Shown here: positions 1-51,436 of the stretch, in pieces | Position numbering within the stretch: the stretch's first letter is position 1 | How the letters are laid out: the number at the start of each line of letters is the position of its first letter | From: Alphaproteobacteria bacterium | GTDB taxonomy: Bacteria; Pseudomonadota; Alphaproteobacteria; Rs-D84 | NCBI GenBank assembly: GCA_017618595.1 | Contig: JAFZTZ010000032.1 | Coordinates: 1 to 51,436, forward strand | DNA length: 51,436 bases | Direction: 5' to 3' | Notes under the pieces: model-generated | Database searches by the model: none | Seen by the model: only the letters and a program-made list of their open reading frames with translations | Told to the model about the DNA's origin: nothing | Made by a program: the position numbers and the translations under genes

Positions 1-1556
1 CCATCTGATGATAATTCTATGGCACGCAAATACGCCTCGGCCGCAAGTTCTTTGTCGCCATTTGCCGCGTATGCATCACCCAAATGTTCAAATAATGATG
101 AACAACTGTTTGCGGTGCGCCCTACCCTGCGCAATATATCAAGCGCTTCGTCATTACCTTCGCGGACCGATACAACAACGGCCAATGTGTCCCATGCAAC
201 AATGTCTGTTGGATCATGCTTTATCATAGACATTGCATAGTTATATGCGTTTTCTATTTCGCGTCCCTGGGCGGCCCAAATGCGTGCCTGGATAGTAAGT
301 ATTTCTGTATCCAATTTATTATGTTTCGATGCCGTATGAATATCTGCCTGGGCACGATTTAAATCACCAAACAGAAAATATACCAATGCGCGACGTTTTG
401 TTAAATATACGCGGCCAGATGCAGACAATGCATCATTTTCAAGCGCATTGTTTATCACGCGCAATGCGGCGTTTTTGTCCCCTGCCCCTGTATAAATGGC
501 CACCAATTTATTAATCGCAGGGATAAATAATGGTGCCTGGGAAACAATATCGCGCAGAACCGTCATATCATCGGTTTCTTCGGCGATGCGCATTTGTGCA
601 AACAAATAAAATGGATTTGATGAATCTAAACTTTCAAAATATGTCTGGTAATCACCGCCCATATTTGAAAAGAATTGCCCCATATAGTAATCTATGCTAT
701 GCCCTATCCAAGTGTTATCTGGTGTAATTATTTGGGCAAATCGCAACATCAACACCGATAAATCAGAAAACAGAATTATCTTGGTGTGCGAAACATTCTG
801 GATAAAATTAAACGCCAATGCATTTTTTAAACCGCTGAAAACCGTCCATTCTGGGAATTCATTATAATCTGCCATAAACATTCCTGCGGGTGATGCAGTA
901 AAATCTTTGTGTAATTTTTCCGCCGCATCGGGCATATCATGTGCATTATAGAAAGACATGATATACACATAATCATTTATATTCATAAAATCGGCGGAAA
1001 CCTTGGCAAATTCGGCCACCGCGCGTTTTGTGTCCCCAGTTTCCGCATAAATTTGACCCCGAACAAACGCACGCCACGAAGGGTTGGATTCTATGGTATC
1101 AACATATTTTAATGTCTCAGTAATACGATTTTTCGCGATTCCCGCCCATATACGCAATGGTGCATACAGCGCAGATTTATCCGGTTTATGTCGGGCGTAT
1201 AAATCATCCCATTTATCATTTCTAACAAGATACGCATCGTAAATAAGCCGGGATGATGCATCGGTGCTTTTTGCAAGTTTTTCCGGCGAATCTGGCAAAT
1301 TTCCACCAAGAAATTCCGCCAAACAATATGCACGACGCGGTGTTTCGTATGATATATCAGAAAACACCTTGGCAAAATCGGACGCCTTTTTAAAATCGTT
1401 CACATAAATTGCATGTTGGGCGGCAAGAAAAGCCCCATATTTTGTGGTTTCCCCGGTGTTTTGTGGTGTGGTGGTCGTATAAAACGGCCGCCAAGTAAAA
1501 CAAATCGCCGCGAAAATAGTTGCAATAATAAAAAAATAGAATACAGTTTTCTTCAT
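1..1556 (-). CDS. TPR-like repeat protein with N-terminal membrane anchor or signal; the 3' end runs off the window
   Basis: Absent from the ORF track because no stop lies inside the window. Manual reverse translation from the ATG (complement of 1554-1556) gives MKKTVFYFFIIATIFAAICFTWRPFYTTTTPQN... I checked codon by codon that positions 1-120 stay open, ending ...LGDAYAANGDKELAAEAYLRAIELSSD. The sequence shows TPR-like A/Y/L helical repeats. Confidence 0.7.
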   Translation of the reverse strand, partial: MKKTVFYFFIIATIFAAICFTWRPFYTTTTPQNTGETTKYGAFLAAQHAIYVNDFKKASDFAKVFSDISYETPRRAYCLAEFLGGNLPDSPEKLAKSTDASSRLIYDAYLVRNDKWDDLYARHKPDKSALYAPLRIWAGIAKNRITETLKYVDTIESNPSWRAFVRGQIYAETGDTKRAVAEFAKVSADFMNINDYVYIMSFYNAHDMPDAAEKLHKDFTASPAGMFMADYNEFPEWTVFSGLKNALAFNFIQNVSHTKIILFSDLSVLMLRFAQIITPDNTWIGHSIDYYMGQFFSNMGGDYQTYFESLDSSNPFYLFAQMRIAEETDDMTVLRDIVSQAPLFIPAINKLVAIYTGAGDKNAALRVINNALENDALSASGRVYLTKRRALVYFLFGDLNRAQADIHTASKHNKLDTEILTIQARIWAAQGREIENAYNYAMSMIKHDPTDIVAWDTLAVVVSVREGNDEALDILRRVGRTANSCSSLFEHLGDAYAANGDKELAAEAYLRAIELSSD

Positions 1557-1581
1557 AGCCAAGTTATGCTACAATAATAAT

Positions 1582-2166
1582 ATGAATAGTAAAGAAAAAT
1601 TTGAACGTTACAGCGAATTATTGCGTGAATGGTCGGCCAAGATGAACCTTGTCGCCCCAAGCACCCTTGCGGACATTGAAACACGCCATTTTGCCGATTC
1701 TGCGCAATTAGCGGAGGTATTGCCAAAAAAGGTTAACATAATAGATTTTGGTAGCGGTGCCGGATTCCCGGGCGTTGTTCTTGCAATAATGGGTTGGGAT
1801 GTAACATGTATAGAATCAATTGGCAAAAAAGCATTATTTCTTAATACATTAAAGAATGAACTTGAACTGGATAATTTAACAATTTATAACGGTCGGGTTG
1901 AGGCATTTTTGCCGGCCTTTTTGAAAAAAAATAACGAAAAAGCCGGGAAATTGGATTCGGAGTTTGTGATAACCGCACGTGCATTTGCCCCATTAATCAA
2001 AATTTTAGATTATGTTCGTGGCATAAATTGCCGGCTTTTTCTATTAAAAGGCCGGGAAGTTGAAAATGAAATTGCGGTTGCCAAGGCCAAATATAAATTC
2101 AAATATGAACTTGTGCCATCTAAAACCGGCGATGGATATATTACAATAATCGATTTTAACCGGTAA
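1582..2166 (+). CDS. rsmG: 16S rRNA (guanine527-N7)-methyltransferase RsmG/GidB
   Basis: 194 aa with SAM-binding motif DFGSGAGFPGVVLAI. It sits in the conserved position immediately upstream of parA-parB. Confidence 0.9.
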   Translation: MNSKEKFERYSELLREWSAKMNLVAPSTLADIETRHFADSAQLAEVLPKKVNIIDFGSGAGFPGVVLAIMGWDVTCIESIGKKALFLNTLKNELELDNLTIYNGRVEAFLPAFLKKNNEKAGKLDSEFVITARAFAPLIKILDYVRGINCRLFLLKGREVENEIAVAKAKYKFKYELVPSKTGDGYITIIDFNR

Positions 2167-2178
2167 TTTCATATGAAA
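2167..2178. promoter_or_regulatory. parS-like 12-bp perfect palindrome TTTCATATGAAA, copy 1
   Basis: The 14-mer ATTTCATATGAAAC matches the canonical parS core GTTTCACGTGAAAC at 11/14 positions. The central CG>TA change keeps the dyad symmetry. The site abuts the rsmG stop codon, upstream of parA. Confidence 0.45.
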
Positions 2179-2226
2179 CAAGAAATAACGTATTGGCAAT
2201 ACTGAATTTTTATAGTTATATAATAA

Positions 2227-2238
2227 TTTCATATGAAA
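2227..2238. promoter_or_regulatory. parS-like 12-bp perfect palindrome TTTCATATGAAA, copy 2
   Basis: The identical 15-mer TAATTTCATATGAAA recurs exactly 60 bp downstream of copy 1. I did not notice other full copies in the window. Confidence 0.45.
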
Positions 2239-2347
2239 TAAAAGATAATATGTTGTTTTTAGTGTGTTTTTGCGTATTGTAAAATTTATTTCTTGACCGT
2301 TTATGTTTTTTTATCTATCTTTTGGTTGTTAGTAAGGAAAGGTAAAG

Positions 2348-3121
2348 ATGACAGAAGTAATAGCGTTTGCAAATCAAAAAGGCGGCGTTGGCAAGACGAC
2401 AACTGCAATAAATCTTGGATCGTCGTTGGCAGCGATTAAAAAACGGGTTTTGTTAATAGACTTGGATCCCCAGGGAAATGCTGGAACGGGCCTTGGATTC
2501 GTGCGTTCTTCACATCCGCAAAGTGTTTACGGCGTTTTGATGGGAACCGCGTCAGCCGCAGAAAACATATTATCAACGGCGGTCCCAGGGTTGCATATTT
2601 TGCCATCAACCCAGGCGTTGTCTGGTGCGGCGGTGGAATTGTTAGATATGGAAAACAAAGAATATCGGTTGCGTGATGCGTTAAAACCAATTATGGAACA
2701 TTATGATTATATTTTGCTAGATTGCCCCCCTGCCCTTGATTATGTAACGTTGAACGCGTTAACAACCGCGAATCATGTGATAATACCGTTGCAATGCGAA
2801 TTCTTTGCCATAGAAGGCATTTTGCACTTGGTTAACAATATCAAAGGCGTACAGGAAAAATGGAATCCTGATTTAGATATTTTGGGTGTGTTATTGACCA
2901 TGTATGATCGCAGGTATGGTATGACACACCAGGTAGAAGATGATATAAGAAAAACCTTTGGCGACAAAGTGTTTAAAACGGTTGTTCCGCGCAATGTTCG
3001 CGTAGCCGAGGCCCCAAGCCATGGCAAGCCGGCATTATTTTATGATTTTAATTCAACCGGTGCCCAGGCGTATTTACGTGTCGCGACCGAGGTTGTTCAA
3101 AAATTAGAAAACAGGGGGTAA
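2348..3121 (+). CDS. parA: Chromosome partitioning ATPase ParA/Soj
   Basis: Deviant Walker A motif NQKGGVGKTTTAINL. RBS AAGGAAAGG lies upstream. 257 aa. Confidence 0.95.
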   Translation: MTEVIAFANQKGGVGKTTTAINLGSSLAAIKKRVLLIDLDPQGNAGTGLGFVRSSHPQSVYGVLMGTASAAENILSTAVPGLHILPSTQALSGAAVELLDMENKEYRLRDALKPIMEHYDYILLDCPPALDYVTLNALTTANHVIIPLQCEFFAIEGILHLVNNIKGVQEKWNPDLDILGVLLTMYDRRYGMTHQVEDDIRKTFGDKVFKTVVPRNVRVAEAPSHGKPALFYDFNSTGAQAYLRVATEVVQKLENRG

Positions 3122-3123
3122 AG

Positions 3124-4008
3124 ATGTCAAAATTTGGAATGGGACGGAATTTAAGCGATTTGCAAAATGAAATTGGTGTTGCGCCAGATATTTCTATTTT
3201 ATCCGGCACCGAACGGGTTGTTGTGCGTCAAATACCGCTTGTTCAAATTGGAATTAACCCGGATCAGCCGCGTAAAACATTTAATACCGCAGAATTGGAA
3301 GATTTGGCGGCATCCATTCGTGAAAAGGGTGTGTTAACACCAATTATGTTGCGTCCGGTCAAGGGCAGGGCACATGCCTATGAAATTGTTGCGGGCGAAC
3401 GCAGATATCGCGCAAGTAAGATGGCTGGATTAACTGAAATACCGGCGTTTATTAAGAATTTAGCGGATGAAAATGCAATGGAAATTGCGTTAATAGAAAA
3501 TGTTCAACGCGAAAATCTTAACCCGATTGAAGAGGCCGCCGGTTATGCAAATTTGATGAACAAATGCAAATATACGTTGGAAGATGTATCGCGGTTAATT
3601 GGCAAATCAGAAAGTTATATTAGAAATGCGATTCGTTTGAATGGATTGCCGGCATCTGTTAAGAAAATGGTAGAGCAGGGCGAAATATCTGCTTCACACG
3701 CGCGTACCATCGCGGTTGCCGAAAATCCGGAAGAATTGGCCCAGGAAATTATATCCAAGAAAATGACCGTTGCTGATACAGAACAACGCATGAAAAGGGT
3801 TGCGCGTTCCACGGGCACCCGTAAATTCAATGACAAAACAATGGATGTTAAGGTTGTTCGTGATTTAACAAACCGTGTGGCACGTGTGTTGGATGCCAAG
3901 GTTAAAATAACAGAACGTCGTGGTGGTGCGGGTGTGATAACAATAACATTTAACACGCGCAATCAGTTAAACGAAATTATTAACAAAATTGCCGGCAAAA
4001 ACGAATAA
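3124..4008 (+). CDS. parB: Chromosome partitioning protein ParB/Spo0J
   Basis: ParB-box motif IVAGERRYRAS plus an HTH region. Only 2 nt separate it from parA. 294 aa. Confidence 0.95.
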   Translation: MSKFGMGRNLSDLQNEIGVAPDISILSGTERVVVRQIPLVQIGINPDQPRKTFNTAELEDLAASIREKGVLTPIMLRPVKGRAHAYEIVAGERRYRASKMAGLTEIPAFIKNLADENAMEIALIENVQRENLNPIEEAAGYANLMNKCKYTLEDVSRLIGKSESYIRNAIRLNGLPASVKKMVEQGEISASHARTIAVAENPEELAQEIISKKMTVADTEQRMKRVARSTGTRKFNDKTMDVKVVRDLTNRVARVLDAKVKITERRGGAGVITITFNTRNQLNEIINKIAGKNE

Positions 4009-4101
4009 AATTATTAAAAAGACCGGGAAATTTGACACAAAGGTTAAAATACTTTGTTAAATAAAAAATCCCGGCCTTTTTGCAAAAACACCGGAAATAT
4101 T

Positions 4102-4716
4102 ATGGATCAAAAGAAAATAATTTTGACATACGATTCCATTGCAAATGAATATGATAAATTATATGCCAAACCATCGTGTCATATTAAAGAGTTGTTGAAT
4201 TACATTAGTAAAGATTCGGTTGTCCTTGATTTAGGGTGTGGTGCCGGCAATAATGCAACCTATTTATCTAAAATGGGGTATAATGTGACCGGAATGGACC
4301 TGTCTGATAATATGATTACCATCGCCAAAAACAAAAAATCTGATGCGAAATTTATTAAAGGCGATGTACGCAAGTTGAATTTTAAAAATGATTCGTGTGA
4401 TTCTATAATATCGTCTTATATATTTTGCCATTTATCAAAAACAGATGTTGAGAAGTGTTTGGCGCGATTCCATGATATTTTAAGACCTGGTGGGATGTTA
4501 TTTATAGAGTCATTTACCGGAAATCTTGGTGAAATAACAATACCAGAGCCAATGAACAATGCATTAACAATAGATTTTAACATAATGGCACAAAATGATA
4601 TAGAATTATTACTGGCCGCGAATAATTTTAAGATAATAAAGTTCTGGATTCATGATGATACAGAATTTGGGCTGACGGGTATTCAAGACACATGTATTAT
4701 TGCAAAAAAAATATAA
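4102..4716 (+). CDS. Class I SAM-dependent methyltransferase
   Basis: Motif I VLDLGCGAGNN and the sequence LRPGGMLFI. I chose the ATG at 4102 (MDQKKIIL...) over the upstream TTG at 4054. Confidence 0.75.
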   Translation: MDQKKIILTYDSIANEYDKLYAKPSCHIKELLNYISKDSVVLDLGCGAGNNATYLSKMGYNVTGMDLSDNMITIAKNKKSDAKFIKGDVRKLNFKNDSCDSIISSYIFCHLSKTDVEKCLARFHDILRPGGMLFIESFTGNLGEITIPEPMNNALTIDFNIMAQNDIELLLAANNFKIIKFWIHDDTEFGLTGIQDTCIIAKKI

Positions 4717-4746
4717 AAACACCGGCAATAGCCGGTATTTTTGTGT

Positions 4747-4773
4747 AAAAAAAATGCCCCGAAGGGCATTTAT
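4747..4773. terminator. Bidirectional intrinsic terminator
   Basis: Hairpin ATGCCC-cgaa-GGGCAT flanked by an A-run and a T-run, between the convergent methyltransferase and pal genes. Confidence 0.7.
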
Positions 4774-5189
4774 TATTTGATAGTCGTTGTTGCGTTACGG
4801 TTGAATTTCCAAACGTCTTCACCCGTACCTTTGACCAATGGACGTTCTTTACCATAAGAGATGGTAGAAATACGTTTTGCATTGATACCTTCGTCAACAA
4901 GGACTTTCTTGGCTGCGTTTGCACGACGTGCACCCAATGCCAAGTTATATTCTGTTGAACCACGTTCGTCGCAGTTACCAGCAATTTGGACTTTCACATC
5001 TTCGTGTGATTTCATATACAACGCTTGACCCAACAGGTTGTCATGTGCTGCATCGGAAATTTCCGAAGAATTAAACGCGAAGAAAACGCGTTGACCGTTC
5101 AAATCTTCTGGTTCAACTACGCTTGAACCACCACATGCTGCCAGTAACCCAGCAACACCAGCTAATAAAGCAAAGTTTTTTATTTTCAT
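4773..5189 (-). CDS. pal: Peptidoglycan-associated lipoprotein Pal (OmpA family)
   Basis: Lipobox LLAAC, then OmpA-like domain NCDERGSTEYNLALGARRANAAKKVL...ISYGKERP. 138 aa. Confidence 0.9.
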   Translation of the reverse strand: MKIKNFALLAGVAGLLAACGGSSVVEPEDLNGQRVFFAFNSSEISDAAHDNLLGQALYMKSHEDVKVQIAGNCDERGSTEYNLALGARRANAAKKVLVDEGINAKRISTISYGKERPLVKGTGEDVWKFNRNATTTIK

Positions 5190-5274
5190 GAAAATACTCC
5201 CTTGAGTTTCTGTTGCTCATGAGTTAGTGTATAATAAAAATTTTCAAAAATCAAGACAAAAGAGAATAGATAAT

Positions 5275-6018
5275 ATGCAAGATTTAATAAAAGATTTATT
5301 GTTATCTGGTGTGCGTTGGGAACTGTCCAATGATACCATAGGTTTTTCCGAGATGATATCACATAAAGCGCCAGAGGTAAATCGTACGCGAACCATATCA
5401 ACCGTTGTGCCACCAATAGCACCGATAGTACCCATGTCCATAGATACAGCAACCGCAATGGCGTTGCGTCCAACGACAATTGATTCGTTACAGCGAATGA
5501 TTTTAGAATTTAATCATCCATTGCGTGGTGGCGCATCAAATGTTGTTTTGCCGGTTGCGGCGAATAATCCAAACGGGGTTATGATTATTACAGATATTCC
5601 ATCTAGTGATGATGATGCGTGTGGTCAAATATTGTCGGGCAGGGCAGGGGATTTGATGGATAAAATGTTGGGCGCGATTGAAATGTCGCGTGATTCGGTA
5701 TCAGTTAGTCCGTTGTTATTTTGGCGTACACCTGGGGGGCGAACGCCGTCAAGATTAGAACTGGATTTGTCGCGGCCATTTGTGAATCGGTTCATAGAAT
5801 TAATGGAACCGCGGGTTATTATAACACTTGGGACGGTCGCGGCAATGGAAATAGCGGGTGTTGATTTAATCCATAACCATGGTGCAGAAACAGTACTGCC
5901 AAATAATGTTCATGTGTTTTCAATTTATCATCCAAATTACATAATATTGAAACCTGACACAAAGCGTGATGTTTGGACGTGTCTGCAAAATGTGCAAAAT
6001 TTGTTGAAAAATCTGTAA
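5275..6018 (+). CDS. Uracil-DNA glycosylase family 4-like protein with a divergent motif A
   Basis: The C-terminal region matches the family-4 UDG layout: GDLMDKMLGAIEMSR...WRTPGGRTP...RVIITLG...YHPNY. TDIPS replaces the usual GE(A/G)PG. The start is uncertain (ATG 5275 or GTG 5227). Confidence 0.6.
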   Translation: MQDLIKDLLLSGVRWELSNDTIGFSEMISHKAPEVNRTRTISTVVPPIAPIVPMSIDTATAMALRPTTIDSLQRMILEFNHPLRGGASNVVLPVAANNPNGVMIITDIPSSDDDACGQILSGRAGDLMDKMLGAIEMSRDSVSVSPLLFWRTPGGRTPSRLELDLSRPFVNRFIELMEPRVIITLGTVAAMEIAGVDLIHNHGAETVLPNNVHVFSIYHPNYIILKPDTKRDVWTCLQNVQNLLKNL

Positions 6019-6062
6019 AAATATATAATACTATGGCGCATAGACATAAAAAGGAGCGTACA

Positions 6063-6620
6063 ATTAAACCAGTAAATAATCGTGATAATCGTCGTGACAT
6101 GGGTCCGCGTGTAAATAATCGCATAACTGCGAAAACTGTACAGGTGATCAGCAGTGATGGTCAAAATCTTGGTGAAATGCAGACATCTGATGCAATTCAA
6201 ATGGCGCAGAATTCAGGGATGGATTTGGTGGAATTAAATGGAAATGCCACACCACCAGTTGCAAAGATAATGGATTTTGGAAAATATAAATACGAACAGA
6301 AAAAACGCGCGTCCGAGGCCAAGAAAAAGCAAAAGACCGTTGAAATGAAAGAGGTTTGGATAAAACCGTTCATCGAAGAAAACGATTTGCAAATTAAATT
6401 AAAGAAAGTTTTTGAATTTTTGGAAAATGGCGACAAGGTTAAAATTGCGGTTATGACACATGGTTCAAAACGCGTATTGGCCATGGGTAAAGACGCAATT
6501 CCGGGATTGTTTGCGCACGTTGTTGAATTGATAGGGGACAAGGGTACATTGGAAAGTCGTTCCAAACCCGACGAACGAACTAAATCAATTGTTATTGCGC
6601 CGGCAAAACCTGCAAAGTAG
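6063..6620 (+). CDS. infC: Translation initiation factor IF-3, probable ATT start
   Basis: IF-3 core NRITAKTVQVISSDGQNLG...MDLVELNGNATPPVAKIMDFGKYKYE. A strong SD AAGGAG (6051-6056) lies 6 nt upstream of an in-frame ATT (6063). The upstream ATG at 6033 has no SD, and the track start at 5973 overlaps the UDG gene. Confidence 0.85.
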   Translation: MKPVNNRDNRRDMGPRVNNRITAKTVQVISSDGQNLGEMQTSDAIQMAQNSGMDLVELNGNATPPVAKIMDFGKYKYEQKKRASEAKKKQKTVEMKEVWIKPFIEENDLQIKLKKVFEFLENGDKVKIAVMTHGSKRVLAMGKDAIPGLFAHVVELIGDKGTLESRSKPDERTKSIVIAPAKPAK

Positions 6621-6626
6621 ATAAAA

Positions 6627-6649
6627 AACACCCGTTTGGGTGTTTTTTT
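6627..6649 (+). terminator. Intrinsic terminator after infC
   Basis: Hairpin AACACCC-gttt-GGGTGTT followed by a T-run. Confidence 0.75.
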
Positions 6650-6703
6650 GTGGAATATTAAATTTTATTTTTGTATCTTTTTGTTGTTCTAAGAGGTTGT
6701 ATT

Positions 6704-6907
6704 ATGGAAAACGAAAAACTGTCGTTTGAAGAAGCGTATAAACAATTAAGCGAATTGGTAAAGAAAATGGAATCTGGGGAATTACCGTTGGCGGATTCTG
6801 TTGCGGCGTATGAACAGGGCATAAAATTAAAAGCGTACTGTGAACAATTGTTAAAAGAAGCCGAATTGAAAATTGAAACATTAAAGATTACCAACCCTGC
6901 AGAGTAA
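6704..6907 (+). CDS. xseB: Exodeoxyribonuclease VII small subunit
   Basis: MENEKLSFEEAYKQLSELVKKMESGELPLADSVAAYEQGIKL... is a typical XseB helical hairpin. RBS AAGAGG lies upstream of the ATG at 6704. The stop overlaps the mutS start (TAATG). Confidence 0.85.
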   Translation: MENEKLSFEEAYKQLSELVKKMESGELPLADSVAAYEQGIKLKAYCEQLLKEAELKIETLKITNPAE

Positions 6908-9438
6908 TGGATTTGGCAATGGCCGAAAAAAGTAAACTTAGCCCCGTAATGCAGCAGTATGTAGATTTCAAGGAAGAAAATCCTGATGCATTGCTGATGT
7001 TTCGTCTTGGGGATTTTTACGAATCTTTCTTTGAAGATGCGAAGGTTATCAGTTCTAAATTGGGATTGGTTTTAACGGCGCGTGGTACCGATGGTGATGG
7101 TGTGGATATTCCAATGTGTGGAATACCGTGGCATGCATCTGATAATTATTTCGGGCGACTTGTGCGGGCAGGGTATAAACTTGCGCTGGTGGAACAAATG
7201 GAAACGCCGGCCCAGGCCAAAGAACGTGGACATAAATTTATTGAACGGAAAATAATACGTGTGCTGACCCCGGGAACCTTAACCGATGAAAATTTGTTAT
7301 CGCCGAAAAGTTCAAATTTTTTAATCGCAATTATGCCGTCGGGTACGATGTTTGATATTGCTGGGTGTGATATATCAACGGGTGAATTCTTTGTTGGTCA
7401 AACCGGTGATATTATCGATGATTTGGTTCGCATTGCCCCGGCGGAAATTATTTATCCATCTGTGGATGCCGAAAACAATACAATTTTGCATATTCGCGAT
7501 ATGTTCAAAACAACGCCTGTGTTTGATAAGATATATCGTCGTGCAGATATAGATACCATTATAAGTTCTGTGTTTTCAGATGCGGTTAGTGCAAATAATA
7601 CGAACTTGGCGGTTGGACTGCTGGCTGGGTATTTATTTAATACACAACGCGGGGCGGCATTAACATTTCGTGCGCCGTACCAGTTTAAGTCTGGGGCACA
7701 AATGCTGATAGATTCGGCGACATGGAAAAGTTTGGAAATAGACGCGCCAATAAATGATGGTGGCAAATGTTTGTTGGATGTGTTGGATAATACTAAAACG
7801 GCGGCGGGTGGGCGCAAATTACGTTCATATCTGCGTACATTGTCGGCGGATATAAATGTGTTGCGTGATCGCCAGGAACACATAGGACACCTTGTTCGTA
7901 ATACCGATGTTCGTGGTATGGTTTCGCGTATGTTGGGAAAAATTCCTGATGTTGGGCGTGCGTTATCAAGATTATTGTCTGGGCGCGGAATGCCACGTGA
8001 TATGCGCAATGTCACAGATTTCTTGATTGAATTGCCAAATGTTAAAATGATCGCAACACGTTTGGATACAACGCTTGCCGCGCGATTTGAAAATATAACA
8101 ACACATGATAATTTGGCATCACAATTAAATGCTGCGCTGGGGGATGATTTGCCAACATTTTTCCGTGATGGCGGTGTGGTGCGTGATGGTTTTGATTTAA
8201 CATTGGATAATATGCGCGCGCTGTCTCATGGGGCCAAAGAAACAATCGCGTCAATGCAGGAACAATATGCAAACGAAACAGGTATTCATACACTAAAGAT
8301 AAAATTCAATAATGTCCTTGGGTATTTTATAGAGGTTCCATCTGCCCGCGCTGATGGTATGATGCGTGCAGATTCCGGATTTATTCATCGTCAAACAATG
8401 ACCGGAAATGTGCGGTTTACAACATCGCGACTGATAGAATTAGATAATGATATTCGTACCGCCGCGGACAAGGCCGCCGCGATAGAGGCAGAAATAATTG
8501 ATAAATTTATCGAACAAATTCGTGCAATTTCAAATGATTTACTGGCGGCGGCGGATGCAATTGCTGATTTGGATGTATGGCATTCATTGTCGCGGTGCGC
8601 AATAGATTGGAACTGGGTGCGCCCCGATATAACAACAGAATCTGATTTTAATATAACAGGCGGTCGTCACCCGGTCATAGAATCTGTATTGCGTGCACAT
8701 GGTGATAGTTTTGTTAAAAATGACTGCGCCTTGGATGAACAATCGGTTGCATTGCTGACCGGACCGAATATGGCGGGTAAATCAACATACCTGCGTCAAA
8801 ACGCATTGTTGGTGGTACTGGCGCATTTAGGATCATTTGTTCCGGCAAAAAGTGCAAAAATCGGTATATGCGACCAATTATTTAGTCGTGTTGGTGCATC
8901 CGATAACTTGGCCGCGGGTCAATCAACCTTTATGGTTGAAATGGGTGAAACGGCGAATATATTGCGTCGTGCAACACCGCATTCATTTATCATATTTGAT
9001 GAAATAGGGCGGGGTACTGCGACATACGATGGTATGGCCATTGCCCAGGCGGTATTAGAATACCTGGACACATTGCGGGCACGGACATTATTCGCAACGC
9101 ATTATCACGAATTGACACACCTTGTCGCACAAAATGGTGGAAATTTGAAAAATGTATTGTGTTTAACCATCGATGTTCGTGAACATAACAATGAAATTGT
9201 GTTTATGCACCGCATAATCCCGGGTGTTGCAAATCGTTCATATGGGATACATGTTGCCAAAATGGCGGGTATGCCAGAAACAGTTGTTGCACGGGCGGAA
9301 ACGGTTCTTGCCAGTCTGGAAGGTGATTTGCCCAAGACAGTACAGACTAAATCACCACAATCCAAAAAAACAGAGCCCAAGGTAGCATCACCAGATGCGC
9401 ACCAAGGACAATTATCGTTATTTGATGGGGGATGTTAA
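6907..9438 (+). CDS. mutS: DNA mismatch repair protein MutS
   Basis: 843 aa. N-terminal mismatch-binding region PVMQQYVDFKEENPDALLMFRLGDFYESFFEDA, Walker A GPNMAGKST, and STFMVEM. Confidence 0.97.
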   Translation: MDLAMAEKSKLSPVMQQYVDFKEENPDALLMFRLGDFYESFFEDAKVISSKLGLVLTARGTDGDGVDIPMCGIPWHASDNYFGRLVRAGYKLALVEQMETPAQAKERGHKFIERKIIRVLTPGTLTDENLLSPKSSNFLIAIMPSGTMFDIAGCDISTGEFFVGQTGDIIDDLVRIAPAEIIYPSVDAENNTILHIRDMFKTTPVFDKIYRRADIDTIISSVFSDAVSANNTNLAVGLLAGYLFNTQRGAALTFRAPYQFKSGAQMLIDSATWKSLEIDAPINDGGKCLLDVLDNTKTAAGGRKLRSYLRTLSADINVLRDRQEHIGHLVRNTDVRGMVSRMLGKIPDVGRALSRLLSGRGMPRDMRNVTDFLIELPNVKMIATRLDTTLAARFENITTHDNLASQLNAALGDDLPTFFRDGGVVRDGFDLTLDNMRALSHGAKETIASMQEQYANETGIHTLKIKFNNVLGYFIEVPSARADGMMRADSGFIHRQTMTGNVRFTTSRLIELDNDIRTAADKAAAIEAEIIDKFIEQIRAISNDLLAAADAIADLDVWHSLSRCAIDWNWVRPDITTESDFNITGGRHPVIESVLRAHGDSFVKNDCALDEQSVALLTGPNMAGKSTYLRQNALLVVLAHLGSFVPAKSAKIGICDQLFSRVGASDNLAAGQSTFMVEMGETANILRRATPHSFIIFDEIGRGTATYDGMAIAQAVLEYLDTLRARTLFATHYHELTHLVAQNGGNLKNVLCLTIDVREHNNEIVFMHRIIPGVANRSYGIHVAKMAGMPETVVARAETVLASLEGDLPKTVQTKSPQSKKTEPKVASPDAHQGQLSLFDGGC

Positions 9439-9440
9439 AT

Positions 9441-10310
9441 ATGGATGGTTGGATAATTCTTGATAAACCATCTGGCGTTTTTTCAAAAAGCGCCGCATCC
9501 CGCGCAGCAAGAATTTTTGGCACCAAAAAGAACGGGCACGTTGGAACATTGGACCCGATGGCGTCGGGGGTTTTGCCGGTTGCAATTGGAAATGCAACCA
9601 AAATGGTGCCGTTTTTGGAAGAACATTGTGACAGAACAAAAGAATACCTGTTTACAATTAAATTTGGATTTGAAACGGATACATTGGATATTACTGGTAC
9701 GGAAACAAAACGCACAGATATAATTCCGCATATTGATTTAATAATGGAAAATATACCAAAATTTATTGGAAAAATATCGCAGGTTCCACCAATATACAGC
9801 GCAGTTCATATTGGCGGCCGTCGTGCATACGAATTGGCACGCAGCGGTGAAACCCCGGAAATACCACCCCGCATAATAGAGGTTTATGAACTAGAAGTAT
9901 TTGATGCCATTGACGATATGTGCAGTTTTCGTATGGTTTGCAGCCCTGGTACCTATGTTCGCAGCATTGCGCGCGACCTTGCGTATGCCTGTGGCAGTTT
10001 GGGAACCGTAACCGCGATACGTCGCAGCAAAACAAGTGGTTTTATATTAAAAAATGCGACTTCACTTGATTTTCTGGAAAATTTGTTTAATAATGGCGCA
10101 GATGTCAGCAAATATCTGGCACCAATAGATTCAGGACTGGGGGACATTCCGGTTTTGGATCTGGGGGGCAAATCGGTCAAATTATATAAAAATGGCGGGT
10201 TTGTCGGGGTCGCGTCTGATGACGGTATGTACCGCGTTTATTCTGATAAGGTTTTTATTGGTATAGGTGTGGTTCAAAGCGGCATATTGCGACCAAAACG
10301 AACAATTTAA
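9441..10310 (+). CDS. truB: tRNA pseudouridine(55) synthase TruB
   Basis: MDGWIILDKPSGVFS...GHVGTLDPMASGVLPVAIG contains the catalytic Asp motif. SD GGGGGA lies 8 nt upstream of the ATG at 9441. An alternative ATG at 9432 overlaps mutS. Confidence 0.92.
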   Translation: MDGWIILDKPSGVFSKSAASRAARIFGTKKNGHVGTLDPMASGVLPVAIGNATKMVPFLEEHCDRTKEYLFTIKFGFETDTLDITGTETKRTDIIPHIDLIMENIPKFIGKISQVPPIYSAVHIGGRRAYELARSGETPEIPPRIIEVYELEVFDAIDDMCSFRMVCSPGTYVRSIARDLAYACGSLGTVTAIRRSKTSGFILKNATSLDFLENLFNNGADVSKYLAPIDSGLGDIPVLDLGGKSVKLYKNGGFVGVASDDGMYRVYSDKVFIGIGVVQSGILRPKRTI

Positions 10311-10327
10311 AATAAAGGAAATATACA

Positions 10328-10600
10328 ATGTCCATAACAAAAGCAAAGAAAACAGAAATTATCAATGCCATTAAGTAAAATGATAAGGACAATGGTGGTT
10401 CGGTTGAATCCCAGGTTGCGGTCTTAACAGAACGTATCCGCAATTTGACGGAACACATGAAGAACAACCACAAAGATTTGCATTCGCGCCGTGGTTTGTT
10501 GCGTATGGTTAACCAACGTAAAAAATTGTTGGCTTATATCAAGAAACGTAACGAAGGCGAATACGAAGAACTGATTAAAAAATTGGGTCTGCGTAAATAG
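10328..10600 (+). CDS. rpsO: 30S ribosomal protein S15, interrupted by an in-frame TAA at codon 17 (10376-10378)
   Basis: Manual translation: [89 protein letters not shown]. It is colinear with full-length S15 and lies in the conserved truB-rpsO-pnp position. The internal stop keeps it out of the ORF track. Confidence 0.85.
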
Positions 10601-10605
10601 AAATT

Positions 10606-10629
10606 GGCCGGCGTTTTTGCCGGCCTTTT
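10606..10629 (+). terminator. Intrinsic terminator after rpsO
   Basis: Hairpin GGCCGGC-gttttt-GCCGGCC followed by TTTT. Confidence 0.8.
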
Positions 10630-10644
10630 GATTCATAAAAATAT

Positions 10645-10673
10645 TTGCAAATGCGCAAATATGAAAGTATAAT
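10645..10673 (+). promoter_or_regulatory. Sigma70-type promoter candidate for pnp
   Basis: TTGCAA (10645-10650), a 17-bp spacer, then TATAAT (10668-10673). Confidence 0.5.
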
Positions 10674-10681
10674 CGGCATCA

Positions 10682-10757
10682 GCGAAGAAGAAATTGTTCA
10701 TTTTTGCATTTGGTCGGTAAAATCTAAAGAATGCAATAACGAATAATTTTTCTTCGC
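10682..10757 (+). promoter_or_regulatory. Long interrupted stem-loop in the pnp 5' leader (candidate RNase III / autoregulation hairpin)
   Basis: GCGAAGAAGAAATTGTTC (10682-10699) pairs imperfectly with GAATAATTTTTCTTCGC (10741-10757). An inner stem is TTGCATT (10704-10710) with AATGCAA (10730-10736). Confidence 0.5.
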
Positions 10758-10794
10758 AGTTAAAAAGAAAAACCAATAGAAACGGAGGAAAATT

Positions 10795-12960
10795 ATGTTA
10801 TTTGGTTTGATTAAGAAAGATGAAAAAACTCATCTGAACAACCCAGTTGCGGTTGAAATAAAATATGGTGATGAAACATTGCGTCTGGAAACAGGCCGTT
10901 TTGCAAAGCAGGCAAACGGTGCGGTTATGGCGACAATGGGTGGAACAATGGTATTGGCGACAGTATGCGCCGAAAAGACCGCGGTCGAAGGGCAAGATTT
11001 CTTTCCATTGACCGTTGATTACCAAGAAAAATTTGCATCGGCCGGTCGTATCCCAGGTTCGCGTGATCGTCGCGAAGGCAAGGCGTCAATTGGTGAAACA
11101 CTTATTGCGCGTTTGATTGACCGTCCAATTCGTCCACTTTTCCCAGAAACATTTAAAAACAAGGTTCAGGTTATTGCCCAGGTATTTTCATACGATCGCA
11201 AAAACCAACCTGATATTTTGGCAATGATTGCATCATCTGCGGCATTGGCATTGTCGGGTGTCCCGTTCCAGGGACCAATTGGTGCGGCGCGTGTTGGCTA
11301 TATCGATGGTAAATATGTTTTGAACCCATCCAAGAAAGATTTGGAAAATTCCGAAATGGATTTGGTCGTTGCGGCAACCAAAGATGGTGTGTTGATGGTT
11401 GAATCTGAAATCGGTGAATTAGACGAAGCAACAACATTGGGTGCGGTCAAATTTGGTTTCGATGAACAACAGGCGGTTATTCAGGCAATTAACGAACTGA
11501 CAGAAAGTGCCGGCAAAGAACGTTGGGCAACCCCAGAAAAAAGTGCAGAATATGTTGCAATGGAAGAAAAGTTCGAACAATTCGCCGGCGAAATAGAATC
11601 TGCATTGGGAATCAAAGAAAAATTGAATCGTTTGGAAACATTGGCAAACATTCATGCCGAAGCCAAGGCATTGATTCCAGAAATGTTCCCAGATACAACA
11701 GTTGCGACATCTACATTGGAATCATTTGCTGATGAAATCGTTGAAAATATAACGGCGCGCATTATGCGTTCAAACATCTTGGCGGGCAAGCCACGTATTG
11801 ATGGACGTGATACGAAGACGGTTCGTCCAATTGAAATTGAATTGGGCGTGTTGCCACGTGCACATGGTTCTGCACTGTTCACCCGTGGTGAAACTCAGGC
11901 ATTGGTGTCATTAACATTGGGTGGTGGCAAAGACGCATTACCATTGGAATCTTTGGATGGTACCGAAGATCGTGATTTCATATTGAACTATAACTTCCCA
12001 GGTTTTTCGGTTGGCGAAGCCAAAGGATTAAAGGCCCCGGGTCGTCGTGAAATTGGCCATGGTAATTTGGCATGGCGCGCGGTTCATCCAATGGTCCCAA
12101 GCCGCAGCGAATTTGATTATGTAATTCGTCTGTGTTCGGATATTTTAGAATCAAACGGTTCATCATCCATGGCGACAACATGTGGTGCAACACTTGCCAT
12201 GATGGATGGTGGTGTTCCAATGAAACGTCCGGTTGCAGGTATTGCGATGGGGCTTATCAAAGAAGGCGATGATTACGCAATATTGACCGATATCTTGGGC
12301 GATGAAGATCACCTTGGTGATATGGATTTCAAAGTAACCGGGACCGATCATGGTATTACCGCGCTTCAGATGGATATTAAAATCACATCTATTACATTTG
12401 AAATTATGGAAAAGGCATTGGCCCAGGCAAAAGATGGCCGTATGCACATCTTGGGCAAGATTACAAGTGCAATCAAAAAGCCACGTGATCATGTATCTGA
12501 ATTTGCCCCGCAAATGTACACGATGAAAATTAACCCAGACAAAGTTCGTGAAGTTATCGGCAAAGGTGGTGTTGTTATTCAGGCATTAACCCGCGATACA
12601 AACACGACAATTGATTTGGAAGACGATGGAACGGTCAAGATTATGGCGGTTACGCGTGAAGATGCCGATGCGGCGATTGCGCGTATCAAAGAAATCGTTG
12701 CCGAACCCGAAGTTGGGGAAATCTATGCTGGCGTGGTTTCTGGAATGAAAGATTTCGGTTTGTTTGTGAAAATCTTGAACGGGTTTGAAGCCATGGTTCA
12801 TATTTCTGAAATCACGGGCAAACGTCTTGAAAAAATCGAAGACGCCGGATACAAAGAAGGTGACGCGGTGTATGTAAGATACCTTGGCGCAGACAAACGC
12901 GGTAAAACACGTATGTCTATGGTTGGTATTGACCAGAAAACCGGAAAAGAAACGAAATAA
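10795..12960 (+). CDS. pnp: Polyribonucleotide nucleotidyltransferase (PNPase)
   Basis: 721 aa with two RNase PH-like domains (GDEDHLGDMDFKV) and C-terminal KH and S1 domains. SD GGAGG lies upstream. Confidence 0.97.
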   Translation: MLFGLIKKDEKTHLNNPVAVEIKYGDETLRLETGRFAKQANGAVMATMGGTMVLATVCAEKTAVEGQDFFPLTVDYQEKFASAGRIPGSRDRREGKASIGETLIARLIDRPIRPLFPETFKNKVQVIAQVFSYDRKNQPDILAMIASSAALALSGVPFQGPIGAARVGYIDGKYVLNPSKKDLENSEMDLVVAATKDGVLMVESEIGELDEATTLGAVKFGFDEQQAVIQAINELTESAGKERWATPEKSAEYVAMEEKFEQFAGEIESALGIKEKLNRLETLANIHAEAKALIPEMFPDTTVATSTLESFADEIVENITARIMRSNILAGKPRIDGRDTKTVRPIEIELGVLPRAHGSALFTRGETQALVSLTLGGGKDALPLESLDGTEDRDFILNYNFPGFSVGEAKGLKAPGRREIGHGNLAWRAVHPMVPSRSEFDYVIRLCSDILESNGSSSMATTCGATLAMMDGGVPMKRPVAGIAMGLIKEGDDYAILTDILGDEDHLGDMDFKVTGTDHGITALQMDIKITSITFEIMEKALAQAKDGRMHILGKITSAIKKPRDHVSEFAPQMYTMKINPDKVREVIGKGGVVIQALTRDTNTTIDLEDDGTVKIMAVTREDADAAIARIKEIVAEPEVGEIYAGVVSGMKDFGLFVKILNGFEAMVHISEITGKRLEKIEDAGYKEGDAVYVRYLGADKRGKTRMSMVGIDQKTGKETK

Positions 12961-12962
12961 AA

Positions 12963-12988
12963 ATATCCGGTCATTTGACCGGATATTT
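12963..12988 (+). terminator. Intrinsic terminator after pnp
   Basis: Hairpin ATATCCGGT...ACCGGATAT followed by TT. Confidence 0.65.
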
Positions 12989-13013
12989 AATCATAAGACA
13001 AAAGGAAAAAAAT

Positions 13014-13313
13014 ATGGATATGGAAAGTTTGATGGCCCAGGCCACAGAATTACAGTCCAAGGTTGCCGCCGCCCAGGAAAAATTGGGTGATATGCATGTC
13101 AAGGGCATCGCATCTGGTGGTGCGTGCATTATTGATATGACCGGCAAATATGATATTATGTCGGTGACCATCAACCCATCGGTCATGGATAAGGGGGTTG
13201 CGGCGGTTGAAGAAGCGGTTTTGTCTGCAATGAAAGATGCCAAGAAAAAGGCAGATAACATCATTGACGATGTTATGGCGGATGCAACCGCGGGTATGCC
13301 GTTGCCGAAATAA
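13014..13313 (+). CDS. ybaB: Nucleoid-associated protein YbaB/EbfC family
   Basis: MDMESLMAQATELQSKVAAAQEKLGDMHVKGIASGGACIIDMTGKYDIMSVTINPSV... I chose the ATG at 13014 with its RBS rather than the TTG at 12975, which lies inside the pnp terminator. Confidence 0.85.
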   Translation: MDMESLMAQATELQSKVAAAQEKLGDMHVKGIASGGACIIDMTGKYDIMSVTINPSVMDKGVAAVEEAVLSAMKDAKKKADNIIDDVMADATAGMPLPK

Positions 13314-13363
13314 AAAAATCTGGACAATGGTAAAAATATAATTTATCATTGTCCCTGCGTTTT

Positions 13364-13440
13364 GGATGTTTAGCTCAGTTGGCTAGAGCATCTGCTTTAC
13401 ACGCAGAGGGTCAGGGGTTCGAGTCCCTTAACATCCACCA
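13364..13440 (+). tRNA. tRNA-Val (anticodon TAC), CCA encoded
   Basis: GGATGTTTAGCTCAGTTGGCTAGAGCATCTGCTTTACACGCAGAGGGTCAGGGGTTCGAGTCCCTTAACATCCACCA. Acceptor stem is GGATGTT/AACATCC. The anticodon stem TCTGC/GCAGA carries the loop TT-TAC-AC. The T-loop is TTCGAGT. Confidence 0.9.
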
Positions 13441-13448
13441 AAAAATAA
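13424..13448 (+). repeat. 25-bp direct repeat, copy 1 (3' end of tRNA-Val plus 8 nt)
   Basis: TCCCTTAACATCCACCAAAAAATAA is identical to 13583-13607. Confidence 0.9.
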
Positions 13449-13450
13449 GA

Positions 13451-13472
13451 ATGCACCAGACGGTGCATTTTT
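13451..13472 (+). terminator. Intrinsic terminator after tRNA-Val
   Basis: Hairpin ATGCACC-agac-GGTGCAT followed by TTTT. Confidence 0.7.
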
Positions 13473-13582
13473 GTTTTTCGGATTGTGATGGTTGGGACGA
13501 AGAACCCCGGGTTCGACACGATAGTTGGCACACACGAATGTAATGCGGTGTGTGCCTTACGTGTGGTGAGCGAAGCGAACAA

Positions 13583-13607
13583 TCCCTTAACATCCACCAA
13601 AAAATAA
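13583..13607 (+). repeat. 25-bp direct repeat, copy 2 (orphan copy of the tRNA-Val 3' end)
   Basis: TCCCTTAACATCCACCAAAAAATAA. The upstream sequence does not fold as a tRNA, so only the 3' terminal segment is duplicated. Confidence 0.9.
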
Positions 13608-13633
13608 AAAACACACCAAATGGTGTGTTTTTT
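13601..13633. terminator. Bidirectional intrinsic terminator
   Basis: Hairpin ACACACCA-aa-TGGTGTGT flanked by an A-run and a T-run. It lies just 3' of the minus-strand gene ending at 13639. Confidence 0.7.
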
Positions 13634-13638
13634 ATTGC

Positions 13639-14703
13639 TTATCTGCTTTTTGGTTTTATGCCGTATGCAACACCAATTTCACCGTACGGTGTCCATTTGT
13701 CATAGTGCTGATATAACGGGCTTTCTGGATCGGTTAGATACAGCGGATTATGTTTCGTTGCGCCAATTGCACAGTATGCACCAACCTTGGTAAAGAAAAT
13801 CGCAACATTTGCACCGGCAATACCATCATCTTGTTCTTTAAATGCGTTTACCGCAATGGATGCCTGGTCGCCTTGAAATGTATGGCGGTATGTCCCGTGT
13901 AATGCGTTCCGTTCCCCAAGGTTTATTGCCTGTAATAAAATGGCATTGTGTGGTGTTGTGTACATAAATTGTAGGTTGCCAAATGTTTCTTTGTTATTAG
14001 TTGCCATAACACCACCAAATTGCACATTTTCAAATCGTTCTTGGACACATAATACAACATATCCGTGCCCAGTAAATTGGAACCCAGGCGAGTTTTCCAT
14101 ATATCCCAATGAAATTGTGTGCTCGTCGTTTTGGAACGTTCCAATTGCCGCGCGCGGAAAGTAATAACCCGAATTCATATACAGGGCATTTATAAAGAAC
14201 GTGCTAATTGGCATATCTTTGGAAAACTTGGCGGAATAATTCAGCGGTGAAAAGTTGCCAACCTTGATATTAAATTCACCAACACGTGTCCACAATTCCA
14301 TTGTCATATACATATCGTGGGTTAATGGGGTCATGGATGTTGTTGTGTAATTTTGAATCATTTGTGTTGTGGTGAACCGAACCGTAAATTTATCATGGAA
14401 TCGTACGAACGGACTAACCACCACCAATGGCGAAAATACGGTGCGCACTTTATCGGTGGTCGCATGTGTAAAAGATTCTAATTCGATATACAGTATGTCT
14501 TGGGCGTGTCCAAATTTAACCGCGGGATTTTTTGGTTTGGGTTTTGGGGTCAAACTGATAGGGTTCTGATGAGTCAAAGTGTTCCCGATGGGAATAGAAT
14601 CATTTTGCGATTGCCCAATTATGTGTCCACCCATGAACAAAGATAACAAACATGTGATTAAATATTTTTTATGCGCAATTAAAAATCGGTAACTTCTGTT
14701 CAT
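13639..14703 (-). CDS. Hypothetical secreted beta-rich protein, possibly an outer-membrane beta-barrel
   Basis: 354 aa. N-terminal hydrophobic signal LITCLLSLFMGG and a PKPKPKNP linker. Long stretches of alternating hydrophobic/polar residues are rich in G/Y/F/N/T. There is no C-terminal aromatic residue, so the beta-barrel call is tentative. Confidence 0.4.
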   Translation of the reverse strand: MNRSYRFLIAHKKYLITCLLSLFMGGHIIGQSQNDSIPIGNTLTHQNPISLTPKPKPKNPAVKFGHAQDILYIELESFTHATTDKVRTVFSPLVVVSPFVRFHDKFTVRFTTTQMIQNYTTTSMTPLTHDMYMTMELWTRVGEFNIKVGNFSPLNYSAKFSKDMPISTFFINALYMNSGYYFPRAAIGTFQNDEHTISLGYMENSPGFQFTGHGYVVLCVQERFENVQFGGVMATNNKETFGNLQFMYTTPHNAILLQAINLGERNALHGTYRHTFQGDQASIAVNAFKEQDDGIAGANVAIFFTKVGAYCAIGATKHNPLYLTDPESPLYQHYDKWTPYGEIGVAYGIKPKSR

Positions 14704-14783
14704 AATGCATAAACATAATACACATAATTTAATTTGTCAAATGCAAGCATAAATTTTTACTTAAAAATAATTGTTTTTTGTGT

Positions 14784-14812
14784 TTGTAAAGGGTTGATAT
14801 TTATGATATAAT
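14784..14812 (+). promoter_or_regulatory. Sigma70-type promoter candidate for the Cys-rich protein gene
   Basis: TTGTAA (14784-14789), a 17-bp spacer, then TATAAT (14807-14812) with an upstream TGa. Confidence 0.45.
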
Positions 14813-14847
14813 AATACAGACAAAGAAACAAAAAGGATGGGAGTATC

Positions 14848-16695
14848 ATGAACAAAATAGCAAAAGTTTTTGCGGTTTTCTCAGCTGTTGCCGGTATGTG
14901 TGTAATACCTGCGGTTGCTGATAATGTGCCCTTTATTGGAGTGCCACCTATTGGAGCGGCACCTGGTGTTATACCTGCTGCTGTTACCGCGGCATCTGGT
15001 GTTATACCTGCTGCTGTTACCACGGCACCTGGTGTTATGCGTGCTGCTGTTACCACGGCACCTGGTGTTATACCTGCTGCTGTTACTGCGGCTGCCACTA
15101 CGTTCAGCGGGTCAAATGCCACCAGCGGGTCAGGCGGTTGTAATTGGGTGGACTGGAAACGTGGTACGCGTGATGCAGACCGTGATGATTACCTGTGGCG
15201 TAATGCGCGCGAATACAATGATGCCGCGGTAAGAGATGGTACGGCCAAGGCCGCGGTTTGTGGTGGCGTACAGTCTGGTACTTGTTGGAGTGGGGCTATT
15301 ATAAGTGCGCCAGCCGAACATGTTTTCAAAGGACAAGTGATTCCATATGCACAACAGTACAAATGTCGTGCGGGGGGACGGCTTAATCACAGATGGGAAC
15401 CAATTAACGAGGCCAATGCGTGCCCTGCATTTAGGTTTGAAGGTGCCAATGTTACATTGCACAAAGGGGAAACATACCCAAACCAAAGTGGTGTGACAAT
15501 GACCAATGAAGAATGCAAGAAAATTACAGGTGAAACATTGGATCCACATGGTGTCAAATATATCGTTAAATGTAATGATAATTGGCAATTACAATGTATT
15601 TTAAGAGATTGCAGTAGTGGTTATACCCCACAAAACAACAGATGTGTCCAGGGTGGCGGCAATGGCGGCGGTCGCCAGTGCGATATATTGCTTGATGGTC
15701 AGGCCATCATATTAAATGTAGGGCAAGAACACAGCGTAGCCCTTGATGCACATCAATGTCGGAGAGCGCGCAGTAGTTTAAGCGCAACCACAAATGTGGA
15801 AGGTGGCGGCGCATACGATGACAATGCGGTATACCATTTATACTGTGCACAGACACAGGTATGCAGAAAAGTTGGTTGCAAAAGCGGTTATCATGATCAA
15901 AATGGCACATGTGTCCGTGGCGGCGGTGGCCAATCATGCCGTGAACGTCGTGCTGGTATGAGTGAAGAAGCCAAAGCGTGCTGTGATACTGGCAGTGCAG
16001 CAACATGGGATACGCCAGTCAGAGGTAAATGTACATGCGTAGATACGAATACTCATTTTGAAATCGTAAGCGGTCGTGGTCAATGTGTACCGAATGGTGT
16101 TATAACAACACAATGTCCGCCAGACGCGGTCCCAAGTGCAGATAATACAACATGTATATGTACGGACCAGACCAAAACATATGATCCGAACACCAGACAA
16201 TGTGTTGCAAGATCTACACATACATGTCCGGCGCATATGGCGTGGAGTGATTCATCAAATCAATGTGAATGTGTTGAACAATATCAACGCAAAGAAGGTG
16301 ATACATGCGTTTGCACAGTTCCAAATGCAGCAAATGATGCGAACGGTATTTGCAAATGTACCGAAAAAGACCATATCGTTAAAGACGGCAAATGCGAATT
16401 TGATGAGTCTGTGTTGCTTAGAATCCGTGGTGAAATCAGCGCTACATTTACCCAGTTGAATTCACATATCGGTGGTTTGGAACAGTCCGTATGGAAAGAC
16501 ACCGAAGGGAACTTTAATACCGCACGTCTTGCATCAGATAGTATCGCGGGTGTTGTTCTTGGAACGGCGGGCGGTCTTATCACGGCCAAGGTTGTTAAAA
16601 AGAACCAATTGAAACAGGGTTTCGAAGATATCAAATGTTCAATTGGTGGCCAAAATGTTGCAAGTTATGGTGACGATTTCAACGTCGGCATGTAA
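14848..16695 (+). CDS. Cysteine-rich repeat surface protein with signal peptide, Pro/Ala/Val tandem repeats, Cys-rich modules and a C-terminal hydrophobic segment
   Basis: 615 aa. Signal peptide MNKIAKVFAVFSAVAGMCVIPAVA. Four copies of the 11-aa unit PGVIPAAVTAA. Several dozen Cys by eye, in CxC/CxxxxC modules (TCICTDQTKTYDPNTRQCV, QCECVEQYQRKEGDTCVCT, GICKCTEKDHIVKDGKCEF). A duplicated module reads DCSSGYTPQNNRCVQGGG / GCKSGYHDQNGTCVRGGG. The C-terminal hydrophobic stretch is IAGVVLGTAGGLITAKVV. Confidence 0.7.
   Translation: MNKIAKVFAVFSAVAGMCVIPAVADNVPFIGVPPIGAAPGVIPAAVTAASGVIPAAVTTAPGVMRAAVTTAPGVIPAAVTAAATTFSGSNATSGSGGCNWVDWKRGTRDADRDDYLWRNAREYNDAAVRDGTAKAAVCGGVQSGTCWSGAIISAPAEHVFKGQVIPYAQQYKCRAGGRLNHRWEPINEANACPAFRFEGANVTLHKGETYPNQSGVTMTNEECKKITGETLDPHGVKYIVKCNDNWQLQCILRDCSSGYTPQNNRCVQGGGNGGGRQCDILLDGQAIILNVGQEHSVALDAHQCRRARSSLSATTNVEGGGAYDDNAVYHLYCAQTQVCRKVGCKSGYHDQNGTCVRGGGGQSCRERRAGMSEEAKACCDTGSAATWDTPVRGKCTCVDTNTHFEIVSGRGQCVPNGVITTQCPPDAVPSADNTTCICTDQTKTYDPNTRQCVARSTHTCPAHMAWSDSSNQCECVEQYQRKEGDTCVCTVPNAANDANGICKCTEKDHIVKDGKCEFDESVLLRIRGEISATFTQLNSHIGGLEQSVWKDTEGNFNTARLASDSIAGVVLGTAGGLITAKVVKKNQLKQGFEDIKCSIGGQNVASYGDDFNVGM
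14962..15093 (+). repeat. In-frame tandem repeat, 4 x 33 bp
   Basis: The unit CCTGGTGTTATACCTGCTGCTGTTACCGCGGCA starts at 14962, 14995, 15028 and 15061, with 1-4 substitutions per copy. Confidence 0.95.
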
Positions 16696-16712
16696 TAGAT
16701 GGTTGGTTTATG

Positions 16713-16744
16713 AAAAACGGTCGCAAATCTGCGACCGTTTTTTC
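16713..16744. terminator. Bidirectional intrinsic terminator
   Basis: Hairpin CGGTCGCA-aatc-TGCGACCG flanked by AAAAA and TTTTTT, between convergent genes. Confidence 0.8.
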
Positions 16745-16756
16745 ATGTAGAATAAT

Positions 16757-17512
16757 TTATTTGGAACTGTGGTGATTATGTAAATTCCAAAAATATGCGT
16801 TTTGAATATATTGCACCGCCCGTACAATATCAAATTGTTTGGTGTATGGGTCTTTTAAGTTTCCTTCGGCATCTATCCACGTCTTGTAATCATTTGGCAA
16901 CTGTGCGCTGATATTTTTAAGGTTATCGGCGATGTTTTCTGGCGACAGTCCCCCGCTGTATCCCATTTTATGATTTTCCATAACTGGTGCATGCCATTCA
17001 TCTGGGCTTTTACCGCAACCACCTGATTCATCATATAATAACGAGAAAGGAACACCGGTTTTGTTCAATGCGCGCGCACGATTTTTTTGCTTTGTGGTGT
17101 ATTGAAATATAAATTCTATATCTGGATATGCACGAATAATATCCGCAACCTTGTGCGCATAAAAATGGTATTTTTCGTCCCCGCCATTTATATTTATTTG
17201 GACACGACCAATCATCGATTTGCCGTTATTACGCTTTATTTTAAGAATATCGTTAATTTCTGCCGGAATTTTGCCATGGGCTAACATCGTCCGCCATTGA
17301 GAATTTACATGCATGGCAAGATTTACATCGTTATTCATGCATTGTTGCATCAATTCCCAAAACCATTCATATCGTGGCATATGTGACGAAAATTTTGATG
17401 GGTGCGCCTGAATAGCAAATTCGGCCATTGGCCAACGTTTACCAACGGCGACAATATCGTCGATTGAATTGTATTCACGCATATCACTACAGGTTATTTT
17501 TTCCAGTATCAT
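16757..17512 (-). CDS. TIM-barrel protein resembling phosphoribosylanthranilate isomerase (TrpF-like); function unknown
   Basis: 251 aa. LLYDESGGCGKSPDEW, GYSGGLSPENI and WIDAEGNLKD...FDIVRAVQYIQ line up with the TrpF motifs D-x-GG(S/T)G-x-x-FDW, LAGGL-x-x-(E/D)N and G-x-D-x-x-S-x-x-E...KD. RBS AGGTG. It starts 24 nt after the infB stop. Confidence 0.45.
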   Translation of the reverse strand: MILEKITCSDMREYNSIDDIVAVGKRWPMAEFAIQAHPSKFSSHMPRYEWFWELMQQCMNNDVNLAMHVNSQWRTMLAHGKIPAEINDILKIKRNNGKSMIGRVQININGGDEKYHFYAHKVADIIRAYPDIEFIFQYTTKQKNRARALNKTGVPFSLLYDESGGCGKSPDEWHAPVMENHKMGYSGGLSPENIADNLKNISAQLPNDYKTWIDAEGNLKDPYTKQFDIVRAVQYIQNAYFWNLHNHHSSK

Positions 17513-17536
17513 CTATGCACCTATGCCGGTTAATCT

Positions 17537-19942
17537 TTATAACTGTGCTTTGACTTCCTGGACTTCATAGCATTCAACGCGGTCGCCTTCTTTCAGGTCG
17601 TTGTATTTATCAAAACTCATACCAAATTCAACGCCACCAGAAACTTCTTTGACTTCGTTCTTTTCACGACGCAATTCGCCGATTTTGCCATCATAGATAA
17701 CAACATTGTTACGCAACAGGCGCACAAACGCATCTTTTTTGATGACACCTTCGCTCATACGGCAACCGGCAACACGTGTTCCTTTGCCAACGGTGAACAA
17801 TGCGATAACATCGGCATATCCAATAAAGTTTTCTTTCTTTTCTGGTGCCAATTTACCAGACAGAATTTCTTTGATTTCATCGGTAATGCGATATACAACG
17901 CTGTGGTAACGAATGTCCACGCCACCGGTGCGCGCCATATCGCGAACGGCGGAATCTGCACGAACATTAAATGCAATGATTACCGCACCCGATGCAATCG
18001 CCAAACGAACATCGCCTTCGGTAATTTGACCGACGCCCGCGGACAATATGTCAACCGTCGCCTTGTCTGTGTTAATACCGCGTAACATATCGGTTATGGC
18101 TTCGACACTACCCTGAACATCGGCGCGCAATATAACCGGCAATGCCAATTTCTTGTCATCGCTTGTTTGACGCGCAAACAGTTCTTCCAATGATGAACGT
18201 TTAACCGCATTTGCTTTGTCACGGGCACGCTGGATGCGATATGCCGCAACTTCGCGGGTTTGTGCCTCGGTTTCCATAACGTTTAACTGGTCGCCCGCCG
18301 CCGGAACGGAATCTAATCCTAATACCATAACTGGTTGCGCCGGCTTTACAGATTTAACGCGTTCACCATTTGATGTAATAAGTCCACGTACACGACCAAA
18401 TGTTTCGCCAACAACGAATACATCACCAATTTTCAATGTGCCTTGGCGAATAATAACGGTTGCAACCGCACCAAGCCCACGTTCCATTTTTGCTTCGACC
18501 ACGGTGGCCACAGCCGGCATATCTGGGTCGGCCTTTAGATCCATCATTTCCGCCTGAAGCAAGATTGCATCTTCTAATTTATCAAGGTTGATTTTCTGTT
18601 TGGCCGATATTTCAACGCATTGAACATCACCACCCATTTCTTCGACTTGGACTTCCTGTTGCAACAGGTCTGTTTTAACCTTTTGCGGATTTGCTTCGGG
18701 TAAATCGATTTTATTAATTGCAACGATAAACGGAACCTTGGCCGCACGGATGTGGTTTATCGCCTCTATCGTCTGGGGCATAATAGAATCATTTGCCGCA
18801 ACAACCAAAACGACAATATCCGCCATTTGCGCACCACGTGCACGCATCGCGGTAAATGTCTCGTGTCCCGGTGTATCCAAGAATGTTATAATCGCACCAG
18901 ATTTTGTTTTAACTTCGTATGAAGAAATATGCTGGGTAATACCACCCGCTTCGCCGGCGACAACATTTGCGTTACGAAATGCGTCCAACAGCGATGTTTT
19001 ACCATGGTCAACGTGACCCACAACGGTAACAACCGGCGCGCGTGGTTTAAGGTTATCTGGGTTTGGTTCGCGTTCAATTTGATCGGCGTATGGTTTAACC
19101 TCTATACGTTTTACCGTTGCACCAAATTCACCGGCGATAATTTCCGCAGTATCGGCATCAATAGATTGGTTTTGGGAAACCATCATTCCCATTTCCATCA
19201 ACTTTTTAACAACATTGCCAACCTTTTCCGCCATTGCTGCCGCCAAATCTTTGACAACGATAGTGTCGCCAAGTGTAACCTCGTGCGCGACCTTTTGCGG
19301 TGCGTTAAACATGGCGCGCGCTTTTTCACGGAAACGTTTTAACGATGCTTCGGATCGACGGCGATTTGCACCGCGAATACCGATTTCGTCATCGTCATCA
19401 TCATCGCCACCCATAACGATGTCTTGCAGGGATATTTTACCGGTTTTGGTAAATTCTTTTTTGCCACCACCGAATTTGTTATTACGACGCTGTTGCACAG
19501 GGGCATCATCGTTTTCATTGTCATCCATATGACGATTTTGATTCTTTTTACCACCGTTTTGTACAGAACGCGGAACAGCTGTTGGTTCAACATATTCTTC
19601 TTGAACCTGTTGTGCTGCATTTTCGCGTGCCGCAAGTTGTTCTTTGACCTGTTCATATTCCATGGTTTCGCGTGCAATTTCGGCCTCGCGCGCGGCGCGT
19701 GCGGCGGCTTCTTCGGCCTCGCGTTTTTTGCGTTCTTCTTCACGGGCACGTGCTGCTTCTAATACAGCGCGCAATTTGTCATCGGCCGGATTATGCGGTT
19801 GCGCCGGTTTTGCCGGTTCTTCGCGTAATTCGTTTCTGCCCGGGGCAATAACACGGCGACGACGTTCTACGAAAACAGAATCGCCCTTTTTGCTTTGCAC
19901 AGCATCTAGTGTAACAGATTTTCCAAGTGTTAGTGTCGCCAT
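17537..19942 (-). CDS. infB: Translation initiation factor IF-2
   Basis: 801 aa. G-domain motifs [18 protein letters not shown] and NKID. The N-terminus is charged and Ala/Glu-rich. Confidence 0.97.
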
Positions 19943-19970
19943 GTTCTACCTCTGGTTTTTATTATATCTT

Positions 19971-21518
19971 TTATTCTTCAGTTTCTTCTTCTTGGGTGAT
20001 ACCAAACGCAATTTCACGTGCCTTCATAATAACGCGGCCCGCCAAATGTGCACTCATTGTTTCTTCGCCAAGGATTTCAACCAATTCATCAGACGCCAAG
20101 TCCGCCAAATCAGACAATGTCTTGATGCCTGCCTGGCCCAATTTCATAATAATTGGACGTTTGATGAAATCGAATGACAACAAATCGTCGGACATACCCA
20201 GTTTGCGACCTTCTTCAAAATAGTCGCGTTCCAGTTTTTCCAGATACGCTTTTGCACGATTTTGCAATTCCACCGCAAGTTCTGTGTTGAACCCTTCGAT
20301 AGATTCCAATTCTTTCAATTCAACAAATGCGATTTCTTCGATTGTACGGAACCCTTCGGAAACAAGCAGGTGTGCAATCATTTCATCAACATCCAGACCC
20401 TTGATAAAGAGTTCTGTCTTTTCTTTGACTTCTTTGGTGCGACGTTCTTGTTCTTCGGCTTCGTTCATAACATCGATGTTCCAATTGGTCAATTGTGATG
20501 CCAGACGGACATTTTGACCGCGACGACCAATTGCCAAAGATTGTTGATCTTCGTTCACAACGACAACCGCGCTGCGTGTATCTTCGTCAACGATAATCTT
20601 GGCGACCTTGGCTGGTTGCATTGCGTTAACAATGAACACCGCCGGATCTTCGGAATACAAAATAACGTCAATTTTTTCGCCATGGCATTCGTTGATAACC
20701 GGCTGAATACGTGTGCCCTTGATACCAACAGTCATACCAACCGCGTCAATAGATGGGTCTGCGGTTTCAACGGCGATTTTTGCATGTGAACCTGGGGCAC
20801 GTGCCACAGATTTAATTTTGATAATACCTTCGTATATTTCTGGAACTTCTTGGACAAACAATTTTTCCATAAATAACGGATGGGTACGGGTTAAAAAGAT
20901 TTGTGGACCCGTATTAGAACGCGCAACATCCATAATCAGCGCGCGCACACGGTCACCAACCGCCAAACGTTCACCTGGGATAAGTTCACTATTTTTAATA
21001 TAACCTTCGGCCTTGCCATTGATATCAACAAATACATTGCCAAATTCGATACGCTTTACAACGCCATTGATGATGTCCCCAATGTTATCTTTGAATTCTT
21101 CATATTGACGGCCACGTTCAGCATCGCGTACACGTGCGGTCATAATTTGACGCGCGGTTTGAAACGCCATACGACCAAATTCTGGTTCCGGCAGGGCATC
21201 TTCAACAACATCGCCAACAGATGGATTTTGTGAATATTTTTTTGCTTCTTCCACGGTCAGCATCGTGAACGGGCTGTAATCTTCGCCCGCAGATTCTGGT
21301 GATTCAATAACATCAAACAGACGTTTAACATAAATCGCGCCATTTTTTCTGTCGATATTGGCAACGATATTAAATTCTTCGCCATATTTGTGCTTGGCAA
21401 TCTTTGCGATTGCCGCTTCCAATGAACTAAAAACCGTTTCACGATCGATTTGTTTTTCGCTGGCCAAAGAGTCAATAGCCAACAATAAATCCTGACGCGG
21501 CATAGAAACAAAAGACAT
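19971..21518 (-). CDS. nusA: Transcription termination/antitermination factor NusA
   Basis: 515 aa with S1 and tandem KH domains (IGRRGQNVRLASQLT) and C-terminal acidic repeats. It ends 28 nt upstream of infB. Confidence 0.96.
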   Translation of the reverse strand: MSFVSMPRQDLLLAIDSLASEKQIDRETVFSSLEAAIAKIAKHKYGEEFNIVANIDRKNGAIYVKRLFDVIESPESAGEDYSPFTMLTVEEAKKYSQNPSVGDVVEDALPEPEFGRMAFQTARQIMTARVRDAERGRQYEEFKDNIGDIINGVVKRIEFGNVFVDINGKAEGYIKNSELIPGERLAVGDRVRALIMDVARSNTGPQIFLTRTHPLFMEKLFVQEVPEIYEGIIKIKSVARAPGSHAKIAVETADPSIDAVGMTVGIKGTRIQPVINECHGEKIDVILYSEDPAVFIVNAMQPAKVAKIIVDEDTRSAVVVVNEDQQSLAIGRRGQNVRLASQLTNWNIDVMNEAEEQERRTKEVKEKTELFIKGLDVDEMIAHLLVSEGFRTIEEIAFVELKELESIEGFNTELAVELQNRAKAYLEKLERDYFEEGRKLGMSDDLLSFDFIKRPIIMKLGQAGIKTLSDLADLASDELVEILGEETMSAHLAGRVIMKAREIAFGITQEEETEE

Positions 21519-21557
21519 TCGTTATCTCCCTTGGTATTTTGTTTTTGCTTTATCTAT

Positions 21558-21584
21558 AAGGGCGGGGTTTTTCGCCCCGCCCTT
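21558..21584. other. GC-rich 10-bp stem hairpin in the nusA / lptF-G divergent intergenic region
   Basis: AAGGGCGGGG-tttttcg-CCCCGCCCTT. No T-tract follows on either strand. Confidence 0.6.
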
Positions 21585-21703
21585 AAAATTTAACTTCTAA
21601 GAACAAGTTGATTATAACACCGAATCGGACAATTGCAAATCTTTTTTACATATTTTATTAAATATATTTGACGCACTTGTTTTTGGACTCTATACTTTAC
21701 ATT

Positions 21704-22768
21704 ATGAGAACCTTGGATAAGTATTTTTTACGGCAACTGATAGGTATTTTTATAATGTTGCTGCTGATATTAACTGGACTGGCATGGATGGTCCAGATTA
21801 TGTCTATGATGAAGTTCTTGATAAGCTACGGCGTCCGGCTTAGCAGTTTTTTGGGACTAACTGTGCTGATGGTTCCGTTTATACTGTCCATTATTGTTCC
21901 GTTTGTGACATTTATCGCAATATTATTTGTTTATAACAAGATGATTGGTGATAACGAGGTTGTCGTTATGGCCGCGTCTGGAACATCACCAGGGAAAATT
22001 GCGCGACCTGCACTTATACTGGCCGGGATTCTTACGGTTATAAATTTGGTTTTGAATTTGTGGGTTGTGCCTGCGACCCAGGCAAAGTTTTATGATACGC
22101 AATGGAATCTGCGTTATGGGTTGGCACACCTTAAACTGCAAGAAGGTGCATTTACCGAAATGACGCACGATTTGGTTGTGTATGTGGACAAAGTATCAGG
22201 ATATGATTTAAAACATGTTATGTTGTCCGATACGCGTAAAGATAAATCACAAATGATAATTTTTGCAGAGAACGGTAAATTGGTTACAACGATGCGCGGA
22301 CTATCCATTGTTATGACGAATGGTTCGCTTCAGGCGACCGGCAACGGCAGTATCATTGGAACATTTGACGGGTTTGATATGGACCTTAGTATAAATGAAC
22401 AACATAACCCGGCATCTGTTAAAACACGCAGTATGTCCACGTCAGATTTAATAGGTATCGTAAACCAAGAAGACATAACACCGAAACAGCGCAAGACAAT
22501 ATTCACAGAATTGTGTACGCGATTTTTGCAACCAATAATGAACTTTATTTTGGCGGCACTATGCTTGGCGATTCTGTTGCGGTCATCGTTGTTACGGCGC
22601 AGGGCAAGTTTTGCACCGGCATTTGCGGTTGTGTCCATGTCTGTTGTTATGGCGGCATTTATGTCTGCGTCTAATTTGCTGGAAAGTACAGGGGATTTAT
22701 TTATGTTGGCGGGTGCCCAGGTATTATTACTTGGGTTTATAATGTTGATATTGTTAAGAAGAAAATGA
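21704..22768 (+). CDS. LPS export ABC transporter permease, LptF/LptG family
   Basis: MRTLDKYFLRQLIGIFIMLLLILTGLAWMVQI is a typical LptF/G N-terminus. The protein has multiple TM segments and a periplasmic domain. Its stop overlaps the lptD start (ATGA). Confidence 0.85.
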   Translation: MRTLDKYFLRQLIGIFIMLLLILTGLAWMVQIMSMMKFLISYGVRLSSFLGLTVLMVPFILSIIVPFVTFIAILFVYNKMIGDNEVVVMAASGTSPGKIARPALILAGILTVINLVLNLWVVPATQAKFYDTQWNLRYGLAHLKLQEGAFTEMTHDLVVYVDKVSGYDLKHVMLSDTRKDKSQMIIFAENGKLVTTMRGLSIVMTNGSLQATGNGSIIGTFDGFDMDLSINEQHNPASVKTRSMSTSDLIGIVNQEDITPKQRKTIFTELCTRFLQPIMNFILAALCLAILLRSSLLRRRASFAPAFAVVSMSVVMAAFMSASNLLESTGDLFMLAGAQVLLLGFIMLILLRRK

Positions 22769-24780
22769 AAAAGATTTATTGCGCTATTATTTTTGGTTTA
22801 ATATCGCACGCCGCCGGTGCGATATCTGTTGATATGGATGAACCAACGGTAATAAAAGCAGAAAAAATAGAATATGACCTTAAAACCGAAACAATTAAAA
22901 CAACCGGCAAAACCGAAATATCCAACAAATCTGGCCAGAAAATGACATTGGTTGATTCGTATATCACGAAAAACGGCACAGATTTATCGGCGGGCGATAT
23001 TCAAATATGGCTTGGGCCGCATGTTTATCTTGAATCTGAAAGCATCGCAAAAGAAGATAATTTAACGGTTGCAAAACACGCGACATTTACGGCGTGTAAA
23101 GATTGCGATAGTTTTGGCGGCGAAGCATGGGAAATATCTGCACGCCGTATAAAGCACGATTTGGTGGATCATATGCTGTATTTTTACAGTATGTTATTTT
23201 ATGTATATGATGTGCCGATTATGTGGCTGCCGTATTTTGATATGCCCGACCCAAGTGTAAAACATAAGACAGGAATTTTAACCCCAAGTTTAGAATCTAC
23301 AAATAAAATGGGAACCCAGATAAATATACCGTTCTATTTGTATATATCTGACACGCACGATGTTACCGCGACATTGTCGTATTTAACAAGTGAAAACCCA
23401 TTATTCCAATTGGAACATCGCCTTAATGGGGATCATTCAAAATTCCGGACACGTGGGTCATTTACGCACAACCGCGAAGGTAAAAATCGTTGGCATGTAT
23501 TTAATGATGATGTTGTTGAACTTGGTGAAAATGCACGTGCCACAATGTTTTTAAACCGAACCTCTGATAAGACATATTTACAGAAATATGGTTTCTATGA
23601 TGGCCAGCCGTATCTTGATTCGGGTGCTGCATTGGAATTATTTGGGCAGTCGGGATATATGGTGGCGGATGCGCATATCTTTCAAGAATTGCGTTCGCAA
23701 TCAAACCATATTCCGATCCCGGCGGGAAACATTTTGCCAAACATTCGTGGGGTTTATCAAACAAGTCCGTTGTTTGCATCAACATATGCAACATTTATGG
23801 GTGATGTTCTTGGCATATCGGGTGATGGATTCGCGTCCCAGCGTCTTATTGGCGAAGCGCGTGTGACATCACCATGGACAATTTGGGGTGGAAATCGTAT
23901 CACGGCAAGTGTGGCGACACGATATGATATTTACAATTTTCATAATACCGAAATGATAGATGGGGAAGAATATTCCGGTCTGAAAAACAGATTCTTGCCA
24001 AATGGTTATTTGGAATGGGGACTGCCATTGTTCCGCCCGCGTGATACATGGACCCAGGTCATAGAACCACGCGCGCGGTTAACAATAATGCAACATATCA
24101 AAGACAGCCAATATGCCGCCAGCAGCGATTCTGCCGGTGCGTTATTGTCTGATGCAACACTATTTTCATCTAATCGTTTTGCCGGACTTGATTTGTGGGA
24201 AAACGGAACATTTGCCGATTATGGTTTGCGATGGTCCGCGTTTAACCAAGATGGTGAAATTGTCGAAGCATTCTTGGGTCAAACCTATGATTTTATAAAA
24301 CGTGATGATACCGACCCCAACAGCGGATTCCATGATGGCCAATCGGATTATGTTGGACGTGTTGGATACAATAATATGGAATGGTTAAATTTCTATACGC
24401 GGTTTCGTCTGTCCCAAGAAAAACTTAGTTTGCGTCACATTGAAACCAATGCGGTTGTCGGGGATAGCCAGAATTTCATTAACATTGGTCATATTTGGTC
24501 AAAACAGTTTGATGATTTGTTGACCCCAACAGAATCTATACACGAAGTTATGGGTGGTATTGGCTTCGCAATAACAGATCGTTGGTCGGTACGTTGGAAT
24601 GCAATATACAATGTGACAAATGACCACTGGCAACAGCATAATGGGGCGTTGTATTATGAACATCCATGTTATTACCTAAGTTTTGGTTATCGTCGTGATG
24701 GGACCATCAAAGAAGATTACGAAGGAACCACAACATTTCAATTCCGGTTCGGTATAAGTGTTGACGGTGAACATTATTAA
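22765..24780 (+). CDS. lptD: LPS-assembly outer-membrane protein LptD
   Basis: 671 aa with a signal peptide, an OstA-like N-terminal domain and a large Y/G/N/F-rich beta-barrel. Conserved lptF/G-lptD-surA context. Confidence 0.9.
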   Translation: MKKIYCAIIFGLISHAAGAISVDMDEPTVIKAEKIEYDLKTETIKTTGKTEISNKSGQKMTLVDSYITKNGTDLSAGDIQIWLGPHVYLESESIAKEDNLTVAKHATFTACKDCDSFGGEAWEISARRIKHDLVDHMLYFYSMLFYVYDVPIMWLPYFDMPDPSVKHKTGILTPSLESTNKMGTQINIPFYLYISDTHDVTATLSYLTSENPLFQLEHRLNGDHSKFRTRGSFTHNREGKNRWHVFNDDVVELGENARATMFLNRTSDKTYLQKYGFYDGQPYLDSGAALELFGQSGYMVADAHIFQELRSQSNHIPIPAGNILPNIRGVYQTSPLFASTYATFMGDVLGISGDGFASQRLIGEARVTSPWTIWGGNRITASVATRYDIYNFHNTEMIDGEEYSGLKNRFLPNGYLEWGLPLFRPRDTWTQVIEPRARLTIMQHIKDSQYAASSDSAGALLSDATLFSSNRFAGLDLWENGTFADYGLRWSAFNQDGEIVEAFLGQTYDFIKRDDTDPNSGFHDGQSDYVGRVGYNNMEWLNFYTRFRLSQEKLSLRHIETNAVVGDSQNFINIGHIWSKQFDDLLTPTESIHEVMGGIGFAITDRWSVRWNAIYNVTNDHWQQHNGALYYEHPCYYLSFGYRRDGTIKEDYEGTTTFQFRFGISVDGEHY

Positions 24781-24794
24781 AAGGGGGCAAAGGT

Positions 24795-25616
24795 ATGAGG
24801 AAATTTTTGATTTTGCTTGGCATAATTTTTACGATGCCTGCGATGGCGGCAACGGTTGTTGCAACGGTTGATGGGAAACCGATTACAGACACCGATGTAA
24901 CCGCACGTACGAAACTTATGGCGCGCCAGGGCAACACATCAACCGATAATCGTCGCCAGGCATTACAGAATATTATCGATGATAATGTAAAATTAAAATA
25001 CGCCGCAAACTTTAATGCGGTTCCATCCGAAAAAGATGCGGTCAACGAATTAAAACGTATGAATTTAGGTGATCTAAGTGGTTCTGAACGCAGTATGGCG
25101 ATTACCGCAACGCGTGCGAATATCGCATGGCAGATGATTGTTGGACGGACAATTATCCCAACCATAGATGTTAGCAAAGAAGATGTTGCCGCCGAAAAAA
25201 AGGCAATTGAACGTGAACACGGTCTGCCATTGGAAATGACATTGGTGCGGTTGACGGATGTCCCAAGTGATGTTGCGTCAAAATTAACAAAACCAAAAAG
25301 TTGCGATAACGCGGTGAATATGGCGGAAAACTTGGGCGGGGTACCACAAAAATTTGATGCGGTTCAATATGAATTAGCACCAGAGATTCGTGAAAGTATC
25401 GCTGGGTTGCCGTTGTTAACATGGTCAAAACCCGCGGATGATGGTTCTATATTTTTGGTGTGCGATTCAAAAAAGACCAAAGAATATGGACAGTTGGACG
25501 ATATGATAAAACAAAATGCGGTATATAAACAGGCGATGTTTATTGCCGACCAACAATTAAAACAACTGCGCCGCAAGGCCGTTGTTATCATCAATGACAA
25601 CAGATATAAATTATGA
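24795..25616 (+). CDS. SurA N-terminal-domain periplasmic chaperone (no obvious parvulin PPIase domain)
   Basis: Signal peptide MRKFLILLGIIFTMPAMA followed by ATVVATVDGKPITDTDVTARTKLM. It sits in the surA position after lptD. 273 aa is short for a full SurA. Confidence 0.65.
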   Translation: MRKFLILLGIIFTMPAMAATVVATVDGKPITDTDVTARTKLMARQGNTSTDNRRQALQNIIDDNVKLKYAANFNAVPSEKDAVNELKRMNLGDLSGSERSMAITATRANIAWQMIVGRTIIPTIDVSKEDVAAEKKAIEREHGLPLEMTLVRLTDVPSDVASKLTKPKSCDNAVNMAENLGGVPQKFDAVQYELAPEIRESIAGLPLLTWSKPADDGSIFLVCDSKKTKEYGQLDDMIKQNAVYKQAMFIADQQLKQLRRKAVVIINDNRYKL

Positions 25617-26695
25617 GCAAAACAATTCTTTTTGATTTAACCGCCGCAGAATTGGAACGGTTTGTAACCGATATGGGACAACCGCGATTTCGTGCAAAAC
25701 AAATTGCAGAATGGATGGGGCGTGGCGCACCAGATTTTTCTGTTATGAAAAATATTCCGGAAAAATTACGTAATGATTTGGATGTGGTTGCACAAACTTT
25801 GCCGGTGCGCGTGGTGCGAAAATTATCATCAACCGATGGACAAACGGTAAAGTTTTTATTGGAATTAAATGATGGTGAAAAAATTGAATGTGTTTTGATG
25901 CGCACCAGTTATGGCAACAGCGTTTGCGTCAGTTCCCAGGCCGGATGCGCAATGGGTTGTAAATTCTGTGCCAGTACATTGTTGGGATTAAAACGCAATT
26001 TAACAATAAATGAAATTTTTTCACAAATACTTGTCGCGCAATGGGAATTGCGCAGCGATAAATTATCAGACAAACCAATTCGCCCAAACGGTGATGCAAA
26101 CAATGATGATGTTTCACACATCGTTGTTATGGGAACAGGCGAACCGTTACAGAACACGGAAAATGTAATTGGGTTTATTGAACGTGCAAATCATGATATG
26201 GGAATTGGTTGGCGCCGAATAACCGTTTCAACATGTGGAATTGTCCCGGGCATAGATAGATTGATAGAATGGGGACGTCCGATAAATTTGGCGATATCTT
26301 TGCATGCACCAAATGATGAATTGCGCAAAAAAATAATGCCGATTGCGAATAAATATTCTATTGCCGAAATAATGGATGCCGCATGGCGTTTCACCGATAC
26401 GCATAATCGCCAGTTAATGATAGAATATATATTACTGGGGGATGCGGATGGAAATTTATTAAATGCAACCCCCGAATGTGCCAATGAATTGGTTGAAATT
26501 GTGCGTGGCAAAAATTGCATGGTTAACCTTATTCCATGGAACGCGGTTGCCGAACGTGATTTTACATCGCCATCGGGAAATGCGGTACACCGTTTCCAAG
26601 ATATATTAATTAAAAATGGGGTTCATACACGCATACGCCGTGAACGTGGAACAGATATCGGTTCGGCCTGTGGCCAGTTAAGAATTAGTGGCTAA
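25613..26695 (+). CDS. rlmN: 23S rRNA/tRNA (adenine-C2)-methyltransferase RlmN (radical SAM)
   Basis: FRAKQIAEWM N-terminal motif, radical-SAM cluster CAMGCKFCAS, and MGTGEPL. ATGA overlap with the preceding gene. Confidence 0.93.
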   Translation: MSKTILFDLTAAELERFVTDMGQPRFRAKQIAEWMGRGAPDFSVMKNIPEKLRNDLDVVAQTLPVRVVRKLSSTDGQTVKFLLELNDGEKIECVLMRTSYGNSVCVSSQAGCAMGCKFCASTLLGLKRNLTINEIFSQILVAQWELRSDKLSDKPIRPNGDANNDDVSHIVVMGTGEPLQNTENVIGFIERANHDMGIGWRRITVSTCGIVPGIDRLIEWGRPINLAISLHAPNDELRKKIMPIANKYSIAEIMDAAWRFTDTHNRQLMIEYILLGDADGNLLNATPECANELVEIVRGKNCMVNLIPWNAVAERDFTSPSGNAVHRFQDILIKNGVHTRIRRERGTDIGSACGQLRISG

Positions 26696-26782
26696 AAATG
26701 CCGGTATAAAATCTGCTGCTTTTTATAATTCCCGCTTGAAATTTGATATATGTTTGCTATTCTTGGTGCAAAAGGAAGACGC

Positions 26783-28312
26783 ATGGATACGAATTATACT
26801 GTTTTAGCACGAAAATATCGCAGTCAAGATTTTCAATCACTTATCGGTCAGGATGTTTTAGTAAAAACCCTTACCACCGCAATTAAAACGGGGCGTATTG
26901 CGCATGCGTATATTTTTACGGGTATTCGCGGAACTGGAAAAACCAGTACGGCGCGTATTTTGGCCAAGGCATTAAATTGTTTGTCATCTGATGGACCAAC
27001 GGCAACACCATGTGGAACATGTGAAAATTGTCGTGCAATTGCCGCGGGGCAACATATTGATGTTTTGGAAATCGACGCGGCATCACATACCGGCGTTGAT
27101 AATATGCGCGAAATATTAGATGCGGCGCAATATCGTCCAACAAACGGCCGGTACAAAGTTTATATAATCGACGAAGTTCATATGTTATCAACCAGCGCGT
27201 TTAACGCGTTGTTGAAAACATTGGAAGAACCACCGGCGCATGTTATATTTATCCTTGCAACAACCGAAATACGAAAAGTTCCTGTTACGATTTTGTCGCG
27301 CTGTCAAAGATTTGATTTGGTGCGCGTGCCGGTTGAAACATTAAAAAAACATTTTGCATGGATTGCCGAACAAGAAAAAGTAGAATTAACGGATGCGGCA
27401 AATGAATTATTGGCGCGTGCCGCCGATGGTTCGGTGCGTGATGGTCTGTCTTTGCTTGACCAGGCAATTGCGCAAACTGGCGGCCATGTTGATGAAACCG
27501 CTGTTATGGATATGTTGAAACGCGCCGACCGTGGTGTTGTTGTGGACTTTATGCAAACAATATTGTCGGGTAATGTTGCAACCGCCATGGCCAAGGCAGA
27601 TGAAATTTATACCAATGGTGCCGATTTAACGATGTTGCTGACCGATATGATGGAATGGACACATTGGGCAACGCGTATGCACCCGGTTCTGCACATTGGC
27701 GAAAGTGATAATATTCCATATACCGCCGACCAACGTGCGCGTATAAATGAAATAAATAAACATGTGTCATTGAATACACTTTCGCGTATATGGCAGGTTA
27801 TGGTTGCCTCTGTTCCAGAAATGGCGGCGGCAACAAATCAAAAACAATGTTTCGATATGTTGATAATTCGCCTGATGCATATTGCTGATATGCCACCAAT
27901 TAGCGAAATGGTAAAAAATGAAAAGGTATCAACCCCAAATGTTGCGGCGCCTGTTGCACCGAAACCTGCGAGCATAGAAATTAAAACCGCAAATGATTTG
28001 GCGGACCTGTTGAAAGATGCACGTGAAATAATGCTATATTCCTATTTTACCAAGAATATAGAGGTATCAAGTATTACGGGCAAATGCATATCATATTTTG
28101 ATCGTGGCAATGACCCAGAATTCCAAAAGAAATTGGTTGTTTGGTTAAAAGACAAAACAAATGACAATTGGGAATTAAACAAAATCGAAGAATCACATCA
28201 AAATCAAACTGTGCGTGAACAAATTGAAACCGATGTGGAATCAGACCCGATGGTTGCGGACGCAATGTCTTTGTTCGAAGGTGCCGAAATCGTTGGTATA
28301 TCAAAGCAATAA
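26783..28312 (+). CDS. dnaX: DNA polymerase III subunit gamma/tau
   Basis: LARKYRSQDFQSLIGQD, Walker A GIRGTGKTSTARILAK, Zn module CGTCENC, and DEVHMLS. I chose the ATG at 26783 with RBS AAGGAAG. Confidence 0.95.
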   Translation: MDTNYTVLARKYRSQDFQSLIGQDVLVKTLTTAIKTGRIAHAYIFTGIRGTGKTSTARILAKALNCLSSDGPTATPCGTCENCRAIAAGQHIDVLEIDAASHTGVDNMREILDAAQYRPTNGRYKVYIIDEVHMLSTSAFNALLKTLEEPPAHVIFILATTEIRKVPVTILSRCQRFDLVRVPVETLKKHFAWIAEQEKVELTDAANELLARAADGSVRDGLSLLDQAIAQTGGHVDETAVMDMLKRADRGVVVDFMQTILSGNVATAMAKADEIYTNGADLTMLLTDMMEWTHWATRMHPVLHIGESDNIPYTADQRARINEINKHVSLNTLSRIWQVMVASVPEMAAATNQKQCFDMLIIRLMHIADMPPISEMVKNEKVSTPNVAAPVAPKPASIEIKTANDLADLLKDAREIMLYSYFTKNIEVSSITGKCISYFDRGNDPEFQKKLVVWLKDKTNDNWELNKIEESHQNQTVREQIETDVESDPMVADAMSLFEGAEIVGISKQ

Positions 28313-28330
28313 AATTTTCGGGGGGATGAA

Positions 28331-28789
28331 ATGAGAACAGAATACGGCAGAAGTTTAATTGAATTGGTTGGTGTGTTGGCCATAACCGGTGTTATGACGG
28401 CAAGTGCAATCGCACTATATAATTCCATTCGGCATAATCAGCAAAATACTATTGCCGCCGCAACATTGCGCGAAGTCGCCCAGAAATCAAATTTGCTGAT
28501 GGGAATGCGTGGCGATTACACCGGGATATCTGTTGAATATTTGATTAAAAGCGGGGTTTTGAAAACAGATGCGGCGCCAATTGGCAGAACCTGGTCGGTG
28601 GATCCGGGGTCAATTGATTTGGCAACATTTGAAATTAAATTGCATGGGCTGACGCATGGGGAATGTGATTTCTTTGCGGCGGCATTGCCGGCATGGGCCG
28701 AGGCAATGATAGTTAATGGCATACCATCCACAGAATATGTGCAATGTATTTCCGCACCAGAAAATGATATAACTTTCATCGCAAGGTAA
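28331..28789 (+). CDS. Type IV pilin-like protein (prepilin-type N-terminus, C-terminal disulfide pair)
   Basis: Leader MRTEYG followed by RSLIELVGVLAITGVMTASAIALY, with Glu at +5. Two C-terminal Cys (GECDFF...YVQCISAP) match a pilin D-region. 152 aa. RBS GGGGGGA. It starts 18 nt after the dnaX stop. Confidence 0.7.
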   Translation: MRTEYGRSLIELVGVLAITGVMTASAIALYNSIRHNQQNTIAAATLREVAQKSNLLMGMRGDYTGISVEYLIKSGVLKTDAAPIGRTWSVDPGSIDLATFEIKLHGLTHGECDFFAAALPAWAEAMIVNGIPSTEYVQCISAPENDITFIAR

Positions 28790-28791
28790 TA

Positions 28792-29466
28792 ATGAAGAAC
28801 AAAATTTTATCTTTGTTGTGTGTGTTGTTGGTGGCGTGTGCACAATATAAAAGTCCTGAACGTTCCACATGGCCGACATACCTGCACGGCGTCAGTTTTA
28901 CAGACATGAGTGAAAGCGCAAGAATTGCCAAGAAACCAATATATCTTGGTGCGGGTGGCCGTACGGTTGTTGATGCGGTTGGAAACAGACCCGAATTAGA
29001 TTATGGTAATAAATCACAAAACGAAGCGGCGGCTAGTGTTGGGTATATGTCAGAATTAGAATATAAATTATACGATGCATTGCGCCGCCCAGGCGTATCA
29101 GTTCAGCGTGCCGGCACAGATGTTGTTATTATATTGGTGCGCGACGCGATTATGGAACTGAACGCACCAGAAATATCGGCTGGGGGGGATGAAAACCTTG
29201 GCGATATTGTGGATATTTTAAAGAAATATGATGCAACATTTATTGAAATTGCGGGCTATACAGATTCTATGCGCGATTCAACCGCGGCGCACGCGTTATC
29301 ATTGGATATGGCAGAACGTGTTGCGGTGTATATGGCGCAACACAAGATAAATCAGTCGCGTATGTTCGTTGTTGGACGCGGTGCGGCCCGTCCAATTGCC
29401 GCCCAAGATGAATGGGGGCGCCTGACCAATCGGCGCGTAGAAATAAGAATAACACCGGTGCGGTAA
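28792..29466 (+). CDS. OmpA/MotB-domain lipoprotein
   Basis: Lipobox LLVAC. C-terminal OmpA-like domain IEIAGYTDSMRDSTAAHALSLDMAERVAVYM...GRGAARPIA...NRRVEIRI. It starts 2 nt after the pilin-like gene. Confidence 0.8.
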   Translation: MKNKILSLLCVLLVACAQYKSPERSTWPTYLHGVSFTDMSESARIAKKPIYLGAGGRTVVDAVGNRPELDYGNKSQNEAAASVGYMSELEYKLYDALRRPGVSVQRAGTDVVIILVRDAIMELNAPEISAGGDENLGDIVDILKKYDATFIEIAGYTDSMRDSTAAHALSLDMAERVAVYMAQHKINQSRMFVVGRGAARPIAAQDEWGRLTNRRVEIRITPVR

Positions 29467-29544
29467 TTCTTGATAACTTTCTCTTTTATTTTATGATTTT
29501 TATTGCTATAGTAATCACGTCAACAAAACAAAAAGGATGAAAAC

Positions 29545-30198
29545 ATGGCAGAAACAAAACAAACAAATGTAAAAAATTATGCAAAAATCGGGATTGTTGC
29601 TGCGGTTGTGGTGGTAATCGCGATTATTGGTGTGTTCGCATTGCGTCGTGGCGGCAGCGAAGTTAGCGCAGCCGAAGCGGTCAAACAAGTATCCGCAGAT
29701 GCGGTTAGTGGCGCAGATTTGCGTATGGCTGTTATCCGCATGGATGCAATACAAACAGATGCCAAGGCATTAAAAGACCTGCGTAAACAAAAAGAAAATT
29801 ACGAAGAAAAATTGCGTAATGATTTAGAAAAACAACAAAAGGCATTAGAAAAAGAAAAAGCCGAAATTGAAAAATCACAAGATGTTCTGTCACGTGAAGC
29901 ATTGCAACGTCGTGTTGTCGCATATCAAGGCAAGGTTACAAAATTGCAACGTGATTTGGCAGAACGCGCCCAGGCAATAGATGAATCTTTCCAAAAAGCG
30001 TTGGCAACAATTCAAGAAAAACACTTGGATCCAGTTATCGGTGCAATAATTGAAAAAAAGAATTTGTCTTTGATTATTGATGGCCGTTTCGCGCGTACAG
30101 GTGGCAATGTCGAAAATCTTGATATCACCGCAGATGTAATCAACGCGTTGGATAAAAAGGTTTCTACATTTAAAATGGAAAAACCAAAAAGTTTTTAA
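29545..30198 (+). CDS. skp: OmpH/Skp-family periplasmic chaperone
   Basis: N-terminal hydrophobic segment, then a long Lys/Glu/Gln-rich coiled-coil. It sits in the conserved position upstream of lpxD-fabZ. Confidence 0.75.
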   Translation: MAETKQTNVKNYAKIGIVAAVVVVIAIIGVFALRRGGSEVSAAEAVKQVSADAVSGADLRMAVIRMDAIQTDAKALKDLRKQKENYEEKLRNDLEKQQKALEKEKAEIEKSQDVLSREALQRRVVAYQGKVTKLQRDLAERAQAIDESFQKALATIQEKHLDPVIGAIIEKKNLSLIIDGRFARTGGNVENLDITADVINALDKKVSTFKMEKPKSF

Positions 30199-30217
30199 TT
30201 AAAAAACCGAAATAAAT

Positions 30218-30247
30218 AAAAAACGGTTGCGATGCAACCGTTTTTTT
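30218..30247 (+). terminator. Intrinsic terminator after skp
   Basis: Hairpin CGGTTGC-gat-GCAACCG followed by TTTTTTT. Confidence 0.8.
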
Positions 30248-30297
30248 GTATGCTAATTTCCACTTTAAATTTAATTTTTTTGGTTTATAATGCGACT

Positions 30298-31344
30298 ATG
30301 TTAAATATAATTAAATCTTTATTTGGACCACGGGCCACGAAAATGACCGCTGGTGAAATCGCCAAAAAATTTGGCTTGGAATTACGTGGAAATGCTGACA
30401 CAGCGGTTTCGGGGGTTGCACCTATTGCAGATGCGCGCCCTGGACAGATTGCGTTTTATTCTACGGAGCAAAACAGTAACGCATTTAAAATATTGCCAGT
30501 ATCGGTGTTGGAAAATACGCGTGCATCGGTGATTTTATTGCAACCAGAAATGGCATCGCATGCTCCATCGGGTGCAACATTGTTGGTTTGTGCCAGTCCG
30601 CGTGGTGAAATCGTAAAAATTTTGGGCGAAATATATCGTGAACCGCCGCGTCGAGGTGTGTCATTGGATGCGTTTGTGGAACGTGGTGTGTTCTTTCGTA
30701 ATCGGCGCAGCGTTTATGTTGGGCAATTCGCGACAATTGAACGCGGTGCGGTAATCGAACCAGATGTGAAAATATACCCAAACGCATATATCGGAAAAAA
30801 TGTTACAATAGGTCGTGGAACAATTGTTTATTCTGGGGCGCATATTGAAAACGCAACAATTGGTGCCGAATGTGTAATTCATAATGGGGCATCTATTGGT
30901 AAAGATGGTTTCGGTTACACGCGCCAGGACGGACATAATGTTTTCATCCCACATGTTGGACGCGTTGTGTTGGGGGATCGTGTTTCGGTTGGTGCAAACA
31001 CATGTATAGATAGGGGGGCGCTGACAGATACAACCGTTGGTGATGGTACCAAGATAGATAATTTATGTCAAATTGCACATGGTGTTGTAATTGGTAAAGA
31101 ATGTTTCTTGGCGTCGGGTGTCGGAATTGCCGGTGGTGTTAAGGTTGGCGACAGGGCATTACTGGCCGGACATGTTGGCATTGCAAACGGTGTTAAGATT
31201 GGAAACGATGCCGAAATTGGTGCAAATAGTGGTGTATTCCGTGATGTTCCCGATGGGGCGCGTCATATGGGATATCCTGCGGCACCTGGAACCGAATTTT
31301 TGCGTCATTATGCGTGGGTAAAAAAACACATGAATCAGGATTAA
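30298..31344 (+). CDS. lpxD: UDP-3-O-acylglucosamine N-acyltransferase
   Basis: N-terminal region [38 protein letters not shown], then left-handed beta-helix hexapeptide repeats. The track start at 30232 lies inside the skp terminator. An alternative ATG is at 30343. Confidence 0.9.
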
Positions 31345-31355
31345 AGAGGGTAAAA

Positions 31356-31796
31356 ATGATTGATGCAAAAGGTATCGAAAATGCTATACCGCATCGTGGA
31401 GACATGCGGTTAATAGATGAAATTCGTGAATATACAGATAAAACGGCCGTTGGGATAAAATATGTCCGCGATAATGAATTTTGGTGCGCAGGGCATTTCC
31501 CGGCAAAATCTATTATGCCCGGCGTTTTGATTATAGAGGCATTGGCGCAAACGGCGTGTTTTATGGTAATGAAAGCGACCGGAAATAATAATGGTAAAAT
31601 GCTGGGGTATTTTGTGTCTATTGAAAGCGCGCGTTTCGCCAAGATGGTTGTTCCAGGGGATACATTGGAATTACATATTGAAGAAACAGCATCAAAAATG
31701 AAGCTACATAAATTTGTTGGTAATGCGTTCGTAAATGGTGTGCGTGTCGCATCGGCATCGTTTTCGGCGATAATGGATGATAATCCACAATTATAA
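31356..31796 (+). CDS. fabZ: 3-hydroxyacyl-ACP dehydratase FabZ
   Basis: IPHRGDMRLIDEI...GHFPAKSIMPGVLIIEALAQ. RBS AAGAGGG lies upstream of the ATG at 31356. Confidence 0.93.
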   Translation: MIDAKGIENAIPHRGDMRLIDEIREYTDKTAVGIKYVRDNEFWCAGHFPAKSIMPGVLIIEALAQTACFMVMKATGNNNGKMLGYFVSIESARFAKMVVPGDTLELHIEETASKMKLHKFVGNAFVNGVRVASASFSAIMDDNPQL

Positions 31797-31823
31797 AAAA
31801 ATGCCCGTTTGGGCATTTTTTTA
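31795..31823. terminator. Bidirectional intrinsic terminator
   Basis: Hairpin ATGCCC-gttt-GGGCAT flanked by an A-run and a T-run, between convergent genes. Confidence 0.8.
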
Positions 31824-31841
31824 TTTTATATTATAATCAAC

Positions 31842-32459
31842 CTACCATGTTGGTGCATGGTCGCCTTCTTTGACGATTGGTTGTTCATCTTCCCATACCG
31901 ACAACCCAGTTTTTACATCACTTAATGTCAATTGCAGGTAATATTCAACACGTGTATCCACGGACGAGAACCATCCAGATTGTAATTTCAAATTGCGTTG
32001 AATCATTTTACCAGTTAGCGACATATTTGGTGCAACCAATGTTCCGGTGCCCGCAATTGTGGACGCATCGTATTCGGCATTGCCGCGGGTATTACGCACC
32101 GCGTGCGTTGTTTCATCTTCGGCAGATTTATTGTTTCTGAATCCTGTGGTAACCTGGGCACGACCAGAATTTACTAATGTCTTGCGAATCTTTTTAATCA
32201 GGATATCTGTATCAAAACGTTGCATAGTATCGTTTTGAATTTCGCCAATTGCGATAACCGGATTTTTAATACGCGCAAATGCGCCGCTGGCCAACATAGA
32301 ATTGGTCATTTTTTCGGCGGTTGCGGTCCAGTCACGATATTCCAGTTCCATAACATTTTGCATTTCTGCGACTTCTTTGGAATTGTCCAGGTCAACAACC
32401 GTTGTTTCCCCGCAACCGCAAAGAACGGCGCATAATGCGATTGGTAATAATTTCTTCAT
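31842..32459 (-). CDS. LpoB/YcfM-like lipoprotein (COG3417-type)
   Basis: Lipobox VLCGC. YRDWTATAEKMTNSMLASG...VIAIGEIQNDT...IRKTLVNSG...EYYLQLTLSDVKTGLSVWE parallels the E. coli LpoB layout (YDW...M...ML, N-x-T, L-x-L-x-D-x-x-TGE-x-x-W). Confidence 0.6.
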   Translation of the reverse strand: MKKLLPIALCAVLCGCGETTVVDLDNSKEVAEMQNVMELEYRDWTATAEKMTNSMLASGAFARIKNPVIAIGEIQNDTMQRFDTDILIKKIRKTLVNSGRAQVTTGFRNNKSAEDETTHAVRNTRGNAEYDASTIAGTGTLVAPNMSLTGKMIQRNLKLQSGWFSSVDTRVEYYLQLTLSDVKTGLSVWEDEQPIVKEGDHAPTW

Positions 32460-32470
32460 ATTTTCCCCCT

Positions 32471-33700
32471 TTATTTAAGTTTCATTTGTTTTATATCGTA
32501 TTTATTTGGTGTGGTGCGAACATATACCAAATAATTTCCATCCGTTCCAATAGATATCTGTTTTATAACATTACCATTTGAACGCAATTCTATCAAGCCA
32601 CTTTTGGTAATAGGTGCACGCATCACAGATATTGTTTTGGGTAATGTTGCCCATGTGCGCACTTCGGCACTATTGGTGAATTCAGAATAAATTGTAGACA
32701 TTAGACCAAAGAGTGGCGCCGCGTCAGAATGTGAATTATAAAGTGATGATTGTAATACAACACGTGATGCCGCAGATGTAAATGCGCGCAGCGCATCATT
32801 GGTGCGATACTCACTATATTCTGTTATAAACATGGCATCAACATCGGCCAATAATTCTGCGCCGTCAAATTTGACATATGATTCCAGAAATTGTGGTTCA
32901 GAAATCGCAACTGTAACCATTGTTGTCCCATTACCAGATGCGACTGGTAAAGTTATTCTTTTTTCGGTTAATTTTGGTGCAAAACCATCTTCGATAAAAA
33001 CCCAAACGGTATTTTGTGGCCTTTGTTTTGATTCGGCCAATTTTAAATCACGTGCAATGAAACTGTTGTTTGGCATCATACCATTTGCACGATTCAGATA
33101 TGTTTTCGCATCTGCAAAATCGCCGTTATTCAAAAAGTATATGCCTGATAAATACATCAATGCCGGATTCATAATATCACGATATGCCACCCATTGTTCA
33201 TTTTTTAATGTTTTGGCAATTTCACTATTGGATATCTTGGTTTGATTTGATTCAATCAGTTCTTGGTATGCACGCGACATATCTTGTTGGCGCGCATATG
33301 ATTGGTTTATTATCACGCGCGCATCATTCCAACGTGCATCAGAAATGGCCGCCCACAACTGATAGTACGAAACAAACAAAGAATCCATCATATATGGTCG
33401 ATAATCGTTCGCATTTGCCCCCAGAGTTAGTGTTGTTGCTTCGCGCAGTAAATCGCCGCCAGTAGTGCTTAAATTGCGTTTATTAAATGTTTCATATGCG
33501 TTATCGGCCGCCGATATGTCATCATTATGGAATAGGGCATCCGCCGTCAATAATAAATCCAGGTTATTTTTATCTTGGAATTCGGTATCGGGGCTGGTCG
33601 TCATATAATTATTGCGAACATCGTCAAGGTGCGATTCAACGGTCGCGCTGCATCCGCATAACACAAACGCAATGGTCAAAAAAAACGATACTTTACGCAT
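32471..33700 (-). CDS. Lipoprotein of unknown function (TPR-like N-terminal half)
   Basis: Lipobox FVLCGC. 409 aa. It starts 3 nt after the upstream coupling-protein gene and ends 11 nt before the LpoB-like gene. I recall a resemblance to the lipoproteins that accompany LpoB-like genes (COG3014), but this is unverified. Confidence 0.45.
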   Translation of the reverse strand: MRKVSFFLTIAFVLCGCSATVESHLDDVRNNYMTTSPDTEFQDKNNLDLLLTADALFHNDDISAADNAYETFNKRNLSTTGGDLLREATTLTLGANANDYRPYMMDSLFVSYYQLWAAISDARWNDARVIINQSYARQQDMSRAYQELIESNQTKISNSEIAKTLKNEQWVAYRDIMNPALMYLSGIYFLNNGDFADAKTYLNRANGMMPNNSFIARDLKLAESKQRPQNTVWVFIEDGFAPKLTEKRITLPVASGNGTTMVTVAISEPQFLESYVKFDGAELLADVDAMFITEYSEYRTNDALRAFTSAASRVVLQSSLYNSHSDAAPLFGLMSTIYSEFTNSAEVRTWATLPKTISVMRAPITKSGLIELRSNGNVIKQISIGTDGNYLVYVRTTPNKYDIKQMKLK

Positions 33701-33703
33701 AAT

Positions 33704-35962
33704 TTATAATGTTACCGGTGTCAAATCTTTTAATTCATTTTTCTGTGGGTTATAGTACCGCGGTATGCCGGCATATTCCAATGTTGCGTGGTGCAACGGT
33801 ATAAGGAACTCTGGCAACGGCGAAGACCGTCCCATCTTGATATATTCCGCCATTTTTGGATCGCTAAATGCCATGCGCATTTCTGCCTTGATTGGACGAT
33901 GATAATATCCTTCGTACAGAACGACAGCTTCGGCCGGTTTGCCACCTACGGTTGTTTTTAATTTCATTAAATCAAATTCACTAAATACCGGTTCTTCGGT
34001 TTTTTCTTTTGTTTCTGTTTCTTTGCCATCTGGGCCTTTGGTCTTTTTCTTTTCAAACTTGATTTTTGGTGGAATCATTTTGGCAAAACGCGTTGCGGTA
34101 TCGGTTTCATTTTGACGGAACACAATCTTTGCCGCGGTCGTAGACAGAATTGTTGATGCGGCGTCTGGACCATACTTTTCTTGAATCTGGTGCAAGTCCT
34201 GACCAATGAACAGGTATGATATCTTTTGACTACGACCGACGTCGGGCCCTTGGATAACGGCCTGCATCTTTTGCATTTTCGGCATTTCATCAAGCAAGAA
34301 TAACACCGGATACGGCCCCATTTTTTCGCCGCTGCGTCCAACCGCCCCTGGTGGATTAGCCAGCAAGAAATTAGACATCGTTTCAATAAACATAGATGAA
34401 ATCGGGCTTAACGCCTTGGCGTCAACAACATTAACAGACAGGTATACTGTTACCGGTTTCATTTTGCCATCACGTGGGTCAATCATTCCACGCATATCGC
34501 AGAAATGAAAATCTGAATGACTTGTTCTGTTACGGACGGCGGCGTTACGGAATATACCCAAACCAGTCAAAATTGTTGAAATAATAGATCCGCGTTCGGT
34601 TGATGGTGTGTTGGCAAGTTTTGTTAATTCTGCGATGGCACGGTTTGAATATGCAAATGAACGGCTTTCATTAACCGCACCTTCCAGCCAGTCTTTCATT
34701 GGATCCGCCATCATAACGGTCTGATCGCCTTGTTTTTGACGTTCTGCCAAATCTTGGGCGACGGCAATTTGTGCCTCGGTAATCCAATCAAGCATCATGG
34801 AAAAAGATGCCTCTTTACCAAGCCACGCCTGTGGGATATTTGCCCATGTTCCGATGTGAACATAATTCATGGCGTTTAATTCACCGTTGCGAATAAGGCC
34901 AATTGCCGCAAACGCATTTGGGTCATTTATCATTGAAAAGTAATAGTCCGATAAAACCGCGCCATCGTCCGCATCAAATGTACCAGATTGCAGCCGACCA
35001 TAGAAATAATCATCGGCCTTGGCGCGTTCTATTTTTGACACAATAAATTGCACAAACCCGGCCAGACCAGCACGACCTGCTTGAGTCCAGTGCGGGTCGG
35101 CACTGCTGCCGACGGCATCGGGGACCAAAACATCACAGATATAGTCGACATACAATTCACGTTGTTCGGTACTAAACGGAATGTGCCCTGGTGACAACGG
35201 ATTCCACGATGGATAATAAATGCCCTTTTCTGGTTCGTCTTGTCCCGCCCAGTTCATAATGAACACCGGCCCAACCTTTTCGGAACGATAACCACTAGAT
35301 GCCGAGTCAATTTCAGGTTTCGGGTCGTTTATAATCATTGAAACATCAGGGCATTCAAAAATCGTTGGCAACACGATACCCTGGGTTTTACCAGTCCCGG
35401 GGGGCGCCAAACACAAAACAGATGTCGTTTTTGGTAATTTTAATGGTTTTTTCTTAAAATACCCAAGCAACAATATGTTTCCATCAAATAGTCCCATTTC
35501 TTTGACATCTTTTTCGGTTGCTTCGCGCCCGGAACGTTTATCAAATTCATCCTTGCCGTTGGGATTAAATTCCTTGGTTAATGTGCTGTCTGTTAATATG
35601 AAAAATGCAATAGCCGGTAAAAATGGTACGATGCACGGAATGTCCGGATGCATAACGCAACGCCAAATCCAATACGGAATTTCCGCAACCACCGACAGCC
35701 CCGCCGATGATAACACATTGTTTAAATAAATCTTCATCCAAACCGCCGTTGCGGGTGACCAACCATACCGCCAAATATGTTCAATAATAAACGATATGCC
35801 AAATACGACCGCACACACCAACCACACCGCAATGGTCCACCGCAATATCCAAAAGGTTTGCGCCATTGGGGCCTGTTCGTGTTCCTTGTAAGAAGTGGAT
35901 TTGAAAATATTCAAACCCTTACTATCTTTACCCACAGATAAAATCTTGAACTTTTCTGCCAT
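33704..35962 (-). CDS. Type IV secretion coupling protein, VirD4/TraG family ATPase
   Basis: 752 aa. N-terminal TM segments (FWILRWTIAVWLVCAVVFGISFII; IVPFLPAIAFFILT). Walker A LAPPGTGKTQGIVLPT, Walker B VLFLLDEMPKMQKM, and LFIGQDLHQIQEKYG. I chose the ATG at 35962 (MAEKFKIL). Confidence 0.8.
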   Translation of the reverse strand: MAEKFKILSVGKDSKGLNIFKSTSYKEHEQAPMAQTFWILRWTIAVWLVCAVVFGISFIIEHIWRYGWSPATAVWMKIYLNNVLSSAGLSVVAEIPYWIWRCVMHPDIPCIVPFLPAIAFFILTDSTLTKEFNPNGKDEFDKRSGREATEKDVKEMGLFDGNILLLGYFKKKPLKLPKTTSVLCLAPPGTGKTQGIVLPTIFECPDVSMIINDPKPEIDSASSGYRSEKVGPVFIMNWAGQDEPEKGIYYPSWNPLSPGHIPFSTEQRELYVDYICDVLVPDAVGSSADPHWTQAGRAGLAGFVQFIVSKIERAKADDYFYGRLQSGTFDADDGAVLSDYYFSMINDPNAFAAIGLIRNGELNAMNYVHIGTWANIPQAWLGKEASFSMMLDWITEAQIAVAQDLAERQKQGDQTVMMADPMKDWLEGAVNESRSFAYSNRAIAELTKLANTPSTERGSIISTILTGLGIFRNAAVRNRTSHSDFHFCDMRGMIDPRDGKMKPVTVYLSVNVVDAKALSPISSMFIETMSNFLLANPPGAVGRSGEKMGPYPVLFLLDEMPKMQKMQAVIQGPDVGRSQKISYLFIGQDLHQIQEKYGPDAASTILSTTAAKIVFRQNETDTATRFAKMIPPKIKFEKKKTKGPDGKETETKEKTEEPVFSEFDLMKLKTTVGGKPAEAVVLYEGYYHRPIKAEMRMAFSDPKMAEYIKMGRSSPLPEFLIPLHHATLEYAGIPRYYNPQKNELKDLTPVTL

Positions 35963-36019
35963 CGTGTTATGATTATACCAGAAAAAACAAAATTTATAAA
36001 GCAAGGAAATAAGATTTTA

Positions 36020-36685
36020 ATGAAAAATATTCCAAGAATTTTTGCTGGTGAAAATGTGGCATCTGGTGACGTTATTATTGCATCGCGCGATATTGCGCAC
36101 TATTTATCGCATGTTATGCGCACAGACGAATGTTTGGTGTTTGGTGGTGGAAATGAATTTTCGGCTGTGCTGTCGGCGGATGGAAAAAATATTATTGTCG
36201 GCGACAAAACAAACCATCCGGATCCATCTTATGATATTACACTTTATTTTGCACCGATTAAACGCACCGACGATTTAATAAATATGGCAACCCAGATGGG
36301 TGTTGCGCGTCTGCAACCGGTTATTACCGAACGGACGGTGAACAATCATGTGAATTGGGAACGTATGAAAAAAATAGCAATTGAGGCAGCAGAACAATCA
36401 AATCGCAATAGTGTGCCGGAAATTTCCGCGCCAATATTGTTTGATAAATTAAATTTACCGGGACTATGTTTTGCCGATGAACGTTTTGCGTACGGGGATA
36501 AAAATCCAGATACAAATACTGCCCCAGATAATGCACGTGGAATTTTGGTCGGTCCCGAAGGCGGTTTTTCGGATAAAGAATTTGCTGCGATGGATGCCGC
36601 GGGTGCAATTCCGTTGTCATTGGGCAAAACAATTTTGCGCGCCGAAGTTGCAGCCGTAATTGCCATTGAAAAGATAAAAAAATGA
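36020..36685 (+). CDS. rsmE: 16S rRNA (uracil1498-N3)-methyltransferase RsmE
   Basis: MKNIPRIFAG...HYLSHVMR at the N-terminus and GPEGGFSDKEF...LGKTILRAEVAA at the C-terminus (SPOUT fold). Confidence 0.85.
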   Translation: MKNIPRIFAGENVASGDVIIASRDIAHYLSHVMRTDECLVFGGGNEFSAVLSADGKNIIVGDKTNHPDPSYDITLYFAPIKRTDDLINMATQMGVARLQPVITERTVNNHVNWERMKKIAIEAAEQSNRNSVPEISAPILFDKLNLPGLCFADERFAYGDKNPDTNTAPDNARGILVGPEGGFSDKEFAAMDAAGAIPLSLGKTILRAEVAAVIAIEKIKK

Positions 36686-37383
36686 AAACAAGAATCGCAA
36701 AATTTATTGCAGATAGCGGTATAGCATCGCGTCGTGGTGCAGAACAAATGATTGCAGATGGTCGCGTATGTGTAAATGGTGAAATTATAAAAACACCGGT
36801 ACATTTTGTGGATGCAGACGATGAAATTAAAATAGATGGCACGCGCATAGAACCGCGTCATGATACGCGTGTTTACGCATTTCATAAACCAATAGATACA
36901 ATGACCACAACGCGTGACCCAGATGGTCGTAAAACAATTTATGATGTGTTGCCACGTGAATATCATAACCTGCGGTATGTGGGGCGACTTGATTACAAAA
37001 CAACGGGTTTATTGTTGATGACAAACGACGGATTGCTGGCGCGAAAATTAACACATCCCGATTCAAAAATTCCACGTGTTTATGTCGCGGATGTTGTTGG
37101 AACAGATATGTCAAAGTTGGACAAGGCGCGTCGTGGTGCAACAATTGATGGAATTAAATATCGCCCAATGAAAATAGAAATTTTGCCAGACAAACGGTTG
37201 CGCATTACTGTTATAGAAGGTAAAAAAAATGAAATTCGTATTGTTTTAAAACATTGTGGGTTGCCTGTGCGAACTTTGCATCGCACAATGTATGGCCCGG
37301 TTAGTATAAAAAATATTCCGGTTGGAAAAATCATAGAATTAGATGAAAAAACAATTGACGCACTTACAAAATATTCTCTATAA
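36682..37383 (+). CDS. rRNA pseudouridine synthase, RsuA/RluB family
   Basis: S4 domain RIAKFIADSGIASRRGAEQMIADGRVCVNG and catalytic motif GRLDYKTTGLLLMTNDG. ATGA overlap with rsmE. Confidence 0.88.
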   Translation: MKTRIAKFIADSGIASRRGAEQMIADGRVCVNGEIIKTPVHFVDADDEIKIDGTRIEPRHDTRVYAFHKPIDTMTTTRDPDGRKTIYDVLPREYHNLRYVGRLDYKTTGLLLMTNDGLLARKLTHPDSKIPRVYVADVVGTDMSKLDKARRGATIDGIKYRPMKIEILPDKRLRITVIEGKKNEIRIVLKHCGLPVRTLHRTMYGPVSIKNIPVGKIIELDEKTIDALTKYSL

Positions 37384-37409
37384 TGCAACTAAAGGGAAGG
37401 GAGATTCAC

Positions 37410-38393
37410 ATGAATAAAAAAATCACAAAGAAAACACAAACCAAGACAACCGCGGTGCGTGGGGTTCAAATCAAGACCTCGGAACGCGCATCACGTGGTG
37501 CATCATCATGGTCGATATCTGTTTATGTTTATTGGTTTATCATTCTGTTCTTTATCGCGGCGACATTTTATATTTTGGGACGCAGTCATATAACCGCAAA
37601 TACAAACCCAGTTGCAGAAACAGAAATTACCGAAGAAAATTTGATGCGTGCCGGTGATTACTATACCCGTGGCAAAAGCGAAATTTTGGCCGGCGATATG
37701 GATTCTGCATTTGCTGATTTAACGGCGGCGATTGTTGCAGATGAAAATATGATAGATGCGTATATCTTGCGTGGCGAAGCGTATATGCAGGTTGGTGATT
37801 ACGAAGCGTCAATGACCGATTTCAATACGGCGTTGGCCATGGATGCAACAAATTCAATTGCATATTATGACCGCTCTTTATTGAATACACGTTTGGAAGA
37901 TTTTGATGCGGCGATGAACGACATCAACAATGCAATTGCGGCATATGTTGCAAAACCAAACGATGTATTGCAATTGCGTGATTTGTATGCAAAACGTGGG
38001 CAATTGAATTTGTGGGCCAAGAATTGGGAAGGTGCGATTGTAGATTACACCAATTCGTTGTCACGTCCCGAAGGTACGGTTAGTGCAACCGTTTATGCGG
38101 ATCGTGCCGAAGCATACACCGCAGTTGGTGAATATGCAAACGCGATTAACGATTATGCATCCGCGGTTCGTGTTATTTCTGAACAGATTCAGGGAACAAC
38201 CACGGTCGAACAAAAAGAAGATTTATCTATGCATGCGATGACTTATTTTGAAAAGTCTGCGGGATTAAATCTTAGTATCGGTAATGTAGATGCGGCAAAG
38301 AACGATCTTGAAGCGGCATATGCCATTGCGGCAACCTTGAACGATGCAGATACTGCGACAAGATTGCAGAAACTGATTGAAGCATTGCAATAA
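37410..38393 (+). CDS. TPR-repeat protein with an N-terminal transmembrane anchor
   Basis: TM segment WSISVYVYWFIILFFIAATFYIL, followed by several A-x-x-D-(Y/F)-x-x-A-(I/L) TPR units. RBS GGGAAGGGAG. Confidence 0.7.
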   Translation: MNKKITKKTQTKTTAVRGVQIKTSERASRGASSWSISVYVYWFIILFFIAATFYILGRSHITANTNPVAETEITEENLMRAGDYYTRGKSEILAGDMDSAFADLTAAIVADENMIDAYILRGEAYMQVGDYEASMTDFNTALAMDATNSIAYYDRSLLNTRLEDFDAAMNDINNAIAAYVAKPNDVLQLRDLYAKRGQLNLWAKNWEGAIVDYTNSLSRPEGTVSATVYADRAEAYTAVGEYANAINDYASAVRVISEQIQGTTTVEQKEDLSMHAMTYFEKSAGLNLSIGNVDAAKNDLEAAYAIAATLNDADTATRLQKLIEALQ

Positions 38394-38409
38394 AAAAAAG
38401 TTGAACACA

Positions 38410-38436
38410 AAAAACGCCCCGTTTGGGGCGTTTTTT
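38410..38436. terminator. Bidirectional intrinsic terminator
   Basis: Hairpin ACGCCCC-gttt-GGGGCGT flanked by an A-run and a T-run. Confidence 0.8.
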
Positions 38437-38438
38437 AA

Positions 38439-39461
38439 TTAAAACGTTACACGCAAACCCGCGGCCAGAAATGGTTCTTTGCGGGATATTCCAATGGATG
38501 TCCATCCATCAACATATTTGCTGTATTTATATCTAAATGATGCCAGCGCCGTATGGTCCGCATAGTTTTCAAAATCATCATGCCATATACCTGTATCGGA
38601 AAAGATATATGACAATGACACGGTATAATTTAACAAATCATAACTGATTCCTGCACCTGCTGTAAAACCATCGGCGGCCACGCCAACGGGATCTTTGTCA
38701 TAAATAAGGCGACCATTTAATGCGAAAACCCAACTATTGTATTGAATATTTGTGCCAATTGCCAACTGGGCGCGCCAATCCGCCGTCACATCTGGAACAA
38801 AAGCGGCCGTTTCATAATCATCAAGTTTATTCATAAACGATGCGCCAATTGAAAATGCATATTTTGTTTTGGCGGATGACTGTTTGAATTTTATTCCTGC
38901 ATCAACACCGAAATCATAATCGCCGGTGATACCCGCAACCGACACACCATATTGAACATCGTTGCGTGATGCCGACACAACATTTAATCGTAATGCATCC
39001 GCACCATTTGTTATTTCATTATTTGCGATAACAACACCACCCGTTCCCATTTTACGATAAACAAGTGAATCGTGATTTATACGCAACCCACCAACATCTG
39101 GTAAACCCAAACCCAATTTATGCGCAACGGAATCTGTGAAACCCGCCTCTATACGACCAACATTGCGCCATTGCCAGAATGCAAATGCATCGTGTAACCA
39201 TTTTTTATCGTATACGGCATCTTCGTCTATCATATATACCGCGCCAAAAGAATGATTATTCGATGGTGTTAATGCAAATTGCGCGCGCAGACGAAAATCA
39301 TCGATAATATCGGGCTTGTCAAAATTTGGTTCAATAATACCGATGGTTCCATAACCACTAAGTGATACATTATAATTACTTGCCCGGTATCCCAATGCAT
39401 TCGCGCTAAACGGCGCGACCGCCGCCAAAATTGCACCAATAGAACATAATTTATTTGTCAT
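38439..39461 (-). CDS. Outer-membrane beta-barrel porin-like protein
   Basis: Signal peptide ILAAVAPFSANA, amphipathic beta-strand periodicity, and the C-terminal signature ...AAGLRVTF ending in Phe. 340 aa. Confidence 0.7.
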   Translation of the reverse strand: MTNKLCSIGAILAAVAPFSANALGYRASNYNVSLSGYGTIGIIEPNFDKPDIIDDFRLRAQFALTPSNNHSFGAVYMIDEDAVYDKKWLHDAFAFWQWRNVGRIEAGFTDSVAHKLGLGLPDVGGLRINHDSLVYRKMGTGGVVIANNEITNGADALRLNVVSASRNDVQYGVSVAGITGDYDFGVDAGIKFKQSSAKTKYAFSIGASFMNKLDDYETAAFVPDVTADWRAQLAIGTNIQYNSWVFALNGRLIYDKDPVGVAADGFTAGAGISYDLLNYTVSLSYIFSDTGIWHDDFENYADHTALASFRYKYSKYVDGWTSIGISRKEPFLAAGLRVTF

Positions 39462-40374
39462 CTTTTTTGCCCGTTGTTTCTTTTAAAATCGCGTCACGCA
39501 GTTTATTGTATGCGCGTTCTTCTATCTGGCGTACGCGTTCGCGTGATATATTATATTTTTTGGATAACATTTCCAATGTGGCCGCAGGTTCGCTAAGTCG
39601 CCGCGCCGTTAATATCTCGCGGTCGCGTTCAGGCAGTTCCGCAAGATGTTTCCGCAATAATTCGCCACCACGCGTCATCATTTCGTGTTGTTCGCTTTTT
39701 TCAACAATACTAACACCATTATCTGCCATATTGGACAGCATATCTGCACCCTCTTGTTCGGTGCTGCGCGCCGGTGAATTTAATGATAAATCGCGTGCAA
39801 CGATTCGCGTTGACATACGTTTTACATCTTCGGCCGGCACACTAAGATATTCGGCAATTTTTTCGGCCTGGTCATCGGACAGATTTCCGTCCATAATACC
39901 CAATGCGCGTTTCGCACGTGCTAAATTAAAGAATACGCGTTTCTGATTCGCCGATGTGCCGATTTTCACAATAGACCAATTATTCAAAATTGTTTCATAA
40001 ATTTCCGCACGAATCCAAAACATTGCATAGGTCGAAAACCGAAAACCGCGTTCAGGGTCAAATTTTTGCAGCGCCTGCATCAGCCCCATATTACCACTAG
40101 CCACCAATTCTTGAACCGGAATGCCATAATTACGGAAATCGTATGCCACCGATACGACAAGGCGCAAATGGCTGACCAATAATTTTTCCGCGGCGGACTG
40201 GTCTTTGTTTTGGACCCATTGGGTCGCATATTCATATTCCTGTTCGGCGGAAAGTATGGGATATTGGCTGATTGCGCGAATATAACTGGACAAACTTGTA
40301 TCGTCGCCATAGGTTGGTATGACGACAGGGTTTTCCGATTTTGGTACTAATGCGTTCTTGATTTGCTTTTTCAT
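39451..40374 (-). CDS. rpoH: RNA polymerase sigma-32 factor RpoH
   Basis: RpoH-box-like QKRVFFNLARAKR, region 2 (LRLVVSVAYDFRNYG...QELVASGNMGLMQALQKFDP) and region 4.2 (ISRERVRQIEERA). Confidence 0.92.
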   Translation of the reverse strand: MKKQIKNALVPKSENPVVIPTYGDDTSLSSYIRAISQYPILSAEQEYEYATQWVQNKDQSAAEKLLVSHLRLVVSVAYDFRNYGIPVQELVASGNMGLMQALQKFDPERGFRFSTYAMFWIRAEIYETILNNWSIVKIGTSANQKRVFFNLARAKRALGIMDGNLSDDQAEKIAEYLSVPAEDVKRMSTRIVARDLSLNSPARSTEQEGADMLSNMADNGVSIVEKSEQHEMMTRGGELLRKHLAELPERDREILTARRLSEPAATLEMLSKKYNISRERVRQIEERAYNKLRDAILKETTGKKDDK

Positions 40375-40442
40375 AACATTTATAGTATAGCAATAAAATA
40401 GAAATTATCAAGATACCAAAAAAAATACAGGAGAAAAATTCT

Positions 40443-41093
40443 ATGGCGAATATGCTTGAAAGAAATAAAAAGGTCAAAACCCCACAAAAAACATACCAAG
40501 AACACGCAGAAGATGCGCTGTATCGTGAAGTATGGGAAGATGTAAATAATGAAAAAACACAGCAGTTTTTGAAAAAATACGGTAATTATATAATTGCCGG
40601 CGCGTTGGGGGTTATGATTATTGTGACCGGAATCCAGATTGGTATTCGTGCGCATCATGCATCTAAAATGGCAACCGCCGAAAATTATGAAACGGCCCTG
40701 GAAAATACGGATGCGAACGCATTGGTTGGAATTGCAAAAAATACTTCGGGTGCCACCGCAGATTTGGCAATGTTCCAGGCATATACATTGGACAAAGATG
40801 TTGCAAAATTGGATGAATTGGTAAAGAGTGGCAAAACCCAAGAATTTCGTGATTTGGCGCGTATGCATATTGTAACCATACGTGGTGATGAAATGGATGC
40901 TAGTGCGGTTGAAAAATACCTGGCCCCATTAAATACTAAAAAATCACCATTTTATTATACGGCGTCATTGACGATTGCCCAGAAATATTTGTCTGTTGGC
41001 GAACGCGAAGTGGCAAACAAGTGGTTGGATAAAATCATAAATGATTCGGATGCACCGGCGGTAATTAAATCAGATGCCGAAAGTTTAAGGTAG
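40443..41093 (+). CDS. YfgM-like membrane-anchored TPR protein
   Basis: EVWEDVNNEKTQQFLKKYGNYIIAGALGVMIIV (single TM) with a helical C-terminus. Conserved yfgM-bamB-der neighbourhood. Confidence 0.65.
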   Translation: MANMLERNKKVKTPQKTYQEHAEDALYREVWEDVNNEKTQQFLKKYGNYIIAGALGVMIIVTGIQIGIRAHHASKMATAENYETALENTDANALVGIAKNTSGATADLAMFQAYTLDKDVAKLDELVKSGKTQEFRDLARMHIVTIRGDEMDASAVEKYLAPLNTKKSPFYYTASLTIAQKYLSVGEREVANKWLDKIINDSDAPAVIKSDAESLR

Positions 41094-41099
41094 GTCACC

Positions 41100-41828
41100 A
41101 TGCGCAAAATCGCAATTTTGACCGGAATTTGTTTGGTGGTTGCCGCATGCGACAGTCATGACCCGATTTTGCCAGGGGTGCGTAGTGATATTTTCACATC
41201 AAATGATTTAAATATTTTAAATACATCTGTGCCAAATGTATCGGATAATGCCGTTATAGAAAATGATGCAGAATGTCCATATACCCAGAAGCCAGATAAC
41301 ACCATATGGGATGACACGCGTAAAATATTTTCGGGATTCGCAACAAATAACTATGTTGCTGGCGATAAAAAACCGGTATGTAACGGCAATTTTGTTTATG
41401 CAGGACTGTCCACGGGGGAATTGGTTAAGGTAAATGGGAAAACACGTCAAATGGCATGGATTGCGGATGTCTATCGCGCCAGTAATATGATGGGTGGCGC
41501 ATCAGTTGTTGATATTATCGCCGCACCGAAAATTTATAAAAATTATGTTTATGTCGGTGGGCTTGGCGATGCGTTCTGTAAAATTTCTGATGCAACGGGA
41601 CGTGCTGCATGGTGCATAGATATTGGTGTGGAAAAGAATTTTATTTTAACAGATGCGGCAATTTATGTATTGGATACAGATAATAATTTAAATGCAATTC
41701 GTATGCAGGATGGCGCAATTTATTGGCGCACCGCGATTAAAAAGTCGCGAACACCAAAATATAAAGATAAAATAATTAAGGTTGGTTCGGAAAAAATAGA
41801 TGCCGAAACTGGAAAAATATTGGAATAA
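41100..41828 (+). CDS. bamB: BamB-like PQQ-repeat lipoprotein, unusually short
   Basis: Lipobox VVAAC. Three or four blade-like repeats (FVYAGLSTGELVKVNGKTRQMAW; YVYVGGLGDAFCKISDATGRAAW; AIYVLDTDNNLNAIRMQDGAIYW). It lies between yfgM-like and der. Confidence 0.6.
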   Translation: MRKIAILTGICLVVAACDSHDPILPGVRSDIFTSNDLNILNTSVPNVSDNAVIENDAECPYTQKPDNTIWDDTRKIFSGFATNNYVAGDKKPVCNGNFVYAGLSTGELVKVNGKTRQMAWIADVYRASNMMGGASVVDIIAAPKIYKNYVYVGGLGDAFCKISDATGRAAWCIDIGVEKNFILTDAAIYVLDTDNNLNAIRMQDGAIYWRTAIKKSRTPKYKDKIIKVGSEKIDAETGKILE

Positions 41829-41853
41829 AAAATCCCGCAAATGCGGGTTTTTT
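41829..41853. terminator. Bidirectional intrinsic terminator
   Basis: Hairpin CCCGCA-aa-TGCGGG flanked by an A-run and a T-run. It shares 18 nt with the inverted copy at 42765-42782. Confidence 0.8.
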
Positions 41854-41854
41854 A

Positions 41855-42706
41855 TTACATATTATATTCGTTCTTGGCCATATATTTATCAATCATAATG
41901 TCTTTGTGCCGTTGTTCTACGATTTGGAATATTCTTGCGACATCTGCCACAGTATCGTCAATAACAATGTCGTCATTTTTTTGGGCCACCGGAACGGTCA
42001 TGGATATATCCCCAAGTCCATTTTTGGATATTTCAAATAATACATCACCCATGTAATTTGCAATAATATAGATGTCGGCATCGTCATCGTCTTCTTTGAT
42101 GATATTTACATTGGGTTCGTATAATTTTTCGCATAATTTATTTACTTCGTATGTTAATTCTACCAAATCATAAATATTACACAATTCATCCATTGGGACG
42201 CGTGTGGCATCCAGTTCAGTTGCCGGTTCGGTTTCTGTGGCGGGTAATGATAACACATACGTGCCATTTTTATTTTTTACAATAGAAAAGAATACCTGAC
42301 CGTTTCTAAAAACTCTGTATCCTTCTAGTGGTTTTCTTCTTTGTCGTATTTGTATGTCTGGTTGACGTATGGCGTTCTTTAAGAATTCTATAAACGGTTC
42401 TATTTCATACCAGGACGCAACATCGTCATAGAAAAATGTCTCGATAGATTTCGTTGGAATACCATTCAATTTTATGAATTTATCATTTGGTGCGCTTTTG
42501 TCGGGAACGACAATTTCAAAAGAATCATTTGTTTTATTATGTGTGATTTTACACAGAACCTTGCGTGCAGAATACGGCGCATCATATACAGTATATGTTT
42601 CTTGGGTGCCATCTTGGCTGTGTAACACTTTACACGCAGATTGGCGTGCCTTGAAAGTTGTTTTAATATTGTTGAACAAAGCCAAATCTGATGCTGCGTC
42701 ACCCAT
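41855..42706 (-). CDS. Hypothetical cytoplasmic protein with three internal repeats
   Basis: 283 aa from the ATG at 42706, preceded by RBS AGGGGGA. There is no signal peptide. Three similar segments each contain a pattern like F-x-I-x-K-N-x-x-G...(V/L)P (e.g. VFFSIVKNKNGTYVLSLP; VLFEISKNGLGDISMTVP). I recognise no family. Confidence 0.5.
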   Translation of the reverse strand: MGDAASDLALFNNIKTTFKARQSACKVLHSQDGTQETYTVYDAPYSARKVLCKITHNKTNDSFEIVVPDKSAPNDKFIKLNGIPTKSIETFFYDDVASWYEIEPFIEFLKNAIRQPDIQIRQRRKPLEGYRVFRNGQVFFSIVKNKNGTYVLSLPATETEPATELDATRVPMDELCNIYDLVELTYEVNKLCEKLYEPNVNIIKEDDDDADIYIIANYMGDVLFEISKNGLGDISMTVPVAQKNDDIVIDDTVADVARIFQIVEQRHKDIMIDKYMAKNEYNM

Positions 42707-42756
42707 AATATATTCCCCCTTGGTTATACGGATATGCATATTATATCACATTATAA

Positions 42757-42783
42757 TAAAAAACAAAACCCGCATTTGCGGGC
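42757..42783 (-). terminator. Intrinsic terminator after the Yip1-family gene
   Basis: Minus-strand sequence GCCCGCAAATGCGGGTTTTGTTTTTT. Confidence 0.75.
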
Positions 42784-42791
42784 TTTGGAAA

Positions 42792-43388
42792 TTAAACATG
42801 ATAGCACGATATTGCCGCGCTGGCGTTCTTTATCCATAACCACCCAAGGTGATAATCAGACAAATATACTGTCAGCAAGAATAATGCAAAAATACCAACA
42901 ACCGTAATTACCGCACCACGACGCCCACGCATACAATACAGCGCAATATTATAGAACAAGAATAAAATATAGGCGTCGCCGATAATACTGATTATCCACA
43001 ATGATGTGCAATTAAATGCCAATGCGTTCATTACCAATATCACCGGGTATATAAAGAATATGGATGCTAAGCCCTTTATCGCAATTTCCCAGTCGCGTTC
43101 GCCACCGGTAATTTCAGATACCAACATCATCAGCCCCCCACCAACAAACAGCATGGCCACCGCCACAACCGGCACAATAATAATCGCGGTGAATACCGAA
43201 CTTATGGTAACAGATGCGTGATTTAACAGGTGCAACCCCAGTACCAGCAAACCGCCCAACAGGCCGTATATAAACGCCTTTAACATAGATTCTTCAATAT
43301 CGCCATCTGCGACAATCTTGGAAAAGAAACGCCGTGGATTTACAATTATATTCCTAATAGATCTGTACCATTGTGTAATTTTTTTCAT
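42792..43388 (-). CDS. Yip1-family integral membrane protein
   Basis: 198 aa. N-terminal IVNPRRFFSKIVADGDIEESMLKAFIYGLLGG, followed by five hydrophobic segments. Confidence 0.6.
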   Translation of the reverse strand: MKKITQWYRSIRNIIVNPRRFFSKIVADGDIEESMLKAFIYGLLGGLLVLGLHLLNHASVTISSVFTAIIIVPVVAVAMLFVGGGLMMLVSEITGGERDWEIAIKGLASIFFIYPVILVMNALAFNCTSLWIISIIGDAYILFLFYNIALYCMRGRRGAVITVVGIFALFLLTVYLSDYHLGWLWIKNASAAISCYHV

Positions 43389-43458
43389 CGCAACGCTCCC
43401 CTTTATTTGATTATTTATATTTTTGCTTTATAATTATAAAAAATCAACGGAAAAAACT

Positions 43459-44790
43459 ATGATGAAAATAACAATTGCCGGACGGCCGAATACAGGAAAA
43501 TCAACATTGTTTAACGCATTGACGGGGACGCGCGATGCGCTGGTTCATGACAGACCGGGTGTGACCCGTGATACGATATACGGGACATTGGTTGGACACC
43601 CAGAATGCCAGGTTCGTGATACCGCAGGTTTGGAAAAAGCGCGTGCGGGAATCGCGGCGGATTCTACGGTTGCGGCCATAGATGCCATTTCTACAGCCGA
43701 TGCGATTCTGTTTGTTGTTGATGGTCGGGTCGGTCTTATTCCCGAAGATATGGATTGGGCGCGGACGGTACGCCGTAAAACACGTGCGCCGGTATTGTTA
43801 TTGGTTAACAAATCGGAATCTGGACGGCGTATGGCCGATATCCACGAATTTTATAAATTGGGATTCGGGGAACCGGTGTTAATTTCGGCGGAACATAAAA
43901 CCGGGTTCGATTCTATATTTGAATTCTTGGAAGGTATTACCCCATCATCCACCAAAAATAGTGAACCCGTTGTTGAAAAACGTATGAAAATCGCGGTTCT
44001 GGGGCAACCAAATGTTGGTAAATCAACGTTGGTGAATCGCGTAATCGGTGAAAATCGTCAAATTGTCAAAGATGAACCCGGGGTCACACGTGATACGGTC
44101 AAAATACCAGTAAAATTTTACGGCCGCGATATTTTGCTGATGGATACCGCGGGGTTACGTCGGAAATCAAATGTTCGCGATGATGTCGAAACATTGTCTG
44201 CATTAAAATCTTTGGATGCCATAGAAAAGGCAGATGTTGTTATTTTGGTGGTTGATGCTACGCGTGATATTGAAAACCAGGCGCTTGGTATTGCCGCGCG
44301 TGTATATGATGCGGGCAAGATTTTGTGTGTCGCATTAAATAAATGGGATTTGGTAGAAGCCACCGAACGTGATGAAAAATTGTTAAAGTTGAAACACCAC
44401 TTTACAAATTCTTTCCACCAGATAATAAAACCAATGATACTTGCCATATCGGCGGAAACCGGAACCGGTGTTCAAAATATGTTCAAGCGCATTTATGAAC
44501 AATGGGATATTTCAAATGCAAATGCCCCAACCAGTTTGATAAACAAAATCATTGGTGAATTGGTTGAATCGCGTCAACCACCAATGTCACGTTTGAAACG
44601 GCCAATGCGTATCAAATTTGCATCACAGACGGGTCGTCATCCAATGCGCATAACAATAAATGTTGGTGGTGCATCTGATATTCCAGAATCATACACACGG
44701 TATCTGCGTCGTGGAATTGCAACGGCATTGAAATGGGAACATTTGCCCATAACGATAGAATATAAAAAATCTGAAAATCCGTTTGATTAA
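43459..44790 (+). CDS. der: Ribosome-associated GTPase Der/EngA
   Basis: Two G domains (GRPNTGKSTLFN...DTAG...NKSE and GQPNVGKSTLVN...DTAG...NKWD) plus a KH-like C-terminus. Confidence 0.95.
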   Translation: MMKITIAGRPNTGKSTLFNALTGTRDALVHDRPGVTRDTIYGTLVGHPECQVRDTAGLEKARAGIAADSTVAAIDAISTADAILFVVDGRVGLIPEDMDWARTVRRKTRAPVLLLVNKSESGRRMADIHEFYKLGFGEPVLISAEHKTGFDSIFEFLEGITPSSTKNSEPVVEKRMKIAVLGQPNVGKSTLVNRVIGENRQIVKDEPGVTRDTVKIPVKFYGRDILLMDTAGLRRKSNVRDDVETLSALKSLDAIEKADVVILVVDATRDIENQALGIAARVYDAGKILCVALNKWDLVEATERDEKLLKLKHHFTNSFHQIIKPMILAISAETGTGVQNMFKRIYEQWDISNANAPTSLINKIIGELVESRQPPMSRLKRPMRIKFASQTGRHPMRITINVGGASDIPESYTRYLRRGIATALKWEHLPITIEYKKSENPFD

Positions 44791-45137
44791 TTCAATGTTG
44801 TTAAAAACATTGGAAATGCATTTTCTTCGTCATCAACATTTTCAGACGATTCAGCAGATTCTGCGCCATCTGTTGTCGCGGTATCTGCGGATGGAACATC
44901 AACCGGTGTTTTATCCTTTGGATCACGCGTTGAATCAATCTTGCTTTGTTCTTCGTTGACGATACGACCATAATGTTCGGCCGCCTGAAGCAAGCGTTCG
45001 CGTTCAATTTCGTCCGTTGCAACGCGTGCCTGGTCCATGTACTGTTTGCGTTTTTGACGCCATTTGTGACAACGTTGAATCATCATACCAACAGAAGATT
45101 GGTTTCGTGCAGTTTGCTGATTTTTTTTGTTTAACAT
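44787..45137 (-). CDS. DUF4167-like basic/acidic protein
   Basis: YMDQARVATDEIERERLLQAAEHYGRIV resembles the alphaproteobacterial DUF4167 core, followed by an acidic C-terminal tail. I chose the ATG at 45137. Its stop overlaps the der stop (TTAA). Confidence 0.5.
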   Translation of the reverse strand: MLNKKNQQTARNQSSVGMMIQRCHKWRQKRKQYMDQARVATDEIERERLLQAAEHYGRIVNEEQSKIDSTRDPKDKTPVDVPSADTATTDGAESAESSENVDDEENAFPMFLTTLN

Positions 45138-45284
45138 TTTAATTCTTTTGTTTTGGAAATAATTTCTGGGTTCACGGCATTTTGCCAAACCACCCCTATC
45201 AAACGAAACTAATGGTAAAACATCTTAAAACCAATTGCAATATTTTTTTTCAATTGCTATGCTTTTATATACATGGGGGGAATT

Positions 45285-46652
45285 GTGCGTAATCAACGTG
45301 GAAATTTTTTGCTTCAGGCGCTACTTGCACTGACGTTGGTGTTCGTTTTTATACCCTTTTTTGCGCGGCGTTTGTCGATGAATGATATTGGTGCGCAAAT
45401 GTATGCGACCACGCGTCAGGTTGATGTTACAAGAACAGCAGCAAAAATTTATATCCAAGAAAATGCGGATTCTCTGTCGTATGATACAACGATTTTATCG
45501 GGAAATAATTTGGTGGATAAACTGGAACCATATGGATTGCCACTTGGGTTTATTGCGCGAACCCCAATGGGCCAAGATATTAGTTTAATTATAAATAAAA
45601 ATGATGTTGAAATATCTGCGTTTATCCGGCTAAGTGGTGGGAAATTAAATACGGTGCAACGCGCAGAAATTGCGCGCAGAATAGGGTTCTTTGCAATATA
45701 TAACGCAAATGACCCAGATGGCGACATAGACATTGGTGTTCAACTTGGCGAAATGTATTCTGATGTTGTGAAAAGAAATGAAAAAAATGCTGATTTTGCG
45801 GGGTTCTTGACTGATTTGGATATGGGTGGTTTTAAATTTGATAATGCGGCAAATATATTGGCAATGCGTGCGGTGTCTGATACCGGTGAATTTACAACAT
45901 TGTCGGTTACCGGAAATGAAGTCGGGCGTAAAGAAAGAAATAATATAAAGACGATAAATACGAACAAGGTTGTTTTTCAAACAGGTGCCGGGGACTCCGC
46001 ATTGTCATTGACGCGTGGAACATTGAAAACAGATTCTTTGGTGGCGCGCACAATTTCAAGATATGGTGATACGGGAAATCTGATTGCTGTGGATGCTGCA
46101 TTCGATAGTTTGGATATGACAACCGGACATACCGGATTTTTGGGACCGGAAAAATGGAACATCGGGGGCAGTATTATCAGCAGTCGTATTACATTTAATG
46201 TTGAAAGATTGGATGTTTCGTCATTTATTAACGCAAGCCGTGGACAAGATGTATTCATTGATTCGGACACATTAACATACAGCACCGCCAGCGGTATAGA
46301 AACAGAATACATATATTCGTCGAACATAACATTGCGCGACCAAACATCTGATAGTTTATCGCGCGGTGGTGATGGTGCAATTATTTTGGACATCAGACCT
46401 GCGGGTGCATCTGTGTTGCCAGACGTTCTTGTTGAAACAATAGACAATGATGGATTTTCTATATTGGCCAAACCCACCGATGATAGTACATCAACAGTTA
46501 AATGCAGTTCTATTATTGAAGGTTTGGGTAATAAATATAATCAAAAATCTTTGGCGCAATACATTATATGCCAATATGTTTATTGGCAACGTTTGGAACA
46601 TAGAATAAATATGAAACAATGTTTAATAGAGGGCGGAAATGATTGTAAATAA
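45285..46652 (+). CDS. Large pilin-like protein A (prepilin-type N-terminus, beta-rich body, Cys-containing tail)
   Basis: The GTG at 45285 follows RBS GGGGGG and gives the leader (M)RNQRG, then NFLLQALLALTLVFVFIPFF. An alternative ATG is at 45273. Shared motif TDLDMGGFKFDN starts at nt 45816. The last 50 aa contain four Cys. Confidence 0.6.
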   Translation: MRNQRGNFLLQALLALTLVFVFIPFFARRLSMNDIGAQMYATTRQVDVTRTAAKIYIQENADSLSYDTTILSGNNLVDKLEPYGLPLGFIARTPMGQDISLIINKNDVEISAFIRLSGGKLNTVQRAEIARRIGFFAIYNANDPDGDIDIGVQLGEMYSDVVKRNEKNADFAGFLTDLDMGGFKFDNAANILAMRAVSDTGEFTTLSVTGNEVGRKERNNIKTINTNKVVFQTGAGDSALSLTRGTLKTDSLVARTISRYGDTGNLIAVDAAFDSLDMTTGHTGFLGPEKWNIGGSIISSRITFNVERLDVSSFINASRGQDVFIDSDTLTYSTASGIETEYIYSSNITLRDQTSDSLSRGGDGAIILDIRPAGASVLPDVLVETIDNDGFSILAKPTDDSTSTVKCSSIIEGLGNKYNQKSLAQYIICQYVYWQRLEHRINMKQCLIEGGNDCK

Positions 46653-47844
46653 ATTTAGAATTTTTTCGCCCAGGTATCGTTCGGAAATTACCGCACAGTC
46701 CGGGGGCGGTGTTGTAGAGGTTTTATTGGCATTCATAATCATTGCCGTTGCCGCACCGTTTACATATTCTATGATTACCGAAGCAACGCATAATATGCAT
46801 AATATGGCAATCGCAAATGACATAATTAGTTTGCGTAGCGGTGTATTAAACTTTATTCGTATAAATCAAGATTTATGGCCTGATGTTGCGCAGATAAAAT
46901 TGTCCGAAGAAGAATTGGCCGAATTTTCTGATGTAATTGCATCTGGGTTCATAGATAAATATTCTGTTCGTGGCGGCATAATCATAGATGCGTATTTGGC
47001 GTTTGATTTTAATTTGCCGACAAAACGTGTTGCACAGATTGCAAAAAATATTGGTGGTGATGCGGCGTTGGTTGGCCCCGATGGCATTGCATACGGAGAT
47101 TCGTGGGCGGTTACTGCACCAGATTTTCAAGAAGGCAATTTGGTTTACAAAATAACGCGTAATTTATCAGACATTGATATGGCACGATTCTTGCATCGTG
47201 GGTCATCGGGTGATGATAACCTGAATATGATGGAACGTGATTTAAATATGGGCGGACACGATGTCTATAACGTTGGTGGAATTGTTGCGAAATCATTACA
47301 GGTCCGCAATTTAGACGCGACATTTGTAAATTCAGATACTGTTGATGCAAAAAATGTTTATTTTTCATCGGGCGCAAATGTTAATGGTGATAATGTTAAA
47401 TTTGGTGTGTTGCGTGTTTCTGGTGATATAAACGGTTTCCGTAATATAGAGGCCCAGCGTATAAATAATTCCGCATATACGGTTAATGGTCGTATAATCA
47501 CAGATCGTGCAACGATAAATAAAAGCGTAAATGTTGCACATGACCTTACATTAAAATCAACAACAGTGCGAACAATAAGTGGTTTCGCCGGTATGACGGT
47601 TGGTTCCGTTTATGCGCCATATATAAACACCACAGAAATAACATTTTATGAAAATTTTGGGCTAACGGTGTCGGGTGAATTATTGTTGTCGACAACCGCA
47701 CCAATAAAATTGGGTTCGTGGAGTTTCCCATCCACAACCCCACCATCATTCAAGGTATTAAATTTAACACGTGCGTCAATTCCGGCAATGCCAGAATCCG
47801 ATGAGTTTAACAGTATATTAGAAAGCGGTTGGAAAACAAAATGA
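46639..47844 (+). CDS. Large pilin-like protein B (paralog of A and C)
   Basis: N-terminus ...AQSGGGVVEVLLAFIIIAVAAPF. The motif FLHRGSSGDDNLNMMERDLNMGGHDVYNVGGIVA (LNMGG core at nt 47242) is followed by N/V/S/T/G-rich beta-type sequence. RBS AGAGGGCGG. 14-nt overlap with A. Confidence 0.6.
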   Translation: MIVNKFRIFSPRYRSEITAQSGGGVVEVLLAFIIIAVAAPFTYSMITEATHNMHNMAIANDIISLRSGVLNFIRINQDLWPDVAQIKLSEEELAEFSDVIASGFIDKYSVRGGIIIDAYLAFDFNLPTKRVAQIAKNIGGDAALVGPDGIAYGDSWAVTAPDFQEGNLVYKITRNLSDIDMARFLHRGSSGDDNLNMMERDLNMGGHDVYNVGGIVAKSLQVRNLDATFVNSDTVDAKNVYFSSGANVNGDNVKFGVLRVSGDINGFRNIEAQRINNSAYTVNGRIITDRATINKSVNVAHDLTLKSTTVRTISGFAGMTVGSVYAPYINTTEITFYENFGLTVSGELLLSTTAPIKLGSWSFPSTTPPSFKVLNLTRASIPAMPESDEFNSILESGWKTK

Positions 47845-49154
47845 AATACAGAAATCGCATCTTTTCAAATTTATTTTCAAATCGTGGAACGGTGCTGATA
47901 GAATTTTTGCTGACCATTGGTTTGGCGGCGACGCTAATGCCATTTATATACAGTTATCAACAACGCGCAATTATGCGTGCAGAAAATCTAAAAGTTGCAC
48001 GCAATATGCAAAAAATACAAACGGTATTGGAACGTTATATTGTTGAAAACAAAGATAGTATGCTGACCACCGTTGGTCGCACAATATTTAGGTTGGAATT
48101 GGCCGATTTAGTTGCATATGGATTAGATGAAGAATTTGTAAAAGCATCCAAAGACAAATACCAATTGCGAATTTTGAAATCTGTGGATGCTAGCGATCAG
48201 GCCGCACTTCAGGGAATCATAGTGTTTGATGATGCCGACATTACGCCAATTCGCACGCGTGAAATCGTGCAAATGGGGGATGATAAAATTGGATTTATTG
48301 ACGGAACCAAGGGATACGGTGGGTTCGGAACATGGCGCACCGATATGGTCGATTTAGATATTGAAAATAAATCAGGCATTATTCAAACAACCGCAATAAA
48401 TCGTGATAATTCATTATATTTGTGGCGTGTGCCGTCTGAATCTGCGGCAGATGCAACGATGTTGTCGGCATTGAATATTGGAAATCGTGATATTAAAAAT
48501 GCAACATTTGTAAATGCCGCCGGGTTATCATTGGGCGAATTGTTGGATACACAAAAAATATCAACAAACGATTTGATATTTACAAACCGTACAACCATAG
48601 ATTCAACATTTAATACGCCAATTGCTGTTGTGTCGGGTGCGATGTCGGGCGATTCAAAAAATATCTCGGTATCCGGGACATTAAATCTTGCCGACATGGC
48701 CAAGGTTTCAAATCTTACCGTTGATAATTTATGGGTTAATAACTTATCACTTGGCAGCCTATCCACCCCCAGCGACAGCGTTTCAACATTGCGCGCGACG
48801 GGCTCGCTGGATATGACCGAAGGCCGCGTAAGTGCGCTGTATGTAACGGTTGGTTTTACTGGGTCTTTGACACCGCGTCTTGTTGTTAAGAATAAAATTG
48901 TAGATTCAACAAATTCAAATTATTTTTGGGATTTGCAAAAAATGACTGCCAATTTTGCAGATATAAATTCACCGACTTTATCAGATATGGCACCCAAGAT
49001 ATTGCGCAAAGAATCTGTTTCGGGGTCTGTGGTGACACGAATATTTAGTAGTGTTGTCGCAAACAAGAATGCAACAATGGCGGACTTTTTGAATGCGATA
49101 CGTGATATTCAGCAAAATGTGCGTGGGAAATATCGCATGTTGAAATTGGAATAA
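47841..49154 (+). CDS. Large pilin-like protein C (paralog of A and B)
   Basis: MKYRNRIFSNLFSNRG followed by TVLIEFLLTIGLAATLMPF, with Glu at +5. Motif YLWRVPSESAADATMLSALNIGNRDIKNATFVNA (LNIGN core at nt 48471). ATGA overlap with B. Confidence 0.6.
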   Translation: MKYRNRIFSNLFSNRGTVLIEFLLTIGLAATLMPFIYSYQQRAIMRAENLKVARNMQKIQTVLERYIVENKDSMLTTVGRTIFRLELADLVAYGLDEEFVKASKDKYQLRILKSVDASDQAALQGIIVFDDADITPIRTREIVQMGDDKIGFIDGTKGYGGFGTWRTDMVDLDIENKSGIIQTTAINRDNSLYLWRVPSESAADATMLSALNIGNRDIKNATFVNAAGLSLGELLDTQKISTNDLIFTNRTTIDSTFNTPIAVVSGAMSGDSKNISVSGTLNLADMAKVSNLTVDNLWVNNLSLGSLSTPSDSVSTLRATGSLDMTEGRVSALYVTVGFTGSLTPRLVVKNKIVDSTNSNYFWDLQKMTANFADINSPTLSDMAPKILRKESVSGSVVTRIFSSVVANKNATMADFLNAIRDIQQNVRGKYRMLKLE

Positions 49155-49188
49155 TTTATGGTATAACAATTGTAAAACAGGACATAAT

Positions 49189-49707
49189 ATGAAAGTAAAA
49201 TGTGACGTTTGCAAAACAGAATATACATTAACCGATGTGCCAAATGGACCGGTGCGCTGCGCCGTCTGTGGCAATGTATGGACCCCACAACGTGCGGGGC
49301 GCCGTGCCAGTATAATGGTTTTTGTCGCGTCGTTGTGTGCATTGCTGGCGGCAACGGTGTTTGCGGTCGCGGTTATCATAACATCGCGCCGTGATGATCC
49401 AAATAAAAGACCGTTGGTCGCCACAATTACCAAGGTTGAAACAATAACTGATGCGGACGCACCAAAAATTACGGTTAATGGAACGGTAACAAATCGTTCA
49501 GATGATATTTATGGACTGCCAGATTTGGTAATTGTTCTGTATGATGCGTCGGGTTCACCAATTGCGCGCCAGAAATTTATGCCATCGGCAACATTGTTGG
49601 ACGCGGGGCAGTCGGTTGAATTTTCGCACACGATATCAAATGTTGCACCTGGCGTAAAACGTGTCGCGGTTGAACTATTGGAATCAGAGCAGGGAGGGGC
49701 GAAATAA
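49189..49707 (+). CDS. MJ0042-type zinc-ribbon membrane protein with a DUF3426-like C-terminal domain
   Basis: MKVKCDVCKTEYTL...VRCAVCGNVW carries two CxxC pairs. A TM segment (IMVFVASLCALLAATVFAVAVII) follows, then the C-terminal beta domain VNGTVTNRSDDIYGLPDLVIVLYDASG. Confidence 0.7.
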   Translation: MKVKCDVCKTEYTLTDVPNGPVRCAVCGNVWTPQRAGRRASIMVFVASLCALLAATVFAVAVIITSRRDDPNKRPLVATITKVETITDADAPKITVNGTVTNRSDDIYGLPDLVIVLYDASGSPIARQKFMPSATLLDAGQSVEFSHTISNVAPGVKRVAVELLESEQGGAK

Positions 49708-50168
49708 TGAAAAAATTAATTGCACTGTTTGCATGTGTATTACCAATGTGTGCGGCGTTTGGCGATAATCCGCCACCACCGCAACCACGGGTCAGTATTT
49801 TTTCAACAACAACAGATTGGTCGGCGCTGACCGGATTATCGTTGCGTCAATTTATTGGAAATTTCGAATGGAATAATTCTGATGTGAAACAGGGGCTGGT
49901 GTTATATTACCTGGATGCCTTTCCATGCTATGGCGAAGCAGACAGCGTTCGTGTATGGTTGGGACCAAATAACAAAAGCGAAGGTAAATTGCGTCTTGTA
50001 TGTGTGCATGCACCCAAAAGTATAAGTTTTGCATGGCGTAATGCGACGCGTGATGCGGACCAGGCACAAAGCAAGGGTATATTGACATGCCCGGTTAGTG
50101 GCGAATACGAATTAAAAATTGATATATCCAAATGCGCAACCGGTCCAGAATGGAAGGAATATAAATAA
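49707..50168 (+). CDS. Small secreted protein with four Cys in the mature part
   Basis: Signal peptide MKKLIALFACVLPMCAAFG followed by a PPPPQP linker. 1-nt overlap with the preceding gene (TAATG). Confidence 0.5.
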   Translation: MKKLIALFACVLPMCAAFGDNPPPPQPRVSIFSTTTDWSALTGLSLRQFIGNFEWNNSDVKQGLVLYYLDAFPCYGEADSVRVWLGPNNKSEGKLRLVCVHAPKSISFAWRNATRDADQAQSKGILTCPVSGEYELKIDISKCATGPEWKEYK

Positions 50169-50171
50169 CCC

Positions 50172-51125
50172 ATGACCGACACGCGTGATTTTGTTGTTGA
50201 TTTGGAATCCGCTGGGGTGCGACTGGATAAATTTTTGGTCGGCGTATTGCCCGAATTTTCACGCAGCGAGATTCAGCATTTTACAATTTCCCGTAACGGA
50301 AAAAACGCAAAGGTTTCTGACAAGGTCAAACCAGACGATAAAATTACGGTCACAATTCCCGATGCGCCAACCGATGTTGCCACCGATAACATATCTGACG
50401 ATATCGATTTGGATATTTTATACGAAGACGATGATATTATCGTTGTGAATAAACCGCGTGGGGTGGTTATGTACCCATCGGCGGGCAATAAAACCGGAAC
50501 ATTTGTTCAAAACATATTGTCGCATACACACCTGTCGGCGTTGGGGGGCGAAACTCGGCCGGGTGTTGTACATCGTTTGGACAAGGATACAAGTGGCGTT
50601 ATGGTTTTTGCAAAATCTGACGCGGCATATCGCGAATTGGTCAAGGTTTTTTCTACCCATAACTTGACGCGGAAATATGTCGCGTTTGTTTGGGGTGTGC
50701 CGAATTGGACGGGGGCGGATATTACTGGCAATATTGCGCGTTCTTCGCGGAACAGACAAAAAATGACCATGGTCAAGACCGGCGGCAAACCCGCACACAC
50801 CATTGTGGACGTTTTGGATGTGTGGACGCGTACCGGCGTATCGGAATTTCGTTGTACATTGATGACCGGGCGAACCCATCAAATCAGGGTGCATTTGTCC
50901 GCGCATGGTTTCCCGGTTCTGTGCGATCCAATTTATGGTCGGGCTGCCACTCGGTTGGGGTCGGTTCGTAATCCAGACCTGCTAGATTTCTTGAAAGAAC
51001 ATACCGGCCAGATGTTGCACGCCCAGATTTTAGAATTTGCGCATCCAATAACCGGCAAACCGATGAAATTTAAAACAGATTTGCCCGATGATATGTTGGA
51101 ACTGCGTGCGATTTTAGACGAGTAA
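50172..51125 (+). CDS. rluD: 23S rRNA pseudouridine synthase RluD (RluA family)
   Basis: N-terminal S4-like domain (RLDKFLVGVLPEFSRSEIQ), catalytic motif HRLDKDTSGVMVFAKS, and TGRTHQIRVHL. Confidence 0.92.
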   Translation: MTDTRDFVVDLESAGVRLDKFLVGVLPEFSRSEIQHFTISRNGKNAKVSDKVKPDDKITVTIPDAPTDVATDNISDDIDLDILYEDDDIIVVNKPRGVVMYPSAGNKTGTFVQNILSHTHLSALGGETRPGVVHRLDKDTSGVMVFAKSDAAYRELVKVFSTHNLTRKYVAFVWGVPNWTGADITGNIARSSRNRQKMTMVKTGGKPAHTIVDVLDVWTRTGVSEFRCTLMTGRTHQIRVHLSAHGFPVLCDPIYGRAATRLGSVRNPDLLDFLKEHTGQMLHAQILEFAHPITGKPMKFKTDLPDDMLELRAILDE

Positions 51126-51223
51126 TTATTTTTATAAAATTTTGGTGGCACGACCGACCACTTTTTTCTTTTTTTTTATTTGGTTGTATGATATAATTAA
51201 TTGATACCAAAAGGGGACCGAGA

Positions 51224-51436
51224 ATGAATATTCTGATAAAATATAGTAGTTTTTTGGCGGTTTTGTGCATGGTTGACGGCGCAAATGCGGCGATACGTGC
51301 GGGCGCACCACGAACAACATCGGCGGCATCGCCGCGTGTTTCGTTGGCGATTAAACCGACCCAGGGCGCTATGCAGGCACTTCGTATTCCAACGATGACA
51401 AAAACCGTAACAACGACTACGGCAACGACGACCGCA
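51224..51436 (+). CDS. Secreted Thr/Ala-rich protein, 5' fragment (runs off the window)
   Basis: Manual translation from the ATG at 51224 (RBS AAGGGGA): MNILIKYSSFLAVLCMVDGANAAIRAGAPRTTSAASPRVSLAIKPTQGAMQALRIPTMTKTVTTTTATTTA... It is open to the window end and absent from the ORF track. Confidence 0.5.
   Translation, partial: MNILIKYSSFLAVLCMVDGANAAIRAGAPRTTSAASPRVSLAIKPTQGAMQALRIPTMTKTVTTTTATTTA

Follow-up and report, generated by a model that had tools for sequence, protein, structure and literature searches.

A candidate membrane-tethered, cysteine-rich recognition protein with a strain-specific head in an Rs-D84 alphaproteobacterium

The VSPs and high-cysteine membrane proteins of Giardia form a diverse set in which a signal peptide and a variable Cys-rich ectodomain are followed by a near-invariant C-terminal hydrophobic region and a Cys-bearing tail. 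In YadA-like trimeric autotransporters, a signal peptide is followed by a variable head, a helical stalk and a conserved, Gly-rich C-terminal anchor of about 70 aa. The glycine-zipper outer-membrane lipoproteins (SlyB/Pcp, YiaD and the Rickettsia 17-kDa antigen) are Sec-exported and contain a weakly hydrophobic GxxxGxxxG segment, which in YiaD is combined with an OmpA-like domain. Chlamydial OmcB and OmcA are exported Cys-rich envelope proteins encoded in a reduced genome, with possible disulfide cross-links. Elongated chains of disulfide-stapled beta-hairpins are found in TNFR, EGF-like, furin-like/EGFR Cys-rich and fibronectin type I domains. The protein described here, P0001, resembles each of these systems in the features named: its family is diverse like the Giardia one, a subfamily pairs the glycine zipper with an OmpA domain as YiaD does, and its C-x-C-x(8-10)-G-x(1-2)-C spacing recalls the last hairpin of the EGF domain.

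P0001 is encoded in a window of 51,436 nucleotides, by which we mean the whole stretch of DNA analysed, from a gut alphaproteobacterium (Candidatus Enterousia) in the order Rs-D84. Enterousia and related bacteria are widespread in the gut; their genomes are smaller than 1 Mb, and they have no respiration and few transporters (PMC12306168).

Gene, protein layout and predicted fold

The gene lies in a pnp-ybaB/infB context. A first-pass annotation had described a 615-aa ORF with a signal peptide, PGVIPAAVTAA repeats, Gly runs, a high Cys density and a hydrophobic C-terminal segment, and all of these were verified. The features are as follows.

13639..14703, minus strand: orphan neighbour of 354 aa, divergent, inside the cassette 13636-15677; no family match
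14784..14812, plus strand: sigma-70-like promoter match, TTGTAA-17-(TG)TATAAT, about 35 nt 5' of the ATG; a consensus match only
14834..14843, plus strand: purine-rich ribosome-binding region AGGATGGGAG, 4 nt 5' of the ATG, read from the sequence
14848..16695, plus strand: coding sequence of P0001 (615 aa, Cys-rich) with its stop codon, from the ORF list
14848..14919, plus strand: signal peptide, residues 1-24, MNKIAKVFAVFSAVAGMCVIPAVA/D, predicted cleavage AVA/D by the heuristic (-3,-1) rule
14920..15138, plus strand: strain-specific N-terminal extension rich in Pro, Ala, Val and Thr, residues 25-97, pLDDT <45
14956-15092, plus strand: in-frame tandem repeat encoding PGVIPAAVTAA, period 33 nt, 4.2 copies, 91% matches
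15139..15417, plus strand: head subdomain D1a, residues 98-190, motifs DDYLW, AEHVFKG, YKC and RWEP, pLDDT 82-94
15421..15651, plus strand: 6-Cys beta module, copy 1, residues 192-268, from the AlphaFold2 model and self-alignment
15652..15672, plus strand: Gly linker GGGNGGG, residues 269-275, with the right-hand breakpoint of the cassette just 3' of it, at about 15677
15673..15918, plus strand: 6-Cys beta module, copy 2, residues 276-357, from the AlphaFold2 model and self-alignment
15934..16092, plus strand: helix-plus-hairpin CC-pair module, residues 363-415, SCRERRAG...ACCDTG...GKCTCVD..HFEIV..GQCV, pLDDT 81-95
16108..16401, plus strand: beta-hairpin ladder stapled by disulfides, residues 421-518, five CxC motifs of the type C-x-C-x(8-16)-C
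16402..16482, plus strand: helical stalk, residues 519-545, AlphaFold2 helix 520-542, pLDDT 80-93 over most of it
16483..16692, plus strand: almost invariant C-terminal module, residues 546-615, SVWKD.EGNFNTARLASD, Gly-zipper segment, KKNQ, GFEDIKCSIGGQ..YGDDFNVG
16540..16596, plus strand: hydrophobic glycine-zipper segment SIAGVVLGTAGGLITAKVV, residues 565-583, G568xxxG572xxxG576 invariant
16636..16638, plus strand: codon of the lone Cys597 in the tail, a column invariant in 120 sequences
16709..16746, no strand assigned: bidirectional intrinsic terminator (hairpin 16713-16742, then a U run), -22.1 kcal/mol, z -5.2

The reading frame has a low dN/dS (estimates of 0.16-0.25 and, for the CDS against orthologues, 0.22-0.31) and all ectodomain Cys are conserved, so the gene is real and translated in the annotated frame, the Cys-rich region included, as the first-pass annotation required. 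That annotation also gave the gene its own promoter and terminator. The terminator stands, and it sits between two convergent genes, that of P0001 and a trpF-like gene. The promoter does not go beyond a consensus match, since promoter-type matches near P0001 are as numerous in the region as expected by chance. No convincing inverted repeats, as an invertible-promoter switch would show, were found around the intergenic stretch 14704-14847.

The n/h/c layout of the signal peptide is the same throughout the family. The tandem repeat and the N-terminal extension are missing in all three orthologues (P0002-P0004). The 33-nt repeat unit resembles the 3' end of the signal-peptide DNA at 14900-14917 (repeat family D2). 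In the head, 76 of 350 family members carry a GHVFKG-type motif, with at most three copies. A 15-nt piece of linker DNA at 15663-15677 recurs at 15918-15932 (repeat family D14), and a second Gly run covers residues 358-362.

The duplication of a larger module, claimed at first pass, was confirmed. Residues 192-268 and 278-357 align with a Smith-Waterman score of 59; shuffled sequences score 25 +/- 4.4, and none of 2000 reached 59. Only the final 16 residues are in the significant local alignment, and it is the four-strand pattern common to both copies in the AlphaFold model that supports duplication of the whole module. The strings quoted at first pass, TCICTDQTKTYDPNTRQCV, QCECVEQYQ...GKCEF and IAGVVLGTAGGLITAKVV, were verified in P0001. 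The CC-pair module that follows is the most conserved part of the ectodomain across the family. A second Cys-rich protein encoded in this genome, C93:4182-6221, shares it (44% identity over 41 aa). In the region equivalent to the hairpin ladder, some relatives have a match to Pfam DUF5874. For the stalk, the first-pass description of a coiled segment before the hydrophobic stretch agrees with a predicted helix. A coiled coil is not established because the stalk, which is variable in sequence, is only moderately amphipathic across the family.

Cysteine makes up 5.9% of P0001 (36 residues) compared to a genome median of 1.0%. Thirty-four of these residues are in the mature ectodomain, one is in the signal peptide and one is in the tail. 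None of the 34 ectodomain Cys varies among four orthologues that are 58-78% identical. In 194 of 208 family members the Cys count of the predicted mature ectodomain is even, and exactly one Cys is present in the C-terminal module of all 208. The even numbers across the family indicate that the ectodomain Cys are paired, which would give 17 disulfides in P0001. Searches of the 85%-complete genome for DsbB and VKOR were negative, which counts against a disulfide-stapled protein.

AlphaFold2 gave a confident model with 120 sequences; a first, poor model with 4 sequences had a pLDDT of 55. In the confident model, residues 100-545 reach pLDDT 85-95 and form beta-hairpin modules followed by the stalk helix. 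Searches of P0001 against Pfam (E up to 1), NCBIfam and PDB sequences gave no family match, and its neighbours gave nothing relevant. The EGF family (PF00008 and relatives) was found neither in P0001 with Pfam at E up to 1 nor in the Pfam annotation of about 240 relatives, and the furin-like and Ephrin_rec_like models (PF00757; GCC2_GCC3 PF07699) matched neither P0001 nor its relatives. Pfam PF03302, the Giardia VSP model, and the Chlam_OMP6 HMM for chlamydial OmcB did not match P0001, and the PROSITE EGF patterns had no match by eye. Sequence-profile searches of the PDB with the family alignments gave nothing, and a MIC60 match at E 3.1 was noise.

Foldseek searches of the PDB with the confident model returned only weak matches (E of at least 0.1) to generic disulfide-hairpin ladders. 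The best targets were TNFR1, the EGF repeats of NELL2, the Cys-rich region of EGFR, fibronectin FnI and the Entamoeba Gal/GalNAc lectin. TM-scores were at most 0.38 when normalised by the target, over short stretches, and below 0.15 when normalised by the query. The first, poor model had matched NELL2 at E 0.017. An EGF fold was rejected, since the best EGF-containing matches (NELL2, HER4/EGFR) had E 0.017-3.5 and TM of at most 0.13. R-spondin Fu1-Fu2 and the EGFR Cys-rich region reached only E 1.5-2.1. Among viral structures, an adenovirus fibre match at E 3e-4 had a TM of 0.07 and an rmsd of 47 Å and was set aside as a generic elongated repeat.

The first-pass annotation had likened the Cys-rich region to EGF, furin-type, GCC2_GCC3 and VSP modules. 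With no HMM match, no CxxC motif anywhere in P0001 and no significant fold match for the confident model, membership in these families does not hold. A further suggestion was that such modules had been acquired horizontally, from the host or a gut protist, as a eukaryote-derived mimic. The best fold matches are eukaryotic Cys-rich ladders, yet they are non-significant and come with the low TM-scores above, and neither HMMs, PDB sequences nor CxxC motifs link P0001 to such proteins. GC3 is typical of the genome (0.34 vs 0.38 +/- 0.05), and the family has been inherited throughout a bacterial family, with members in 278 of the 328 genomes of the order. Horizontal acquisition is not upheld by these data, and we give the mimic almost no credence. 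The codon usage of P0001 falls at the genome's 4th percentile, which its unusual amino-acid composition may explain.

The C-terminal module and its family

A profile search recovered about 950 clusters (at 50% identity) related to P0001, nearly all of them matched via the last ~90 residues, and residues 516-615 alone were matched by 800 proteins. All belong to one family of the order Rs-D84, comprising Candidatus Enterousia and sister genera, with 1-10 copies in each genome that has them; P0001's own genome holds a single copy, outside any operon that contains further Cys-rich genes. Paralogues are often arranged as divergent pairs. Homologues are restricted to gut-associated, tiny-genome relatives and none carries an enzymatic annotation, so the protein also passed the taxonomic check proposed at first pass.

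The module follows the pattern W-x(4,5)-G-x-F-N-x2-R-L-x-S-D ... GxxxGxxxG ... KK-x-Q ... G-F-E-D-I-x-C-x-I-G-G-Q ... F-x-V-G at the extreme C-terminus. This pattern together with a signal peptide defines the family, and P0001 has both. Module columns are 90-100% conserved, compared to about 30% identity among ectodomains. The module had no match in Pfam, NCBIfam or PDB sequences, and the Pfam hits of 30 family C-termini, searched to an E of 10, were all noise. At the same threshold, none of the 30 matched the Gly-zipper families PF05433, PF13488, PF13441 and PF13436. The family defined by this module is previously undescribed.

Within the module, all of 120 sequences keep G568, G572 and G576. 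The 19-residue zipper has an Asp before it and KKNQ after it, and about 30 conserved residues lie downstream of KKNQ. A (G/A/S)xxxGxxxG motif in a weakly hydrophobic segment, the mark of glycine zippers, is present in P0001. The additive Hessa dG of the segment is +4.3 kcal/mol (family mean 3.8 +/- 0.8), which falls in the gap between the clear membrane proteins of this genome (at most +1) and its soluble proteins (above 5) and makes it weak as a stop-transfer helix. Three further observations count against a membrane tether. In AlphaFold2, residues 558-592 have pLDDT below 50 and form no helix. The diverged modules of sister genera keep the same layout, including AxxxGxxxG, but their hydrophobic segment is even weaker and the basic cluster has decayed. 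Lastly, C93:4182-6221 has a similar zipper between its signal peptide and a 44-Cys domain, a position in which it cannot be an inner-membrane span.

With its polar motif, hydrophobic segment and basic cluster, and its extreme conservation on diverse cargo, the module looks like a cleaved sorting or secretion signal of the type of PEP-CTERM/exosortase, GlyGly-CTERM/rhombosortase or the T9SS CTD. We consider this very unlikely. The ~30 residues after the basic cluster are conserved, and we know of no sorting signal with conserved residues there. Moreover, no NCBIfam or Pfam signal model (PEP-CTERM, GlyGly-CTERM, MYXO-CTERM, LPXTG, T9SS CTD) matches, a search of the 85%-complete genome gave no rhomboid, and the cargo would be only 1-10 proteins per genome.

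Among domains of known function, just one gives a clue to location, and it occurs in a subset of the family. PF00691 (OmpA) matches the member P0185 at E 2.6e-9, above the curated cut-off, and about 11 of 350 members are Cys-poor relatives of P0185. An OmpA peptidoglycan-binding domain in place of the Cys-rich part would put everything N-terminal of the module in the periplasm. The diderm envelope markers BamA and LptD were found in P0001's own genome and in a syntenic relative, respectively.

Ectodomain evolution and location in the envelope

Compared to L014, dN is 0.004-0.014 for the flanking genes, 0.012 for the module and 0.10-0.20 for the ectodomain, whose dS is also raised (0.45-1.1). 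Evolution of the ectodomain is about 10-30 times faster than that of the housekeeping genes on either side. Compared to the L003 allele, the head is 34% identical, the other ectodomain modules 76-79% and the C-terminal module 96%. Positions 13636-15677 have no DNA match in L003, where the flanks are 90% identical, and they form a strain-variable cassette. We infer from these alignments that heads and modules are swapped between strains at the Gly linkers, by recombination at Gly-linker DNA.

The cassette also contains the divergent orphan. It has a counterpart with 49% identity in L002 and one with 95% aa identity in L014 (dN/dS 0.06), and it is not at the syntenic locus L003. A search of 41 genomes found it in P0001's own alone, with none in 24 other species of the genus; a role as partner or translocator was rejected on this occurrence, and the orphan is no partner of the family at large. 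The divergent pairing noted at first pass holds as a gene arrangement, but a functional pair is not supported. Other family members do not share conserved neighbours; their loci differ, with a ribosomal-protein context in L004 and L005.

Our preferred reading, held with slightly more confidence than doubt, is that P0001 is a membrane-tethered, probably oligomeric, disulfide-stapled recognition rod with a strain-specific head. The Sec-type signal peptide would export the protein. The ectodomain would then form a rigid rod of small beta modules (head, two 6-Cys modules, CC module and CxC hairpin ladder), with the strain-specific head at its end as the candidate binding part. The GxxxGxxxG segment would hold P0001 in a membrane, inner or outer, spanning it or only dipping into it, and would pack homo-oligomers, while the lone-Cys tail would stay on a conserved, unexposed side. 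Oligomerisation in particular is suggested by the motif alone. The ectodomain probably faces the periplasm; exposure at the surface we consider possible but a good deal less likely. The evolutionary pattern, which is like that of a surface antigen, fits poorly with a periplasmic ectodomain. Fast, mosaic evolution is consistent with an exposed protein.

If the module were anchored in the outer membrane instead, with the ectodomain toward the gut, host or partner cells, P0001 would be a true surface coat or adhesin like the Cys-rich coat of Giardia. The rapid divergence and swapped heads of the ectodomain, the strain-specific in-frame repeat, the 1-10 paralogues per genome, often in divergent pairs, and the architecture of head, stalk and short conserved C-terminal anchor would all suit a coat. 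So would a hydrophobic segment too weak for a classic inner-membrane anchor and an invariant tail, which is expected on a protected, non-exposed side. However, no model for outer-membrane translocation or anchoring matches (YadA_anchor, autotransporter, T9SS CTD), the C-terminal residue is not aromatic, and the members with an OmpA domain imply a periplasmic N-terminal part. A domain with 17 disulfides would also have to pass the outer membrane. We therefore regard a surface coat as doubtful.

A different role for Cys597 would be to bond other Cys-rich envelope proteins, making P0001 part of a disulfide-cross-linked layer like that of chlamydial OmcB/OmcA. The same genome encodes about 20 long exported Cys-rich proteins, in which Pfam gives one subthreshold CarboxypepD_reg match only. 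These Cys-rich families have modules in common. The lone Cys never varies, and it has a parallel in one other protein, where a lone Cys lies beside a similar zipper. A scaffold should be conserved, yet the ectodomain is the fastest-evolving part of P0001, and its single-copy gene is outside operons with Cys-rich genes. This makes a cross-linked layer improbable in our view.

Returning to the tethered rod, a bolder version of it, which we think rather unlikely, is that the module is a new envelope-anchoring device of diderms, either as an oligomeric bundle of zipper helices in the outer membrane or Cys-locked to a conserved partner. It would display swappable, eukaryote-like disulfide-ladder heads at the cell surface, a counterpart of the VSP coat used to hold or evade the cells on which these bacteria depend.

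Comparison with known systems

A family that occurs in about 85% of the genomes of these gut bacteria and pairs a near-frozen tether with a rapidly exchanged head braced by disulfides is a strong candidate for their contact or recognition layer. Since the C-terminal module and most of the ectodomain modules match no described family, they could be defined as new domains, and the C-terminal module offers a sequence handle for cataloguing strain-level variation in metagenomes. P0001 also illustrates that dense Cys spacing alone is insufficient to claim EGF, furin or VSP homology or a horizontally acquired mimic.

The likeness to animal EGF/furin or protist surface repeats is superficial. The eukaryotic ladder modules differ from P0001 in that no Pfam model matches and the confident model finds them at a Foldseek E of 0.1 or worse. 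With the VSPs there is no sequence or HMM relation: P0001 has CxC motifs where VSPs have CxxC, and a tail of ~30 residues of other sequence where VSPs have five (CRGKA). Giardia has about 200 VSP genes, compared to 1-10 family genes here, and we saw no switching mechanism. Because the cell is a diderm bacterium, surface exposure of P0001 is not guaranteed.

YadA-like proteins differ in their anchor. None of 30 family C-termini matched YadA_anchor (PF03895) at E up to 10, and the family ends in VGIQ, VGR or VGM, which are not aromatic. The stalk of P0001 is a single helix of ~23 residues, and its hydrophobic segment is uniformly apolar, not alternating. Compared to the glycine-zipper lipoproteins, P0001 has no HMM match, no lipobox and one zipper in place of a two-helix hairpin; its zipper is C-terminal, with a conserved, beta-like tail carrying a lone Cys behind it. 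To chlamydial OmcB and OmcA there is no homology, and OmcB is conserved whereas the ectodomain of P0001 is hypervariable.

Gene features and ectodomain anatomy

P0001, the 615-aa Cys-rich protein under study, is encoded by an ORF called at 14848..16695 on the + strand. The first-pass annotation had described this ORF with a signal peptide, PGVIPAAVTAA repeats, a high Cys density and a duplicated larger module. The ORF position and the quoted peptide strings were all found exactly in place in the sequence, and these four features also held up (see list). The gene had also been credited with its own promoter and terminator. A terminator is well supported by the hairpin and U run, but the promoter is a consensus match only.

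Features of the P0001 gene and protein
N-terminus, + strand: signal peptide, n/h/c layout of the Sec type, predicted site between AVA and D (heuristic rule)
14956-15092, + strand: PGVIPAAVTAA tandem repeat, 33-nt unit, 4.2 copies, 91% matches (Tandem Repeats Finder)
Residues 98-190: head D1a, motifs DDYLW, AEHVFKG, YKC and RWEP (AlphaFold2)
Residues 192-268 and 278-357: six-Cys beta module, two copies, Gly runs between and after
Residues 363-415: helix-plus-hairpin module with a CC pair (AlphaFold2)
Residues 421-518: ladder of six beta-hairpins with five CxC motifs (AlphaFold2)
Residues 520-542: helix (AlphaFold2)
17 nt past the stop codon: predicted bidirectional terminator, perfect 13-bp hairpin plus U run, -22 kcal/mol, z -5.2

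The three closest orthologues have neither the tandem repeat nor the whole 73-residue Pro/Ala/Val/Thr extension, and their first conserved Cys directly starts the mature protein. Since the DNA of the repeat unit (14966-15082) matches the 3' end of the signal-peptide sequence (CVIPAVA, 14900-14917) at 83% identity, the extension seems to have been duplicated from P0001's own signal-peptide c-region. Every repeat unit contains an A-x-A-like site.

P0001 has 36 Cys (5.9%), where the median across 881 ORFs of its genome is 1.0%. The ectodomain holds 34 of them, all invariant among the orthologues, and the signal peptide and the C-terminal tail hold one each. The number of Cys in the predicted mature ectodomain is even in 194 of 208 family members, and each of the 208 carries a single Cys in its C-terminal module. 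Several of the 14 odd-count members are obvious cleavage-site mispredictions. Such a pattern would be expected if the ectodomains were fully disulfide-paired and the lone tail Cys stood apart.

The AlphaFold2 model, built from a 120-sequence alignment, has a pLDDT of 85-95 over residues 100-545. Its D1a head type is found in 76 of 350 family members. The two six-Cys modules gave a local alignment score of 59, compared with 25 ± 4.4 for shuffled sequences (0/2000 reached 59). The significant part of this alignment is the last 16 residues; both copies also have the same six-Cys spacing and, in the model, the same four-strand pattern. The CC module recurs in C93:4182-6221, another Cys-rich protein that this genome encodes, with 44% identity over 41 aa, and in some relatives the ladder region has a match to Pfam DUF5874. 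Modules are thus common to several Enterousia Cys-rich families.

The family, its C-terminal module and the cell envelope

Only three full-length P0001 homologues (58-72% identity) came out of a word-indexed search of 5.8 billion proteins. When 1.84 billion representatives were searched exhaustively with a profile, 950 clusters matched (896 at E <= 1e-10), almost all of which align via the last ~90 residues of P0001; residues 516-615 used alone as the query found 800 proteins. All members examined share a plan of signal peptide, variable ectodomain, helix and C-terminal module. The ectodomains, usually Cys-rich, have a median Cys content of 5.4% (proteins of median length 530 aa) and are ~30% identical in 120 proteins whose module columns are 90-100% conserved. 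The module consensus at the extreme C-terminus is SVWKDAEGNFNTARLASDSIAGVVLGTAGGLITSxVVKKNQxKxGFEDIxCxIGGQxVAxYGDEFxVG. Diverged modules from sister genera retain W...G.FN..RL..D, (G/A)xxxGxxxG, a basic patch, G[FY]E.[IV].C and [FY]G[DE].F.V.

Among 328 genomes of order Rs-D84, 278 carry the module (1-10 copies per genome). All 278 belong to P0001's own taxonomic family (16 of 30 genera), and none to other families of the order. Searches of Pfam, NCBIfam and PDB sequences with the module gave no match, and no paper in the literature collection searched names Rs-D84 along with cysteine. Members are often arranged as divergently transcribed pairs with their conserved 3' modules ~3 kb apart (for example, G003:C1:181837-184948, G233:C1:329986-333182, G253:C1:156830-159830 and G278:C2:67781-70751). 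In several assemblies (G015, G034, G296, G310), the module lies at contig ends, which suggests that nearly identical copies of the DNA interrupt assembly. Such DNA could support gene conversion.

The related loci come from ruminant gut samples, as part of metagenome-assembled genomes that carry the label Alphaproteobacteria or Candidatus Enterousia. Enterousia (order Rs-D84) have been described as gut bacteria whose genomes are <1 Mb and that lack a TCA cycle and a respiratory chain and encode few standard transporters (PMC12306168). The genome encoding P0001 is 0.94 Mb in 110 contigs, 85% complete and 41% GC. BamA is encoded in this genome, and LptD and LptF/G in a syntenic relative, which makes the cell a diderm with LPS. 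Searches of this 85% complete genome for canonical DsbB, VKOR and rhomboid were negative. The sole candidate oxidoreductase seen (C68, about 3870-4464) is exported, has a glutaredoxin fold with the active-site motif CPHC and carries a membrane segment at its C-terminus.

About 20 long exported proteins with 3.5-7% Cys are spread over many contigs of the genome, including C90:4697-7237, C52:130-3198, C19:8742-11144, C53:3427-6309, C110:24047-26842, C45:2129-4228, C54:1597-3951 and C73:10197-12200. A large paralogous set among them has the signature Y..CMD.FC......RC.CS after a Ser/Thr/Arg-rich region. None of eight tested exceeded a Pfam family cut-off; C85:1-2242 matched CarboxypepD_reg slightly under it (30.8 vs 32.3 bits).

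The C-terminal module could be a single-pass membrane anchor. Its 19-residue apolar segment has Asp before it and KKNQ after it, which follows the positive-inside rule, and a lone Cys lies beyond. The invariant GxxxGxxxG is a motif that goes with tightly packed homo-oligomeric membrane helices. However, the segment is weak for a classic stop-transfer helix: its additive Hessa dG is +4.3 kcal/mol (family mean 3.8 ± 0.8), in the gap between the membrane proteins of the genome (<= +1; 11% of ORFs) and the soluble ones. Sister-genus segments are weaker still, with a decaying basic cluster, and AlphaFold2 gives pLDDT <50 and no helix at residues 558-592. An inner-membrane span is also incompatible with the zipper of C93:4182-6221, whose Cys-rich domain would then be cytoplasmic. 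In this exported protein (679 aa, 47 Cys; also C69:1-1698), the signal peptide is followed by 30 residues that include a lone Cys; next come a zipper resembling that of P0001, a coiled coil and finally a 44-Cys domain, which contains long GGN runs and internal repeats that are nearly identical. We read the C-terminal module as a membrane-associated, probably oligomerising tether that may either span its membrane or dip into it.

A low-Cys subfamily of 330-365 aa (P0185, P0223, P0188, P0234, P0219, P0191, P0175, P0130, P0151 and P0128) combines an OmpA-like peptidoglycan-binding domain, a long helical region and the same C-terminal module. P0185-related low-Cys members make up about 11 of 350, and no copy was found in the genome encoding P0001. 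The OmpA domain of P0185, the only domain in the family whose function is known, scores above the Pfam cut-off and retains both the Asp and the Arg that belong to the binding motif. On this evidence, the region preceding the module is periplasmic. It is reasonably likely that the P0001 ectodomain faces the periplasm; exposure at the cell surface is less likely.

Evolution of the locus

Compared with L014, the contig of the close orthologue P0002, the flanking truB, pnp, infB and nusA have dN 0.004-0.014, dS about 0.3 and dN/dS 0.02-0.05. The values for the P0001 ectodomain are dN 0.10-0.20, dS 0.45-1.1 and dN/dS 0.16-0.25, and the C-terminal module has dN 0.012 and dS 0.165. In the syntenic locus L003, the flanking DNA is 90% identical, and a DNA match to 13636-15677 is absent altogether. 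Protein identity to L003 is 34% for the head, 76-79% for the remaining ectodomain modules and 96% for the C-terminal module. The block 13636-15677 comprises the neighbouring orphan gene and the head-coding 5' 830 nt of the P0001 gene. A tRNA 3' end is duplicated here along with its hairpin, and the left edge of the block adjoins the second copy (13583-13636). The right breakpoint is the first Gly linker, whose 15-nt DNA recurs at the second linker (15918-15932). Mosaic allele exchange appears to have shaped the locus, with the fold held under purifying selection. The rapid change of the head favours a strain-specific role in binding or recognition.

A TrpF-like gene downstream of infB, at 16757-17512 (-), also evolves much faster than its neighbours (77-85% aa identity and dN/dS 0.09-0.22, compared with 98-99% and 0.02-0.03 for infB/nusA).

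The divergent neighbour, a 354-aa orphan, had no match in family-model searches. It is 95% identical in aa in the nearest relative (dN/dS 0.06) and 49% identical in L002, and the related locus L013 has a gene of similar size (361 aa) at the same position, also without a family. The orphan is absent from L003 and from the 24 other same-genus species searched. The divergent pairing is present as first annotated, but the orphan is not a general partner of the P0001 family; it is part of the strain-variable cassette that includes the P0001 head.

The GC content of the P0001 gene is 0.47 (genome 0.42 ± 0.03) but its GC3 is not raised (0.34; genome 0.38 ± 0.05), and therefore the excess GC stems from Gly, Ala and Cys codons. 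Its synonymous codon usage lies at the 4th percentile. Together with the family-wide distribution, these values leave a recent horizontal acquisition unsupported.

Comparison with known Cys-rich folds

The first-pass annotation had likened P0001 to EGF, furin-type and variant-surface (VSP) repeats. P0001 did not match EGF, furin-like, Ephrin_rec_like (GCC2_GCC3) or VSP models, and none of these was among the precomputed Pfam domains listed for ~240 relatives. P0001 contains no CxxC motif. When the confident model was compared with the PDB by Foldseek, the matches were fibronectin type I modules, megalin, the Entamoeba Gal/GalNAc lectin, TNFR1, the Cys-rich regions of EGFR/HER4, and R-spondin, all with E >= 0.1 and target-normalised TM-scores <=0.38 over short stretches only. 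Viral-library matches to adenovirus fibres were not meaningful (TM 0.07). P0001 is thus predicted to work like a disulfide-stapled hairpin ladder, without belonging to any of these families.

Follow-up and report, generated by a model that had tools for sequence, protein, structure and literature searches.

The 752-aa protein encoded by virD4 is an intact coupling protein (T4CP) of the VirD4 type. It probably serves a vertically inherited VirB/VirD4 type IV secretion system (T4SS) whose genes are scattered, and the two lipoprotein genes behind virD4 would form a separate module that is most likely co-transcribed with it. The window, that is, the whole stretch of 51,436 nucleotides analyzed here, is one contig of the small genome of Ca. 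Enterousia (order Rs-D84), an uncultured gut bacterium, and comes from a MAG of ~0.94 Mb that is 85% complete with 6% contamination.

All three genes are on the minus strand. virD4 (33704-35962; 752 aa counted from the ATG) is followed after 3 nt (TAA-att-ATG, with no clear SD) by the gene for a 409-aa lipoprotein (32471-33700; lipobox LCGC, Ser at +2) and then, after a further 11 nt (TAA-agggggaaaat-ATG), by that for a 205-aa LpoB-family lipoprotein (31842-32459; lipobox LCGC, Gly at +2), which is preceded by a strong SD, AGGGGGA. On the far side lies a bidirectional intrinsic terminator (31793-31824, both strands), a perfect 14-pair palindrome with A7 and T7 runs on its flanks that is common to fabZ on the plus strand and to the virD4-lipoprotein unit on the minus strand. 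Upstream, the divergent spacer shared with rsmE measures 57 bp if an internal ATG at 36020 is taken as the rsmE start, as homologue alignments favor; the longest rsmE ORF (35969) would leave only 6 bp. The gaps, the lipobox of the 409-aa protein and, with this rsmE start, the bounds of the unit are as given in a preliminary description of this DNA. The longest virD4 ORF begins at a TTG at 36004, yet homologue alignments begin at the ATG. The base composition of the locus resembles that of the host.

Directly upstream of virD4 is a promoter-like site (35972-36000, minus strand) consisting of TTTATA, a 17-nt spacer and an extended -10 element, TGgTATAAT, which stops 9 nt short of the ATG and makes the site the top promoter match of the region (10/12 plus TG). 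A corresponding TGnTAnnnT ends 7-10 nt upstream of the T4CP ATG, with no SD, in 78 of 80 Enterousia loci. This conservation, a new observation of the present analysis, suggests a start site so near the ATG that the virD4 mRNA would be leaderless or nearly so. In 45 loci the median distance from virD4 to the 409-aa gene is 6 nt (range -1 to 80), and the LpoB-family gene follows the 409-aa gene at a median distance of ~15 nt; because these gaps amount to a few nucleotides, the lipoprotein genes are most likely co-transcribed with virD4.

Family profiles, motifs and fold all bear out the coupling-protein hallmarks (TM helices, Walker A and B, and IGQDLHQIQEKYG) that had been noted previously. The protein matches PF02534 (T4SS-DNA_transf) at 4e-43, scoring 148 bits (cut-off 20.1), and further Pfam matches are found for TraG-D_C (1e-17) and TrwB_AAD_bind (1e-15). 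No NCBIfam equivalog model is passed, the top score being 109 bits against 250 and that for the VirD4 model NF010472 being 83 bits against 728. Two hydrophobic N-terminal segments (residues 36-64 and 105-126) are present, along with Walker A (LAPPGTGKTQG, residues 185-195), Walker B (LFLLDEMPKM, 554-563) and IGQDLHQIQEKYG (586-598). In an alignment of 96 homologues (81 from Enterousia, 10 from other Rs-D84 members and 5 from megaplasmids), APPGTGKT of Walker A with its K192, LDE of Walker B with D558/E559, and DPKPE show no variation; loss of the Walker motifs in orthologues, which the preliminary description had named as potential counter-evidence, is not seen. The AF2 model (pLDDT 81, pTM 0.71) finds as its top Foldseek matches Cag-beta (Cag5) of Helicobacter pylori (8DOL; E 3e-16, TM 0.63-0.65) and TrwB of plasmid R388 (1E9R/1E9S; E 3e-10 for 1E9S, TM 0.62-0.68), to which sequence identity is as low as 13-16%. 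The T4CP family profile reaches Cag5 by sequence at 1e-6, and a single-sequence search of the PDB gave nothing at 1e-3. Family profile, membrane anchor with NBD, and the TrwB/VirD4 fold of a RecA-like and an all-alpha domain are thus all present, as are cognate channel genes.

These channel genes lie on other contigs. Within the window, the genome-wide models for VirB4, TrbI, T2SSE, TrbL, TrbC and three relaxase families reveal no T4SS or relaxase gene besides virD4, and the earlier statement that such genes are missing from the 51 kb stands for these VirB-type and relaxase models. The whole-genome search for virB genes that had been proposed yielded VirB3, B4, B8, B9, B10 and B11: virB3-virB4 are on contig C46, virB8-virB9-virB10 on C69 with neither virB11 nor virD4 beside them, and a solitary VirB11-like gene on C20. 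Contig C9 carries 4-5 polytopic membrane proteins in tandem, one of them weakly VirB6-like (E 1e-5), so that the T4SS genes occupy at least four, and probably five, contigs of the MAG. With VirB3/B4, VirB8/B9/B10 and VirB11 on three other contigs, the T4CP is no orphan. VirB9 bears a peptidoglycan-binding SPOR domain. VirB4 gives one match per genome and has no duplicate, and for family f3 TrbL-family matches number 1-3 per genome, multiple ones sitting near each other. Among the components sought (VirB2, VirB3, VirB4, VirB6 and VirB8 to VirB11), VirB2 was not detected in the genome.

The same arrangement is repeated across the order. Among 41 relatives searched, the T4CP occurs in 41, VirB4 in 38 and VirB10 in 40, and each of the three is present in 29 of 29 high-quality relatives from six families; neither a patchy T4CP distribution among the Rs-D84 relatives nor a high-quality genome with T4CP and without VirB4/B8-B11 was seen. 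virD4, virB4 and virB10 are never close together, and where contigs are shared, virD4 lies ~35 kb (G013) or 234 kb (G040) from virB4 and 112 kb from virB10 (G003). Its site beside rsmE-rluB is constant in all 80 fetched loci that cover the upstream flank. Phylogenetic placement, also called for earlier, groups the Rs-D84 proteins into one clade (support 99/97), with inner branching mostly along families and with megaplasmid VirD4s as its sister (99/96). The relaxase search was confined to PF03432, PF08751 and PF03389 among the relaxase families; the window's own genome has no match to these three, and across the 41 genomes PF03432 exceeds its cut-off in one, PF08751 in none and PF03389 in none. 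Relaxases are thus essentially missing, and the T4SS is probably a vertically inherited, scattered system for which a conjugative role is unlikely. A solitary virD4 characterizes the lineage as a whole and is not an orphaned remnant.

The closest relatives in sequence are the virB2-virB11-virD4 clusters on megaplasmids of Erythrobacter aureus (NZ_CP031358), Sphingosinicella (NZ_CP035502) and Microvirga (NZ_CP069357). Their T4CPs are 30-31% identical to that of Enterousia over nearly the full length (E 8e-97 to 5e-79), and identities for VirB4, VirB9, VirB10 and VirB11 are 30%, 39%, 30% and 37%. This resemblance of VirB4, B9, B10, B11 and D4 to one contiguous cluster, at 30-39% identity, points to a common origin as one system. 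The megaplasmid genes, however, are contiguous and stand beside DNA-processing genes (topB, primase-like, SSB), whereas those of Enterousia are chromosomal, scattered and without a relaxase, and the all-alpha domain of the Enterousia T4CP is longer by ~60-100 residues near positions 300-400.

The rvh T4SS of Rickettsiales has a role in host interaction, is not known to act in conjugation, and keeps virB8-B9-B10-B11-D4 in one islet. In Enterousia, by contrast, virD4 stands alone, as does virB11, while virB8-B9-B10 are apart on C69 and a duplicate VirB4 is lacking; moreover, its order, Rs-D84, is a gut and rumen lineage. Gillespie et al. (2009, PMC2653234) portray rvh as a chromosomal, vertically inherited P-type system with genes rearranged into ~five islets. 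Enterousia is similar in that its system is chromosomal and vertical in an alphaproteobacterium with a reduced genome, and in that vir genes form separate islets (virB3-virB4; virB8-virB9-virB10); the tandem array of membrane proteins on C9, with its one weakly VirB6-like member, may be a further parallel. The two hits to NF010472 at class level come from 2-Mb genomes of 45-49% GC and cannot be regarded as Rickettsia.

The lipoprotein pair has a distribution of its own. The 409-aa protein exceeds the cut-off of no Pfam family; its AF2 model (pLDDT 79.5, pTM 0.81) has TPR-like helices in the N-terminal half and a beta/alpha domain in the C-terminal half, with weak TPR matches only in Foldseek (every E > 6e-3), and its sequence features mark it as a predicted outer-membrane-type, TPR-like lipoprotein. 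Its family profile has matches in 41 of 400 other Pseudomonadota genomes, and in 15 of 15 fetched unrelated loci (GC 41 to 67%) an LpoB-family gene adjoins the 409-aa homologue on the same strand. The 205-aa protein is 43-45% identical to LpoB-family proteins encoded beside such homologues in high-GC Pseudomonadota. No T4CP was found near the homologues in any of these 15 loci, 2.5-4.4 kb being examined around each match. Close orthologues of the two proteins occur in 11 of 41 sampled genomes, exclusively members of the genus, and where present invariably stand right behind virD4; in 16 genomes from the other five families, no homologue of either was found. A distant copy of the pair lies elsewhere in G021 and G011, in a trio beside an OMP gene and argS, with a DUF1425/YcfL gene between the two lipoprotein genes in G021. 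A literature search turned up no paper on this paired family. The pair is an accessory, separate envelope module widespread in Pseudomonadota.

When the pair is mapped onto the tree of 81 Enterousia T4CPs, 47 of the 77 scorable loci have it and 30 lack it, a pattern that takes no fewer than 7 gains or losses, and direct virD4-fabZ junctions without the pair exist (e.g., L053 and L058). Because the pair has repeatedly been lost while virD4 stayed, their adjacency most likely reflects operon packing handed down in a compact genome and not an obligatory partnership. One might instead regard the three genes as a functional unit, in which the lipoproteins assist the T4SS or T4CP as accessory factors and co-transcription would have been selected; they might tie assembly of the channel to the outer membrane or the peptidoglycan, or stand in for a VirB7-like lipoprotein. 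Tight spacing in 45 loci speaks for this, as do the SPOR domain of VirB9, linkage that outlasts rearrangement of the far, downstream flank (L066, L070, L071 and L083), and the occurrence of the pair on either side of the midpoint root in the genus tree, which would make it old within the genus; a lipoprotein gene also directly follows a T4CP gene elsewhere, as on an IncX4 plasmid where taxB is followed by a Cag12-family gene. However, virD4, virB4 and virB10 are kept where the pair is missing, the five other families keep the T4SS without any lipoprotein homologue, and homologous pairs do without a T4CP in the 15 unrelated loci and in G021/G011, so that we consider such a unit unlikely. Of the two readings offered in the preliminary description, a dispersed T4SS component is upheld by the VirB genes on other contigs and by the conservation of T4CP, VirB4 and VirB10 across the order. 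The other, in which the coupling ATPase would have taken on a new role alongside envelope lipoproteins, finds no support, as T4CP and pair each occur without the other. A T4SS elsewhere together with synteny lost in relatives, which had been put forward as a sign of chance adjacency, is largely what was found, VirB2 being undetected and VirB6 weak.

Those two gaps in the channel, the solitary gene in each Rs-D84 genome examined and the enlarged all-alpha domain would also suit a T4CP repurposed to act independently of a channel, e.g., as a stand-alone translocase or envelope-associated ATPase, but its company of VirB4 and VirB10 in all 29 high-quality genomes and the match of five components to one megaplasmid cluster make this very improbable. 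Derivation from an integrated conjugative element or plasmid, of which virD4 would be a leftover, accords with its nearest relatives being T4CPs of plasmid virB/virD4 clusters; against the constant rsmE-rluB site, host-like composition, unvaried ATPase motifs, a tree that mostly mirrors the families of the order, and the lack of a match to the three relaxase models in window and genome, it is barely credible.

The preferred reading is a chromosomal VirB/VirD4 system of MPF-T type that would extend throughout Rs-D84, its genes dispersed amid housekeeping genes and, in this MAG, spread over five contigs as virB3-virB4, virB8-virB9-virB10, virB11, virD4 and a probable virB6-like array. virD4 would probably be transcribed from the conserved extended -10 as a leaderless mRNA. 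Because no relaxase of the three families searched accompanies the system in this genome, VirD4 would most likely use ATP to recruit protein substrates, DNA being less likely, at the inner membrane and would then pass them on to the VirB channel, through which they would reach a partner cell. The module of TPR-like and LpoB-family lipoproteins would have come to sit behind virD4 in an ancestor within Enterousia and afterwards have been lost repeatedly, with virD4 retained.

Finally, LpoB is an outer-membrane lipoprotein that activates PBP1B in Enterobacteria. The 205-aa protein resembles it in carrying a lipobox and in exceeding the cut-off of the NCBI LpoB model (TIGR02722, 129.4 bits against 110.55; PF13036, 1.4e-32), which confirms its earlier designation as LpoB-like; phmmer at E 0.01 gave no match to solved LpoB structures. 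The UB2H docking domain (PF14814) was not found in the 85%-complete Enterousia genome, and across 24 species the presence of the pair shows no correspondence with how many class-A PBP-like genes there are. Three ORFs of the Enterousia genome carry a Transgly domain, and in the 205-aa protein a linker of only ~28 residues joins the lipid anchor to the globular domain.

ORF calling confirmed the three genes of the virD4 unit at the positions claimed in the preliminary description, all on the reverse strand. virD4, also recognized by Pfam, encodes the 752-aa coupling ATPase (T4CP; 33704–35962) and is divergent from rsmE; it is followed by genes for a 409-aa lipoprotein (32471–33700), which reached no family above threshold, and a 205-aa lipoprotein (31842–32459), which passed the NCBI LpoB model (129 bits vs. 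110.6). A terminator, a 14-pair A/T-flanked palindrome, lies at 31793–31824. The two junctions read TAA-att-ATG and TAA-agggggaaaat-ATG, respectively, and the corresponding gaps are small in all loci (medians of 6 nt and approximately 15 nt), making co-transcription of virD4 and the two lipoprotein genes likely. An extended −10 element (TGnTATAAT) ends 7–10 nt upstream of the virD4 ATG in 78 of 80 loci, without an SD, and this position suggests a conserved leaderless virD4 mRNA.

The T4CP matches Pfam T4SS-DNA_transf (4e-43), as well as TraG-D_C and TrwB_AAD_bind, and is a divergent family member because it falls below all NCBI equivalog cut-offs (best, 109 bits vs. 250). The coupling-protein motifs previously ascribed to it are indeed present—Walker A starts at residue 185, Walker B at 554, and IGQD...YG at 586—and the ATPase motifs are invariant across 96 homologues. 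Hydrophobic segments occupy residues 36–64 and 105–126, and Rs-D84 T4CPs carry approximately 60–100 additional residues around positions 300–400, within the all-alpha domain. The AF2 model (pLDDT 81) matches the folds of Cag-beta (3e-16) and TrwB (3e-10). PDB relatives of the T4CP were reached by profile and fold search only; single-sequence PDB searches with the T4CP, the 409-aa protein, and the LpoB-family protein gave no match in any case.

The genome to which the window belongs (G000) is a 937-kb MAG in 110 contigs, with 85% completeness and 6% contamination; the window is its contig C96. Profile searches of the whole assembly located VirB3 and VirB4 on contig C46, a VirB11-like ATPase on C20, and VirB8, VirB9, and VirB10 (813 aa) on C69. 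The Pfam TrbL (VirB6) and TrbC (VirB2) profiles had no match in G000, nor did the Erythrobacter VirB2 and VirB6-like proteins as BLAST queries. Contig C9 (15816–22467) encodes a tandem array of 4–5 polytopic membrane proteins (422–481 aa, with 4–7 hydrophobic segments each). One member is matched weakly (E 1e-5) by TrbL-family proteins from a sister family, and the array is a candidate for a VirB6 set multiplied like that of the Rickettsiales vir homolog (rvh) T4SS.

Across 41 Rs-D84 genomes from six families (G000 and 40 relatives), the T4CP is found in all 41, VirB10 in 40, and VirB4 in 38, and each of the three is present in all 29 high-quality genomes. Where vir genes share a contig, 35–290 kb lie between them, and therefore their scatter is order-wide. 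Different housekeeping genes, such as rplT-pheST or a recF-like gene, flank the T4CP in the other five families. In one of these, f5 (loci L127, 6192–9895, and L132, 268–3870), three other conserved genes lie behind the solitary T4CP gene; they encode a 223–232-aa secreted protein, a secreted protein of 519–524 aa (with a lipobox motif at one of the two loci), and a 445–453-aa protein. T4CPs with 59–97% identity in public records come from rumen and gut MAGs.

The preliminary description left open whether the T4CP is a dispersed T4SS component or a repurposed ATPase working with envelope lipoproteins. The VirB genes on other contigs of the same genome, conserved together with the T4CP, support the former, and a stand-alone or repurposed T4CP was rejected on these grounds. 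A remnant of an integrated element was likewise rejected, given fixed synteny, host-like composition, and the lack of relaxases: three relaxase models run over the 41 genomes were essentially negative, with one match above the cut-off. The sole clear relaxase in this set (PF03432, 128 bits; relative G030, contig C21, 2260–2640) may point to a mobile element in this single species.

Among plasmid records, the closest T4CPs are encoded on megaplasmids of Erythrobacter, Sphingosinicella, and Microvirga (30–31% identity over nearly the full length, E down to 8e-97), in each of which the T4CP gene is the last of a virB/virD4 cluster. This cluster runs contiguously from virB2 to virD4 in Erythrobacter, and a VirB11-type ATPase gene lies just upstream of the T4CP gene in the other two. 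The Erythrobacter cluster shares 30–39% identity with Enterousia VirB4, VirB9, VirB10, and VirB11. In the T4CP tree, to which long-branch warnings apply, Rs-D84 is monophyletic (99/97) and sister to the megaplasmid T4CPs (99/96), and a long branch (100/99) sets them apart from the reference T4CPs (Ti VirD4, IncP TraG, IncX TaxB, and two NF010472-type VirD4s). The last two, the only NF010472 matches among 400 Alphaproteobacteria, have 45–49% GC; they were rejected as stand-ins for Rickettsia RvhD4 and serve as generic VirD4 references only.

The vir genes of rvh form an "archipelago" of scattered islets (PMC2653234), and this arrangement is shared by the Rs-D84 T4SS. However, the latter is not filed as rvh because its virD4 and virB11 are solitary, its VirB4 is single-copy, and its lineage is not Rickettsiales. 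Our reading of the Rs-D84 system is that of a vertically inherited, probably non-conjugative T4SS with an rvh-like gene arrangement.

The main relevance of the T4CP finding is to the biology of Rs-D84. Members of this order, including Enterousia, are abundant in the gut and rumen, and most of their biosynthesis is missing. The order, to which the genus Candidatus Enterousia is assigned, is uncultured, its genomes are around or below 1 Mb, and dependence on a partner is presumed (PMC12306168); "intercellular connections" have been proposed for it, and the word "secretion" appears nowhere in that paper. A relaxase-less, scattered T4SS in every high-quality Rs-D84 genome is a concrete candidate for a partner-interaction machine and would be a second case of an "archipelago" of vir genes, the likeness being one of gene arrangement.

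From 80 public loci and the window, 77 Enterousia loci could be scored for the two lipoproteins: 47 have the pair behind virD4 and 30 lack it, with clean virD4-fabZ joins at some junctions of the latter. Close orthologues of both lipoproteins were found in 11 of 41 sampled genomes, all within the genus. In the T4CP tree, T4CPs with the pair are found to either side of the midpoint root, and well-supported branches force at least seven changes; this fits an old placement of the pair followed by repeated loss, with virD4 retained every time. In two species, a distant copy lies elsewhere as a trio (a 447-aa homologue, DUF1425/YcfL, and LpoB) adjoining an OMP gene and argS. The 409-aa family profile has matches in 41 of 400 other Pseudomonadota genomes, where an LpoB-family gene adjoins the 409-aa homologue in 15 of 15 fetched loci and no T4CP is present in the 2.5–4.4 kb fetched for each. 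Thus, by its gene neighborhoods, the pair is an independent envelope module. The AF2 model of the 409-aa protein has a TPR-like N-terminal half and a beta/alpha C-terminal half; a fold search with it gave generic TPR matches only, with no assignment for the C-terminal domain. The canonical LpoB-PBP1B mechanism is unsupported because no UB2H domain was found in G000, an 85%-complete assembly, and the number of class-A PBP-like genes shows no association with presence or loss of the pair. A literature search on the paired lipoprotein family yielded nothing useful.

It is conceivable, but in our estimation unlikely, that virD4 and the pair form a functional unit, in which the lipoproteins would tie the T4CP or the nascent T4SS to the peptidoglycan/outer-membrane layer. 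On this view, they would be an accessory peculiar to the lineage that might stand in for a lipoprotein of the VirB7 type, and the secretion machine itself would have been domesticated, separately from rvh, out of a conjugation system like those on megaplasmids. The earlier suggestion of a T4CP repurposed with envelope lipoproteins finds no support, as virD4 is kept in all loci without the pair and the pair exists without a T4CP. Operon packing is therefore the preferred explanation for the lipoprotein linkage, and the T4CP is best regarded as an ordinary part of a dispersed system.

Several further features accompany the vir genes of G000. The 513-aa VirB9 (C69, 15833–17374; locus L110, 2334–3875) carries a peptidoglycan-binding SPOR domain at its C-terminus (Pfam 7.6e-5), a feature not known from elsewhere among VirB9 proteins. 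The last ~45 residues of VirB10 (C69, 19673–19837) form a Cys-rich module, C..G..P...GCC.GE...CC....C..P, which also ends several otherwise unrelated ORFs in G000 (C50, 7138–7281; C51, 2589–2714; C42, 1499–1651) and in all Enterousia genomes searched; it may serve these proteins as a common domain for surface location, anchoring, or sorting. Directly downstream of virB4 (C46; locus L104, 5478–8210) are two genes whose products, one of 208 aa with a signal peptide and one of 639 aa and soluble, neither match Pfam nor resemble the Erythrobacter cluster; they may be components or substrates of the T4SS that are specific to the lineage. Next to the solitary virB11 (C20; locus L111, 2892–3810), and divergent from it, are two lipoprotein genes, one for a 186-aa protein without a known family and one for a 124-aa protein with an FKBP-type PPIase domain. 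Given a 559-aa T2SSE-family ATPase on C75, a pilus system may exist alongside the T4SS. Finally, in the window, a 152-aa ORF without a Pfam match and a 224-aa OmpA-domain ORF lie behind dnaX (28331–29466).

Follow-up and report, generated by a model that had tools for sequence, protein, structure and literature searches.

Which role do three large, consecutive genes with pilin-like N-termini play on a 51-kb contig in which we found no prepilin peptidase, assembly ATPase, platform, or secretin? The contig, which is 51,436 nucleotides (nt) long and is called the window below, belongs to a tiny-genome gut alphaproteobacterium of the Candidatus Enterousia group. A first-pass annotation, made from the sequence alone, had suggested that the three genes may encode alternative fiber-tip or pseudopilus adhesins with dedicated envelope partners. 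Below, we reexamine the locus and weigh this proposal against other readings.

Layout and N-termini of the three large genes

All genes of the block are located on the plus strand. Gene A starts at 45273 (ATG) or 45285 (GTG) and ends at 46652, thus encoding 459 or 455 amino acids (aa). Gene B (46639-47844, 401 aa) overlaps A by 14 nt, and gene C (47841-49154, 437 aa) overlaps B by the sequence ATGA. After a spacer of 34 nt, gene D follows (49189-49707, 172 aa), which overlaps by 1 nt with gene E (49707-50168, 153 aa). These ORFs and junctions had been called correctly in the first-pass annotation; it had left unmentioned that the block continues, 3 nt after E, into a gene for an rluD-type pseudouridine synthase (50172-51125), which is probably the last gene of the A-E transcription unit. 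In relatives, a large Cys-rich protein is encoded after rluD.

The three PilV-like large proteins open with short basic leaders ending in Gly, and a hydrophobic helix of about 20 residues comes next. In A, the codon of this Gly is at 45300-45302, and the predicted mature N-terminus is NFLLQ, with an invariant Gln at position +5. The leaders of B and C comprise 22 and 16 residues, respectively, and their last residues are invariant (Gly22, codon 46702-46704; Gly16, codon 47886-47888). Glu is present at +5 in both; in C, where the predicted mature N-terminus is TVLIE, this Glu is invariant. We compared 82 sequences for each of A, B, and C, from about 80 species. Gly(-1) was present in every ortholog with an intact N-terminus. 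Position +5 was occupied by Gln in all A proteins (Gly together with Gln(+5) in 69 of 69 distinct N-termini), by Glu in all C proteins, and by Glu in all intact B proteins except one, and Pro(+18) was invariant in all three. These three positions were kept while overall identity was about 50%, and when the ORFs of all six frames of the window were scanned with a pattern for this signature, A, B, and C were the sole matches. Thus, the N-termini that had been described as prepilin-like are conserved exactly at the positions required by a class III signal. Pfam N_methyl (PF07963), TIGR02532, and the NCBIfam pilin models did not match A, B, or C at E ≤ 1; distant family members match N_methyl weakly (P0440, E 0.0036; P0450, E 0.009).

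Relationship to PilV

Pairwise similarity among the three proteins is weak (BLASTP of B and C, 24% identity, E 6e-6). When profiles are compared, their sequences clearly identify them as distant paralogs: hhalign gave a probability of 97.8% for B and C (E 7.5e-13, 364 columns), 93.9% for A and B (E 1.5e-7), and 77% for A and C (E 2e-5). One motif, L-[DN]-[MI]-G-[GN]-x-[KD]-x-x-N, is common to all three (A, nt 45816; B, nt 47242; C, nt 48471). The segment [FY]-L-[HW]-R...[NT]-M reported ahead of it in B and C is present, with a spacer in C of 9 residues and not 7-8 as had been given.

The tip adhesin of plasmid type IVb thin pili is PilV (Pfam PF04917, shufflon protein N-terminal constant region). 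The first-pass annotation had noted, as unverified, a resemblance of the shared motif to this constant region. Using four PilV proteins on the PilV side, hhalign aligned C with PilV at 95.5% (E 1.4e-8) and, with an alignment from 76 species, at 97.15% (E 4.7e-11); the values were 94.9% for B (E 4.1e-8) and 72% for A (E 3.4e-5). A Fukatsuia PilV used as tblastn query found C orthologs with E values from 1.5e-8 to 1e-4. Searched against 1.84 billion proteins, the B profile reached P0453 at E 6.6e-9, a protein that scores above the Pfam Shufflon_N cut-off (31.7 versus 27.5 bits) and matches pilV in 223 plasmids. Of the weak plasmid matches of B itself, eight of nine were to pilV. Shufflon_N directly matched 2 of 76 C orthologs (best E 2.9e-6) and, at E ≤ 1, none of the three proteins encoded in the window. 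At the level of the motif, L-D-M-G-G-F-K-F-D-N of A (45816-45845) aligned with LNMGGNDV of PilV, the segment FLHRGSSGDDNLNMMERDLNMGGHDVYN of B (47188-47271) is the equivalent of the PilV consensus YLYRKAVPGHPELNTMSTALNMGGNDV, and C carries the PilV-type motif in YLWRVPSESAADATMLSALNIGNRDIKN (48417-48500). Thus, by profile, tblastn, and Pfam matches, the resemblance reflects genuine homology and the motif had been given correctly. These sequence comparisons place A, B, and C with PilV as remote homologs, at the superfamily level only. The three do not represent a novel protein type but PilV relatives that have so far gone unannotated.

The AF2 N-domain models consist of a helix (residues 8-59 in A, 52 residues; 17-69 in C, 53 residues) followed by a sheet, with pLDDT values of 70-88. 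The PDB entries nearest to the A model in Foldseek were those of the Clostridioides difficile minor pilin PilW (probability 0.97, but E 0.02). The C model had no structural match in Foldseek, and a sequence search of the PDB with C returned few marginal matches, mostly type IV pilins. The models suggest a pilin-like N-terminal domain in A and C. The middle 160-220 residues of both have pLDDT values below 50 and are unreliable; with the C model also unmatched, AF2 is a poor guide to the form of the proposed adhesive region.

The C-terminal halves differ strongly between the paralogs, and PilV variants with different C-termini are known to set recipient specificity (PMC9045228). Both observations would agree with the earlier suggestion of three alternative tip adhesins, only one of A, B, and C being used per pilus, with three receptor specificities as a hard-wired equivalent of the shufflon. 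However, each paralog has a 1:1 ortholog in every species examined across the clade, its C-terminal half is conserved as much as its N-terminal half, and the three genes are translationally coupled. Three fixed parts of one complex fit this pattern better than interchangeable variable adhesins. In addition, Glu5 is missing in A only, which suggests that the three occupy distinct places in a structure and are not exchangeable (compare PMC5207764). We therefore give little credence to the suggestion of alternative adhesins. A search of 44700-51436 for sfx-type inverted repeats revealed only short repeats at chance level, and no Rci or other recombinase was found among the window ORFs scanned.

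Neighboring genes and a candidate major pilin

Conservation of the block A-E as a unit had been suggested as a check, and the block was intact in 80 of 80 species loci extending far enough. Its position is fixed between core genes in these species, with dnaX or der upstream and rluD downstream. These data bear on the idea that the locus is a remnant of a prophage or an integrated conjugative element, with tail-fibre-like or PilV genes that have no present cellular role. In favor of a remnant, the LNMGG motif region is found repeated in a protein whose C-terminus is that of a phage virion protein, and a VirD4-type coupling protein is encoded in the window. Yet the shared core-gene position in 80 species nearly refutes it, conservation is purifying, no integrase or repeats were found at the locus, and the GC content is the same as in the rest of the window. 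We regard a remnant as extremely improbable. Genomes of this lineage are smaller than 1 Mb, and dependence on a partner has been proposed (PMC12306168). That such a lineage has kept the operon in about 80 sampled species argues for an important function, probably in cell contact.

Gene D encodes a protein that resembles, by the architecture of its sequence, ZitP of Caulobacter crescentus. Its putative cytoplasmic Zn ribbon (CxxC-x15-CxxC; C5, C8, C24, C27, and W31 invariant in 73 sequences) is followed by one predicted hydrophobic transmembrane segment (residues 42-64) and a periplasmic DUF3426/FxLYD domain. DUF3426 scored 30.4 bits (cut-off 27.7) and FxLYD 31.1 bits (cut-off 23), whereas the Zn-ribbon models concerned (PF13717/PF13719 and TIGR02098) were just below their cut-offs (Zn_ribbon_4, 24.5 versus 30.3 bits; MJ0042_CXXC, 19.9 versus 20.9 bits). 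Pfam score and sequence thus bear out the first-pass description of two CxxC pairs, a transmembrane segment, and a DUF3426-like domain. ZitP binds PopZ and recruits pilus biogenesis proteins, and Caulobacter needs the DUF3426 domain of ZitP to build its Tad pilus (PMC5182063, PMC5182065). D shares with ZitP the transmembrane segment, DUF3426, and a putative Zn ribbon with four Cys predicted to bind zinc, and has a Trp after the second CxxC, like W35, the PopZ-binding determinant of ZitP. It differs in length (172 aa, with a very short cytoplasmic linker, versus 311 aa). E had been described as secreted with four Cys; a signal peptide was found, the four Cys are invariant, and no family model matched.

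D and E are tied to A-C by synteny only, in a compact genome. The unrelated rluD is attached just as tightly, so tight spacing is no proof of shared function, and distant relatives carry an A-C-like triplet without D or E. The designation of D and E as dedicated envelope partners could therefore not be upheld.

The window had also been described as free of pilus machinery. This holds for ATPase, platform, peptidase, and secretin, none of which was found within 10 kb of the locus in 80 related species either, but a type IV pilin gene had been overlooked. It is located at 28331-28789 on the plus strand, separately from the A-E block, and encodes a 152-aa protein with a conserved Cys pair and a leader Gly followed by RSLIE. 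Pfam PilS (PF08805) matched 29 of its 35 orthologs (best E 2.3e-5) and N_methyl 31 of 35; for the window copy, N_methyl was the only match (E 0.039). In a profile search of the PDB, all matches were type IV pilins, among them TcpA (E 0.011). In the window, 17 kb separate the gene from A-C; most relatives have it about 2 kb upstream of gene A. Its product is a candidate for the major subunit of a pilus capped by A-C.

The lack of assembly genes in the window and in the flanks of 80 species would also be expected if the machinery had been lost and the N-termini of A-C were uncleaved signal anchors. The proteins would then be pilus-independent, inner-membrane-tethered, periplasm-spanning or surface fibers, possibly organized by the ZitP-like D. 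Consistent with this, a genome survey of this lineage reported type IV pili in another lineage and did not mention them for Rs-D84 (PMC12306168), and the A-C-like triplets of other lineages are likewise located among housekeeping genes without pil genes nearby. We consider such anchors unlikely, at a chance that is still appreciable: a plain anchor needs neither the invariant Gly(-1) nor the buried Glu(+5) that are kept clade-wide and recur in the 152-aa pilin, this pilin would have no obvious role if there were no filament, and the search for machinery covered only the 51-kb contig and the locus flanks. There is also a small chance that these bacteria lack canonical type IV assembly machinery and that A-C and the small pilin depend on other means of assembly or display, such as a minimal apparatus organized by D or borrowed from the type IV secretion system to which the coupling protein in the window belongs. 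If true, this would be a pilin-based cell-contact organelle working without PilB/PilC/PilD-type proteins.

A proposed tip complex and its relation to known systems

We propose, with a probability of roughly 60%, that A, B, and C are anciently duplicated, fixed large minor pilins of the PilV class that form a tip complex with A as the first subunit. Since they are related to the PilV tip adhesin, their probable role is to make up the adhesive end of a pilus that attaches to other cells. We infer a heterotrimer with A at the tip, and roles for D and E, as follows. Each protein would use its hydrophobic N-terminal helix to enter the inner membrane and would be cut after the invariant Gly by a prepilin peptidase encoded elsewhere. 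Packed together, the three helices would form the first layer of a three-start type IV filament. In minor pilin sets, the one member without Glu5 marks the first subunit (PMC5207764); A, the sole paralog without Glu5, would be tip-most, and B and C would dock beneath it via Glu5. The complex would prime polymerization of the 152-aa pilin, and the beta-rich C-terminal halves, three different but each conserved, would be shown at the tip and contact a partner or host cell. More speculatively, D may place or assist the apparatus via its periplasmic DUF3426, in the way ZitP acts for the Tad pilus of Caulobacter, and the secreted E may associate with the tip as a partner, comparable to CofJ or TcpF.

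The same proteins could be viewed as part of a type II secretion-like device, in which A-C and the 152-aa pilin form a short pseudopilus that acts as a periplasmic piston, without an external adhesive pilus. Its cargo would be E or, in relatives, the large Cys-rich protein whose gene follows rluD. Minor pilins of type IVb systems are also involved in secreting a small protein from their own operon (TcpF or CofJ, for example), E is likewise small, secreted, and encoded in the operon of A-C, and one large Glu5-less subunit is a GspK-like signature. However, the homology found points to PilV adhesins, the GspH-K and T2SSG models showed no match among the window proteins, and no T2SS genes were seen in the window, so that we hold a pseudopilus to be very unlikely.

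Compared with the GspK/PilX sets (GspH-I-J-K and FimU-PilVWX), the proposed tip complex shares the presence of several co-encoded minor pilins, one of them Glu5-less and predicted to be the first subunit. No homology of A-C to these sets was detected, and all three of A-C are large. The residue replacing Glu5 is hydrophobic in GspK/PilX and Gln in A. The Glu5-less subunit is encoded last in T2SS clusters and in the GspK/PilX sets and first here, a point against the proposed reading.

CofB (ETEC CFA/III) and TcpB (Vibrio cholerae TCP) are large type IVb minor pilins, as A-C are proposed to be. They consist of a pilin domain and beta-rich C-terminal domains, form a tip trimer that initiates assembly, and are bound by a small secreted protein of the same operon (PMC6048534, PMC5207764). 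Neither sequence nor structure searches gave a CofB or TcpB match. The CofB/TcpB trimer is built from one gene product that keeps Glu5, whereas A-C are three paralogs, of which A lacks Glu5.

The first-pass annotation could not match the locus to a described system. For the proteins, a match exists in the PilV/Shufflon_N family; the arrangement alone is unmatched and is new, without assembly genes nearby and with three fixed PilV-like paralogs in a core-chromosome operon together with the ZitP-type D, the four-Cys E, and rluD. PilV of R64 and TP114 (IncI1/IncI2 plasmids) and PilV2 of PAPI-1 are in the same size range (about 400-470 aa) and have a prepilin-type N-terminus. The homologous N-terminal region spans about 200-240 residues, including the motif YL[YHW]R...N-x-M...LNMGG-x-D-[VI], and the C-terminal part is beta-rich and contains Cys, as in A-C (four conserved C-terminal Cys in A). 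Identity between A-C and PilV is only about 20-25%, the window proteins are below the Pfam cut-off, and the PilV proteins aligned here do not have Glu at +5, unlike A-C with Glu or Gln. Plasmid PilV is one gene with switchable ends, located in a pil operon beside PilQ/R/S/U (the Fukatsuia plasmid operon was compared), whereas A-C are three fixed paralogs in the core chromosome, with no shufflon. In the proposed complex, the three paralogs would replace both the CofB/TcpB-type homotrimer and the DNA-shuffled C-termini of plasmid PilV.

Layout and conservation of the gene block

We read the ORFs and their junctions directly; all six genes of the block lie on the forward strand. Gene A extends from 45273 (ATG) or 45285 (GTG) to 46652, and gene B (46639-47844) overlaps it by 14 nt. 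Gene C (47841-49154) is joined to B through an ATGA overlap that contains its start. Gene D (49189-49707) follows after a 34-nt spacer and shares one base with gene E (49707-50168), and a gene for an rluD-type pseudouridine synthase (50172-51125) begins 3 nt past E. These readings agree with the ORF positions in the first-pass annotation and confirm its observation as a whole. Most A orthologs have a length of 455 aa, in agreement with the GTG at 45285. Within the block from A to rluD, no terminator-like site or notable repeat was found, so A-B-C-D-E-rluD is a likely transcription unit. As rluD would belong to the same unit, tight spacing alone cannot tie D or E functionally to A–C.

In the databases every copy of A–C is annotated as hypothetical, except that IMG labels some copies of C "PilE." For A, the gene model at NCBI (424 aa, MBO4745775.1; window region 45273-45380) fits a start at Met36 of the ORF. 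Such a start would remove the entire hydrophobic N-terminus, and the pilin-like signal is thus hidden in the deposited annotation.

The window spans one entire contig (51,436 bp) of a metagenome-assembled genome at NCBI, with locus tags J5613_01740 to J5613_01760, and its remaining genes are core genome (mutS, pnp, infB, nusA, lptD, dnaX, lpxD, rpoH, der, and others). When one genome per GTDB species was scanned, relatives of B turned up in at least 182 species-level genomes, which originate from rumen and gut samples and are labeled "Candidatus Enterousia," "Alphaproteobacteria bacterium," or "uncultured Rickettsiales." They belong to the order Rs-D84, for which genomes under 1 Mb, a lack of flagella, very limited metabolism, and a probably partner-dependent lifestyle have been described (PMC12306168). 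The five genes are conserved as a unit: the order divergent DUF4167 gene, A, B, C, D, E, rluD was identical in 84 of 84 loci whose contigs reach far enough, at protein identities down to 47-58%. Given this synteny, a prophage or mobile-element origin of the A–C locus was rejected; a mobile-element remnant is among the less likely readings of it.

Beyond the window end, a conserved, Cys-rich secreted protein of 1,040-1,140 aa is encoded 3' of rluD in 67 related loci (e.g., L001:14541-17669, L005:6641-9880, and L009:14608-17868). Hydrophobic segments lie close to its C-terminus, Pfam gave no match, and it could be another surface component. One locus with an Enterousia-type A–E block and flanks (CAVGNU010000002.1) is titled "Bacteroides fragilis isolate ... 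cleanbin" and is probably a mislabeled or contaminated bin.

Prepilin-like signals and relatives of A, B, and C

To characterize the N-termini, we tabulated 82 orthologs each of A, B, and C. The Gly preceding the hydrophobic stretch was present in every intact ortholog, Pro at +18 (counted from the first residue after the predicted cleavage Gly) was invariant, and position -2 was usually Arg. Position +5 was Glu in all C and in all intact B orthologs but one, and Gln in all A orthologs. These conserved features are, judged by sequence, the requirements of a class III (prepilin) signal, and the prepilin-like N-termini recognized in the first-pass annotation are upheld by the conservation of their signature residues across the orthologs of each protein. 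The curated N-terminal methylation models of Pfam and NCBIfam did not match A, B, or C, indicating that the signal is divergent. The leaders comprise 22 residues in B, 16 in C, and 6-10 in A. Conserved leader peptides are unusual; those of B and C (window 46639-46704 and 47841-47888) share a conserved "RIF(S)" motif ahead of the Gly at the predicted cleavage site, which might be a recognition element.

Pairwise similarity among the three proteins is weak overall. BLASTP aligned B and C at 24% over 261 residues (E 6e-6), and the match between A and C was confined to the N-terminal 60 residues. When profiles of 50-55 homologs each were compared, B and C matched with 97.8% probability (E 7.5e-13, 364 columns), A and B with 93.9% (E 1.5e-7, 282 columns), and A and C with 77% (E 2e-5); the common motif L-[DN]-[ML]-G-G was aligned in all three profiles. 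A, B, and C arose by old duplications. Mean pairwise identity among orthologs per 40-residue block was 0.53-0.74, with one exception (0.34, final residue of B), and the C-terminal halves were conserved to the same degree as the N-terminal halves. Because of this even conservation, A, B, and C look like fixed, distinct components and not like a variable repertoire. The first-pass annotation had suggested three alternative fibre-tip or pseudopilus adhesins, a variant of the tip-complex model. This is disfavored by the 1:1:1 conservation of A, B, and C and by the unique position 5 of A.

Scans of A, B, C, and E against Pfam, NCBIfam, and PHROGs gave nothing usable, the sole match being a sub-threshold Bactofilin hit in B (E 0.018). 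An exhaustive search of 1.84 billion representative proteins with the B profile returned only 186 matches, showing that the family is small. Its distant members range from 420 to more than 1,200 aa and retain the N-terminus RG/xxxxE...P-[FM]-[IV]-Y (slash, predicted cleavage) and the motif [FY]-L-[HY]-[RK]...N-x-M...L-x-M-G. One of them, P0453, exceeded the Pfam gathering cutoff for Shufflon_N (PF04917; 31.7 versus 27.5 bits, E 1.5e-7), and two others matched below it. In 223 plasmid records, P0453 matched genes annotated [quoted passage not shown] B of the window gave weak plasmid matches only, eight of nine being pilV.

We compared A–C with a profile built from four plasmid-encoded PilV proteins of Fukatsuia, Citrobacter, and Enterobacter. 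C matched with 95.5% probability (E 1.4e-8, 205 columns), and a C alignment of 76 species raised this to 97.15% (E 4.7e-11); B matched with 94.9% (E 4.1e-8) and A with 72% (E 3.4e-5). Tblastn with Fukatsuia PilV detected the C orthologs of many species (E 1.5e-8 to 1e-4, 220-316 residues), and PF04917 was matched directly by 2 of 76 C orthologs (best E 2.9e-6). In B, ARFLHRGSSGDDNLNMMERDLNMGGHDV is the counterpart of the PilV consensus NDYLYRKAVPGHPELNTMSTALNMGGNDV. Thus, the resemblance to the shufflon/PilV constant region noted in the first-pass annotation proved correct by profile, tblastn, and motif alignment. On this evidence, A, B, and C belong to a branch of the PilV/Shufflon_N superfamily that is too divergent for the Pfam model.

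More distant contigs carry PilV-like triplets amid housekeeping genes, followed by recO and without adjoining D or E. Two or three tandem PilV-like genes with recO and no D/E-type genes are found at L088:8588-12838, L090:731-3561, and L086:846-4665; all members have Glu at +5. L088 looks alphaproteobacterial, given a CcrM-like methyltransferase nearby. In two further B-profile matches (P0462 and P0488; positions 185-237), an "LNMGGxNITNVG" region is repeated 6-7 times in a 900-1,500-aa protein whose C-terminus matches the phage virion structural protein families phrog_35197 and phrog_10330. This suggests that the LNMGG-type motif is a module common to A–C/PilV and phage fibre-like proteins.

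A candidate major pilin and the search for assembly machinery

PilS is the type IVb major pilin of the same plasmid systems as PilV. At 28331-28789 (forward strand), the window contains a type IV pilin gene of 152 aa, which begins MRTEYG/RSLIELVGVLAITG (cleavage context G/RSLIE) and has a conserved Cys pair. Pfam PilS was matched by 29 of its 35 orthologs (best E 2.3e-5) and N_methyl by 31 of 35, and a profile search of PDB sequences returned type IV pilins only, TcpA among them. In the window the gene is directly followed by an OmpA-family lipoprotein gene and skp (28331-29466). In most relatives it lies about 2 kb upstream of A, together with the OmpA-family lipoprotein gene, skp, and dnaX. 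The 152-aa pilin is thus a candidate major subunit in the same genome as the three PilV-like proteins.

In neither the 51,436-bp contig nor the flanks (up to 10 kb) of the locus in 80 species did we find genes for an assembly ATPase, a platform protein, a prepilin peptidase, or a secretin. When the window and 90 loci were queried by tblastn with a complete type IVb pil operon of Fukatsuia, only PilV and weak PilS matches came up. The first-pass annotation had seen no pilus machinery in the window; this holds for these four components, but the pilin gene at 28331-28789 had been overlooked. A published genome survey mentions type IV pili solely for a lineage other than Rs-D84 (PMC12306168). The strongest rival to a pilus is a lineage without assembly machinery, in which A–C would be uncleaved, anchored fibres. 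However, nothing would compel a plain anchor to keep the Gly and a buried acidic residue when overall identity within the clade is only about 50%.

On the reverse strand, the window region 31842-36004 encodes a 766-aa coupling protein for type IV secretion (VirD4/TraG type), then a 409-aa protein without family match and a lipoprotein of the LpoB family. The contig showed no further genes for type IV secretion.

A proposed tip complex

AlphaFold2 models of C and A had low overall confidence (mean pLDDT 59 and 56). The first 150-185 residues of both were predicted as a helix of ~52 residues followed by a small sheet (pLDDT 70-88). The middle 160-220 residues (189-350 in C, 156-378 in A) were unreliable owing to shallow alignments (Neff about 2), and we draw no conclusion on the C-terminal fold. 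Foldseek against the PDB returned nothing at E below 0.3 for C. For A, the three best matches, clearly apart from the rest, were Clostridioides difficile minor pilin PilW (E 0.02-0.04, probability 0.97, about 139 columns). The PilW entries are maltose-binding-protein fusions, but no other structure of that protein was listed, so the match is to the PilW part. Among PDB sequences, a PilV profile detected no relative of solved structure, explaining the poor structural matches of A–C. The models are supportive, not decisive, evidence for a pilin-like fold.

At the tip of the CFA/III pilus, CofB, a large type IVb minor pilin, forms a homotrimer that starts assembly and binds CofJ, which is small and secreted (PMC6048534). 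The minor pilins of most type II secretion and type IV pilus systems include just one without Glu5, which is taken as the first subunit since there is no subunit above it to neutralize (PMC5207764). We propose that A, B, and C, three co-translated proteins of which only A lacks Glu5, would form a heterotrimer that initiates the pilus and makes up its tip. In it, A would be uppermost, B and C would dock via Glu5, the 152-aa pilin would polymerize beneath them, and the three C-terminal halves would be the exposed adhesive part. A secretion pseudopilus is a less likely alternative.

The architecture of D is that of ZitP, with a zinc ribbon whose four Cys are invariant, a Trp that follows the second CxxC, a single TM segment, and a DUF3426 domain above the Pfam cutoff. 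Since the DUF3426 domain of Caulobacter ZitP is required for Tad pilus biogenesis (PMC5182063, PMC5182065), D may help place or assemble the apparatus; just as well, D could be the ZitP ortholog that serves the lineage generally and happens to adjoin A–C. E, which is small and secreted, has four invariant Cys and matched no family, and a CofJ/TcpF-like role is only an analogy. Tad-type TadE/TadF/TadG pseudopilins, considered for A–C because of the ZitP link and an "IEF" in C, were rejected: no TadE/TadG model matched, and PilV homology suffices.

PilV has hitherto been studied as a plasmid and genomic-island device for conjugation partner choice. Here, its relatives form a chromosomal triplet that is conserved in an uncultured alphaproteobacterial lineage of gut and rumen, which has lost most of its metabolism and is presumed to live off other cells. 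Having survived such heavy genome reduction, A–C are good candidates for the apparatus with which these bacteria attach. The set also offers a natural test of whether a trimeric minor-pilin complex primes the filament and the Glu5-less subunit comes first, because the three positions would hold three different proteins and would be experimentally distinguishable. For annotation, the Shufflon_N superfamily reaches well past the detection of the Pfam model.

Plasmid PilV comes with a shufflon, whereas A–C have none; shufflon-like DNA inversion was rejected because inverted repeats did not exceed chance and no recombinase was found among the scanned window ORFs. The first-pass annotation could match the locus to no described system. 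For the proteins this does not stand, as they fall within the known PilV/Shufflon_N superfamily and are not categorically new; for the arrangement it does, as none like it was found described in the searchable material. That arrangement is a chromosomal, triplicated, shufflon-less operon with one Glu5-less member and a ZitP-like gene in a reduced-genome gut symbiont.
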